64,000 nt of DNA from Lingula anatina. Taxonomy: Eukaryota; Animalia; Brachiopoda. The notes beneath the pieces are model-generated. The model had not been told where the DNA came from. It saw only the letters and a list, made by a program, of their open reading frames with translations, and ran no database searches. Below are positions 1 to 64,000 of the stretch, piece after piece; within the stretch, counting starts at the first letter, position 1; every line of letters starts with the position of its first letter. A program made the position numbers and the translations under genes. The stretch is taken from the NCBI GenBank assembly GCA_051362555.1, contig CM120643.1, forward strand, positions 310,001 to 374,000, given 5' to 3'.

Positions 1-3000
1 TCATTCTCAGTCTTCTTGCCATTGCTATGAATGGACACAACATGGATTCCGTTTCCTTTCACAGTAGTACACGTAATGGCAGCGATCTTCCCGTCGTCTG
101 CTACTTTGATTTGTGAAAACATATCCGCCAGTTTCAGTCCGCTATCACAGTCCTGAAGTTCTTGAGTATCGGCCGTGTGCTCACTGTCTCCTGCTGCTGG
201 CGAGTGCCATTTTGTCAGTTTTGTTGGACTTTTTATTTGACCGTCTTTTTCAACAGCTTGATGGACAGTCCAGAAGTCTGCACCAACCCACGCTCCTCCA
301 AGTATAGCCTCTCCCTCTCCATGCAGACACTGGACATCATGGCCGCCCTGTGGGTCAATCAGGCTCAAGCAGTGGCGGCGGTCTTCCTCACGAACGGCGC
401 TCACAGCTAACAACTTTGAATCCTTTCTGAACTCCAGCACACAGTGACGGGTAGGGAAGAAGTCTGTTGGCTTTAACTCGCGCGCAGAGGCCCTTGATAC
501 GAGGACCCTGTGGCCACAGAGAACAAAACCGTCATCATTCCTTCTGAATATCAGTAACACGATGCTGGCGTTTTGATTCTTTTCCCGCTTTTCTCCTATG
601 ACGGCGACGTAGTTGTCATCAGGAGATATCGCCACGGGGAACCGGTCCCCGTCTGGAATGTCCAGGCCTTTAAGGACTTCAAGTGATACTTCTGATTCCC
701 TGATATCCAGCATTGTTTTTCTTTGGTCTGAAAACCCCAGTTTGCCGAATTCCGTGTCTAGAGTAAGAAAAATGTAGGATTGAGACAGGGTGGAGTTGAA
801 TGGTAGTCCCTGAACAAGAGACATTTTATCAAAGTAAGTCGGTTTGGACACTGATAACTCCTTCCCACTTTCTTTGCTTTGGATAGTTTGTATACAAATT
901 GTCCTGAAACACCCCTGGGTTGACCCGTTGTTCTCTGCACTACCAGCGATAATGACACTAGTGGTCCCTGCTACAACGCTGCTTCTGCGCGTGACACCGG
1001 TTGCGATAAATGTGACACTGTCCAAACGACAACTCTTCGTGTCATAAACCCCTCCAAAAATATCTCCGTCATCAGCCATTGAACAATTTCGCCCCTTATC
1101 TAGCAAAACAATCACCTTATCGTCTCTATTGGGTATGGGGATTGTGACGGGAGGGTAAAAGCACTGACCCTCACTGACCTTCAGATACTGTGTCGTGTTC
1201 TCCTGTACACTCCATCCATCCGGGGATGTCGGGAATGTGACGTCATCAGGGCACTGCGCGGTGGATGTGGTGAAAAGAAGGCCCCGCAGACTTTCCTTAT
1301 CCTGGTCCGCCATCTTGAAGTGCGATATTTGAGGCATGACGACCCTCTGGAAACTGGGCCCCTTGATGTCTATCTTCTGCACCAGAATCTGAGGCGGCTG
1401 CACGCCGGGAATGTATGTTGCCAAGGTTTGTACTCGTCTTGATTGAGACTGAAAAACAAGGTAATAATAATAATAATAATAATAATGGTGATGATGATGA
1501 TGATGATAACATATTCAACGAGTAGGTCTACTTTGAAAAACTAACGAAAACTAACTAAAAATCCTTGCTTACTTTTATTTAGTCTTTAATAATTTTTCAG
1601 TTAGCGAGCGATTTGTAGTTTTTATAGAGAGAGTGAATAAGTTTGTTAATACAGCCTTATTTCACAAATGAATGTTCTTGCAAGATACAGCGTTTTCCGT
1701 CCGTTGTGCAAATGAAATATACTGTCGCAAATGTTGGGCCCTTCAAAACGCAATCTACAGTCGCAACTAACACAATGTACAGACTGTGCCGCACAGTGCA
1801 GATTTACCCGATGTGCTGACAACCGTCTTCCTTACGGTTCTCCTCGCCAGCAGTTCATATTCATGATCGACGCAAGGTAATATTGACATCCGGGCATTAA
1901 AGAAGTGTTTTGTGGGATTATCGTTTCTTTCACAAAGCTTAATAATCTGAGTGTTACGTCTCAGACGGCCAAGGTAGATCAGCGAACGATTTTAATAGAT
2001 TATCCAGTCAAGGATTGATTAATACATTATAGCAAACAAAAGAACTGCTGTGTTGAACTGCTCACATTCGTGTAAAATCAGTGAAACCACTGTGCGCATA
2101 TAAATTAACGGGTTGTCCTCGGCGGTGAGCACTTTCCGTCCACAGTGTAATTTAATTGACCGGGGTAAGACCTCGCCACGCACGAGTTTACTGACGCTAA
2201 GGTAACATTAAAGCTAGTGAACGGCCTTATTAACGCAGTAAGGGAGTTTATAGTGGAAATCAAACGCCGATGTCAGGGTTGTGAGACCTCGAGCGGTTAA
2301 TATTATCCATAACCTCGTGACTAGTATTAGTTTTCGTATTGTTTTTCCTCTTGTCTCCACTACCAAAGCAAGATAACTCTGATTATACTAGTACATGTCT
2401 GCAACCTGTACACGTGTTAAAATATTCTCGTTTGAACTTCTAGGAGGTAATGCTATGTATACTAAACAATTTAGAACTAAGGGACCGAATTTGACCTGAG
2501 GAGCAGAATAGAGCCATAACATACGCCGTGGTGATTGTTGAGACACGAGTTACTTGGTGGCAACACATACCTTAAGAGGTCTAAAACCTGTAATAGAGAG
2601 TAAACCTCTAACGCTGGTATTTAATTGATCTAATCGACCTCAGGCCAGGCCGTTACCTGAGTAGCAGTGCACAATGCTCGTGAATAATTTAACAAATTGA
2701 TGCTAACAAATTTTAGAAGTTAACCCTAACAAATTTAACCCTGTCCGCAATGAGGCTATCTCGGAACAGATACACCAATAAATGCTGTCGTTGTGCATAT
2801 GCAGTCATCCGCGTCACACACACAAAAAAATTTTAAACATCCATGCCCAAACATAAGATAAACCGCGATTTGGAGGCAGCTGCGGATGGATTAGCAGCAT
2901 CCCATATCTTGGGTCCGCGCTGGCTTCACTGATAACAGCTTAATAGAAAAATTAAATTGAAGTCAATTGTAACATTTGACCCTAGTAGAATACAGGATTT

Positions 3001-3839
3001 AAAACGCAGACACATTCACAATGATATTAATGCTTTTATGTCCATTCCTTCAAAACTTTTTCTCTGTTCCCTGTTCCATTAGCGGATTTTGTGGGGGGGG
3101 GGGGGGGTCAGGGGGGTCTTGAACCCCCCTTCGGTTTCTGCAAAAAATCCAAAATTTTATCTAATATTAAAAACTAGTATTCCCCTTTTGAGATTGGAAA
3201 TTTGATTTGCTGAATCATAGTTCTAAACCGTACCAAATGCCTTTAAAAAAAAAGGTCCTCTCCCTGATCCGCCCCTGCAGTTCTGTATTTTGGCTAAAAA
3301 AACTACTTTAAATATATTGATCAGATTGGTACTTGTGTTCAATATATTATGTTCAATGACCTGGCTGTGCTCATTAAAATGGGATTTTCTTGTGCACTGA
3401 GACACGCACACTGACAACGCAGAGACACACTCTAACAACACTGGGATATATACTGACAAATATTTCATCAGGAGATTTTCTTGCGAGTTATCTTGAACAT
3501 TACAAAACTGAATATGAAGGATGCAACGATAACAGGAAACGAAACGTCTTCAAGCGATTACAATCATGAAAATGTCAGTTTGAAAAACTTCAGTAAGGAT
3601 TTTTTTAAACGGAACATCATATTTATGTTCTCATTTACATATGTGGTAAACAATAATGGCACGTGATGTACTCCAGCGCATTTGCTGTTTCTGACGTTTG
3701 TACCGTGGATCGCTATCCGGTGTAAAAATGTAAAAGAAAATTGTTTTAATTGATTTTAAAGATACTTTAAAAATGTCATATAAGCTATTATTTCTTGGCA
3801 CATTGATAAAAATGCAAACAATTCGTTCAGCTGATAAAG

Positions 3840-3885
<46 letters not shown>

Positions 3886-4981
3886 CAGTAATCCAAAAAA
3901 ACTGTTTTAAACAGACAATAAAAACTCAGGTTTAGTGTTAAAACGAGAAACAGCTTAAAAGGACAGAAGCTATTGAAAAACCTCTTACTAGCTTTAGATA
4001 AAGGACCCCTGGCAAATAAAAGAACTTCACGTAGGCATCACAATTACAGAAATGACCTTCCTTTGTGAACAACGGCCCCAGGTGCGTCTCGGAGAAGAAT
4101 ACAATTACAGAAGACAAAAAGGTTTCTTCTAATGAGATAAAAGACAGGACAAAAGAAAACAGATCCACGTAACTCCAGCCACCCAGAGGAGCTCACAGTT
4201 GCTCAAGTTACCAGGGTTATTGTGTTACAATAGCATTAAGGTGTCCTGTCGCGTCCATATGGTATGACACTGAAGACAAACCAGAGGTTATTGGACACTT
4301 TGGGGTCATTATCACGCCACATCTGGACAGCGTTGCTGTCTGACCACACCTCAGGAGAAATGAACGCAGGACTGACCAGTGATACACCGCTATTTCTTCC
4401 TTTTAAGTACACTTACCTGCTCACCGGACGAACACTCGCGGCTTAAGAAACTGATAGATGACTCGGGCGCGGTCGTCTGAATTTTTCGACAGTACTTTCT
4501 CTTGAATTACATTTATTAAATTAAGGCGGCAGCAATATCCCATGACTAATTTTTTTTTAATTTGTCAAATAAAAGAACAAAGCAAACAGAAGTAGTCGCT
4601 TATCTTTTGTATACAAAGAAAAAACAAGAAAATGCCATGTTTTCCCTTGATCAGATAGCTGGGCTGGAGTTACGGCTGGTACTAGTGACGTCACCAGTGC
4701 GGTACAGTGCTGGTATAATTTGATACTGTGACGTAAATACCGGGCCTCTCCTAATGTTGAACATAAAACAGACAACCAAACTTCACTAATCATTTTCTCC
4801 ACAGGCCGAGAAGGGTCCTACACAATGTATGCTGGGGTTTCTACAATCGAAAAAAATCGAAGTTGACGAATTTTCTGGAACTTTCTGACCAATAATATGT
4901 CGAGTCTGAAACCTACATGTACATGATGAATACACGGCTTATGTCATGTGACAGGCGCCGCTGTACGCTCTGCTTACATCC

Positions 4982-5016
<35 letters not shown>

Positions 5017-6019
5017 AGTACCATTTTAAACTAAAAACCATGCCTTGTGATATATATAAATATTAATTTCAACATAGTGTTTGAAATAAGAGTGTATATT
5101 AAAATCATCGGGAGAATGTGGGATCTTCCACCTCTGTCGTGATTTCTAGATGAAATATATCCATGCAGTGTATTTCCTCTTGTGTGAAATAAAACTCCAC
5201 CTCCGTCAGCTGTATGCCACATTAGAGTGAATGGGCAGCAGTACACGGATCTACGTATTATTTTTAATTAGTAATTCTCAATCTAAGTTACGGATATTCT
5301 ATTTCCATATAAATGTTTTCAAATTTTATTACAGTGCTGCGTATGTTTCCATGTCAGTAGTAAGCACATTATGCCCCAGTGTGATTTTTTTATCTAAATT
5401 ATCGCCGATTCCAAAAGACTTCTACGTGACTTACTTGTACTTAAATGATGTGCAGTTAAATTCTTTGCCGAATATTTTCTTTAATGAGCTTTCTTTAAAT
5501 TATCAGCGAGATTTACTGTAACCTTAAACGAATAAAACGTTTTTTTTTTTCAATCTGCAGCTAAACATTCCTTGTCGTCACAACTTTCATAATTGGTTCT
5601 AATTTCGCGGTTTTGTCTGCCATGAATTTGAAGGCCTGTAATAATAGGACCGCAATTATAAGATCAATAATTCATGCCGTCCAAATATTTTATCGTATTC
5701 CGCATGCTGAATAAAACCTAGATTAACTGACGATGCAGTTTTCATATCCCCCTAAATAATAGTTAGTTTAATATAAGGTTTAGTGTAGCCTATTCTAGTT
5801 GAATCAGTTTTTTTTTTTTTTTTATTATCCCTATATTGATCTTTATTGAGTAGTACTTGTACTTTCCCTGCTTTAGTCTAGACATTATATAATGTATATC
5901 AAACTGTATATGGTAATCACTCTGCGGATTACTTCTTGTATTTGTATTTGATCATGCCCGGATGTAGGGCGATTGTCAATAAACTTCTGAATCTGCATAT
6001 CCAGTATATTACTTACCAT
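1..6019 (-). CDS. Uncharacterised protein, probable WD40-like/beta-propeller (3' end lies beyond the window)
   Basis: I translated an open frame with no stop from 1448 to the window edge (>=482 codons). The ORF track misses it because it has no stop. It starts at acceptor ttgtttttcAG (AG 1450-1449) and reads SQSRRVQTLATYIPGV...; it contains propeller-blade-like motifs VAISPDDNYVAVIG, LEFRKDSKLLAVS and IKVADDGKIAAI. A candidate upstream exon, 6096-6017 (ttgtAG...gaatATG|GTAAGT), ends exactly in an ATG with an in-frame upstream TGA and joins in phase 0. The fold and the upstream-exon link are inferences. Confidence 0.8.
3077..3277 (-). mobile_element. hAT-like MITE (CAGGGGCGGAT family)
   Basis: Imperfect TIRs cattagcggat / atccgcccctg. 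Flanks are ctgttc / cagttc (6 bp, one mismatch). Related termini at 8011-8283 and 46323-46488. Confidence 0.6.
3842..3882. repeat. (CA)n microsatellite
   Basis: About 20 CA units, read directly. Confidence 0.95.
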
Positions 6020-8010
6020 ATTCAAAGTTTTCTTCAGCTTGCCTTGAATGAGGAGGAGGAGCAGTCACTGGCACTGTCTAAGCGGGGAAGGACGTCCTAC
6101 AACATGAAATGCTAAATTACAATCACGCTCTCTGAACATTGAATGGCATTTTACGGGTAAATTATTATCCTTTTAATACCAACTGGAAATTCGTCATAAT
6201 TGCCGCTGTGATGGGCCAAAGATTGATTGAAGCCTAGATTCATGCTGTATCATACTGCAAGCTTCAAATTAAGTTAGGCAAAACGCTTAGATGTTTGACA
6301 AAAGATATGTCAAAAAAATATGGGATGGAAATTCTCGTGCATGTACATATACGACAGGAAGACTTACTCTTATTGTACAGACAAAGCTACACTGTTCTTC
6401 CCCAAGAGTTCTATCAAACCTACGGCGTACACTGTACTAATATCTTATGTTGGATCCTAGTTTGACTTTCTAACGACTCTCTGTCATTCTGTCTCTGTAC
6501 TGTACTAGTAGCATGTGCACCCAGGTATTTTAACTTTTTTCACCAGCCACTCTTACGCCACAATTATCTTTCTTCACAATCGCCATCTCAATAGCGTCGT
6601 GATCAAAGGTGTTAGTTACAGACGCGAAAACGTGTTAAATATTATCACCGTTTGATGATTATCAACCCACGGTATCTGGACTACAAATTGTTTAGGTGTT
6701 GATTATCATTACGATCAAAACGTGTTTTGCACCTGGGTCTGATGTTGTCTGGATTGCCATTAACTTTGTAGTACGCGTTATCTTCAACTCTTGCCCGCCC
6801 CCCCCCCCCCCCCCCCCCCCCGGGCCGCCTGAGGACAATTACCCCACCTTATACAAAGGAGGAATTTGATGTCTTGATTTCTCTCTAATTAGTGTTGAAA
6901 ATAAAAGCTGGTTAAAATACCTTTGTAGTATAGTAAATTTTATCGATCTTTAACCCATTCTCTTACAAAATATAAAGTTTAAAGAATACTAGCTACCACC
7001 GTATTTTGCTGCCATTTATATAGTCCTATTGACACACTCTAGTATTTATTGATTTCGACCGTGATTTTGATACGTCATATAATAATATAGAGGGTACAAT
7101 GTTTGGTGCAAATTTTAAAGTAATGAATTGCTGATCTAAATAGCAGGGACAAATTTAATTTCGAAATGAACAACTAAAAAAACAAAGGTAATATCATTGG
7201 TAAATAACACGGTCTTTTTTAGGGAAAGACACATAATCTACTTAGTAACATTGATAATTTAATACAGTCACTATAAAGGTCTACTGAAATACACCAGAAA
7301 GTTGGATAATGTTTTAATATATGTAACCAAGTATAGTCTAAGTGGACTTTCTCAGTTAACACCACACGACCCAGCCCAGAAAATGGACCTTCTCACGAAC
7401 TTCCTGGCTGCTGCTTGGTGGCTGTGTGAACAAAACAAAGCATTCGCGTTGCATTGTGGGATCTTACCTGTAAATGGCTCTGCGAAGCGGGAAGCTTTCG
7501 GCCGGTCAAGAGTTGTGAAAGAAGTTCTAAAAGGTCGAAAGGTAAAATTTAGTGTATTAGCAAGTTTCAAGATGAGTTTGAAGGAGACTTGATAACTAGG
7601 CTTATAGATTCCGTGCTTACTGACATTCTGTCACCATAGACAATGGGTTATAAAAAAAGAACCCAGCAGTTTACATTACGATTTGAAGGGCATTAATTTC
7701 ATTCTTTAATTCAAGAAATTTGGGTTTTTATAATGTGAAAAAAGAAAAAAATGGATTTTTATAATGTGAAATAAAAAAATGGATTTTTATGAGGTGAAAT
7801 AAGTGGAACTTAACATAGAAATCTCGACAATATTTGTAAATATCCCAGTAACATAGAAAGTTCTGCTAACGACGTAAGTGTCACCTCTACCGGAGGTGTG
7901 CAATCAGCTGAGCCATCCCCGATGAAATCGACACGACGGCAATATATCGGAGATAAAAAATTGGCTTGAATGCAATCTCTAGCAATTTACTATGTTGACA
8001 GGTACATTTA

Positions 8011-8283
8011 CAGGGGCGGATCCAGGATTATTTGAAGGTGAGATTCGCGGATGCGAAGCCGACAACCCCCCTCCCCCCCCCCCCCCCCCCCACACACACA
8101 GACACACACACACACACACAAACACACACAAATTTTGGTATTTTAGAGGACGAAGGTACGGTTTAGAACTATGATTCATGATTCAGCTAGTCAAATTTCT
8201 AATTTCATGAGGGGACCATTGGTGTGATTTTTTGTCAGAAATCGAAGGGGGGACCCCCCTGCGCCCCCGTAAATCCCCCACTG
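8011..8283 (+). mobile_element. hAT-like MITE (CAGGGGCGGAT family)
   Basis: TIRs caggggcggat / atcccccactg. Flanks are cattta / catgta (6 bp, one mismatch). A partial reverse-complement copy of the interior lies at about 12050-12260. Confidence 0.65.
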
Positions 8284-8289
8284 CATGTA

Positions 8290-8332
<43 letters not shown>

Positions 8333-9846
8333 TGAGTATTTTTTAAATTATTTATTGACTTCATTATTTTTTAATTAACTAAGCGAACCGAAACTATCGA
8401 ATCGGAACTAACCAAATTAAACAAATAAATTTTGTTTAACTAACTGTACTTCACTTGTAATTAAGCAGACGGCGGCTGGATGTTGATAGTAATTAATATC
8501 TGACCACAGAGATCAATGTATGCCACAAAATTATTGCTTAATTTTGAAAGCAATTTTAGAGGCCCTGGATATCATATGGCTGACATTAATCCCTGCAGTA
8601 ATTTCCGAACTCGCCCGGATATCACGGTATTTAGAGCATAGATGTCCCTTTGAAAGAACTTAATTTTCTGACATCCAACTAATTATCATCCGGCATCCTA
8701 TTAGCAGTAATTTATTCATTAATTTCCTACTTATCGGATGGTCATAAAAAGGGCAGTCATGTCGAATTCTATAACCCTGCAAACCGCCGGACATTGCCTG
8801 TGAGAAATTAAAACTCAGCATTTTTAATGCAACTCCTATCCGTAGTTTGTTACAGGCTAAAACGAGCGTTTTAGGTGCTCGCTATTAATGTCAGAGGAAT
8901 TAGTCGTTCGTGAGACGTGAAAAGAAATGAGTTGTGACTATTCTGCGTCTGTTCCCTCATGGAGGCGTCTTTATTTTAGAGTCATTTGAAGGCTGGAGCA
9001 GATCGAGTTCCGTTTGCAATTGTGCTCATAATACCACCTTCTGTCACGGACTTTCTTTTGTCATTTTCCCTGTCCAGAGCTGGCTGTCAGTGATGAAAAT
9101 AACGCAAAACATAACCTTTAATTCTTAGAGAGTAACATGAAATATATTAATATGATATTATGTCCGCTGTAACATCAGTAAGACCAAAATGTAAGTGGGA
9201 TATGTTTTTTAAACACTGTATGTGAAAGTGCAGATCAAGTAAATAAATAAATAAATAAGTAATAGAATACAAAGACAACCATTAACTTGTTTTGAATATA
9301 CTGTAGCACACATGGAAAGGATGGGAAAGACGCAGACAGTGGGAAAATCTACATTGTGATAGCCGGCTTACAGGAGTATGCCTCACGAAGGAAATCAAGA
9401 AAACGTACTGAGAACGACGTGGAAGAGTGGTTCTCAATAGAGACGGTGCCCGGGGGAGGACAAAGACCCCTTCAAAACTCGCTTTCATGCTTTATATTCC
9501 ACTGCGATGGCGGTCGATCCTTGCCTGGTTAATATTTAATGTGGTGTTAACAAATTAAATGCTTCCCCTGATCACTGGGCATCAAGAAGAAAAATCAACA
9601 GCAAAACATATTCTCAACGTAAAGGCTCTGGAAAACATGTATTGAATATATGTGAAAGTTCCCCACTGGGGGGGGGGGGGGGGGGGGGGCATGTAAACAT
9701 GTATAGAAAATATGATCAAAGTCAAATTTCATGGAGTATTGAGTACTTACAATTCTGCCTTCACCCCAGTCACACGGAGACACTAAATAAACAGTGTTGT
9801 CAAAGCGGCAACATGGACACGTGCCTCAGTTACATTTATGTCAACA

Positions 9847-9985
9847 TTAGCATTGACATGTCGCTACTGACAACAGATTCCATTTCGATCCAATTAATTT
9901 CTTATGGTATATGTATTTCTCTAGCTTGATAATAGTTTTTCGTTTCTCAATAATGTCTTTGAATATTAGAGTGAACTGTGAAATG
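9847..9985 (+). repeat. Dispersed repeat, second copy at about 13911-14055
   Basis: ttagcattgacatgt...taatagtttttcgtttctcaa...gtgaactgtg occurs at both sites with moderate divergence. Confidence 0.75.
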
Positions 9986-11204
9986 TTACACATATGTTTG
10001 TCGTATATAAGCCCACATAAACATACGCTTTTGTAAAACGTCAAATTGTCATCAAAACTCTCCAAGATATTCACATTTCACGTGGACCGCTATCTTTATT
10101 TACGTAGATCTGTATAAACATATTATTTTTTCCCGTAAGAATACCCGAGGAACAGTTACTCAATCCCTTACAGCTTATTCTTTCTATGGCTATGTTAGAC
10201 CTGCATACGGTAGCACCAATAAAATCGGTGCAATCAAGACTGTTAATTGCTTTTCTATTATCAACTAGAAAAATTGCAGATAAAAAATCTATGTACATGC
10301 AGCGCACGGCAAAACTATTTGGGAATTTAGTTTGGAATCGTGGCAACAACAAGTAAAATTAACATGTTGATGTAAAAATTTTGATTATTTGCTGTCTGAT
10401 GCGCTAAAGCTATAAACATAATAGATAGACGTAGAAAAATGTGAAAAGATTGGTCAGCCTTTTTTCTTCTCAATAGATTATTATAATTATCAAAATAATG
10501 ATAGACATTATTATTATTGAATAACTGTACGGTCATTTATTACTTAAATATAAATTAAATTAAAAATGGAAATTGGGAATAAAACATCTAATTCAAGTGC
10601 ATCAGAGGGTTGATCAATAATGCAATAGTAGGAGAAAATTCCTTTTTACCGAAGAAAATTCATTTTTGGCTTTTTTATTTTTTTTAAAGTTAGGACACAT
10701 TATGGACTTAGTTGATCCTGTGAAGCTGTCCGCTATGCTCCTCCTCCTCCTCTGTTCTGAGTTTGTTGTACCACGAAACACGGTTTATCTCAGGACAAAA
10801 ATAGACTGAATTTATCACGTGATTTTTGAAGTAGGCACCAAGTCTTTCGGTCGATGTGAGTAATAGACATTCGTTATCAATATGATAATATTTTATAATA
10901 CACATAAAAGCTATCCAGCACCTTCCACTAGATGGAGTGAACCAGCTGTTTTATCCCAGTTCAGTCTATGTACTACGCGCTAAAAGACGTCCCAAACAAA
11001 GACGATAAATAAAGGCAGATTATTCAATACCGTCAGTACGTCTCTCAGGCGATTCTTGCCTCTGTATCAGAGACGTGGTTTAAGTCAATTAATATTTGCT
11101 TTGTCCTCGAGGTTTACTTATACATCACTACTTATCGTCTTTAAAGCCGCCATTTCGCGTGTCCTCTAGGTAAAGACTCTTTAACCAATAATTAATGATA
11201 AATA

Positions 11205-11244
<40 letters not shown>

Positions 11245-11279
11245 ATGTATTAGGGCCAAAAAAATGCCACTCATATTGT

Positions 11280-11852
11280 CATCTGAGACGCGGTGGAGTT
11301 CTGTATATAAAAACTTATTTTACTTTCGTTAACGAATAGATAAATATATGGTTAAACAAGCCAGAAATTCCCAGTAACACAACAGTAAAATTTTATCACA
11401 GGCTGTTTACATTAATCCGACTGGTGTGGGTAAGTTGTACGGAAGGATGGAGGGAGATATCAGATGAAGAGAGGAAACACACCTGGAAATCTTACGTACT
11501 TCTAGGAAACTCTCACAGAGCTGGTGAGTTCCGTTTCGGAGGCGAGAGGGGCACATATACTACATCTGAGACGCGGTGGAGTTCTGTATATAAAAACCTT
11601 ATTTTATTTTACTTTCGTTAACGCATAGATAAATATGCTGTTAAACAAGCCAGAAATTCCCAGTTACATAATAGTATAAGTTTATCACAGGCTGTTTACA
11701 TTAAGCCGACTGGTGTGGGTTAGTTGTACGGAAGGATGGAGGGAGATATCAGATAAAGAGGGGAAACACACCTGGAAATCTTACGTACTTCTAGGAAATT
11801 CTCACAGAGCTGGTGAGTTCCGTTTCGGAGGCGAGAGGGGCACATATACTAC
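11280..11852 (+). repeat. Tandem direct duplication, about 283-290 bp x2
   Basis: catctgagacgcggtggagttctg...gggcacatatactac starts at 11280 and again at 11563, with high identity. A (GAAA)n run precedes it at about 11205-11244. Confidence 0.9.
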
Positions 11853-12807
11853 AAATTTCTCTCTTTGAACATAAAAAAATCATGTTTTATTTCAGTGAAA
11901 ACCACACCCCAAAAACGTGTTCTGCGAAGAAACGAAATTTTAAAAATTGACCACAAAATCCCTAGAGTTCTGTATAGAGCCCTAGGGACACTCCACGCGT
12001 TTGAAGAAATCTGTGTAAACAATAGTTAGTACCCCCTCACCTTTGATTTCTGAAAAAAAATCACACCAATGGTCCCCTCTGGAAATTAGAATTTTGACTA
12101 GTTGAATTACAGTTTTAAAACGTACGAAATATCACATTTCGCCCGCAAAATATCAGCGGGACCCGATCAACCTGCCAAAGGGGGGGGGGGGGGGGTTAAG
12201 GGTCGTCTTTGCATCCTCGGCCTGTCCTAAAAACCAGACCCCCCTTCAAATAATCCTGAATACCGAACTAGTTGCTATGAAAATATAGCTGTAACCCTGC
12301 CTAAGAGAAGTTAACATCACTGTGGTTACAGTAACTTACTGATGTTTTACTCCTCAGTGTGATAAGTATTACTATCAGTAGTCACATGGCCTTATGATGG
12401 CGACGGGGGAGGGGGGAAGCACATGCCCTGCATCACAGCTGTAATTATAGGGACTTCATCTTGTTATGCTGGATACGACATAGATATAGACATATGCAGT
12501 GTCTATGTATTCTTCTACAAAGCTAAACAATTGTAATGCTCAAAATCTATAGAGCAGATACGCCTAGATGTATTAGTACACGTATGTGTTCTGGTATCAA
12601 AGATGAGAACTTCACAGCTGCGGGTAAATTATCGCAATGTGCAGCAGTAATCCATTGGATCTTAAATACTCTTATCCTACCACCGTCAGCAACATGATAG
12701 CGAGTATCAGCAGTCTCTTCCACTGCTGTAAACATCTACCAATCACACGTGTAGTTTAAATAGCGCACACGCTTATTTATTTTTTTTTCTGATTATATCA
12801 CTCAGCG

Positions 12808-12846
<39 letters not shown>

Positions 12847-15800
12847 AAGCTGACATAACTATTCTGTCCATATGACTGCTGAGTCACGGACCCCTTTGTT
12901 CTTCACAATATTCACATAAAATAGCTTCAAACAAATAACTACCCTACTGACTCCTACCCCCCCCCCCCCCACCCCCCACCCCCACCCCTCCCACCCCTTC
13001 CCTGTGTGCTCTCTCCAAGACTGGGAGAGGTGTTCCTTCCCACAGATTTGAGACACACAGAGTATTGTATTTAGAGCGGGTAGACATTTCTTTTATCCCG
13101 TCATTAACCAAAAGCCGTTCAGAAGCTACTGAGTGTAATAACAAGCAGGTGCCCGAGATATACACCAACACCACCACCTCGCACGCGTGGCGTCCTCTAA
13201 AATTTCTAATACAACAAACAGTCGTATTCAAGCTCAGACGATAGCTAAATGATTAATTAATAACTAAGCAAACTTAATTCTTACTGCGCAAATATATATT
13301 TTGTTTGACGTTGATTAAACCAGCGTCATAAAACCAACCATAAAATATTCAGAAATATTTTATATGCAGTAACGTAAGCGTAATTTCTTCTCTTTACAAT
13401 GCTGTGCTTAACACTGACATGAAATTTAACTAGTTGATTAATATTTTTGTAAAATAATCTGGTCTTAAATTTTCATTTCATGAAATCGTAAAAATATCTT
13501 TCATAATAATCTTGTCATTTCAGGTTAAGGAACGCCAGTCGCCATTATGGAGGTAAATAATTTCCCTGAACTGCTTTTTGCTGACATCACGCAAAAATCT
13601 CTGAGTCTGTTAAAAACGAGCATTATGCATCCCCTACCTTTTACACGTTTCCTCTCTCAAATTTGAAGGTCCTTAAAATCCTTTTCCTTTATGCCGATCC
13701 AGAACAAAATTTTGTTTCGTAAAAAAGCCTCTGCCCACTGTCTGCTTTCTACATCTGATTATGCCTACTGTAAAAATCGTTTTCTGCATTTGTTGAGGGG
13801 GGATCGTAAGGGGAAATTGATCAGGCATCAATTAACTTGACGCATTTCTGATGTCTTCGCTACCGCAATGATACAGACGTGGAAGGATGATAATACACGC
13901 ATGTCGACATTTAGCATTGACATGTGGTTACCGACAACAGGTTCCATTTCAATTCAATTATTTGCTTCTGGTAGGCCTATATGTATTTCTTTTGTTTGGT
14001 AATAGTTTTTCGTTTCTCAAAAATGGCGTTGAACATTAGTGTGAACTGTGGAAAGTTTCGCAAACATCACGATCAATGTTAATCGTATACAGGCTGACGT
14101 TGACAGAGAATTTTGTAAAAACTGTCTTAAAATATGTTGTAATTTCAAACTGCAAATTTGTGATTATACAGATTTGGAAGGATAAGTTAATTACCCTGTG
14201 TCTAGATGGGGTGCGCTTACCACACAACAACCATAGATGGCGCTCCATTACACGACATATTCATGGTTATATCAATGATATACATGATGAAGATTGAAGG
14301 AAGAGGAAGAAGAACAATAAAACACCTTTATCACCGACAGAAGTCTGCTGAAGCAAAGTTATATATCCTCGCTTGACAAATGGGTTGATTTGAATTGAAG
14401 TAACAATTCTTCTATAGCCTGTTGGCTCGTTAACTTTGTCGAAATCTACTCTTAACGGTAGAAATGTAATTTAAAAAGATCTCAAAAAACGGGTGCAACA
14501 GATATTTTCTCAATTATTATGTAAAGAACATACTTTGGTGATGCAAGTGGTATATGTTGACATTTTTTGTAAGTTCTCTTATTCTATCGCACTGCATTAT
14601 GTATGTCCTTCAAGAAGATCAAGAACTTCTTCAGAAAGGATCAGGACGATATCACAATGGTGATTGTCGGAAAATGGATATTGGCTTGTAACAAAATCAG
14701 TATAAAAGCAGCGACTCTGATATTCTAAGTACCGTGAGTGTAACGAAACGGAGGGTCGGTGTAACAGAAAGTCCGCCCTCCATATAGTTATAATGGTTAG
14801 GGTTAGGTATTCTCTAAACCGGTGGAAGGTGTTCCCATTTAACCGTTTCGACTAGATGAAAGAGGATTCAAAGTCAATCAAGTGCCGACTAGATTGCCTC
14901 AAATGTCGACCTTCATGCTACGCGGGTAAGACCTCAAAACTCCCTGTGTTTAAAACTCCCGTGACGATATGTGACGACACTAATAAATGGCGCTAGTAAG
15001 TGTTTAACACTATACTGCATAGATGGAATAAAAACAGTTAAACGTATTATTCTGAAACGAGACAAATGACTTATTTTACGACTGATATGGTTCAAAGTGC
15101 GACGAAGGACACACTGCAGGATGTGAATATCTATAACCCCGGGCCGAGAATGTCAAGACAGAGTGTTACATATGTACGAGGTCCTACATGGGCAGGTCAC
15201 CTGCGTAGCATGTAAGGCCGAAAACTGCGGTAATCTTGTCGATCACTGGATTGACCACACAGTCGTCCACAGTCAATTGTCCTGTCTTCACCCTCTACTT
15301 TTGTGTTTATATCGGCATCAAAGCATCCTTAAGGCAAAAAAAAGTTTAAATTTTGAAATAAACGTATCCCCTTAATACGGTTTCATAGACACTAAAGATT
15401 AAGAGTACGAAGGTCCGGTCCAGCCACATCACACACACACACACACACACGTGTTGAATTGCCCGATTTCAACATCCTTCCCTCGACAAAATAAAGAACT
15501 GATTTACGAGTATGAACACTCAGTGATTTATAAGTGTGAGCTGTCTTCACGAACACAAAATATTTAATTGGATCACACAGGTGAGATCAATGGCTCGTGT
15601 CCAGGGACATCAACACGTCTGAATAGTGAAATGTTTTATTCGTCAGAGAATTAAAATGATAACCATCATCTGCTCCAACGTACGAAGTATTCCATTGTTC
15701 ATTACTTTTGCCATTATCACATGACATACCCGGTAGTTTATTGTTTCATAGTTTTTTCATTGTAACGTATTCATCCACCTGGATGGATAAAAATAAAAAT

Positions 15801-16641
15801 ATAAATGTAATTTTAAATGAGTATGCTATTAACTAATTACAATTGTTAGACTTCTCACTGAAGACAATTCTTTAAGCCAAGTTACTAGTACTAATACTCA
15901 GTTGTCGTTAGGGATGAATTATTATTGCATATCAAAGTGAATGCCGTGGACTCTATAGCTGAAGATGCACAGCAAACTACCCTGTAGCCGTATATCAGTT
16001 CATTTTCACTTCCCAAAAGATACTTTACAGCCAGAGACGAGAACATCGGACATAATTAAAGACAAGACTGAGCAAAGAAACACTGTTATACAAACAGCAG
16101 TTCTTTGATCATTTGTCTTTCTGATGTTTTTCGGTATCTTACTTCGTATTCTGCAAAAGAGAGTTCAGACAGGGCTGTTGACACCTACCCCCACCCCACA
16201 CACATCCCCTCTAAATCTTCCCTGAATTACACTTACAGTATTAAAGGTGAGCACACACTTACGGCATAATTTATATCTTAATGCCCTCCCTCCCTCTCGT
16301 GATCGCGGTGACGATAACAGCGGGTAAACGACTAATTGTGTGTCATGGTGACCCAGGTGACGGTCAGCTCATTTACTGTGACAGACGGAGACGCTGCAGC
16401 ACAATATACACATAGTTAACCAGGTGTCGTGAAGAAAACATTAGGAGCTTAAGCGTCGGTGTCGAGAAAGAACATCATTAACAGCCACAATACTTTTGTT
16501 TCATTAATAATAATACTACACCGGTAGGTGTAGTCTTCAACAGGACCACATGAAGCGGTGACTGTGTGCCAGGTAAACAGGCTTTTCATCACCTTTGATT
16601 GGGTCCCCCGTGTGATGACAGTAAACACGACAACCAGCTTG

Positions 16642-16648
16642 TATAAAA
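16642..16648 (+). promoter_or_regulatory. TATA box of the Gly/Tyr-rich gene
   Basis: TATAAAA 93 nt upstream of the ATG. Two GTAAACA (forkhead-type) motifs lie at 16573 and 16621. Confidence 0.6.
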
Positions 16649-16734
16649 ACTGCGCCAATGTTCGTCTCTGGCATCTTGCTGGCATAACACTAACTGTCCC
16701 AGTCGCCCCGTGGTCCTGCTGTCACACGTTCAAG

Positions 16735-17548
16735 ATGATGAAGCTGGTAGTCCTCACACTCCTCGTGGCCGCAGCCACCGCTGTCTACGTGGACAGGATC
16801 GGCAGTTATGGTCGCCATGGATACGGGTACAACACCCGCGGCTACGCCAAGAAAGGCTACGGCTACCAGATTGCAGGCCGCCCTGAGGATTACATCTCTA
16901 GGTAAGTAATGAACATTGTGAATTTTTGAATTTTATGTTAAAATTATGCTGCCTGTGGATATCCCGTAAGATCTTTGTGGAAAATTTACTTTTTGGGCAC
17001 GTTCTCCATTATTTGATTTATCATTTTGAATTCCTGAGATAAGTTCAGAGGAATAAGAGCGTGCAATATATTAAATTGCTCCGGAAAATGGTTAAAACTG
17101 TTTTCAAGACGTCTTGTTAAATACGTACTATACATGTAGTTATACGATACTGCCTATATGTTTCTCTCTCTCTCTCTCTCTCTCATCTTCAAAAGGGATA
17201 GTATTCTATCTTTAAAAAGACAGTAAGTATCACCATGTATTGCAACCCAGTATAGATTGGTCAGATACGTATTCATAACGTAACGCTTCTTTCTCCTCTA
17301 GCTGCGGCGGCAACGCTTACAGCACCTACAACGAGGACTGCTGTGGCGGAGTGATCTACAACAGACGCTACCAGGACTGCTGTGCTGGTCACCTGGTCAT
17401 CAACAAGCCTGCCCAGTGTCCAGGTCTTCCCCGCGTCCACGTCAACTACGGCTACAACAAAGGTTACGACGCTGGTTACGCTCCCAGATACGACGCTGGT
17501 TACGCCCCCAGATACGACGCTGGCTACGGCTACGGCAAGAATTATTAA
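16735..17548 (+). CDS. Secreted Gly/Tyr-rich protein with galaxin-like Cys repeats (137 aa, 2 exons)
   Basis: Exons 16735-16901 (donor GTAAGT) and 17302-17548 (acceptor ttctcctctAG), joined in phase 2. Signal peptide MMKLVVLTLLVAAATA, then a GY-rich arm, core CGGNAYSTYNEDCCGGVIYNRRYQDCCAGH and YDAGYAPR repeats. Strong C-ending codon bias. AATAAA at 17706. Confidence 0.92.
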
Positions 17549-17863
17549 GAAACTCTGCTGCCTGTTGTGATAAGAGCTATAAAGAAACGCCTAACCAGGC
17601 TCCCTCTCTCCCCAGTTAAGACATTGAGCTGACTTTACAATAAGAGCATTGTGGAATTAAGCCTTATCATGTTGTTTTAGTTTTTAACTGTTCACCAGAT
17701 TTGTGAATAAATGTGCTTTATATGAACATGTCGATTTCTTTGACTTTTACATTTGACTTTAAATTATTTTGTGGCGTTGTTTCAATGATTTTGAGCTTTG
17801 AAACTTAAAACAAATTGAGAAAATATTTCCAAAATACCATTGATATCATACCAATAACACTAA

Positions 17864-18078
17864 GACCCCATTTCCAGAGATTAGATCGATCTATTTTAGA
17901 TCGACCTAACTCCCTGGGGGTTCACGCTAAATAGCTGTCAGCCGAGCGGAAACGAAAGTTAATTATCCCTTTACAGCTTATAGTAGGCGGGACGGACATT
18001 TAAGCCGGATTATCTGACAGTAATCTAGTGAGACTCCCCGCGGGGATAGATCGATCTAAAAGCTCTGGGAATACAGCC
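17864..18078. mobile_element. PIF/Harbinger-like MITE
   Basis: Imperfect TIRs with subterminal palindrome tagatcgatcta and TAA on both flanks. An inverted second copy lies at about 48927-49152. Confidence 0.7.
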
Positions 18079-18319
18079 TAAAATATCAAATAACAATTTA
18101 ATGAACATAACTGCATTTCTTATAGTTTTACGTTAAAACATTAATTATTCTGGAGTTCAATTATGCCAACAATGCAGTGCAATGCAAAGCTTTGAAAATG
18201 CAGGTACAAAAATTGTACAAAAAAATCTTTAAAAATGTTCAAGAAGATACCGGTCAAACCGTTATGGTGAGTACAGAAATGTTTAAATCATGGACGCTGT
18301 ACACTCGCTAAGTAATTAA

Positions 18320-18623
18320 GGCTCTGTCACACCTAGCGTAAAGACGTATGCATCAGCATCGAATGTGGCATCGTTTAAGCGCGCAACTGTATTTTGCACG
18401 TAAACCATCACCCTGTGCCCAGCGTGGTAAAATGAAGATACAAGCAGCGTGTGAAATTGTAGTTTTTTGAACATGCTTTACACATTCTCTCTACGGGTGT
18501 GTGAACGTGCACCAAAGTCTGCTTGCGTACACGACGTAATGCTTGCGAATCCCCCTGCGCTTGCCTTTGCATTGGACGTTTTTTTCTGATGCGTTAGTGC
18601 TATACGATAGATGTGACATAAGG
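18320..18623. mobile_element. Degenerate Harbinger-like MITE
   Basis: Inverted ends tgtcacacctagcgta / tacgatagatgtgaca, preceded by TAA. The right TSD is not clear. Confidence 0.45.
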
Positions 18624-19744
18624 ACGACCTTCAGGACCTCGACCTTGCATGCACACACGGGCAACGTCTAGCGCTAAAATGGCCATTAGACGGATGTAAT
18701 CTTAAATCGTCAGGCAGCAAATGTTTGATGCAATGGACTCCATAATGTCTCCTTGAAAATACTAGTACGTTTAATTGCTAGCCGTATTTATGCAAGTTTA
18801 ATGCGTCTTGCTTTTACAAGAAAAAACACCTGTAATTTCATGTGTTTCAATATGGCATCAAGAATATGTTCAGCACATTCTATATGCTCATAAAAGTTGT
18901 CGGGTGGATCTCTGTTGGTGGATCTCTGTTAAAATTCTCTGTTAAAATTCAGGGGCTGATCAATGATTATTCAAAGGAGGGGAGGGGATTTAGAATGACA
19001 GGCCTCGGATTGTGCCCCCCCCCCAACCCAACCTCCCCCACCCTCATTCCGTAACTGAATGGCGTATGACTGGTCTGTGCCGGTGTAACGAAACTGAGGG
19101 CCCGTGTGACAGAAGGTCTGTCCTCCATATAGGGTTAGTGTGACCTAAGTGGGTCAAAATCTAGGACGAGGCTCAACTGTACAAATGTATGGGAAGCGGA
19201 CTCTCTTTCATTATCTGTCACATTCCACCGGATAAGTAGGGAATCACTAAGGAAAACGTCTTTTCAAGACAAGAACTCAAACCCAGACTGCCATCCAGCT
19301 TTTTCCTTTGGCTGAACTGTCGTACCCTCCCCTCCCCACTTCTTTAGTAGTTAGAGGACCTACCGGCAATAGCACTAAGGACAATAAACCTTGACCTTGG
19401 GTTTGAGTGACCAGTCAGGTTTGAGTGACCAGCCTTCTTTCAGGAACATAATTACACATAACAAAAGATAATCTAAGCCGCTGTTTATTTCTATTAGGAA
19501 TGTGTGTTGTGTAACACAAAGTGGAAATCTGAAACTGAAAGTCCTTGGCAAAAGTCAGCACCGATGTAACGGATAAATGTGGCATTACATTTTACATCTA
19601 TAACAAGAGCAAGAATATATGCGTTGACAAAGGATTTGATATTTTGAAGGTGCTAGCGTAGTTAATTCATGAGTTTGGTGAAAACAGGCGACTGGGATGT
19701 CATTCCCTATTCAGTCCAGGGGACTTTCTGTACGTAGCTTAAGC

Positions 19745-22422
19745 CTATTTTATTCTTCGGTTACGTCTTGCAGGCACAACTCTATTTCTTGCGGCACGCG
19801 CAGCGGTTTTATAGGCCTGGAAGGACTCGAACTCAAGGACGCAGCGTTTGGGCTTTATGTAACCAGGAATCCATAACCAGGATGCCATGTCATTTATTTC
19901 TGTCATGTTGGTATCGGGTCCCACGGCCACGACACAGATGACGATTCCTGAAACCGAACAACAGCACCAGTATCGTATAGCGTCATCTTTTATGATATAT
20001 TGATAACAAAGTGAAGGAAAGGAACAACTTAATGGAACCCAATTTGACAATAGTCAGAACTGAATGTTGCCTAGAATAAAGAGAAAACCAAAAGATATCT
20101 GTGACTGATACATGTAGATGGATGATCTTTTGGTTTATTAGTCAAATGATACATGTATGTTTCCTTTTCCCTATTTTCTATGCTTCGAAACAAATTGAAA
20201 TCTACCCGTGCTCTTCATAGCGTTTGCCTTTGGGACAGGGTTGCCCCCTTGATTAGATTTTCCGTCTGTTGTCATCCACACAAGTCGCTTGCCTTGAACG
20301 CCAAGTTCGTTCTGGCAGAGTTGCAGTCCTTTCTTAGTGTTTGTTTGAATTCCTGCAATCGCAAAGAAATTTTGTTGGTTTCAGTACCAATGAACAGCTT
20401 ATCTTTAAGGTAAGGCCTTAGATCTTTTACGATCCTATCTTGTTGGGAGAATGCATCAAGTTAATATAAATGGTGTGCTTTCTGAACTCTCACAGCTTTT
20501 ATTTGGTGTTCCTCAGGGGAGCGTGCTTGGCTCGCTTAAGTTTTGTGTTTACACGTTACCCCTTGGAGCAATTCTGCGTTATCATAAGATAGGTTACCAC
20601 TTTTATGCCGATGATACCCAGGTGTACACATCTTGTAACATCCATGATCCAGCATTGTCTGTGAACACAATTGTTGATTGCATATCAGACCTCAGAGGTT
20701 GGCTCATTTTAAACAAATTGAAGATAAATGATGGAAAAACGGAATTTTTAGTCATTACTCAACCCCACAACAAGGGCCTTGCTCACAACTTGCAACTTAA
20801 AATTGGAGCTAGTATGGCATTTTCCTCCCCCCATGTAAAAAATTTAGGAGTATACTTTGATTCTACACTTTCAATGGACAAACAGATCTCCAACATCACA
20901 AGGTCTTGTTTATTCAACATTCGGAATATTGGCACCATAAGGAAACATATGAATCAATCATCTGCTGCTACTGTTATACACTCATTGGTAACTTCCAGGC
21001 TAGACTTTTGCAATTCTGTATTATATGGATGTCCAGATGATAAGATCAAAAGATTACAACGCATCCAGAATATCTCAGCACGGCTTTTAATGCTACAGCC
21101 TAGGGATTGCCATATCACTCCAATTTTAAAGCATCTGCACTGGTTACCAGTTAGGGCCAGAATTTTATTTAAGGTTTTAGTTTTTACACATGCTGCTTTT
21201 TATAATCTAGCTCCACCATATATAACTGATCTAGTCAAACATTATAGCCCTCAAAGATCCCTGAGGTCTGGTGACAAACTTTTACTGAAAGTTCCAAAAT
21301 CAAGGTTAAAATCATATGGTGACATATCATTTTGTGTAGCTGCACCAGTAGAGTGGAATAAGTTGCCAATTTTTATTAAACAAATAGAATCACAAGAATC
21401 TTTTAAAAAGGAATTAAAAACTCATATTTTTAAGACATTTTATTCATGAATTTTAAATTTTACAATTTTAAAGAAACCTTGGATTTTTTACTTTTAATTA
21501 CTGTTTATTACAATTTAGTTTAGCTCTTATTTATATAAAATATATCTTAACCATTTTTATCTATAAACTTCTTTGTATTTTATGTTGTATAGTCTATTGA
21601 ACATTTTATGGATTTTAGACTTGAAATAAATATATTATTATTATATTATTATCTTTTATCCGTGCATTGTTTCTGTTCGGATATCATGTTCGCAAAATTA
21701 TGCATATGCATATATAAAAAGTTACCTTTCATATTCCACGAGCCAAACGGTGGTGCATATGAATCTTCACGAAAATTAAAATGAAATATTATTAATCTCT
21801 CAATTTACAATTTACAGTTTACCCACTAGCTTCAGTGGGCGCGACAGACATTTAAGCAAATTAAACTAAACGCAATTTAGCAAGAGTCCCCTCGGAGTAA
21901 GATCGAAACTGCTAGTACGATAGGGTTTCGGAAACCCAGTCTAAGACTGTTTTTAATATCGTACCTTTTTTCGGCACACTTGCAATTGCCATATAGTTCT
22001 GTGAAAAGAGCCCATACGTGCCCAAACCGAAAATAACTTTAGTAACATCTTCGTCAGAGAATCGCACCAACCCGATCCTGTGTCTAATAGGATGGACGCT
22101 GTCCGCAGCTGGCGTGTTGTCAATTATGAAAAGGGTATCCTGAAGGAGAATGAATGTAGTAAAGGCTATATCAGCTTAGTAATTTTCAGCGACAGTATCA
22201 CAGCAACGGTTCCTTGTCAAATTGTTAAAAAAAGCAATTATAAGTGGCAGTTTAACTGTGTCACCAACCTAGTTTATTTAGCATTTACAAGTGTAAGAAT
22301 ATTTTATTTCATTCTTCATGATCAATTTTCAATTAAAATTCATTCACAATTTCAAAGTATTTACAAGTGAAAATAAAACACAATGTTGATCAAAAATGAC
22401 ACAATATCAGTTTATGCTTTTC

Positions 22423-22488
<66 letters not shown>

Positions 22489-23591
22489 GCTAATGCCAGA
22501 TTAATTACATTCCAAAAATATATCATTCCACACTACACATGGTACTCTTTCATTAAGCAATATTGGATTCTTCTGATTTATTCAAAGCAAGTTTTAATCT
22601 TACTTCTCTGGAAGTAATATCTTTTAGTTGCATTCCTTCAAAGGTTTATTTATGCTCTCCTGATTAACCATAATTTTTAATTAACTGATGAGTAATGCAA
22701 TTTCTATTAATTTGATATATATTGATAAAGGTTATTCCTTTCTGCCCAACCACCTGTGAAATCTCTTCATAAGTACAAAGTCTATTTTCTTTAACTAAAC
22801 CTCTAATATAAATGATTCCACTTTTATCCAACGAGTGAAACACAAAGGTAAATTATACTGCTTGATATAGGTATTGGTCCACAAAATAGATCCATCTTAA
22901 GGATATTGTATATCTTTAATATCATCCAGATACCGAAAATGAGTTTTTTTCCTGCATGCATCTAATTATTCAATAATGCGTCTTTCTTTGTGCTGATTTG
23001 GGGTAATATTACAACAAAATACACTTGAACTTTTTCCTAACTGCCCATACAAGTACTTCGGGATCACTCTCCAGTGACCATCCCCTTGAGAACATAACAA
23101 CCCATTTAATGGCATTCTTCATGATCAAATCTGGCTGAACCGAAGTCAAATACGCAGTACCCATGATAAAATGATTCTGACGGTCATCTACAGACTTATA
23201 CTGTTACTACATGCTCGAAACCTAGTAGGCTGAAACAGAGTTACCGTATTGTTGATACAGCGTCCAGATAAGAAAAAGATCTATTTAGCCAATAAACATT
23301 TTTAAAATTAATAATCAGAATCATTTACCCTGTAAAACAAAGGGCATTCGTAAAATTAAAGTTAATTAATTGCCCAAATGTAGAATAACCTACCAACGTC
23401 GCTTGTTTGGAATAGTACCACTCAGTAGTATTTATGCTTCCGCTGCTGTCAACGTCAAATATCACCTTCCAGTAGGGAGGAGAGCCGCCCATCAACAGTC
23501 CAATAATTTGGTCAATTGTAAGAGCGTCCACTCGCTGGTTTATACACGCCGCGCCCACGGCGGTCAACAGTAGCAATGCGGATAGGTTCAT
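19745..23591 (-). CDS. Secreted single von Willebrand factor A domain protein, paralogue A (240 aa, 4 exons)
   Basis: Exons 23591-23394, 22139-21965, 20352-20206 and 19947-19745 (198/175/147/203 nt), all GT-AG and in phase. Signal peptide MNLSALLLLTAVGA. MIDAS residues DSSGS...T(N)T...TDG and the RIGLVRFS strand are present. Basic tail ARRNRRIK. TATA box about 76 nt upstream. Confidence 0.92.
20407..21648 (+). mobile_element. 5'-truncated L2-clade LINE in intron 2 of VWA paralogue A
   Basis: Uninterrupted RT C-terminal frame (ORF 20451-21449) with GVPQGSVLG, YADDTQ and LHWLPVRARILFK. The 3' end has a hairpin agtcta..tagact, AATAAA and a (TAT)n tail. Candidate TSD ttatcttt at 20399 and 21649. 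Absent from paralogue B. Confidence 0.92.
22426..22485. repeat. (TA)n microsatellite
   Basis: About 30 TA units, read directly. Confidence 0.95.
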
Positions 23592-24067
23592 CTTCAGTGA
23601 CGTCAGATGTTAGCTTCCTTTATCACCTACAGGAAGTTCATTGGTGCTTCACGGAGACTGGCGTCTTTTTATACCTACCTGTATCTACTTTTCCCCATTA
23701 AACAGAAATTAAACTATTTCCTCGTACCCTGGAGGTACACCGGGAACAGCGCCATTTTGAATGTTATTTCAGTAATTAGTCTCGAGAGAACATGTGTTGA
23801 TGGACATTTAATTTTATTTCAGAATCAATTACTTTTTGTACATGTCAAAATTACCTTGTTTACCGAATATTTTTGAACCGTGCTATGTGCTTTATTGAGG
23901 AAGTCAGATTGAACCAATTAGAAACCGCCGTCAGGAATGTTTCGGCTCCTTATTTAAAAAATCCTGAATACGTGACCCAGAAAGACGTACATTTATGTAA
24001 GCATACGTGTATCTAAATTTTACTCTGATATTTCTACGTAAGTGAAGAAAATTGATTATTCCCTTAA

Positions 24068-25101
24068 CCCTCAAGTGACCGAGTGGGGTCATTTACGACC
24101 CCAGCCATATGATTTAAAGTGCCATCTCTTTATTTTTTATTCAAATTTTCTTTCCTTGCATGAGTTTGTCAGTCTACTAATCCTACACACTTTCCCAGTT
24201 TTTTGTAGGGATCAACCAATTAGTGTGGCGTATACATCAAAAACTCTTGTGGGGTCATTTATGACCCCAAAGAGAACCATTGGCTTTTACATATTAGTTT
24301 TTAAATTTTATTCAAATGTTTTGCCCAAGCAACACTGACAGGAAAATGTCACATGCATGTGCTTCATGCAACCAGCCAGTGTGCCCAAAACATAGGCACA
24401 AATAAGTGATTTGTGAAGATTGTGCTTGAAGTGTTACTAATAGTGCATCGCTGAATCTAATTTCAGTAGCTTTGTTAGAACTTGTTCTCATAACTGGATC
24501 TCTCATTTTGACGTTACAATTTTCGGGTATTTCTGAAATCTAAATAATTCTGTCGATATCATATTATACATATATTAACAAATTGTTTGTGTGGATTTTT
24601 TTTTTATACACAGCTGTGGTAGTAACATACATGTAGGTTGATTGAATGTGTTCTGAGTAGTATGACTTCCTTACCAGCATTAGGGTATTCCCTACTCAGC
24701 AAGTCAGCTAATTATTCTTATTGAAGTTAGCAGGATGCTATCTCAACATAAATCAAAATATTTTTACTCAAAGTAATTTTGTAATGTACTTTTTTCATTT
24801 AGTGTGGCAAATAAAAAGAGAAATATTTCTGCAAGTGGAAACTGACAATGACTGTCTAAATACCGGTGTAATGTTGTTCTTAAAATCTGTGCTCGGTTAT
24901 TTCATGCAATAAAAGTATTATTACCAAATACTTATTACATTAGATCATTATAAAATACTTGTCTTAAATCCTGGGAGTAGTATAGGTGTGATAAAGCCTC
25001 AACAGCCTTTTATAATAAGGATCCCTGTACAGAGCACAATGGGGTCATAGATGACCCCACTTGGTCATTTCAGTCAGTAAAATAGCTTGGTCTCTTGAGG
25101 G
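24068..25101 (+). mobile_element. Non-autonomous piggyBac element
   Basis: TTAA|ccctcaagtgacc ... ggtctcttgaggg|TTAA, with subterminal inverted repeats gagtggggtcat / atgaccccactt. A relic Cys-rich domain, CASCNQPVCPKH..*VICEDC, lies at about 24345-24425. The paralogous empty site with a single TTAA is at 31498-31501. Confidence 0.92.
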
Positions 25102-26521
25102 TTAAAGCCTCCAAATGCGGCATATACTGCATTGTCAAACATTTCCGGAAGAGCACGTGCCCCAACTACATATCCATCTTTGGAAGTTGTGTGTTTGCCA
25201 CACTTCCTTCATGTGGTTGACTAGGGAAGCAAAAAACGCAAGCATATTCAATTTGTATGATCCCATTTTTTGACACCTTGGAGAATACACGCTGGCTCAA
25301 AATAATAATGTGCAGTATTTCTTTTCCCCACCGAAGGCGTGTACACTGTGGTGACAATGAAATACTTTGGTCTGCTTATCATATCATCCTATTTAATTTA
25401 TGATTCTGCTAGTGCACACTGTCTGTGAAGTGTTTTATCAGTAAGAATTTAGAGTACATGTATGTTTTCCGCTGTTTGAAAAAGTGAATAACCCCCCAAA
25501 CATGGAGTAACTTGTATCTGACTCTCGGATGAAATGTTGTTGATATGATGATTTCAAGATCTTTAAAATTTGCAGACAAGGCGGCTTCTATATAATGGGA
25601 GCCAACCGATTTATCCAAAATTGAATCTTTGCGCAGCAGATGACGTCAAACGAGACTAAGATTAGAGGGACATTTTACGAGAGGTGGAGTTAAAATCTGC
25701 CATTGCAACTTCTCTCGCGGTCGGACACAAGCTAAGATAGTGTAAAGCAATGGTGATTTGTTGATTATGCCTTCTTTGGCGCAATGCAGCCAAAGTTAGG
25801 CGGAAACACTGGAAAAATGTCCACGGATGACGAACGTAACTCCCACATTGATCGTTACACAACACGATTTACAACTGGCGAGAGTAGAAAAGAAAGGAAA
25901 GTTAGACTGGATTAGATTGGAAGGACTGGCTTAGTGCTGACCATATGTGGTGGCGACATTACGTTGGAAGAAAGGGACCAACGGCATACAGCCCATACCG
26001 ACACGTCACTGGCTTCATAGCATCGCCGTATAGACCGTATCATCAACGATCGGGGGAATAATGAAATGTAGGCTTACATTTTACATGTAGTTTAACCGGC
26101 ATGCCATGAACAACAGGCCTAGTACTACAGTACAGGTACTTGTGAATAATTATCTGTTTACTATTCTTGCCTTCATACAACATGTACCTGAAATTCTGAT
26201 AAACCTTCCACACTTACTCAATATACAGAATGTTTAGTTGCATTTGGTAAAATTCCATGCTGGGTGGTTAGTTATGATAATTGCAAGTACACGTAAATTT
26301 TCTAAGAAATAAAATGATATTTGATATTTTAACAACAACATCTTTGTCCATGTATTTCAGAAAACTGAGTGAGTTTTTTTAGAAAAAAAAGGCGCATACT
26401 GAGAGCACCTGTTATTGAACCAAACAAGAATTGTGAGAGTCACATGCGGTCAGGATAATCGGATGGTGTAGATTGCTGGGTTATTTTTACCTCCTGCGTC
26501 TTTTAGTTATCATGTTATTTA

Positions 26522-27256
26522 CTAAATCCTGGGTCCAAACTCCACGGACGATTTTCAGGACTACGATTTTTGAGGTTCTTGTCTGGCTGGGCCGTAGCTA
26601 GATCGCAGGGAAGGAATCAAGTTATTGGGGATTGCAAGAAGAAAGTGCGTGCGGTAAGTGCGTGAAAAGCACAGCCTCCGCACGTCAGAAGTATCTGCTG
26701 CGCCTGACGGGTTTTCGCACGTGTCCCGTGCGCCCTGTGTATGCAAAGTACAAGCATCGTGCACTATGTACGTTATCCGTACTAGGAGTACGAGCAACGC
26801 AAGTGGACATAGGGCAGACTTGCTGACTTCCTACGGCTTATGCTCGTCCTTTTCACGTGAGTCTTGCGTGTTGAGATGGTATTTAGGCGGTAATAAAAAC
26901 GGTGCATGTTTGAGGAGATTATTTTATCCACATTTTTTAAACCTGACATCAAAGGCAGGAATAATGCTTTTTCGTGCATGCTCCTCCTTTTAAACCAACG
27001 GTCCGTGCGCATGGAGTGACCACTACTCACTCAGCATGCACGAGGCCCGCCTGTCTACTTTTGCATTATTTTTTTAGAATTCGTAGACCGCACGAAGCGG
27101 CTGTTGATCATGTCGAAAAATTTCTAGGTGCTGTCTGCGCCCTCCAAAAAATGCTCGATGGACGTGCTCCTCACGCACGAAATCCCACGTTTTCCCCAAT
27201 TTTTGACCGTAGACCAGACGTAGATGCCCGAACGTTGGGTTGGGACCCAGGTTTAG
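26522..27256. mobile_element. TIR-bounded non-autonomous DNA element (Harbinger-like?)
   Basis: GC-richer island bounded by ctaaatcctgggtccaaac / gttgggacccaggtttag. No recognisable coding capacity. Confidence 0.6.
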
Positions 27257-28039
27257 ATCAGGAATCAACGGATGGCATTTTCGTCTCGGTATTACTTACA
27301 GTATCAGTCATTTTCTTTATTAATTAAAAATGTTTTGATTCTGTGAATATATATTATATAGTACAATAGTAGTTTATTAATTTTTTTCCTTTCTCATTCT
27401 ACTACTGACAGTTTGGAAAATTATAAGATAACTGTTTGTCATGCCGTTTTCTCAGATCATGAACATCAATTTGCGTGTGATTTTGTGTTTATTTGTTGCA
27501 TTTTTGTATAATTGTCAATAAATTGCAATATTTTTTTATAATTCAACTTTTACGTTGTCCTTTTTTATATTTTCTTTTGCCATCTTTTCTGTCATTTAAC
27601 TTTGATCTGATCACAATTAAATTAGCATTTTGTGAATGTTATTCATTACGTTTCTATAGCATCATTTTCATAAGCAAATAAATGAAATAATTTAAATTTA
27701 TAAGCAAAATTAAACCATTTGAAATAGTTGCTGTATATTTGGTGAAATGAAAACTAGCATGAGGCAAATGATTTTTATTTTACTTCTTCATAAATGAAGT
27801 TTTATAGTAAATCATTTATAAAGGAAAATGGCTTGTTGTTATGAAATTTTCGTTATTAATTCAGGTCTCATAAAATAACAACATCTAAGTAAATAACTCT
27901 CTTGACAACATTGGATGTATTTAATTATTATAAAAGTCTACTGCTTGAAGAATGTATATGGACCTTCTTCAACACTGATCTCTTTCGTTGAAAGCAGAAC
28001 AGTCATGCCACTCCCATACAGTGGTAAAAGCTGCAAATA

Positions 28040-28330
28040 AATATGTAAAGGCCATTCAATACGTTTTGGAAAGATGTGATGAAGGCATGTAAATCATTTA
28101 TTAGTGTTGTGCCAGAAGACAAACATAGCTTTCGGATGTTACTTTTATGGCTTACTAGTAAAATTTAAAAAGGATACGACAGAAATAATTGGGGATATAT
28201 TGGAAGAACAGGGTAATATCCTAGATAGGGAGGCATGGCATTTGCAAAGAAATTTAACATCCATAACGCATGTTACCTAATTATGGACTATGTCTAGTTG
28301 TTAAGGAATTAGTACCGAAGTATAAATTAC
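28040..28330 (+). pseudogene. Decayed L1/Tx1-like LINE ORF2 fragment
   Basis: Broken frames give FWKDVMKA and IIGDILEEQGNIL, which resemble the post-RT region of L1/Tx1 elements. Stops and frameshifts are present. Confidence 0.35.
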
Positions 28331-29218
28331 ATCCAACAGATGGTTTGCTATTTAGCCCCCCCCCCCCCCCCCCCCCCCCCCGCCTGCCCCTGCCTTTAGG
28401 ATTGGTAGGTAGAGGTTGGGAAGCTCATTCCCATCATTACGATTCAGCTTGGCCCAATGTAAGAACTTGGCACACCAGAGGGGGTTATAGGTTGTCACAT
28501 TTGTCACAACCTCATTCCCTGATGTCACAACCTCATTCCCTGATGAAGTCTGACTGCAAGCAGACAAAATATTGGCTGGTAAGACCAGACTATAAGTATA
28601 GTCTACAAGTAGCTATAGACAAAAGAATCTTCACAAGTCTATTAAGTTTGTTAAGCTATTTTCCAAGCAGAGAAATTGCTGCCCTACTTCCTCGCGGTAA
28701 ACACCTTACGTTGCCTCTCGTAAAACCATACGAAATATTCGACTCCGCGGAGAGATTTGCTTTGATCTCGAGCTTGGTTTGCCCCCATCACATGTGGTTA
28801 CCCGGAAAGTCAAACAATTTTCAAATTCTTATTTTTGAATAAGTAAGGCTGGTTTTCAACAAATAAGTTCAAGCAAAAAGTTTAATCAACAAGTTTAAAG
28901 GTAATTTTATTCATAATATAAGAAAACATAACAAAATGATTTTTCAGCCGCTGGTATTTTGGATAAGTAATGTGTGTCTTTTAACACAAAGTAAAAAAAA
29001 AATGAAGCTAAAAGTCATTGGAAAAGTCATCACCAATGTTACGGACAAAAGTGACATTAAATATAGACCTAAAACAACAACAACAATAATGTATGTATTA
29101 TACAAACTTTTGACGTTTTGGAGGTTCTAGCATAAGCCTTTTAATGGTTAGCAGAAAACAGACTACTGAAATGTCCTTTCCTGTTTAGTCCAGGGGTCTT
29201 TCTGTACGTAGCTTATGC

Positions 29219-30984
29219 CTATTTCGTTCTTCGGTTACGTCTTGCAGACACAATTCTATTTCTTGCGGCACGAGCAGCAGTTTTATAGGCGTGAAAAGAC
29301 TGGAATTTAAGAACACAGAGTTTAGGCTGGTTGTAGTCAGGGATCCATATCCAGGATGCCATGCCTTCTATTTCATCCATGTCGGCATCGGATCCCACGG
29401 CCACCACGCAGATTACGGTTCCTGAAACCGAACAACAGCACTAGTAACGTACATGTATAGCGTCAGCTTTCATGAGGATGGTGATAACAAAGTAAAGAAT
29501 AGGATCATCTTAATGGAACCGAATTTGACAATGATCAGAACTTAATGCCGTCTAAAAAAAACAGAGAACAAAAATTAAATTATCTGTGACTGACACATGT
29601 AGATGTTCTTTTGGTTTATAAGACAGGTGATGCATGGATGCATTTTCCCTATTTTCTATGCTTCGAAACAAATTGAAACTTACCGTTGCTCTTCATAGCA
29701 TTTGCCTGGGGGACAGGATCGCCCCCTTGATTAGAATGTCCGTCTGTTGTCATCCACACAAGTCGCTCGCCAGAACTACCAAGTTCGTCCTGGCAAAGTT
29801 GCAGTCCTTTCCGAGTGTTTGTTACACCTCCTGTAATTATATAGAAATTGGGTAACATTCAGAAGTAGTTTAGATTACTAATTTTCTACCTTCTCGTTGC
29901 TTTTTTAAAGATATCATTTTCGCCAAATTATAAATTACGCATTAGAAAAGACTTTCGCATCCCAAGAACCAAACTGAAATAAAATATTCTTCAACCCTGT
30001 TTTTTAAGATTGTGCTCTTATAATTAACAATTATTATTCACGTGTGATACGAGTCAAAACGGAAGTTTCATGAAGATAATACATATGCGCTGTAAATAAG
30101 TAGCGACGAATACACAATTACATGTATGTATCGATTTCCCGAGTTATTTCTAATGTACGATTTTATTTAAACACAACTTTAGTATCGATCCATTTCAAAA
30201 GCTCTGTTTCAACCATTGTGGACGATCGTACCTACTTTCACCACTCCTGCAATTGCCATATCGTTCCCCAAAAAGAACCCGAACGTGCCCAAACCGAAGA
30301 TAACAGCAGTAACATCTTCGCTAGAGAACCGCACCAACCCGATCCTGTGTCTAGCAGGATGGACGCTGACCGCAGCTGGCGTGTTGTCAATTGCAGAAAG
30401 GATGTCCTGAAGGAATAATGAATGCATCAGAGGTAATATCAGTATTATATCAATATTATTTTAACAACAGTATCAGTGTTTGCTGTGTGTAAGATTTTAC
30501 TTTTAATCTTCATGATCAATTTAGGCTGAAAACCGAAGTCAAATACGCAGTACACGATATCATGATCCGAAATAGAAATACTGGAGACAGCTTGGTACGG
30601 TGTAGGACGGACGAGGGAAATTGAAACAAGGGTACCATACAGTGTAATTAACGTATGCTGAAAAAACAGTAATCAATTTAAACATTAGTGGTACATATAT
30701 GTTTCGCTCCAAAAATTTTGAGGATTACAAGTCACACGGTAGGCCTATCTAATTCTCAAGAGTGAAAAAAATATAAAATAACTTACCCTCGCTGCCTGTA
30801 CGGAATCGCCCCACTCGGCAGCGTCAATGCTTCCGCTGCTGTCCAAGGCGAACATCACCTTCCAGTAGGGAGGAGAGCCACCCATCAGGGCATTAATGAT
30901 CTGGTCAATTGTAAGAGCGTCCACGCGCTGGTTTATACACGCCGAGCCCACGACGGTCAACAGTAGCAGTACAGATAGGTTCAT
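29219..30984 (-). CDS. Secreted single von Willebrand factor A domain protein, paralogue B (240 aa, 4 exons)
   Basis: Exons 30984-30787, 30406-30232, 29830-29684 and 29421-29219, identical in size to those of paralogue A. Motifs MFALDSSGS, RIGLVRFS, GGVTNT, WMTTDG and VVAVG; tail ARRNRRTK. Upstream DNA (to about 31900) is homologous to that of paralogue A. Confidence 0.93.
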
Positions 30985-31585
30985 CTTCAGTGACGTCAGT
31001 TGCGATCTTCCTTTATCACCTACAGGAAGTTCATTGGTGCTTCATGGAGACTGGCGACTTTTTATACTTACCTGTATTTACTTTGCCCCATTAAACAGTA
31101 GTTAAACTCATTTCCTCGTACCCTGGAGGTACACCGGGAACAGCGCCATTTTGAATGTTATTTCAGTAATTATAGTCTCGAGACTGTGTTGATAGACATT
31201 TAATTTTATTTCAGATTAAATGACTTTTTGTACATGTCAAAATTACCTTGTTTACCAAACATTTTTGACACGTGCTTTGTGCTTTATTGAGGAAGTTAGA
31301 TTGAACCAATCAGAAATCACCGTCAGGAATGTTTGGGCTCCTAGTTTCAAAACGACAAAAAGAATCAAGACCTTGTTCATCCCAAAAGGGGCCTCGTGAC
31401 GCGAGCCAAAGAGACATGCATCTATATTTATATACGTGTATCTAAATTTTACTCTGATACAGTATTTCTACGTAAGCGAACAAATTGAATAATTTCCTTA
31501 AAGCCTCCAATTGCATCATACACTACATTGGCAAACATCTTTAGAAGTTGAGTGTTTGCGACACTTCCTTCAGGTGGTTGACTAG

Positions 31586-31635
<50 letters not shown>

Positions 31636-32470
31636 GTCATTGACCCCATTTCTTGACACCTTCGGTAATACACACTGCCTCAAAATGATTGCGTTTGTGC
31701 AGTAAATTTCTTTAATTAATAATTTTACTATTCTATTATATAAGTGTTTTTATTCGTGAAAATTTTGAGTACTTGTAAGTTTTCTGCAGTTTACAAAATG
31801 AATGGCTGCACAAATCAGGGGTTATTAGAACTTGATTCTCGGATGAAATGTTGTTGATATGGTGATTGAAAGATCTTTAAAATTTGCAGACAAGGCGGCT
31901 TCTCTATAATTTGAGCAGGAACAAAATGTGAGCTTACGGTATAAAATGAACAACCTTAGACTAAGAGCCACCGGGCTTACGTAGATTCTTTGTAATAAAC
32001 TATATCACTGAGACGGAAAAGGAGGAAAATCGCTTCCAGAACTATATGCTCTCCTTAATGAACAAAAGAAAATTATGAATATTATATTTAAGTCGATATA
32101 TACAAAACAAAAAAGGAAATGCGGTATACAAAAAGATTGATCAAAATAATGCGGACGACAACAGTGACAAATTCTGAGTTAACTTTATACATTTGGAGAG
32201 TGCATGAGTATTTAAGTGCGTTTATACAAATGTCACTCTGTTTTCATAAATGTTTTTATTTACAGATCTGATTTAATATAAACTTCCAGTTACACTTAGG
32301 CTATCTGTGCACTGACTTCAATGTAAGAAATCATGAATGTTATTAATTTCTCTCCTTATGTGTATCTATATGTGTACCAGAATACTTTCTTTCCTATTCT
32401 TGCTTTCATTAGAAAAACATCGAACTTAAACACTAAAAGATGCCCTGAAACAACGAGTATGCTGACCAAG

Positions 32471-35400
32471 TCAATCTTCAGTGTAGTCATCCGGGTATTT
32501 GATGGTGTAGTTCCCGGGACACGTGGGGGTGGGGCAGCAGGTCCCGGGGGCTGGCGGCAGGAGAGAGCAGGCTGGTGGGAGTTCCCAGTACAGGCACCTG
32601 CATGGACAACAACAAATAGAACAGAAGACAGGGATAAAGGTATGTGCTGGACTTGCTTTAATCAGTACAGTGAGTGATAAACACAAATCAATTTACAAAC
32701 TCCGAATATCATTCATTCTACTGTGTTTAATGCAATAAAGAGACATGAAGTGTTTCCGGACAAAATATGCTTTTACTAATGCCCTTTTCATCTTTGCCGT
32801 GTAAGGAAAAATTTTTGTACTAATGTTGCCTTCTTTGTTTTTATGTCATCTAACATATTTTTAAATAGTTTGTTTAGAAACACATCCACAAACCAGGCTG
32901 ATATCTACTCCCTTATGTTGACGCTTACCTGTTTACGCATGCGTACTGGCCGTCACGTCCGCACACACATTTATGTTGACAACCATCATACCATTTATGT
33001 CCTTCGTCATATAATGTTCCCTTGTACATGCACTTCCTCGCTTGAAAATGTGAATGGTGTTTTTATTATTTTCACATCAACAGATTTAAAGGTACATACG
33101 AACCGAGCATCGGTGGAGCGTGGATTCCCAGTAACACATGTAAACCACTTCTACTAGATTCTTATATGACTCAAATAAATTTGACATGCCAAGGGATAAA
33201 CTGAATAGATCACTCGATCAGCCATAAAAGACCTTTAGACTGCTCCTTTCTTTAAATTTATGGTTGTAAATTTAACCTACTTCCGTGACCTACTTTCCTG
33301 CCCCATTGGCATTACAGCTTAGAATACCAGCAGAAAAATCTGTTCAAACATCATTTTCGGGTAAAATTAAACAATGCCTTTTGGTAATTCTCTTAGTTAT
33401 ACTACTTGAAACTATATGCTGGCATTTGGTTGGTTTCTGTGAGAAAAAATTGACTTTGTACGTATCTTTAAACCTGAATTAAAGGCAAAAAAACGTTTGT
33501 CACATCACCGGTATGGTGTATCATCAGCAGAGGGACACATGTTAGAATCCGCTTACACTGGGCGTTTATTACCATTCGTTCATCATTGACGCCCTTCCCA
33601 ACTCAGTCACTTCTTTCTTTACTGGTTCGTTTATTCTTCTCTTTTTGTTAAAAGCATGGAAATACATACTATACACACTGTCATATGCTGCAATCGCATG
33701 CTCTTTCTTACATTCCTTATACCATTCATTTCAATACATTCGTCACCACTTTATGAGATATACCAACAAAGGCCTAGCAGTACTTACATGGTGTTACAAT
33801 GGAGGCTGTTGCTGGGGAAGCAGTGGAGGTTGCTGCCAAGGTTGTCTGAGATACTAATGGGTACAGATACAGGAAGATAATTAATGTTATAAGTTGTATA
33901 CAGAATAGATTCGCGCATACAGAACTACACAGACGTGCATCAGTATCTATGTACAGCATACTGACGTACATGTAGGTCATTTTATTGAAATCCAATTTAA
34001 CATACAATACACGTCAAGAATTCAAGTAATAATATGATGAGATTGCAGTGGAAAGAGACAGAGAGTTCTAAAATATTACTTCTAATTACCTCCGCCAAGA
34101 AGGTTATGTTTTCACCCCTGTTTTTCTGTTTGTTTGTCTGTCATCAACATAACTCCACAAGTTATGGACCGATTTTGATGAAATTTTCAGGGTAGCTCAG
34201 AAATGGGTCAACTTAGAAGAGATTAGTTTTTGGTGGTGATCTGGATCAATAATCAATCAATAATCAATAATAATAAAAAAATTGCTGCCTTGGCGAAGGT
34301 CAGCGCTCTCGGAGTGCTTTTCTAGTTCTATTTTATAATAATGTTTTTCGTAAATCTTAAATAGCTTTATCTGGATGTTGCCAACTTCTATCTTTTTACG
34401 TTAATTTCAATCTTAACTGCCCCGCTGATAAAATGAAAATCTGTTAGTAAATCCTGGCGAATTAGTATTCATTTTCTAAGATGTAACACCTACCCATATC
34501 CGCGGTCCAGGTGGGCGCAATGGATGTGGTGGTGCCATCTATCGACAAAAAGTTAAGTTTTGTGATAACCACAGAATAATGTAACATGATCCGCAATTAT
34601 AGAAAGCTCTGCACAGAAATGAGTGGAAGAATCAGTGAATAAAGATAAAAGACTTTTTTATACTGTGGGAAATAAGATCAGAATAAAATACGGATAACTG
34701 GAACTCTTCCTGTATGAACAGAATTAGACCAGTGAAAATGCTTTCAAAAGTCTATCACTCACAAGTAACGCCACCTGCCACGTTATTTATTCTTTGTTCA
34801 TTTATTTATTTTAATGAATTTATTCATTTTAATGAATTAAAATTTTACAGGTATGTATCGCAAATAATATACAAGTAGACTTTGCCTTTGAAAAACAATA
34901 GGCTGTAGGCCTGACGTACCTTGAATGCACTGAAGCTTCTTGCAGCACTGGCCTGTGCTCGAGACCAGAGAACAATTTGGGGGAATCACTGGAAATGACG
35001 GGCACCTGCAACGATATGAATACCACTTTTCGTTCGTAGCAGGATATTTCCAGAGCCGTTTTGTGATGTAATTATGGTCATGGGAGATAAAAATCATAAA
35101 ATCCTATATATGTATAACTAAATCAAAGTTTATTTCTCTTTTATGTGTTAAGTAAGATGGAACAGACCTTTTCGTTTGTGGAAGCTTTGCAATATGGAAT
35201 CTAATTTTGGTCTTTAAAGTCTTTAAAGTTAATTTTACTATTTAGCATTTGGTCTTTAAAGTCTTTAAAGTTAATTTTACTATTTAGCATTTGCACATAC
35301 TTTTATACTGAAGAAAGAATCTACAAGGGGAGGGCACCTTCATGTACAAATATATTACTATTTGCATTATAATTAATGTTTTTTAATAATAAAAATTAAT

Positions 35401-37303
35401 AAATAAAAATAAAATATAAAGATTTCTAATAAACCACACAAGTTCATGTCATGGGTGAGAGTCTGTACTTACATCCTGCTGCAGTGGTAGATGCCGAGTG
35501 TGTCGTCTTCACAAAGACAGTTGTAATTAATAAAACTAAAAAATAAAGACTTCTAATAAGTTCATGTCATGGGTGAGGGTCTGTACTTACATCCTGCTGC
35601 AGTGGTAGATGCCGAGTGTGTCGTCTTCACAAAGACAGTTGTAATTAATAAAACTAAAAAATAAAGACTACTAATAAGTTCATGTCATGGGTGAGGGTCT
35701 GTACTTACATCCTGCTGCAGTGGTAGATGCCGAGTGTGTCGTCTTCACAAAGACAGTTGTAATTAATAAAACTAAAAAATAAAGACTACTAATAAGTTCA
35801 TGTCATGGGTGAGGGTCTGTACTTACATCCTGCTGCAGTGGTAGATGCCGAGTGTGTCGTCTTCACAAAGACAGTTGTAATTAATAAAACTAAAAAATAA
35901 AGACTACTAATAAGTTCATGTCATGGGTGAGAGTCTGTACTTACATCCTGCTGCAGTGGTAGATGCCGAGTGTGTCGTCTTCACAAAGACAGTTGTAATT
36001 AATAAAACTAAAAAATAAAGACTACTAATAAGTTCATGTCATGGGTGAGGGTCTGTACTTACATCTTGCTGCAGTGGTAGATACCGAGTGTGTCGTCTTC
36101 ACAAAGACAGTTGTAATTAATAAAACTAAAAAATAAAGACTACTAATAAGTTCATGTCATGGGTGAGGGTCTGTACTTACATCCTGCTGCAGTGGTAGAT
36201 GCCGAGTGTGTCGTCTTCACAAAGACAGTTGTAATTAATAAAACTAAAAAATAAAGACTACTAATAAGTTCATGTCATGGGTGAGGGTTTGTACTTACAT
36301 CCTGCTGCAGTGGTAGATGCCGGGTGTGTCGTCTTCACAAAGACAGTTGTAATTAATAAAACTAAAAAATAAAGACTGCTAATAAGTTCATGTCATGGGT
36401 GAGGGTCTGTACTTACATCCTGCTGCAGTGGTAGATGCCGAGTGTGTCGTCTTCACAAAGACAGTTGTAATTAATAAAACTAAAAAAATAAAGACTACTA
36501 ATAAGTTCATGTCATGGGTGAGAGTCTGTACTTACATCCTGCTGCAGTGGTAGATGCCGAGTGTGTCGTCTTCACAAAGACAGTTGTAATTAATAAAACT
36601 AAAAAATAAAGACTACTAATAAGTTCATGTCATGGGTGAGGGTCTGTACTTACATCCTGCTGCAGTGGTAGATGCCGAGTGTGTCGTCTTCACAAAGACA
36701 GTTGTAATTAATAAAACTAAAAAAATAAAGACTACTAATAAGTTCATGTCATGGGTGAGGGTCTGTACTTACATCCTGCTGCAGTGGTAGATGCCGAGTG
36801 TGTCGTCTTCACAAAGACAGTTGTAATTAATAAAACTAAAAAATAAAGACTACTAATAAGTTCATGTCATGGGTGAGGGTCTGTACTTACATCTTGCTGC
36901 AGTGGTAGATGCCGAGTGTGTCGTCTTCACAAAGACAGTTGTAATTAATAAAACTAAAAAATAAAGACTACTAATAAGTTCATGTCATGGGTGAGGGTCT
37001 GTACTTACATCCTGCTGCAGTGGTAGATGCCGAGTGTGTCGTCTTCACAAAGACAGTCGTAATCACAACCATCACTCCAAGTCTCCCCTGTCTTGTAAAC
37101 ACCGCCCTTATAGTAACACCCCACTAAATGACAGGATATATGTTAATTACTTGTTATTTTAAATTTAAATTTGATGTTAACTTTCATCTCGCATACACTT
37201 CTATTTCATTAAATTTTGACTTCATTGTACAAGTTATTATGTATGTTATTGCCAAAAAGGATGACAACTTTGTCCAATAATTTCCCATTAAAATTGGTGC
37301 AAA

Positions 37304-37336
<33 letters not shown>

Positions 37337-40300
37337 GTCGAAATGTTTGGCAAATACCTTGAACGGCCAACAACTACCGCTACTAAACCACACCAGGTCA
37401 AGGCGTTCCACTTTAAACAGGGCGGCCATTGTCTTAACTCTTTCAATTTTATTTTTTAGATAATCATTACTAATGTCCAATCTGACTTTTTATCTTATCC
37501 ATAAATATCTTTTTATAAACATAAAAATTATAGCAATAATGTATGTGACCGTGATCAGTCGACATGTCTTACGGAAAATGACATCTAAAAAGGAGCAATT
37601 GCAGGAAAATTGAATCTCGAACTGCAAACCGAAATTGTCGACAAGCACAAATTGTAGAGTGATGTGTTTCGGCCTTGCTTGAACCAAACACGCAAAGAAA
37701 TTCTCCTTTTTAGATAGGTTACTAGTACATACCACATTTCTGGATGTTACAGTTCTGGTACTCCCTGGCAGAACCCACGCACGGGTCGCCGCCATTGGCT
37801 GGAACGGGGTTGTCACATGATCTGTGACGCCACCTCGTGCCACCACCACATGACCTGCTACACGTGCTCCAGTTACCGAACTGCGACCAGCCGCCATTAA
37901 CTTTAATGTAGGAAATAAGTCGCCTTGTGAGAGTGTCACACTCACTGTGCAATTGTTAGTGTTAGTTTTTTTATCAGTTACCATGTTATATTGACATCTG
38001 ATCTTGCCAACCAAAGTCAAAAACTGCCTCCTGTTTTACAAGAGCATTGTTCATGCAATGGAACATTAGTCGACTTTCACCTTATTTCACTATTTTCAAC
38101 CTGTCAGGCAAACGTTATCGCGGTTTTTAAGAGCTAATTAAACCGCACCTAGAAATGTTCCAAAAATCCACAACTGTTCAGAGGTGCGCTTTTGGAAGGT
38201 AACAATTTTCATCTTTAAGCCATGTCAGATTTTAAAGTAGCTATACTTACTTTTCTGAATGTCACAATGTTTCCCCGTCCACCCGTCATTGCAGTGACAT
38301 ATGTAGTCAGAGGGAGATGTAGCGTTACAACTGCCGTGAATACAGACCTGGCCTTCACAGGGATCTGTTGCTAAAAGAGATGGAACACTTGTTTTTACAA
38401 ACATGCCATGTCTCCGGCAACCAAGAATCAAAGTTATATTTTATTCGTTGTTTGGAAGAAATAAAAAAGGGCAAAGCTGTCGCAGATCGTTTACGAAAAA
38501 ATATCTTAAACTCCATATTTCAGCCAAGTGTGTTTTGAGAGACAATTTCGCCCCTTGTGTTTGCCCTTCTATACGTACACGTACATGTATTTGTAAAATG
38601 GATCTACCTATACACTCGCAGTATAACCAAAAGTGTTTTAATGCATACTCCCTATATGTATTTCCCCAACTGAATTTTGGTGAAGTGATTTGTGTCAATC
38701 TTCCCCTGTTTTAATAAACTTTTACATATATAGTGCCCTCGAAATAGAGGGCATTGGTGTGTATTGCTGGCAACAGAAATGTACTGATACGCCTTTTCAA
38801 TGAAAACGTGACCATTGGCATAGAGCAGTAGTTAACGCGTCCTTAGTTACCTGTACATGTATGGTTATCCGCCATCAGTTGGTACCCTGCTGTACACTGA
38901 CACTGGTAACTGCCCGCCGTGTTAGTACACGTGTGAGCACAGCCGCCATTTTTTGTTTGACATTCGTCAATATCTGCATATAAAATATGATAACATTTTG
39001 CTTAATTACTTGATATTCACTTATTCATGTCACACAAGAGCTTGTTTATTAAGTGTATATTATCAACAAAATACAGAAATTATCTTGGCTTCAGCGTCAC
39101 TTTTATTTGCCCATTAACATGGTTTCCGAATTAATCAAAACACAAAACTGTAAATGGCCAAATTTAATAACACGTTATGGCCAAACAAATAATTTATAAT
39201 AATAATATAAATATCCGTCTAGATGTATCTATTTTGTTTACCTGTGCAGGTGTGATTATCAACATGAAGTAAATATCCCTGGGGACAGGTGCAGAGATAG
39301 CTCCCAGGTGTGTTAGTACACAGATGACTACAACCCCCGTTATTGCTTCCACACTCGTTGATATCTGGAGACATTGAACATGTTTTATACTTCGTCTAGA
39401 ATGATACATGTATTTCAGAAAGTGACATAACGTTTCATAAAAACACCAACCCTGAAAACTTGTGCTAGTTTCTACTCAGATAAACCATGGAAGTAAAACT
39501 CCCAGGATATATTGGTATAGGCCTAATATAACACCTTTTATACTTCGCTTAGAGGGATATTTCAGAAACTGAAATAACGCTGAAAAAAAAACCACCAAGT
39601 CTGAAAAAATGTGCCAGCGTTAAATTGTCCAGGCACCTGTATTTCGCTGGCTCTTGTCACCCTTAATTATATTTAGTTTCTAGAAACACTCAGATATACC
39701 ATGAATAATATAATATAATATAATATAATATAATATAATATAATATAATATAATTACCGGTGTCGCATCTCTGTCCTTGGTAACCAACTTCGCATGTGCA
39801 GGCATCGGGTTTGGTGCATGTACCGTGAACACAGCCAGGAGAGCAAATTGCTGAAATATTTTATATTCACAGAACATTTCAATAGATACTATATAAAACA
39901 TGATGATATCCAGCACTGCAGAATTCTTGCAAATAAAGACCAACATTCGGTAAAAATCAATGCTATACCAACTCAAATGTTCAATTTATCACCTAGTGCA
40001 CAAGTAATAGTGTAGATGCCGACAGCACATATCCTCCAATGTCTTATTCCTAAAGAGCATCAACCACAGACCCATAGCCAGCAATTTCTAAAGGAGGTTC
40101 TTTTTCGGAAAAAAGTGAACCTTTTAATATGAAACCTTGATGTTCCTAGATAAAATTTTACCCAGAGCGTACTTTTTCCCAGCAAAAGACCCCCCCCCCC
40201 CCTGGCCAGGGGCATAATCGACATGCCCATAAAATATGATCATCGGGCATTCGTCGCAAAGGGAAAATGAAAGTAAAGTGAGATCGCGACGGTCACACTT

Positions 40301-41638
40301 AACGCGCACTTATTGATCTCCATGAATAGTATTTAATTATTTATAATAAAAAACGGTCTTCATTTGGTCTTCATTTGGCTATACAAACATGTGGCGCAGG
40401 ATTCTCCCGTCTGTTTCCATCCAGGACAGCACTGCTGGACTGCGTAATACTGGGTCTGTTGTCTCGGCTCTGATACATACACTGTCACAGGCCTGGAATA
40501 CAGTACTAGGGTGTTCATTTGGCATTTTATCGAGAAGAATAAAAACAACAACAAAACAAAAAACAAAATACGAGACTCCGTACAATTAAATACACTGTGT
40601 GCGATCCTGATGCAATTGCTAAAACATTCACTGGAACTTGTGGTTACGATCAATACACAATACTTCATATAATATTGGAGTAGGTGACAACAAGGCCTCA
40701 TTGGCAGATGCAACTAGAAAATCACACAGAAACCGCAGACTCTCGCCAAAGGGAACTATGTTTCACTATTATTTCACTAAACTCCCTTTTTTTATGAATT
40801 TGTTAAAAAAAAAATACCAACTTTGTCCTACCTCGCAATGGCGAGGTATCATATGCATGCATTAAATTTTTTGGGATCCAGATGGTGATCTAGATTATCA
40901 CCAAAATTTTACCACTTCTAAGTTCGAGAATTTTTGCTGTTTTGTATTATTATTATTTCATACCGGCATACTTTATGCTTTCTCCTCCGTTTGTCTGTTT
41001 GCCACCATAGAAACTAAAGAGGATTTTGATAAAATTTAGCATGCTACAGCAGAAATTCTCGAACTTAGAAGTGGTAAAATTTTGGTGATAATCTAGATCA
41101 CCATCTGGATCCCAAAAAATTTAACACATCATAACGCGGTCGGCCTACTTTACATAGCACAATACATAACACAGCATACATGTAATAATAAATAAGAAAA
41201 GACATCCTCACTGGCCATCCCGTATTTACCTATAGCGGGTACATCTGCTCCAGAGATTGCACTTGGTGGTGTATTTCTGATACTGCTGTCGACTGACCTG
41301 AGCATAAACCGTCACTGTTCTGCTTCTGGTCTCGGTGCAGACATTCCTACAAAGAGGAGCTTTAAATTGTTATTCATTAGACATCCAGACAACGTAGAAA
41401 GTTTGCCTGAATTTCATTGGACCAGGAACCAACACAAGACACTGACAAGATCAAGATATCAGAGAAGAAACATGCGACGGCTTGCTGGTATGGAGAACTG
41501 GTGGTCATTAATATCTTTGTATTGCCCAAACTATGAGAAGATGGCAGTATCCACTTCTTACCCAGTCAGAGAGTTTGCGTATCCAATTGAAAGAAAAATA
41601 AAAACCAGAAAACCAAGGGTGCTTTCCATAGCCGTCAT
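32471..41638 (-). CDS. Secreted multidomain ECM protein: SP-EMI-EGF-cbEGF-cbEGF-EGF-TSP1-VWC-Thr/Ala linker-VWC (491 aa, 14 coding exons)
   Basis: Exons: 41638-41562 (signal peptide); 41346-41230 and 40492-40389 (EMI: NVC...[11 protein letters not shown]...CCPGW); 39850-39758 (EGF); 39364-39242 and 38973-38851 (DINEC/DIDEC Ca-binding EGF); 38370-38251 (EGF); 37900-37733 (TSP1: [17 protein letters not shown]); 37123-37009 and 35005-34920 (VWC); 34538-34494 and 33853-33788 (linker); 33040-32929 and 32597-32471 (VWC, TGA). All introns are GT-AG, phases are compatible and the total is 1476 nt. Confidence 0.92.
34086..34325 (+). mobile_element. Helentron-associated non-autonomous element (HINE/DINE-1-like)
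   Basis: Subterminal inverted repeats acctccgccaag / cttggcgaaggt, a (GTTT/GTCT) microsatellite, 3' hairpin gcgctctcggagtgc and a CTAG end. A sister copy lies at 63496-63678. Confidence 0.8.
35440..37057 (-). repeat. 118-bp tandem array (about 14 units) containing half an exon and a 5' splice site
   Basis: acttac (minus-strand GTAAGT) occurs at 35467, 35585, 35703, 35821, 35939, 36057, 36175, 36293, 36411, 36530, 36648, 36767, 36885 and 37003. Units are nearly identical, and the last overlaps coding exon 37123-37009. Confidence 0.97.
40862..41124. repeat. Perfect 72-bp inverted repeat with 119-bp spacer
   Basis: 40862-40933 is the exact reverse complement of 41053-41124. Confidence 0.93.
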
Positions 41639-41857
41639 GTTGGTGCCGAGTCCTCGGCTGCAGCAGCTTTACTAGGGCCTACAATGAATATACTATTACT
41701 ATATATGTGGTCAGCTGGACGAGTTCTCACAGTGTACCAGTGACCGGTTCAGTCTTATAATCCCAGTTTATCAGTCCTGTCCAACTGGGTCTATTGCATG
41801 GAAACTGAGGAATTACACACACAAAGCTGACAAAGTAGACTGAATATATGTTGCGTT

Positions 41858-42036
41858 CCAGTCCCGTAGGCAGCAATTTCAAAAGGGAGGTTCTTTATCT
41901 GAAAAGGTGGACCTTTTACCATGAAATCTTGTACTTAGATAAAATTTTATTCAGAGGGGACATTTTCCCGGCAAAAAGGGGGGGGGGGGGGTCTTTTGAA
42001 CCCCCCGACCCCTCTTCTCCCCCGGATTACGGGCCT
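41858..42036. mobile_element. hAT-like MITE
   Basis: Ends cagtcccgta / tacgggcctg. A related partial copy lies at about 40066-40205. The TSD is ambiguous. Confidence 0.55.
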
Positions 42037-45000
42037 GGCCGTTCTGTTCTAGACGTCTTAAATCAGTTATCGTAGTTTGCGGTCGTGCATGTCAGATGTC
42101 AGGGACCCAGTGGAAATAATGGCCTATCTTCGTATGTGGCATTAATTAATCTACTCCTTGCTGCCACCATGATTTAAGCGAACAGAAAGTTCTACACTCA
42201 AATTATTAGATTAACGCTTATGGTGTGGATTTTTTTTTAAAAATCGCCCCAAATGCCACTATATGCACACATACAAAAGTACCGCTACCGCAGCCGTGCT
42301 GGTCTTCTTTAACATAGGCCTACATGTATCGGGTAGGTCCCAGGCTACCATTTCAAGTAGTGCACATGTAATTATATTAAAATTCAATAATATCTAAAGA
42401 AATATACTAAATATGCTAAGGAGTAAGCTGAGTCTGAAGGACTTTTGTTTGCTTGAAGTATCTCAATAAAGCCCTTACTATTCCAGTGAAGATTGCAAAA
42501 TGTCGTTGTGAAGTAAACCGCGTCCCACCTACTGCAATATCACAATTGCCACCTGCAGAAGTGCTGTATCCAAAAGCTGGGTGTGTATAATATACAATAT
42601 GGTATGTAATAAGGTTCGCAGTCTCTATTTTCAATCAAATCCTAGCCATTATGAGCAAGAAATATGGCTTGCAAAAGTCAGTAATAACAATCTTACCATC
42701 GTCACTATTTATATAGCATTGCATTTATTCTGTAGGCACTTTAATAACAAGATTTTAAACGTTTAATGACTGTCTTTCCTATTGTTTATTTTACTCACAT
42801 CATAATTTGAGAAACTTATGAGAAACGTTTATTTTATTTGAAGTACCAATTGATTTTTCTACCTGTGCGTTTTACTTATAATTGTTATTTCTTTTCGGAT
42901 GACAAAATGGGAATGGCTTTTCTTGGAAATACATTAAAGTTGTCCTTTTCAACACGACATCGATACTCACAAATGAATGAGAGGTTCGTCGCCTCGAGGC
43001 ACCGCTGCAAAGCTGAAGAGAAAAAGAAAAGGTTTGTGATTTTGTTTGGACGTTAAATGAAGCAGTAATATGTTTGTATTTTACGTTCAAGGTATTTCTA
43101 TGTAGAAAGAAGTATGAGTGCGATAACCTTACAAGAAGTCGGTGCATTGGACTGTGTAATTATCCGTGATCTGCAACAAAAACACGCCCTCCTTTATTTT
43201 CTTTCATTTTATTCATTGTCTTAGAAAAGATAATTCAGTTTTCAAAAATTAAGAGGAAGATGGATTTCATGTTTTAGTTCATGTTAATGTTCTAGTAACT
43301 GGAGGGGGGGGGGGGGCGTCAATGGCAGCATGCACCACGATAGCAAGGTCTTAGGGTTAAAACACTAGATCCAGATCCAGCTTTTTGGGCCATGCGTTTA
43401 ATCTGAACAGCTGCAGCTTAACAGCTTGCTGCATATCCTGTAAGGACATTTACTGAGGTTATTTCATTCACAACATTAAGTTAAGTGTTGGAGACAGGGA
43501 CCGCGAGTGAAGGAGACAAAGGGTGGTGGACCTACTAATCTAAAATATCAAATGACGAGAGACTTACAGTACTTTTACTGGGGTAAAGACTTATATATAT
43601 GCATATCAAATCAGCTTCGACCAAATCACCTAAATTTTTGGATTCTATATCACATAAAAATTATAGGGCTAACTAAATGTAAGAAATCAGGTTTATCTTT
43701 CAAGGTGTGCATCAGACGTGACACCGCCCTTGCCTACGGTAGTATGCAATGTGACTGTCTCAGCGGGGTTGGAAAGTAGCTCATCTCATCTCAGAATTAG
43801 TTCTGGGGTATGATACTGTGAAATGCGTACTGACACACACCTTGAAAATGGGTAGTGTGGTCTGATCTACCGGTGAATGCGGGATCATTTGGTGCCAAGT
43901 CTGATAGTTGGGTAGGCATGATTATCAACATTGAACAGATAAATGGGTAACATGATCCGGTAGATAAAAAACTATTTGGGGAAAATACTGTGAAGAATAT
44001 TTGATTAAAGGTATCCTGGAAACGGGATTATCCCACCAAATTCAATTTTTTCTGGAGAAAGCAAGAAGTGAAAATGTCAAGATGCAGGTTAGTCATCCCT
44101 TTCAGTATAGCTACACAATTCTACAACAATTGTACTGATGTGGGGAATGAGAAATTCCTGAAACCAAAAACGACCTTTTTATCTCCCAACTGCATCTGTA
44201 TAACTTGAGGTTTTGTGGAATAAGATTCTGAGAAGATTGTATATGTATAAATCTTTTAAATATATATGCATTAATTGTATATTTATAAATTTAATATATA
44301 ATGTACAGATCTATGATATATGCATTTATTATATATAACATATAGATCTGTGATATATGTATTAATCATAATGTTAAGTTTAGTCTTTTGTACCTGGTAT
44401 CAAAAGTTAAGTTTATATTCATTAAAGCAAGATAACCTCTGCAACATATTTTTCATTTATTTCTTTATCTCATTTCTGTCTTGATATAAAGTTCACAGAT
44501 GTGTTTTCATTACGGGGGTATCCAATTGTGATCAGGAAGGGGGGGGGGGATAAAATGCCTATTGACTACCATGTTACTCAACGTGTATTGATCTGTAGGT
44601 AAATGGCTTAATTGGTATGTGAAACAACTGTTTTCATACCAAAGGTCAACAGTTGGAATGTTCAATGGAATAGTTCAATATGTGTCTGTGTGCAGATACA
44701 GTGTATATATAATACTGTATGTATGTATGTATGTATGAAGTAGATGTTCAGTCTGTAGTAAATGTTTAATCCTCAACTTGTTAACTGGGTCAGCTCGGAA
44801 AATTATATCCTACGATAAATATATTTTTCCCTGGTCAGCTTGACCTGAAACTGACCTTGAGGCTTTGCCATCGGTACATATTTTACACCACTCTGAATGT
44901 AGCTTATTAGTATGTCTCCAACCCAACCCAACACAGCTGGTTGATTCGTAAACATTCTGGTATGTTTCAGAGGGCACATTTATAAGGTTTCTGGACATTT

Positions 45001-45543
45001 ATCAAGATTTTCTGAAGTTTATTGTAGAACGGAGCCATTTCAGGCCTTTTAGCCATGCATGTACGGGTGCTTTACATCAATATAGAACAAAAATTAACAT
45101 TATTTACAGTTTCTGTTGATCCAGAGTCTGTATACAATTCCTAGAGTGGAAAAACTAAGCAGAGTTGCAGGTATATCATTCCCACACTGTAGACTTGACA
45201 TAATTCTAACTAGAGAGAGAGAAAAATATGGGTGAAGTGAAGTGAAAACACATGGTATGATATATTGTAGCTAGAGCAAGAGAAAGTATTGCTGTAGTGA
45301 AAACTTGCTTTGGTTACATATAACCAGGATGTCATGGTCTGATGTATAGGAAAATGTGATGTATAGCATAACAATTCTGGTTAGTGGACAGGAAGAGAGG
45401 AAATGTAGGTGAAGTGAAGAGAAATGTATGGCTATAAAAGTAGTCTATCTAGTCTTAGAGTGAGAGAAAATCTAGGACTGAGGCCAAGTGAAAACTTTCT
45501 GGTTACACCAGGATGTTACTGTCTGATATCTGTGTGTGTGTGT

Positions 45544-45574
<31 letters not shown>

Positions 45575-48500
45575 GGGGGCACAGGATATTGTTCTGCTGC
45601 CAAATCTTGATGATCATCCATGTGACTTTGTTAAAACGAAGTGCATGAACTGGTAACCATGTAGTAACCAATAAGCTGTGCAAAGTGTAGTCCACAGGAA
45701 ATACTTACTAGTATATATTCCAACTAACATTCTACCGGGGTGGCAGATTATAGGGAAAAAAGGGGGTCAGAGATAGTAAAATGACTATTTATCTATTAAA
45801 GACATATCTGTGAATATCCTGTGAAAAGTCAATCTCTGGCCGCGGTAGAGGGTTATTCCAACTCATTTTTTTTACATTATGGATGTATCAACTATATAAT
45901 AGTATACTAGTATATGGCAATATATGTATAAATTAATGTTCAAACTACAACGAACTAAATTGATGGTCCACCTGGTTTACCACGGGTCAATAGTTAATAT
46001 AATGTTCATGTTAACATGGTTCAATCATTACAATGACTTCTGTTAGTGTTAAATGTTAATTAATATTTGACTGTTGTTGTCCATATATAATATAAGCACT
46101 GGTGCATTGGTTCCATATCAATATCCTTTACCAGAACTGGTATCCTATTAATATCAAGAGCTTAGAAATACTGCATGGGTTTTGTTGTTGTCTTTTACGC
46201 ATATTCCATTTTATCCTTGAGTAAGACACAGTTGTAACTGTAGGTTACAGTTCATATTTTTTTAACTAGATAAGTTTTTTTTTCAACTCTGTTTTAGTTA
46301 ATGATGTACACCTTAAACAATCCAGGGGTGGATCCAGAGATATTTTCTGACAGTCTTCCAAATTATTTTTGTTGATCCATCCTCCGTTTTGACCGTCTTC
46401 CGACAGAAAAAATTAGATACCTATCAATGTAAACTTAAAAATCTGACCGTCTTCCAGAAGACCCAGAAGATGGCCTAAATCCGCCCCTGTAAGACAGCCT
46501 AAATCTGCCGCTGCAATCCATATAATATTTTAGAGAAAGGAGTGCTATTAGAACACATTCAGAACAGCAGATTAAGTACCAGATCTGCAGATCAAATATA
46601 GCGACCCAGTAAAAAGCTTGTGGCTTAATTCCCAATTAGACGCTAAATAGATTCCCGGCGGGGATTGCGAAACAAGCGTTCAAATGGGTTGACCATGGCA
46701 TACTTGATCCCATGATCTGTTAGTCTGCCGTTCTGAATGTGCTCCTAGGTGTCATTTAACAGCCCTGTATTCTCCCCTGTCAGTCTGTCAAGACTACTTG
46801 CTGAAGATTATTTATAATAATAAATAATTTATACTGAATTGAGTGCTGTTAAATGTGTACAGATATATTTTACGAGCTCTCTATAAAACACATTTTATAT
46901 CTTTGCATAACATTCACAGTCACTTGAATAAAAGATGAAGACTATGATATAATAAATGTCTAAATCCACATATTGGGCTAAATCATGCAAATGGGATATT
47001 GAATGATAAAACAATGACAGACGTGTGACTAAAACTAGTACCAATCTGACTATTGCCACTGATGAATATTTCACTTCATAAAACTATCATCTGTTATATA
47101 CACTTAAATTTTGGGTTCTCGGGTGTTTTTATTTATTTATTTATTTATTTATTAACTTTGTTAAGACTTAAGTATGAACTATAAAATGGTTTCAGTTTTC
47201 CAGTGATGCTAGTATCTGCAGCAGTTTCAAGTGACAGCAACATCTTCAGCTTAATTACTAGTAATACTTTACTGACTGTCATATATATATATACATAGCC
47301 TGCCTTCTCTGTTGAAATGTACTTTGATGGCCTTCTTTACATATTGATAGAAAATTACTAGTACCCACTTTAAGTTCTGTAATTTTGTTTTCTTATCTAG
47401 GAAACAACCAGCAAAGTAGCATTTAAGTAAGATAATATATTAGAATAGCTCTGGAAGATTATTGGAAAATGGGGGTACTGGTACACAGTTTGTAGCTGCT
47501 GGGGGCTTTGATGAGTTTGACACTAATTACGATTTGATACTGACTTAGGAAAACCAAAACAAGTTGTTTTAGTATTGGTAATGCTGGGAAAATAGGGAAA
47601 TAAAGCAATGCAGCTTGGTGAAATCAAATGCAGTATGTAATTACTCAATTTTTTTAATGAGCAGAAATTACATAATTTTGTAAGCACAAACTGTATGCCA
47701 TTTGTTGTGCTTTTGCTGCATTTAATAGAACTCTGGAGCACTCTGCTTTAAATTTTGATGTTTTCACTCAATAGGAATATTTTAATTTTAAGAAATTATG
47801 ATTGAATAATGTAGCATCTGTAAATCACTGTATCAGTAGCCCCAATCTGGTCTGTAGTCTGTATGCTGTGCCCTTGTCACTTTACACTTGATTTAATAAG
47901 AAATCTGGGAGTGTGACTCCCATTGGAATTAACCTTTGTAAGAGTTCACTCAAAATAAAGCTAAACAAACACAAAATCTGCTTGAGTTAGAACAAAGTAT
48001 TAGGAAACAAGACCCTTGTGGGGAAATATGTAATGTGTAATAAAACCACCTGTGACTAATAGTTAACTACATTTCTGTTGTGGTGATTAGGTCTACATGT
48101 CACTGTATAAAGGAAAGAGACGGGATTGACATGCAGCTCAGTTTAGATTATTCTTGTACTGGTACTAGTACATGCATTATTTATTATGACTGTCTGTGTA
48201 CAACATATCCTGTATACATATGCACATACACAAATTGTTATGACCGTTTGCAATAATATATAATATATTCTGTATACATAGGTACATACATAATTTATTA
48301 TGACCGCGTACAGTATATAATAAAATATATCCTGTACTACACTCAAACTGTAGGAAAGGGTGGATGGATTAATTAGGAAAAGTTTATTGGTTCAGCCTTG
48401 CCATTGAAGGTTAAATGATCTGAGACTAAATGGAACTACAGCATATCTAGTGCAGATAACTTACTAGTAGACATCTGATGATTAAATGGAGTTCAAATTC

Positions 48501-48926
48501 TTCAAAAATATCAGATTCACAAGTGAATGATATAATTTCAAGATGATGGCATCAGTTTATACAAGATGATAAAGGATTGACGGACGCTGCTATTCAGAAT
48601 CAAGTGGGATATGTTTTTTCTATTATTCTTCTGGTGTCAGAGATTCTGCAAAATTATTGGATTATACTAAGTACTAGTACATGCATATCAAGCAAAAGAG
48701 GTAAAAAATTATGAAAAAGCTCCCTCTGACATTTTTCGTAGCACACACTTAATGTACACATTTTATACATAGTTTATTATGCATTATCCTCCAAAATGGT
48801 CACTATGTCATAGGAAGTCATGAATTAATGCCGCAAAATTTGTTAGCAACATGAGCTGCTCATTTTCTGTTAATTCAGCTTGGAAAGGCAGGGGTTAGTA
48901 GGGGGTGCTAGGGTGCTGTTGTCTTT

Positions 48927-49152
48927 CACCCCATTTCCATAGATTTTAAGATCGATCCAGCCCTGTGGGGGGGCTCACTAGATTACTGTCAGCTTGGCCA
49001 GCTTAAGTGTCTGTCCCGCCTACTAAAAGCTGTAAGGGGGTAATTAACTATGGTGCCCGCTCAGCTGACTGCAATTTAGCGTGAACCCCCAGGGAGTTAG
49101 GTCGATCTAAATCTTAATCTTTAGATCGATCTAAATCTCTGGGAAAGCACCC
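48927..49152. mobile_element. PIF/Harbinger-like MITE (same family as 17864-18078)
   Basis: The interior is a reverse-complement match to 17864-18078, and the element is followed by TTA. Confidence 0.7.
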
Positions 49153-49748
49153 TTAACATGGCTCCGCAATACATACCATCAGGCCGTGACAGGAAATGTA
49201 TTAAATAGGGATTTAAATAATAATAATACTTCAATGAACTGTAAAATGTCAACATATTACAGGCTGTACAAAACTAATTTTACACACATACACGCACACA
49301 CACACAATACAGAACAAAACAAAACAAAAACAATGAAACAAATAAGACAGGAGGAATAAGAGGCTAATACGACTATATTGTTTGTGATGGGACAGATGTC
49401 ATCCCTATTATCAATCTGGCCACTGAGGCCACCCATTGTGTAGTCTTAAAGTTTATTAGGTGAATACAGTCTTAGAGTTTGTTAGGTGAATCCAGTCTTA
49501 GAGTTTATTAGGTGAATCCAGTCTTAGAGTTTATTAGGTGAATCCAGTCTTAGAGTTTGTTACAAGTAGGTAAATCCCCAGTCTTAGAGTTTGTTAGGTG
49601 AATCCAGCCTTAAAGTTTATTAGGGGAATCCAGTCTTGGAGTTTGTTAGGTGAATCTAGCCTGAAAGTTTATTAGGTGAATCCAGTCTTGGAGTTTGTTA
49701 GGTGAATCCTATCTTAGAGTTTGTTAGGTGAATCCAGTCTTAGAGTTT

Positions 49749-51427
49749 CAGGGTTCTGCCGAGGCCGCGATTCTGCGAGATTCTCGCCAAAAAAATAAAA
49801 TTCTCGCACAAAAATTACCAAAGATGCGAAAATTCTCGCATACAAACCGAGTGAGGGTGCTATCATTGTTCTTGAGATGATAAAAGACACATTGAGAGTG
49901 GCGTCTAAAATTGTTTATCTAAATAATCATCACCGGTATAAATTTCTTCGCATCGTCCGCTGCATTGACTTGTTAACACAGTGTAGCTAACGTCGTCATG
50001 TGTGTGTTTCCGATGTACCCTCGTAAGAGATCGTTTCAAGCAGCGTCGTCATTTGTTGTCGTAATATCAATAGTACCTCTTCATGACTACAGTCCAATCG
50101 GCAATCCTCGTGTGACTCCGCTGCACTAAAGTTAGTTGAGCGATTGAGCGGTTCTCTCATTTCGCGGGATAGTCAACCAAATGATAGACGGCGTGACAGT
50201 GATATTCAACCTGATGAAGCGTGGTTAAAGTGGCGGCTTCCGCGCCGAAACGAAAGTTAAAAAACAAAGATCGATTTTAAGCTTTATGCCAAAGTCTACG
50301 GCAAGCGGTGGAAAATCAGGTCAGACTCCTGTTAATCCCCCTCAGATGAATCCGTCTCTCCGCCTGACAAGTCGGAAACAAATTTCTGAAGTTGCGACTC
50401 CAGATGAAAATGACAGTTCGTTGACGATAAAGGTATGTTCATTCCGTGGCATTTTTATTTTACGTTTTGGAAGGACACTTGACACTTCGTTTGAAAATGT
50501 GAAAGAAAGTAAAAAAAAAGGTAATAGGCCCGTTTTTGATACGTTTATTCCTCTATATGTGAGTATGATAATATGAAAAAGAAGTTAAAAAAGTAAGGAG
50601 GCCCGTTTTTGATATGTTTATTCCTATCACTCTATAGTGTATATATGTGTGTGTGTGTGTGTGAGAATAAAAATTTGAAAAAAAGGAAATGTTTAACTTT
50701 AATGAAGAAGTAAGGAGGCCTGTTTCTGATATGTTTATTCCTCTGTATATGTGTGTGAGGATACTAATTAGTAATTTGAAAAAAAAAAGTTAGGGCCTCC
50801 TAATCAAGGATATTTTCATAGAATGCACTCAATCAAATGTGTGACCTATATTTTTTACTTTAGCCTTTATTTTAAAAAGTAGTCAATATTGTGAAACTGA
50901 TAAATCAAAGATAAAAATGTCCTTCCCAAACACTATTATGCAATTTTTCCTGATAAAAGTGTTAATTAAGTCATGATTAATCATCAAAACCTAAAAATTC
51001 TTTTGGATTGTGGTGTCTGGTTCCAGAAATTACAAGTTTGTAAGTAGGAAAAATTTTAACTTTTCTTTAATTTTAGGTCTGCAGACCAAATACCATCAAA
51101 GGGCCTGAAAGAAAGAAACCGAAAGTAGTGCCACAGAAATTTCAACACGATTGGTTAAGAGATTATTCTTGGCTCTGCTATGATAATGAGGCAGATGCTT
51201 TATAAAAAAATCATTTGCAACTGTATATACATACTGCCTATGTAAAGTTACTTTCAAAGTTGAATCAGTTCAGTTTGTGAACTTTAATAAAATACCAGAC
51301 TAGCAGTGTATGTTTTTACGTAAAATATCATTTTTCCTGATCTCCCACTATTTCTCAAAATCTCCCCAACTTTTATGCTCAGAGGGGAGAATTCTCCCCC
51401 CTTTTTTGAGACCTTGGCAGAACCCTG
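49749..51427 (+). mobile_element. Internally deleted hAT transposon with a TTF-zinc-finger remnant
   Basis: TIRs cagggttctgccgagg / ccttggcagaaccctg and duplicated target gagttt. Relic coding segments: KKQRSILSFMPK (about 50260) and, after a ttttAG acceptor at 51077, KFQHDWLRDYSWLCYD (start of a ZnF_TTF), truncated at about 51204. Confidence 0.85.
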
Positions 51428-51478
51428 GAGTTTATTAGGTGAATCCAGTCTAAGAGTTTATGTGTGAATCCAGTCTTA

Positions 51479-52232
51479 GACCACGTTCACAGCGATTTGA
51501 GCCAGGCTTTAAAAATCCTGGGACTAAATATGGCGGAAGTACATGAAAGGAAAACCGCCTAATCTTTTAAAAGTCTCTCTGCCTCTCATACACCTCCCCA
51601 CACGTCGTCCCTGCGGGGTACAATCATTAAATCTCGGCTCTGTTCGCCATGTGGAAGCTACCTGAGAAATATTAAGTGGTCATGCTCATCAATTAAACTC
51701 GAGGTGAAGAAAGGGTGGCGGATGGAGGCGATCGAAGGAAAAAAGCTCTTCTGTTCTATTATCTTTCAAAAAGGAAACGAAAAAGAAATGAATTGGCCCG
51801 TAGAGCAGCGATGAATCAGCTATCTACGGAGATAATGTCACCAGAGATATTCACTGAGATACCCAGCCCTAGTAGACAGAGGAGGAGGAGGGCAGAATTT
51901 TTGCCTATGCAGTCTCGTCAAAGGGTTGCAGTTCGTTCTGATGCTGATGTTTGCCTTGTTCCCTATGCTTGATCGAACTGGGAGGGGGGGTTCACGCTTT
52001 TGATCCCGATTCATAGCTGCGCTACGAGCCAATTCATTTCTTTTTCTCAGGTAGCTTCCACATGGTGAACGTAGCCGAGATTTAATGACTGTACCTCACA
52101 GGGATGACATGTGGGGAGCGTGTGAGAGGCGGAGAGACTATTAAAAGATTAGGCGGTTTTCCTTTCGAGTACGTCCACCATATTTAGTCCTAGGATTTGT
52201 AAAGCCTGGCTCAAATCGTTGTGAATGCAGTC
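51479..52232. mobile_element. Fold-back PIF/Harbinger MITE with about 190-bp TIRs
   Basis: 51479-51669 pairs with about 52043-52232, and 51781-51817 pairs with about 52008-52044. TTA TSD on both sides. Confidence 0.88.
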
Positions 52233-53461
52233 TTAGAGTTTGTAAGGTGAATCCAGTATTTACATTCTAGTCAAGGTTTATTTTCCAGAAGATATGTTGA
52301 CATGATGATTCAAGTCTAGAACCACATGACTTTTATTACCTTAAGTATTCTCCACAGTAAGCCGAAGAAAAGTTGAAAACACATGACTTCTATATAACCA
52401 GTACTGTACATGTGTACTAGTAACCTTTGCTCCATCCTGTTCTGCTTTGTTGATTCCAGACTTACTAGTACCAGAAAAATAACCAAGAGATACCAGGAGC
52501 TATTTATGACTTTATAACCAAGACTTATGGAATAAAATTATTTGCTAAGTTTTATAATTATGTGTGAGGACGTGGGCGAAAAGGGGAGTCACTATATTGA
52601 ACGTAGGTTGGGAACTGATGAATGAAAATAAGTAATTAAGTTCTGCCAGCAATCAACTGTGTGGCAGTCAGTAATATGTACTGCACTGGTACATGGGTTA
52701 ATTTTTCCTTACCACAAGGTGCGTGTTGGGATGACACCGGTCTCATGAATATGTTTTTCTTTTCACATTGATCTATGGGGCATCATTAAGTATTGATATT
52801 TATTGGATGAAGCCATTATTTGTGAAGTTGTCCTTCATGTGATATTCATGATGTAACTTTCATCTAAGACCTGATTTATGGCTTTTCATTTAATTAAAAT
52901 TTGAATATGGAAGAAAAGAGAACTGCACTAGTCCTGTACTTGAGCCCACGTCAGTCTAGTACCGTAGATCATTTCTGAACGCAGCTGTTAAGTCAGATTT
53001 TTCCCAAGCTTTTACCACAGGTCTCATGAGAAATGACCTTCACCCTGAGGGAAGGTCGGGTCATCAGTGATCTCATTGTTTTAAAGCAGGTTCTTTAAGA
53101 GCCACAGCATTGTGCAAAGAGAACTGTGGACTTTGATACTTTAGATTTTGCCATCAGTAGATTTACCAAGCAGCTGCAGAGGAAAGTTGCAGTGATCACA
53201 TCTCAGGCACTCGTGACAAGTGCTCACATTCTCAATCTTACCACTGAATTTCCTTCCAGACTGGAGCAGTCTGAGTGGTTTCTACTGTTCAGACGTACCA
53301 GAAATCCTGCAGTCGTAGACGGTTTTTAGTTTCCTCACAGTGACTGCACCAGAAAACAAGACACCTGTCTCCCCAGAACTGCGCCAGAAATAACCAACTT
53401 ACAGAGCACAGGAAGACAGCTAACACTAGTGTAAGCCAAGCTTGAAATACATGGAATACAA

Positions 53462-53900
53462 TTTTTTTTTTCTTTTTTTTTTTTTTTTTTTTTTTGAGAG
53501 AGAGAGAGAGAGAGAGAGAGCTCAACATAAATGTCAGCTTTTTATTTATTTTTTTTTTATCATTTTTTTTTTTTTTGAGATAGAGAGAGAGAGAGAGCTC
53601 AACATAAATGTCAGCTTTTTATTTTTTTATTATTTTTTATTATTATTATTATTATTTTTTTTAATTTATTTTTTTTTTTTTTGAGGGAGAGAGAGAGCTC
53701 AACATAAATGTCAGCTTTTTATAGTTAAAACTATAAACTGAGGCAGCAAAGCAGAGACCAAGGGCTCACAAACCTATAGCTAGGCAGTGTTTAGTAAGGG
53801 GACATAGAGAGAGAAAATGTCAGCTTTTTATAGTTAAAACTATAAACCGAGGCAGCAAAGCAGAGACCAAGGGCTCACAAACCTATAGCTAGGCAGTGTA
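53462..53900 (+). repeat. Compound local repeats: (T)n(GA)n-ctcaacataaatgtcagc x3 and an about 83-bp direct repeat
   Basis: Read directly. aaatgtcagctttttatagttaaaac...gctaggcagtgt occurs at about 53706 and 53815. Confidence 0.8.
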
Positions 53901-54162
53901 TAGTGAGGTGACAGAGGGAGAGGGGGGGGTTCTCGGTTCAGATGATACTCTTTTACAGATAACAAAATATCCTCATTTCCTCAATGTCCAGTAGGTTTTC
54001 TTGCTCATACTTCAGTAACAGTATGTCAGAACAGTTTACGCATGAAACGTCTGGTGCTATGTTGACACAGAGGACAATATTGATTAATATTTCAGAATGG
54101 CACTGTTTTACGAGAGGGATGTCCCCATGCACACACAGATAGATGCACACGTGTACATGCAT

Positions 54163-54201
<39 letters not shown>

Positions 54202-55413
54202 ACATTTCTGTGACAATCAGGTGCCTGGCCTGAATTCAGCAAAGCCAGTTTTAGCCAAATGCTAAATATTTTCTAGGTTGGTATAAGAAACTCTTTTTCC
54301 GGTATGTTTTACTTTTTTTTTTTTTTTTTTTTTCAAATTTAGACATTATTGGGTTTAATATTTTATTGACATCTGCTTCATGGTTGACCAATTACTAGTT
54401 AGGAGTAAAAGTTTTATTAATGCAGGCTGCAGCCTTGTTTTGTGTACACTTCTCTTGGATTGCAATCGTGACTTGTCTGTTCAGTGTAGTTTCTGTCTCC
54501 GGAACTTGAACGGAAAAAATAAGATTAAGTGCTCAAATAAATATTATATGATAGTAACTGTCAAACAGTTTTGTTTGTATGAGTTAACTTACGTTGAAAT
54601 AAGGTAATGTACCTTTCATTAATTTGGATTCTAGTGCACTTTGCCAGCTGTACCAGTATGGCAGATATATAGCAGGCGTATTCCAGAGATACATTAAACT
54701 TGGATGTTGATCATATATCTGACCTGTTCTGATGTGTTCTTATCATCCTCCTCTGACCTTCCAGATACTTGGAGTTCAAAATTAAATGTATAATGATACA
54801 CTTGTAGAATGAAATTCAAACACTAAGTGCCTTTTGATTGTTTGTTTTAAGATAATAATTTTAAAAATTGTTTACTTTAATTCCAGTCATATTTTCGCAA
54901 AAGTTTAAAAAGATGAAAGCATTATATTATATTACTTTACCTGCCAATCCCAATATAGTTCATTCATAAAATCAGGATGGTATTTATTTTTATAGATGTG
55001 TCTAGCAGTTGTGATAAAACTTAAGTATAAATATTTTATTTTATGCAGGTGAGCAGTGAACAACACATTATACATATCAAGCCAGTAGATAGGACAGCTT
55101 AGGAAGGAAGACATCTGTTCCATCACCTTGACTCGACACAAACATGAAAACTAGGACATCTGCTAGCAAAGATGGTTGAGACGACGTGACAAGATCACTC
55201 CAGTAGGTGGCAAGACAGCAAACCCACAGCATCTGAAAATTGATAATTTTACAAAGGGAAAGCAAAGTGATGATTTTCAGTTGGTGATTTTCAGTTTTCT
55301 CATCAGCTATCAGACAGCGTGTGCAAGTCAAGAGAATCACTTCTCATTGGAGTTTTTCTCTATGCATGTGCTCAGCTGGTGTCTCGGAAGACGTCCCGGC
55401 CACGCAGGTCAAA

Positions 55414-56171
55414 ATGACCACCAAGTGCAGCTGGACGTGTCTCATGGACAGAAGTCACCTCAAGTGGCTCCTCCTAGTGGTGGTCACGTTATTACTCATC
55501 CAGTACATAGGAAACCTGTTGGTTTATAAAAACTTCTACAATGTCACACAGTACTTCAATGGCGTCTACTGGCTAGGACAGGCAGTGTCTGGCTCTCTGT
55601 ATGGTGTCCACCAGAAGAAGATGGCACACATATTGAAAGTCAATGGGACACTTACAACACTAGGCACAAATACAACAAACTCAAACACAACAGTTGGTAT
55701 GGATTTACAGACGACGATGCTAGTCCAGCCGAACGTTACAGTGACAGTTGACACCTCAACGTCAAGTGGCAAAGATGGTAATTTATGTCCAAGTACCCCA
55801 CCTGGACTCAGTAAGTAGCCACACACTTAGGTGGCCTTCACAACAGATGATCCTCAGATACACTGATCTGCAGATCCAATATGGTGGACCCTACATGAAA
55901 GAAGAGCCAACTAGACCGCTGATGGTCTCCCTGCCTCTGCACGTGCCATTAAATGGATGAAGTCACGGGGGGGGGGGTTTAATTGCCAGATTCCAGCAAG
56001 GACAGTGCTCGTGGAGGCAGTGAGACCATCAGCAGATTATAGCCATATCTGATCTACAGATAAGTAGATCTGAGTATCATCTGATGTGAATGCCCTCTTA
56101 GACTTAAAAATTGTGTTGGACATAGTCCTATGACAGAATTATCAAATTATCTTATTTATTCATTTACTTGT

Positions 56172-56202
<31 letters not shown>

Positions 56203-58788
56203 TCTATCTATTTATTTATTTATTTGTTTATTTATTTATTTATTTATTTACTGTATTTATATTTGGGGGTGGAATACTTGCAACATTTTGCAAGTACATC
56301 TTGAATTTTTGGTTGAAGGTCTTTCACCAACTTGACATAAGTCAGAAACATTCTGCTCTGCTGCCCTCTGGGTTTGACTGCTATTGAATGCCTTAAGTTT
56401 GTATGAATTTTAGCAGTTTTGAATACTTTGGCAGTGGAAATATCTAGAGTGAGTTCAAGTGTTGGGTGAACTTATTTGATGTGTTATGTCAGAAATACAT
56501 ACTAGTAAAAAGATTAACGTTAAGGAATTTGTTACAAGTGGGGATGTGTTCAGTTTTAAATAGTTTACTTCTTGAAGACAGTTGATAGTAAAATCAGTGA
56601 GATATTAAACAGTTTTAAGAAGCTATCATTTTATTCTATTCCAGAGGGACGTATAGTACCAGACACGACGGCAGCCACATGGGAGACACTTCAGGCCAAA
56701 TACAGCACTGTGGAGCCTGGGGGGCGGTGGAGACCCAAGGACTGTACGTCCCGCCATCATGTGTATATTGTGATACCTTACAGAGACAGAGACGAACATC
56801 TACGCATCTTGCTCAATAATCTTCATCCTTTCTTACAAAAGCAGCAGTTGGATTATGGGATATACGTGGTAGAACAGGTCGGTGTAAGGGTTCACCAGTA
56901 GGATGTGATATGAGGGCGATGCTGATTGCAGTTTACTAGATATTCTCTCTGTACTTAATCTGTGCATCTTTAGTATCAAATTCAATTTTTCCATGGTTTC
57001 CATTTATGTCCACAGCTAATTATGTGTTAAACTTGCCATGTAAAATATATTTTGAATGCTGCAATGTTGGCAAAGACACTTGTTCATGTTTAGAATTATG
57101 TTAATTTTTGTAAATCAAAAGTCTCTTTGTTAAATCATTATATACGTGAAGTATACAGTAGGAGTCAAAAGTAGTTACAGTATTTACAAAATTCTATAGA
57201 GTCCAGTTGCTGTCATTGTCAAAACATATGACGTCTTACTTTCTATAGCTAATTAATACATTGTATATGGATTACTTATCAACTTAGCCCTTAGCAGATA
57301 ATCCCAGCTCAAACTCTGAATTCCTTGTCTCTCCACAGGCAGAGGGCAGCCATTTTAACCGCGGGATGTTGATGAATATTGGGTTCATAGAAGGTCTCCG
57401 CGTGTCGAATTACTCGTGTGTAATATTCCACGACGTGGACCTGCTTCCAGAAAATGACAATAATTTTTACTCTTGTCCTCAACAACCAAGGCACATGTCT
57501 GTTGCCATTGACAAGTTTAACTACAGGTCTGTATGCAACTGTATGGGAATGATCATAATTTTCATTTAATGTGATTATTTGATGTAATAAGTATGGTTAT
57601 TTTTACATCACTTGTTCAGTGAGCCCGGAAATATACCATATGAGTGAGGAGTATAAACTGGATGTTAGGATTTTTGAAATTATTATGCAGATTAGATACC
57701 AGAGCACTCTTTTATGTTTGAAGGTAATTGATGGGATTAATGAACATCTAAATGTACATCTTGTCTTAATATTATATATACACATAAAGAATGCAGTGGG
57801 AAAGGCAGTTGAAATTATCTCTTTTTTGTTGTGTCAAATTATTATTTCAAATTTTTCAATGATTTCCAGGCTTCCATATGCTTCATTATTTGGCGGGATC
57901 ACAGCACTGAGAGTCGAGCAGATGAAGAAGGTTAATGGTTACCCCAATGTCTATTTTGGCTGGGGCGGAGAAGATGACGACTTCTCAGACAGGTTTGTAC
58001 TGCTTTAGATTTACAACTGTTTTTAAGCAGACACTTGATTATTTATTCTTCATAATCTCTGCTTGAGTCAGAGAACATACGGAAAAAGAGGATATGGACA
58101 GCATCTTTTTTTATTTTCTTACTTGCATTAAAACAAAGACAAGTAAAGTGCTTCACTAAACCCTGAGTGCTTTTGATTTCTTAACTCCTTGAAATGAGAT
58201 GTCTTTGCCAGGAAGATATTTGCTGCTTTAAATCTATCAGAATATACACACATTTCTGAGATGATGGTTTATTTTAATTTTTTACAGAGTGCGTTCTAAG
58301 GGTTACCAGATAACACGTTATCCAGCAGAAGTCTCACGCTATAAGATGATCAAGCACAATAAGGACAAATCCAACCCGCCAAACCCTGTCAGGTAGAAAT
58401 TGAAACAAACTGCCGAGTTTCATTAGGTCATAGATATTGTTTTATCTTCATAGCACCCTTATGAAAAAGTCCTATAGGATCCTATAGGAAATTGGGCCTA
58501 TTTCCTATAGGATAATATAGGATCACTAGGGCAGCTACCAGCATTATGTTAAATAAAAGAACTCTGAGACATATCACCAGATACAATACAAAGAAAATTT
58601 TGGGTTTAATGGAGTCAGAAATGTTGAGAAATCTGTTGAAATGTTGCAGGTTCTCACTGGTACGCACAGCTAAGTCTCGCTTCAAAGTGGATGGGTTACA
58701 AAATATTCAGTACGAGCTGGTGAAGAAAGAAGAGCGCCCTCTTTACACGTGGCTCAATGTCAAAATCGATGAGAAGAAAGTGCTGCAG
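55414..58788 (+). CDS. bre-4: GT7 family beta-1,4-N-acetylgalactosaminyltransferase (bre-4/B4GALT-like), type II membrane protein
   Basis: Exons 55414-55810 (TM WLLLVVVTLLLIQYIG and N/T-rich stem), 56645-56877 (IPYRDR, YVVEQ), 57339-57526 (FNRGMLMN, FHDVDL, PRH), 57870-57992 (FGG, WGGEDDD), 58288-58392 (YKMIKH) and 58650-58788 (DGL). The last exon either splices onward (GTGAGT) or reads through to TAG at 58824. An upstream exon may extend the N-terminus (acceptor at 55375). Exact orthology is uncertain. Confidence 0.93.
55830..56097. mobile_element. PIF/Harbinger MITE in the first coding intron of the glycosyltransferase
   Basis: TIRs ggtggccttcacaacagatgatcctcagat / atctgagtatcatctgatgtgaatgccctc, with a TTA TSD. 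Confidence 0.85.
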
Positions 58789-59539
58789 GTGAGTGGAGCA
58801 TCTTGTGCTCTCAGCGCCATCTAGGAATAGGTTTTGGAGTATGGTGGTAGGCAGCCCCATTTGTCAAGCACTTCATCCATGTGGTAGTTTGAAAATTCCA
58901 TATACAATCATAAAGTTCAAATGTTCAAGAGAGCAGAATTTGTTTTCAGCTGAAGAGATGCCACAGGTGTGAGACTGCAGGAAATATACATTTTTTGTTT
59001 GTTTGTTTGTTTGTTTTACAAAGACATCTGATTGCTGTGTGATGGTCATATTATGTCATTTTTTATCTTTTTCACAAGTGTGCAAGCTGTCAAAAGTAAT
59101 AAAAATGATCCAGATTGCTGTCAAAGGTCTTCAATTTTAGTTTGTCACTGTGAACTATCTTAACTGGAAGGGGGGGTTTGGAAAAAATCTACTCTTCATA
59201 TTGTGAAAGTGGTGACAAAAAAGGGATGACCCCATAGGCTCCTTTACATCAAATAGCTTGGTTGAATTTCTATGTTAAGAAATACATTTGTAATATACAA
59301 TGGTGTCAGGCCCGTCTCTGCCTAGGGCTGTTTGGTTATGTCTGGCTAGGACAGAGTCTGTCTTGGTCTGTCTAGGATTGTCAGATTTTAAGTTAATCAG
59401 TACATTGTTACTGGACTATTTTTTATCAAAATACAAAATATTTCAACTTTATACAAGTAATATCTCACTCAGCAAAGAAAAAGTTGAAACAGTTGTTTCA
59501 GATCTCAAACAGAGTTCAAAGCTGCAGTTAGATTTAACT

Positions 59540-60930
59540 TTTTATGTACAGACACAGATGTGTCTGTACATATAGCCATCATCTGCGTCTGTCGCCGTCG
59601 TCGCTGTCGCCGTCGTCGCCGTCGTCGCCGTCGCCGTGCACTTTTACCGATAACACGATAAATGGAAAACTGTTTTTTCTTTTGGTATGAAACTTACAGA
59701 ACTGATGAATATTCATAATACGCAGGTCAAGTTCGAAAATCAGCATGATCGGGTCACTTTTAGGGAATTTATGCTGTTTTTTCACTTTTTTCAGCATATA
59801 TGCAGCACTGATAACACGATAAGTGGAAAACCATTTTACCTTTTGGCTTGAAACTTACAGAACTGATGAATATTCATAATACGCAGGTCAAGTTCGAAAA
59901 TCAGCATGATCGGGTCACTTTTAGGGAATTTATGCTGTTTTTTCACTTTTTTCAGCATATATGCAGCACCGATAACACGATAAGTGAAAAACCATTTTAC
60001 CTTTTGGCTTGAAAGTTACAGAACTGATGAATATTCATAATACGCAGGTCAAGTTCGAAAATCAGCATGATCGGGTCATTTTTAGGGAATTTATGCTGTT
60101 TTTTCACTTTTTTCAGCATATATGCAACCCCGATAACACGATAAGTGGAAAACCATCCTACCTTTTGGCTTGAAACTTACAAAACTGATTAATATTCATA
60201 ATACACAGGTCAAGTTCGAAAATCAGCATGATTGGGTCATTTTTAGGGAATTTATGCTGTTTTTTCACTATTTTTCAGCATATATGCAGCACCGATAACA
60301 CCATAAGTGGAAAACCAATTTACCTTTTGGCTTGAAACTTGTAGAACTGATAAATATTCATAATACGCAAGTCAAGTTCGAAAATCAGCATGATTCGATT
60401 ATTGTTAGGGAATTTATGCTGTTTTTTCACTTTTTTCAGCATATATGCAGCACTGATAACACAATAAGTGGAAAACTGTTTTTTCATTTGGCTTGAAACT
60501 TACAGAACTAATGAATATTCATAATACGCAGGTCAAGTTTGAAAATCAGCAAGATCGGACAATTTTTATGGAAGTTATCCTGTTTTTTTTTTTTTTTTTT
60601 TTTTTTTTTTCAATTTTTTCAGCACTTTTATAACACCGATAACATGATAAGTGTAAAAATGTTTTTCCTTTCCTTGGATTGAAATTTACAGAACTGGTGA
60701 ATATTTATTATATGCAGGTCAAGTTTGAAAATTGGCATGATTGGACTATTTTTACAAAAGTAATGCTGTTTTTTTCCCTTTATTCAGCATACATGCAACA
60801 CTGATAACGCATTTTAAGGAAAACCAATCAGCCTTTTGTCTTGCAACTCACAGGAGTGATCAATCTGACCAGTATACAGATCAAGTTTGAAAATAAGCTT
60901 GATCAGTTAAGTTTTGATGAAGTTATTAGC
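59540..60930 (+). mobile_element. Helentron-type element carrying a 161-bp central satellite (about 8 units)
   Basis: 5' hairpin tgtacagacac-agat-gtgtctgtaca, a (GTC/GCC)n microsatellite, then units starting at 59650, 59811, 59972, 60133, 60295, 60456, 60639 and 60804. Degenerate related blocks continue to about 63490. Confidence 0.8.
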
Positions 60931-63495
60931 CTTTTTGTATATAAGTGGTTTTTCTTCAGATTTAATTCTTAAGCATGTTAACAGTCTCATAACGGTACTA
61001 ATTGGATATGTTAAAGTGTTGTTTTAACATTTTCTGCTTCTTAACAATATTGTTAGTTGATTATATAAAAATGACAGTAAACCTATTATCCTGCATTGTG
61101 TAATAAAGTATCAAAAATGGAAAGGAACTCATCATTGCAGTTCGTCAGATTCAATCATTCACTATGTTCAGAATCTCCAAATGGAGCTAATTGGACATTA
61201 TAAATTGTTCTATTGATATTTTTCCTATGTCAACAATTTTCCTAGTTGATCATTTAAAAATGACAGTTAATTGATGATGGTTTTATGTTAAAAAGGTGTT
61301 GAAAATGGAAAGAAAATCATTTCAGTACAGTTATCTCTTGTTAACATTTTGGCATTTTGAAAGTGTGACCCTAACTTCCATGTCCTTGGAGACCTTTCCA
61401 TGAATATCCATGATACTTTTATTTTTTTATAAAAAATTTGATGGTCATTATGCTGTTAAGTATTATGTTATATTGCATGAAAGTTAAAGAAAACCCTATT
61501 TTGGACACTGCTGCCAGGATAGCGATTAAGGGAAAACCATGTTACTTATGATAATCAACCTTACTGAAAAGAGTGAAGTGCAGCTTGTGTTGGAAAACCA
61601 TCGTAATTGTTTTCTGTTTTGAAAGCAATGCAGTACAGTGCTATTTGGTGCAATAAATGTATATGGATAGTAGGCAGTTAATTCAGGGTTATAAAATAAT
61701 TTGCTTAATTGATTTTCAAGTTATTTCAGGGTTATAAAATAATTTGCTTAATTAATTTTCAAGTGGATATTAAATGAGATTACATAAACACACATTGAGA
61801 TTTCATTGTAAAGTCCCATCGGTTTAGCTTTCTTAACTGTGTCACATAATTAGGAATCGATGATTATTATGCAGGTAAATGTTATTTAATATGGAAAATA
61901 AGTTTACAAAAAAAAAAATTTGTGTAACGCTTACATTAATGCTAAAGATGAATAACAGTGCCTTATTATTCTCAAACTCAATAGGGTTATTCATATCATG
62001 TTAGTAATTGTACAGCTAGATTAAAAGTTTGAATAGCAGCTTTATTGGTATTTTTTGTTATGTTTTATTTTACATTTTCTTTTAATTTTTTTATGCTGTT
62101 TTTTCACTTTTTTCAACATATATGCAACATTAATAACACAATATAAGAAAAACAGCTTAGCCAATTGTCATTATACTCACAGGAGTGGTCAATCTTACAA
62201 AAATGCAGGTTGAGTTCGAAAATCAGTGTTATCGGGCCATTATTTTAGAAGTTGTACTGTTTTTTCAAATTTCCTCAGATTCAATTCTTAGGCATGTTAA
62301 CAGTCTCATTATTGAACTAATAAGATACGTAAAAGTGTGTGTTTGATATTTCCTGCATCTTTACAACATTGTTAGTTGATTATGTAAAAATGATGGTAAA
62401 CTTGTTATCATGTATTGTGTAATCAAGTGTCCAAAACGGAAATAAACTCATATCATTGCAGTTTGTCAGATTCAATCATCCACATCTGCCATGATGACCA
62501 TGATGGGAAAACCGTGTTCGTTATGATTGTCAAACTTTCAAAAAAGAAACACAGGACTAAAATGCAGCCCAAGTTGGAAAAGCAGTCTAATGGGCTTCTT
62601 TTTCTGGAAGTTATTCATTTTAGTGAAATATTCATTATCTTTTTGGCATATTCATTGTGGGACTCGGAGCTCCCATGGACATGAAGCCGGATGGTAATCA
62701 AATTTTCTACATGTTCATGCTATTTATAGTCAATAATCAAAAATTGGTGATAATTATTCTATAATTTATTATGTAATGTTACATCAAAATTGACAATAAT
62801 CTTTTTGCACTGCTACTGCAAACATTATGAAAAGAAAACTGTGTTATTTATTATTATATTTAACTTAAGAGTATGATTTTTAGGATTGGCATGCAGTTCA
62901 AATTAGAAAGCCAGGTCAGTTGGGTTATCATTTATTATTGAATTTAATGCAATTTTGTGTGAAATTTCATTTTTCTCATTCTGGCACTTTCTAAGTATAA
63001 ACTTGAACTCTGATGGGCCTGAAGCCTTATGCTTTTACTCTCATCGGTGTTACCTGTTGTGCAAAATTAAAATTTGATGTTGACTGTGCAGTTAAACATA
63101 ATGTATTATTGCATCAGAAGTGGTAGTCTCCTATTTTGTGCATTATTGTTTTGTGCTCTTCTTAAGTTGTGACTTATGGGCCTGAAAGACCTTTGAGAGG
63201 GTCAGTCTATAAATTTCCCTTGGGTATCACTTCGCTAATTTCAGTTATAAAGTAATTTGCCTAATTGATAGGCTACATAAAGCACACTTGTGATTTGAGA
63301 TTACATAAAGCACACTTGTTGATATTTCCCTGTAAACTCCCATAGGTTAAGCTCTCTGCTAGATTAATAATAAGGAAGCAGTGATAATTATGCAGGTAAA
63401 TTTTGTTTAATATTGCAAATAAGTTTTATATATATATATATATATATCAAACTGAAAGATTAAAAGTTTGAATAGCAGCTTCATTGGAATTATAT

Positions 63496-63678
63496 TTACC
63501 TCTGCCAAGGAGGTTATATTTTCACCCCTGTTTGTCATCAACATAACTCAAAAAGTTATGGACCGATTTTGCTGAAATTTTCAGGAACTGTCAGAAGTGG
63601 GCCAAAGAGGACAAAAATCAATAATAATCAACAATTGCTACCTTGGCAGAGGTCTGCACTCTCGGAGTGCTTTTCTAG
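63496..63678 (+). mobile_element. Helentron-associated non-autonomous element (same family as 34086-34325)
   Basis: acctctgccaagg / ccttggcagaggt, 3' hairpin gcactctcggagtgc and a CTAG end. Confidence 0.8.
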
Positions 63679-64000
63679 TTTTGTTGTTTTCCTTTATAAT
63701 TTTTTCTCAAACACTTGCATTTGTGACTTTAAACTCTCATCCGCCTGAGACTCTGACATTTCTGTTTTTCCACATAAGCAGTTGTATTGTTTTTTATGTC
63801 TTTAAACATTATGTTACTTATGTAATATTATTTTATGCACTGTCATCATTTTTCAAATATTAAGACTTACATCATGTGAATTTGAACTCTCATGGTCCTG
63901 AAACTGTAATCTTATTGAAAGGGTAGATTGAGACCATCTTCTGGGACTTCCGGAAGACAGTCAGGTTATTAAGTTTATATTGCCTGGTATCTATTTTTTC

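Follow-up and report, generated by a model that had tools for sequence, protein, structure and literature searches.

Minisatellites at exon-intron boundaries

Tandem repeats whose first copy straddles an exon-intron boundary are known from lancelets and humans. The lancelet arrays, termed mirages, are tandem copies of exon-intron boundaries with units of 10-160 bp, many of them carrying AG/GT signals, and have homogenised inner units and divergent end units (PMC3087553). They are described in Adh3, troponin C, the globins BflGb6 and BflGb9 (a 157-bp unit at the 3' boundary of an exon) and PGBD5 (108 bp), and variation in their length is known (PMC3087553, PMC3902484). RT-PCR of globin and Adh3 points to normal splicing, and the same authors propose that the exonic part of a mirage unit might turn into a real exon (PMC3087553). 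Human donor-spanning VNTRs include F7 IVS7 (37 bp), CBS IVS13, 6-16, LMNB2 (100 bp) and PDGF (81 bp); the first donor is used alone in F7, LMNB2 and PDGF and together with two others in CBS and 6-16 (PMC1557585). Internal tandem repeats in human duplicated genes also include boundary minisatellites, which activate cryptic sites and give rise to alternative transcripts (PMC2812944).

The array described here lies in a 64,000-nucleotide stretch of Lingula anatina DNA (the window) and by its sequence structure appears to belong to this class of mirages or boundary-spanning minisatellites. The first copy spans a real exon-intron boundary, the copies run head-to-tail, the donor is reiterated within the intron, and the inner units are homogenised with a divergent terminal copy. 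The lancelet arrays share the boundary-spanning units, the similar unit size and the contrast between inner and end copies, and the human VNTRs share the placement of the first unit over the boundary and the identical donors reiterated downstream. The Lingula array differs from the lancelet cases in its phylum and in that every unit has a donor together with a new in-frame acceptor, giving 13 complete pseudo-exons; it is known from DNA sequence, whereas RT-PCR suggests normal splicing for lancelet globin and Adh3. The human VNTRs, in the accessible part of their description, are presented as pseudo-donors only, with no acceptor and in-frame exon per unit (PMC1557585), and the repeats in human duplicated genes differ in being supported by transcripts and in mostly creating new introns within a repeat (PMC2812944). 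A literature search covering few subscription journals found no published splice-site minisatellite array in Lingula, and the accessible part of PMC10078293 contains no matching case. The unusual property of the Lingula array would be that each unit forms a complete in-frame pseudo-exon with an acceptor of ordinary strength.

Dscam and DAZ carry tandem exon arrays composed of whole exons with their own acceptors, workable introns and proven inclusion. They and the Lingula array both repeat exon-like units in one gene, the Lingula unit being half an exon and a 55-nt spacer. Measured against such cassette arrays, acceptor, donor and frame are present in each Lingula unit, whereas the inter-unit intron is 55 nt long with a 34-nt distance from donor to branch-like site, compared with 257 nt for the shortest of 23 introns in the window.

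The host gene and anatomy of the array

The features of the locus, all on the minus strand, are as follows.

32472-41346 (-): host gene, 13 exons traced by joining exons and Pfam searches, 465 codons without a stop
37009-37123 (-): host exon of 115 nt and phase 1-2, coding for the first half of VWC-like module 1 with Cys 1-5 (Pfam VWC E 0.0059, below cut-off); the exonic part of the repeat derives from its last 55 nt
37003-37008 (-): first donor GTAAGT, taken as authentic from its position
35473-37008 (-): array of 13 donor-to-donor units, 118 bp each (119 bp in units 3 and 5), 98% alike (Tandem Repeats Finder and unit alignment; multi-copy contigs in DNA run X2)
36954-37008 (-): unit 1 intron-like spacer, 55 nt, with donor, branch-like CTTAT, T tract and AG
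36891-36953 (-): unit 1 pseudo-exon, 63 nt, in frame, with an R>K variant; the remaining 12 are spaced at 118/119 bp
35473-35535 (-): unit 13 pseudo-exon, 63 nt
Starts at 36890, 36772, 36653, 36535, 36416, 36298, 36180, 36062, 35944, 35826, 35708, 35590 and 35472 (-): identical copies of GTAAGT
35006-35472 (-): last part of the intron, 467 nt long and probably the ancestral intron; its junction with the array is also a loose end in DNA run X2
34920-35005 (-): following real exon of 86 nt and phase 2-1, coding for the second half of VWC-like module 1 with Cys 6-10

The traced product is composed of a weak EMI domain, an EGF domain, two calcium-binding EGF domains, a further EGF domain, TSP1, a VWC-like module, a Thr/Ala linker and a second VWC-like module. 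EGF, calcium-binding EGF and TSP1 score over the Pfam cut-off, and EMI and VWC are weak. This domain composition suggests a secreted protein, which is as far as the "secreted matrix protein" of the preliminary description can be carried. Both VWC-like modules contain 10 Cys, the number conserved in VWC domains (PMC10326224), and the array occupies the phase-2 intron that splits the first module into two five-Cys halves. The profile matches of the half-module exons (E 0.0059 and 0.0015) are both below cut-off, so that the VWC domain first proposed is probably best termed VWC-like. Ten homologue clusters were looked up; six are named, all six of them molluscan, and two of the ten are named VWFC by UniRef. 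One homologue weakly matches the CCN3 VWC chain 5nb8 (E 0.0012). Protein searches with the host exons did not list the gene's own annotated product among the matches, which is weak evidence in itself.

Tandem Repeats Finder places a repeat of period 118 at 35440-37063 with 13.7 copies and 98% matches, and a 27-mer from the unit occurs 14 times in the window compared with 0 times in 100 shuffles; a scan of metagenome contigs with the 27-mer gave 0 matches. Fourteen identical GTAAGTACA donors are present on the minus strand, from 37008 to 35472, and delimit exactly the 13 in-frame units of 118/119 bp that had been described. All 13 units are composed of a spacer of 55 nt (56 nt in units 3 and 5) and a 63-mer, the extra base of the two longer units being a T inside the T tract, outside the 63-mer. 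The 63-mers are without exception stop-free in the host frame and of phase 2-2, in keeping with the phase-2 host intron. As to variants, units 1 and 8 show R>K, unit 6 shows L>P and unit 8 also has one silent change. Unspliced read-through from the exon into the spacer reaches a TAA stop at the second codon. In all of these details the preliminary description proved accurate.

The likeness of the 63-mer to the real exon, described earlier as a near copy, can be stated more precisely, as 54 of its last 55 nt are identical to the host exon 3' end, and sequence from the intron start makes up the remainder of the unit. A G/A difference 50 nt before the donor distinguishes the host exon from the units. 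The unit therefore reads as a candidate duplication of sequence on both sides of the 5' splice site; intron and exon meet at a short ATT motif common to both, which is legible in the sequence and from which the mechanism is deduced. The terminal copy equals the spacer sequence over the first 33 nt, after which an insertion and several substitutions occur, and at the corresponding place the acceptor AG is missing, as first reported. Without the array the intron would measure 467 nt, within the range of the 23 window introns. At spacer position 39, unit 13 (35590-35473, -) and the terminal copy share a T>A change, and a C>T change is common to units 5, 10 and the terminal copy. These shared variants may be the trace of exchange between units.

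Several other features of the window were recorded. Two tandem paralogous four-exon genes (30975-29222 (-) and about 23590-19750 (-)) have signal-peptide-like starts, duplicated upstream regions and a DSSGS motif reminiscent of a vWA metal site; Pfam gave no match on two of their exons. The intron of the second paralogue holds, on the opposite strand, a LINE fragment with a 346-codon reverse transcriptase ORF (20409-21449 (+), Pfam RVT_1 E 8.9e-09). At 16736-17548 (+) a small two-exon gene encodes a secreted-looking Gly/Tyr-rich protein, possibly of shell or cuticle, in which a galaxin-like repeat scores weakly (E 0.0005); its coding sequence includes a 24-bp repeat at 17465-17528. A six-exon beta-1,4-galactosyltransferase / bre-4 gene lies at 55442-58790 (+) and has AGAG tandem acceptors at 56644/56646 and 58287/58289; a galactosyltransferase exon neighbouring the host gene shows 99% identity to a named Lingula anatina protein. 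The stretch 1-1440 (-) is long and coding-looking, is interrupted by several breaks and shows no evident introns. Further tandem repeats are located at 11280-11853 (289 bp, 2 copies), 49442-49748 (26 bp, 11.5 copies), 53706-53922 (109 bp, 2 copies) and 59646-60775 (161-186 bp, about 6 copies; GTRAG occurs four times on its minus strand).

Splice signals of the pseudo-exons

An acceptor matrix was built from 23 window acceptors, with leave-one-out scores used for comparison. The unit acceptor scores 7.2 bits, better than 12 of the 23 authentic sites. Two AGs located 14 and 17 nt upstream, which had been raised as a caveat, carry little weight with scores of -4.0 and -5.1 bits. The branch-like "ctcac" element pointed out earlier stands at a distance of 17 nt from the donor of its unit; more suitable is the branch-like CTTAT, whose A is placed at +34 from the donor and 21 nt before the AG. 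With an ordinary acceptor, a normally spaced branch-like motif and a donor identical to the real one, each 63-mer is predicted to satisfy simple exon definition. A hairpin between the donor and the branch-like motif was considered as a silencing mechanism and rejected, the fold z values being 0.09 and 0.41 against shuffles.

The 34 nt between donor and branch-like site in the spacer can be set beside human extracts, where about 50 nt is needed and 35 nt abolishes assembly (PMC6692369), a limit that may not apply to Lingula. Lingula introns have a mean of 787 bp (Lingula genome paper, supplement). Very short introns are spliced in lophotrochozoans other than Lingula, such as the annelid Capitella with a median of 57 bp (bioRxiv 10.1101/2020.05.07.078311), so that 55 nt is possible in principle. 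From unit 2 onwards the pseudo-exons are reachable with introns of at least 173 nt, and if adjacent units cannot join, the likely ceiling is 6 non-adjacent units, or 4 with a minimum intron of 250 nt.

How often such a layout arises by chance was estimated by simulating 40,000 duplications across 20 donors of the window. Of these, 6.2% contained a median-strength acceptor, in 1.2% the unit was also in frame and open, and at the observed score the value was 0.3%. At one of the 20 donors the value was 13.9% and at each of the others it did not exceed 1.8%, which makes the 1.2% a rough figure, as does the small size of the matrix. Since the 63-mer is mostly exon 3' end, only about 8 nt needed to be open by chance. 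The in-frame open layout is uncommon, yet unremarkable for so frequent a class.

Readings of the array and their consequences

Probably the locus is a mirage minisatellite that leaves the transcript together with its intron: splicing would run from the donor at 37008 to the exon at 35005-34920, with the units skipped and stray use of later donors ending at the TAA. This reading is favoured because the unit consists of the last 55 nt of the exon and the start of the intron. A 118-bp piece over the exon 5' splice site would have been duplicated head-to-tail, intron being joined to exon at the shared ATT in the founding event, and then amplified to 13 copies. Unequal exchange or slippage would have amplified and homogenised the inner units, leaving the terminal copy apart. 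As the terminal copy lacks the acceptor AG, the AG may have arisen by a point change in the founding unit or have come from another allele; the heterozygosity of the species is given as 1.6% (PMC4595640). The first donor would win as in F7 IVS7, adjacent units would be unjoinable owing to the short spacer, and occasional use of a later donor would lead through the immediate TAA to transcript decay. Of the two options put forward in the preliminary description, decoy donors fit a known class and seem likelier than a nascent exon array, and the full ladder of 0-13 exons is unsupported in view of the short spacer, the lack of visible constraint and the lack of repetition in homologues.

A less probable reading, though the strongest competitor, is that the units are nascent cassette exons, with 1-6 non-adjacent 63-mers spliced into more than about 10% of transcripts. 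Every included copy would place a stretch of 21 residues, 3 of them Cys, between the VWC-like halves, and the share would depend on array length. The ordinary acceptor, the weak competing AGs, the identical donor and the kept frame all agree with it, as does the room for up to 6 units (4 if 250 nt is needed) when introns are at least 173 nt. There are partial parallels in the new splice forms created by exon-intron boundary minisatellites in human duplicated genes (PMC2812944) and in an exon called by a predictor, with no transcript support, inside the 108-bp repeats of lancelet PGBD5 (PMC3902484). The lancelet precedents, however, splice normally as far as they are described (PMC3087553, PMC3902484).

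Homologues also argue against insertion at this position. In 150 homologues the next Cys follows exactly 3 residues on in 228 of 300 half-modules; 48 are without a Cys within 40 residues, mostly representing fragment ends in our reading. The half-motif is repeated 15-30 residues apart in 0 of the 150. The VWC bonding pattern comprises five disulfides, and a three-Cys insert would likely leave one Cys unpaired in a domain of this pattern. The number of added Cys is odd for each module, set against the ten of the domain (PMC10326224).

RNA reads were sampled from three of nine raw runs, belonging to three studies, about 6% of X15, 25% of X18 and 6% of X12. In these partial runs the array region drew no reads from X15 or X18, one pair from X12 and no spliced reads, with zero coverage of the junction to 35005. 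The unique 5' half of the host exon has zero RNA depth in the reads examined, indicating that the gene is close to silent there, and the missing support for cassette inclusion is to be read at that level of expression. The X12 pair spans about 36938-37069 unspliced, running from the exon through the donor and the spacer into the first part of unit 1; the X12 sample thus has at least one unit, and the pair may represent pre-mRNA or genomic DNA. A bolder form of the cassette reading, in which 1-6 non-adjacent 63-nt units are spliced in within the producing tissue and array length sets how many three-Cys modules can enter the VWC-like domain, is more doubtful still.

There is a slim chance that the array acts as an expression damper, with later donors used or the intron retained and the TAA sending a length-dependent share of transcripts to decay. 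Fourteen identical donors are available, translation of any extended exon halts at the second codon, human CBS and 6-16 make use of additional donors (PMC1557585), and the sole RNA fragment is unspliced across the first donor. That fragment is, however, a single one from a run in which the gene is otherwise silent and could be pre-mRNA or genomic DNA, and the pseudo-sites of F7 do not compete (PMC1557585).

It is very improbable that the array is a functional ladder under selection, in which 0-13 consecutive exons are included and the 55-nt spacers behave as true introns. Donor, AG and frame are kept in 13 of 13 units and both indels spare the 63-mer, but the units are 98% alike, a uniformity attributable to recent amplification. 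Both indels fall in the longest T run, and even without a T-run bias the chance of sparing the 63-mers is 0.22. Substitutions affect 4 of 819 sites in the 63-mers compared with 5 of 715 in the spacers (p 0.74). Three of the four 63-mer substitutions are non-synonymous, as under neutral drift, and there is no synonymous excess; no coding constraint on the units is seen, on four variants that leave the power almost nil. The spacer is also far shorter than the window introns.

The array is real DNA and is multi-copy in a second DNA run. This run, X2, the one examined among seven well-matching DNA runs, differs in sample and study code from the best-matching run and could be the same animal filed again. 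Its 117-nt unit contig has a depth of 482 and a shared piece 613, whereas single-copy pieces have 66.5, 98 (the sum of two alleles) and 117.8; its contigs show the same terminal junction as the window. The resulting ratios of 4.1-7.2 and 5.2-9.2 can be compared with 10.3 and 11.6 expected from the window, with the proviso that contig depth does not equal copy number; at about half the expected copies, they hint that array length varies between alleles or animals. An assembly artefact is extremely improbable, for although no piece examined spans the 13 copies and the X2 depth suggests about half as many, the multi-copy unit contigs with their shared terminal junction, the X12 pair crossing exon, spacer and start of a unit, and the private variants borne by the units all speak against it.

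Under the preferred reading, a mirage removed with its intron, the locus would be a brachiopod example of a known oddity. Its 13 near-identical in-frame pseudo-exons provide a natural test: either a preference for the first donor is enough to silence complete pseudo-exons, or mirages seed exons, as has been proposed for lancelet globins without transcript evidence (PMC3087553). If inclusion were true, the array would be a VNTR controlling protein isoforms via splicing, and in the bolder form it would be the birth of an exon from a mirage caught in progress.
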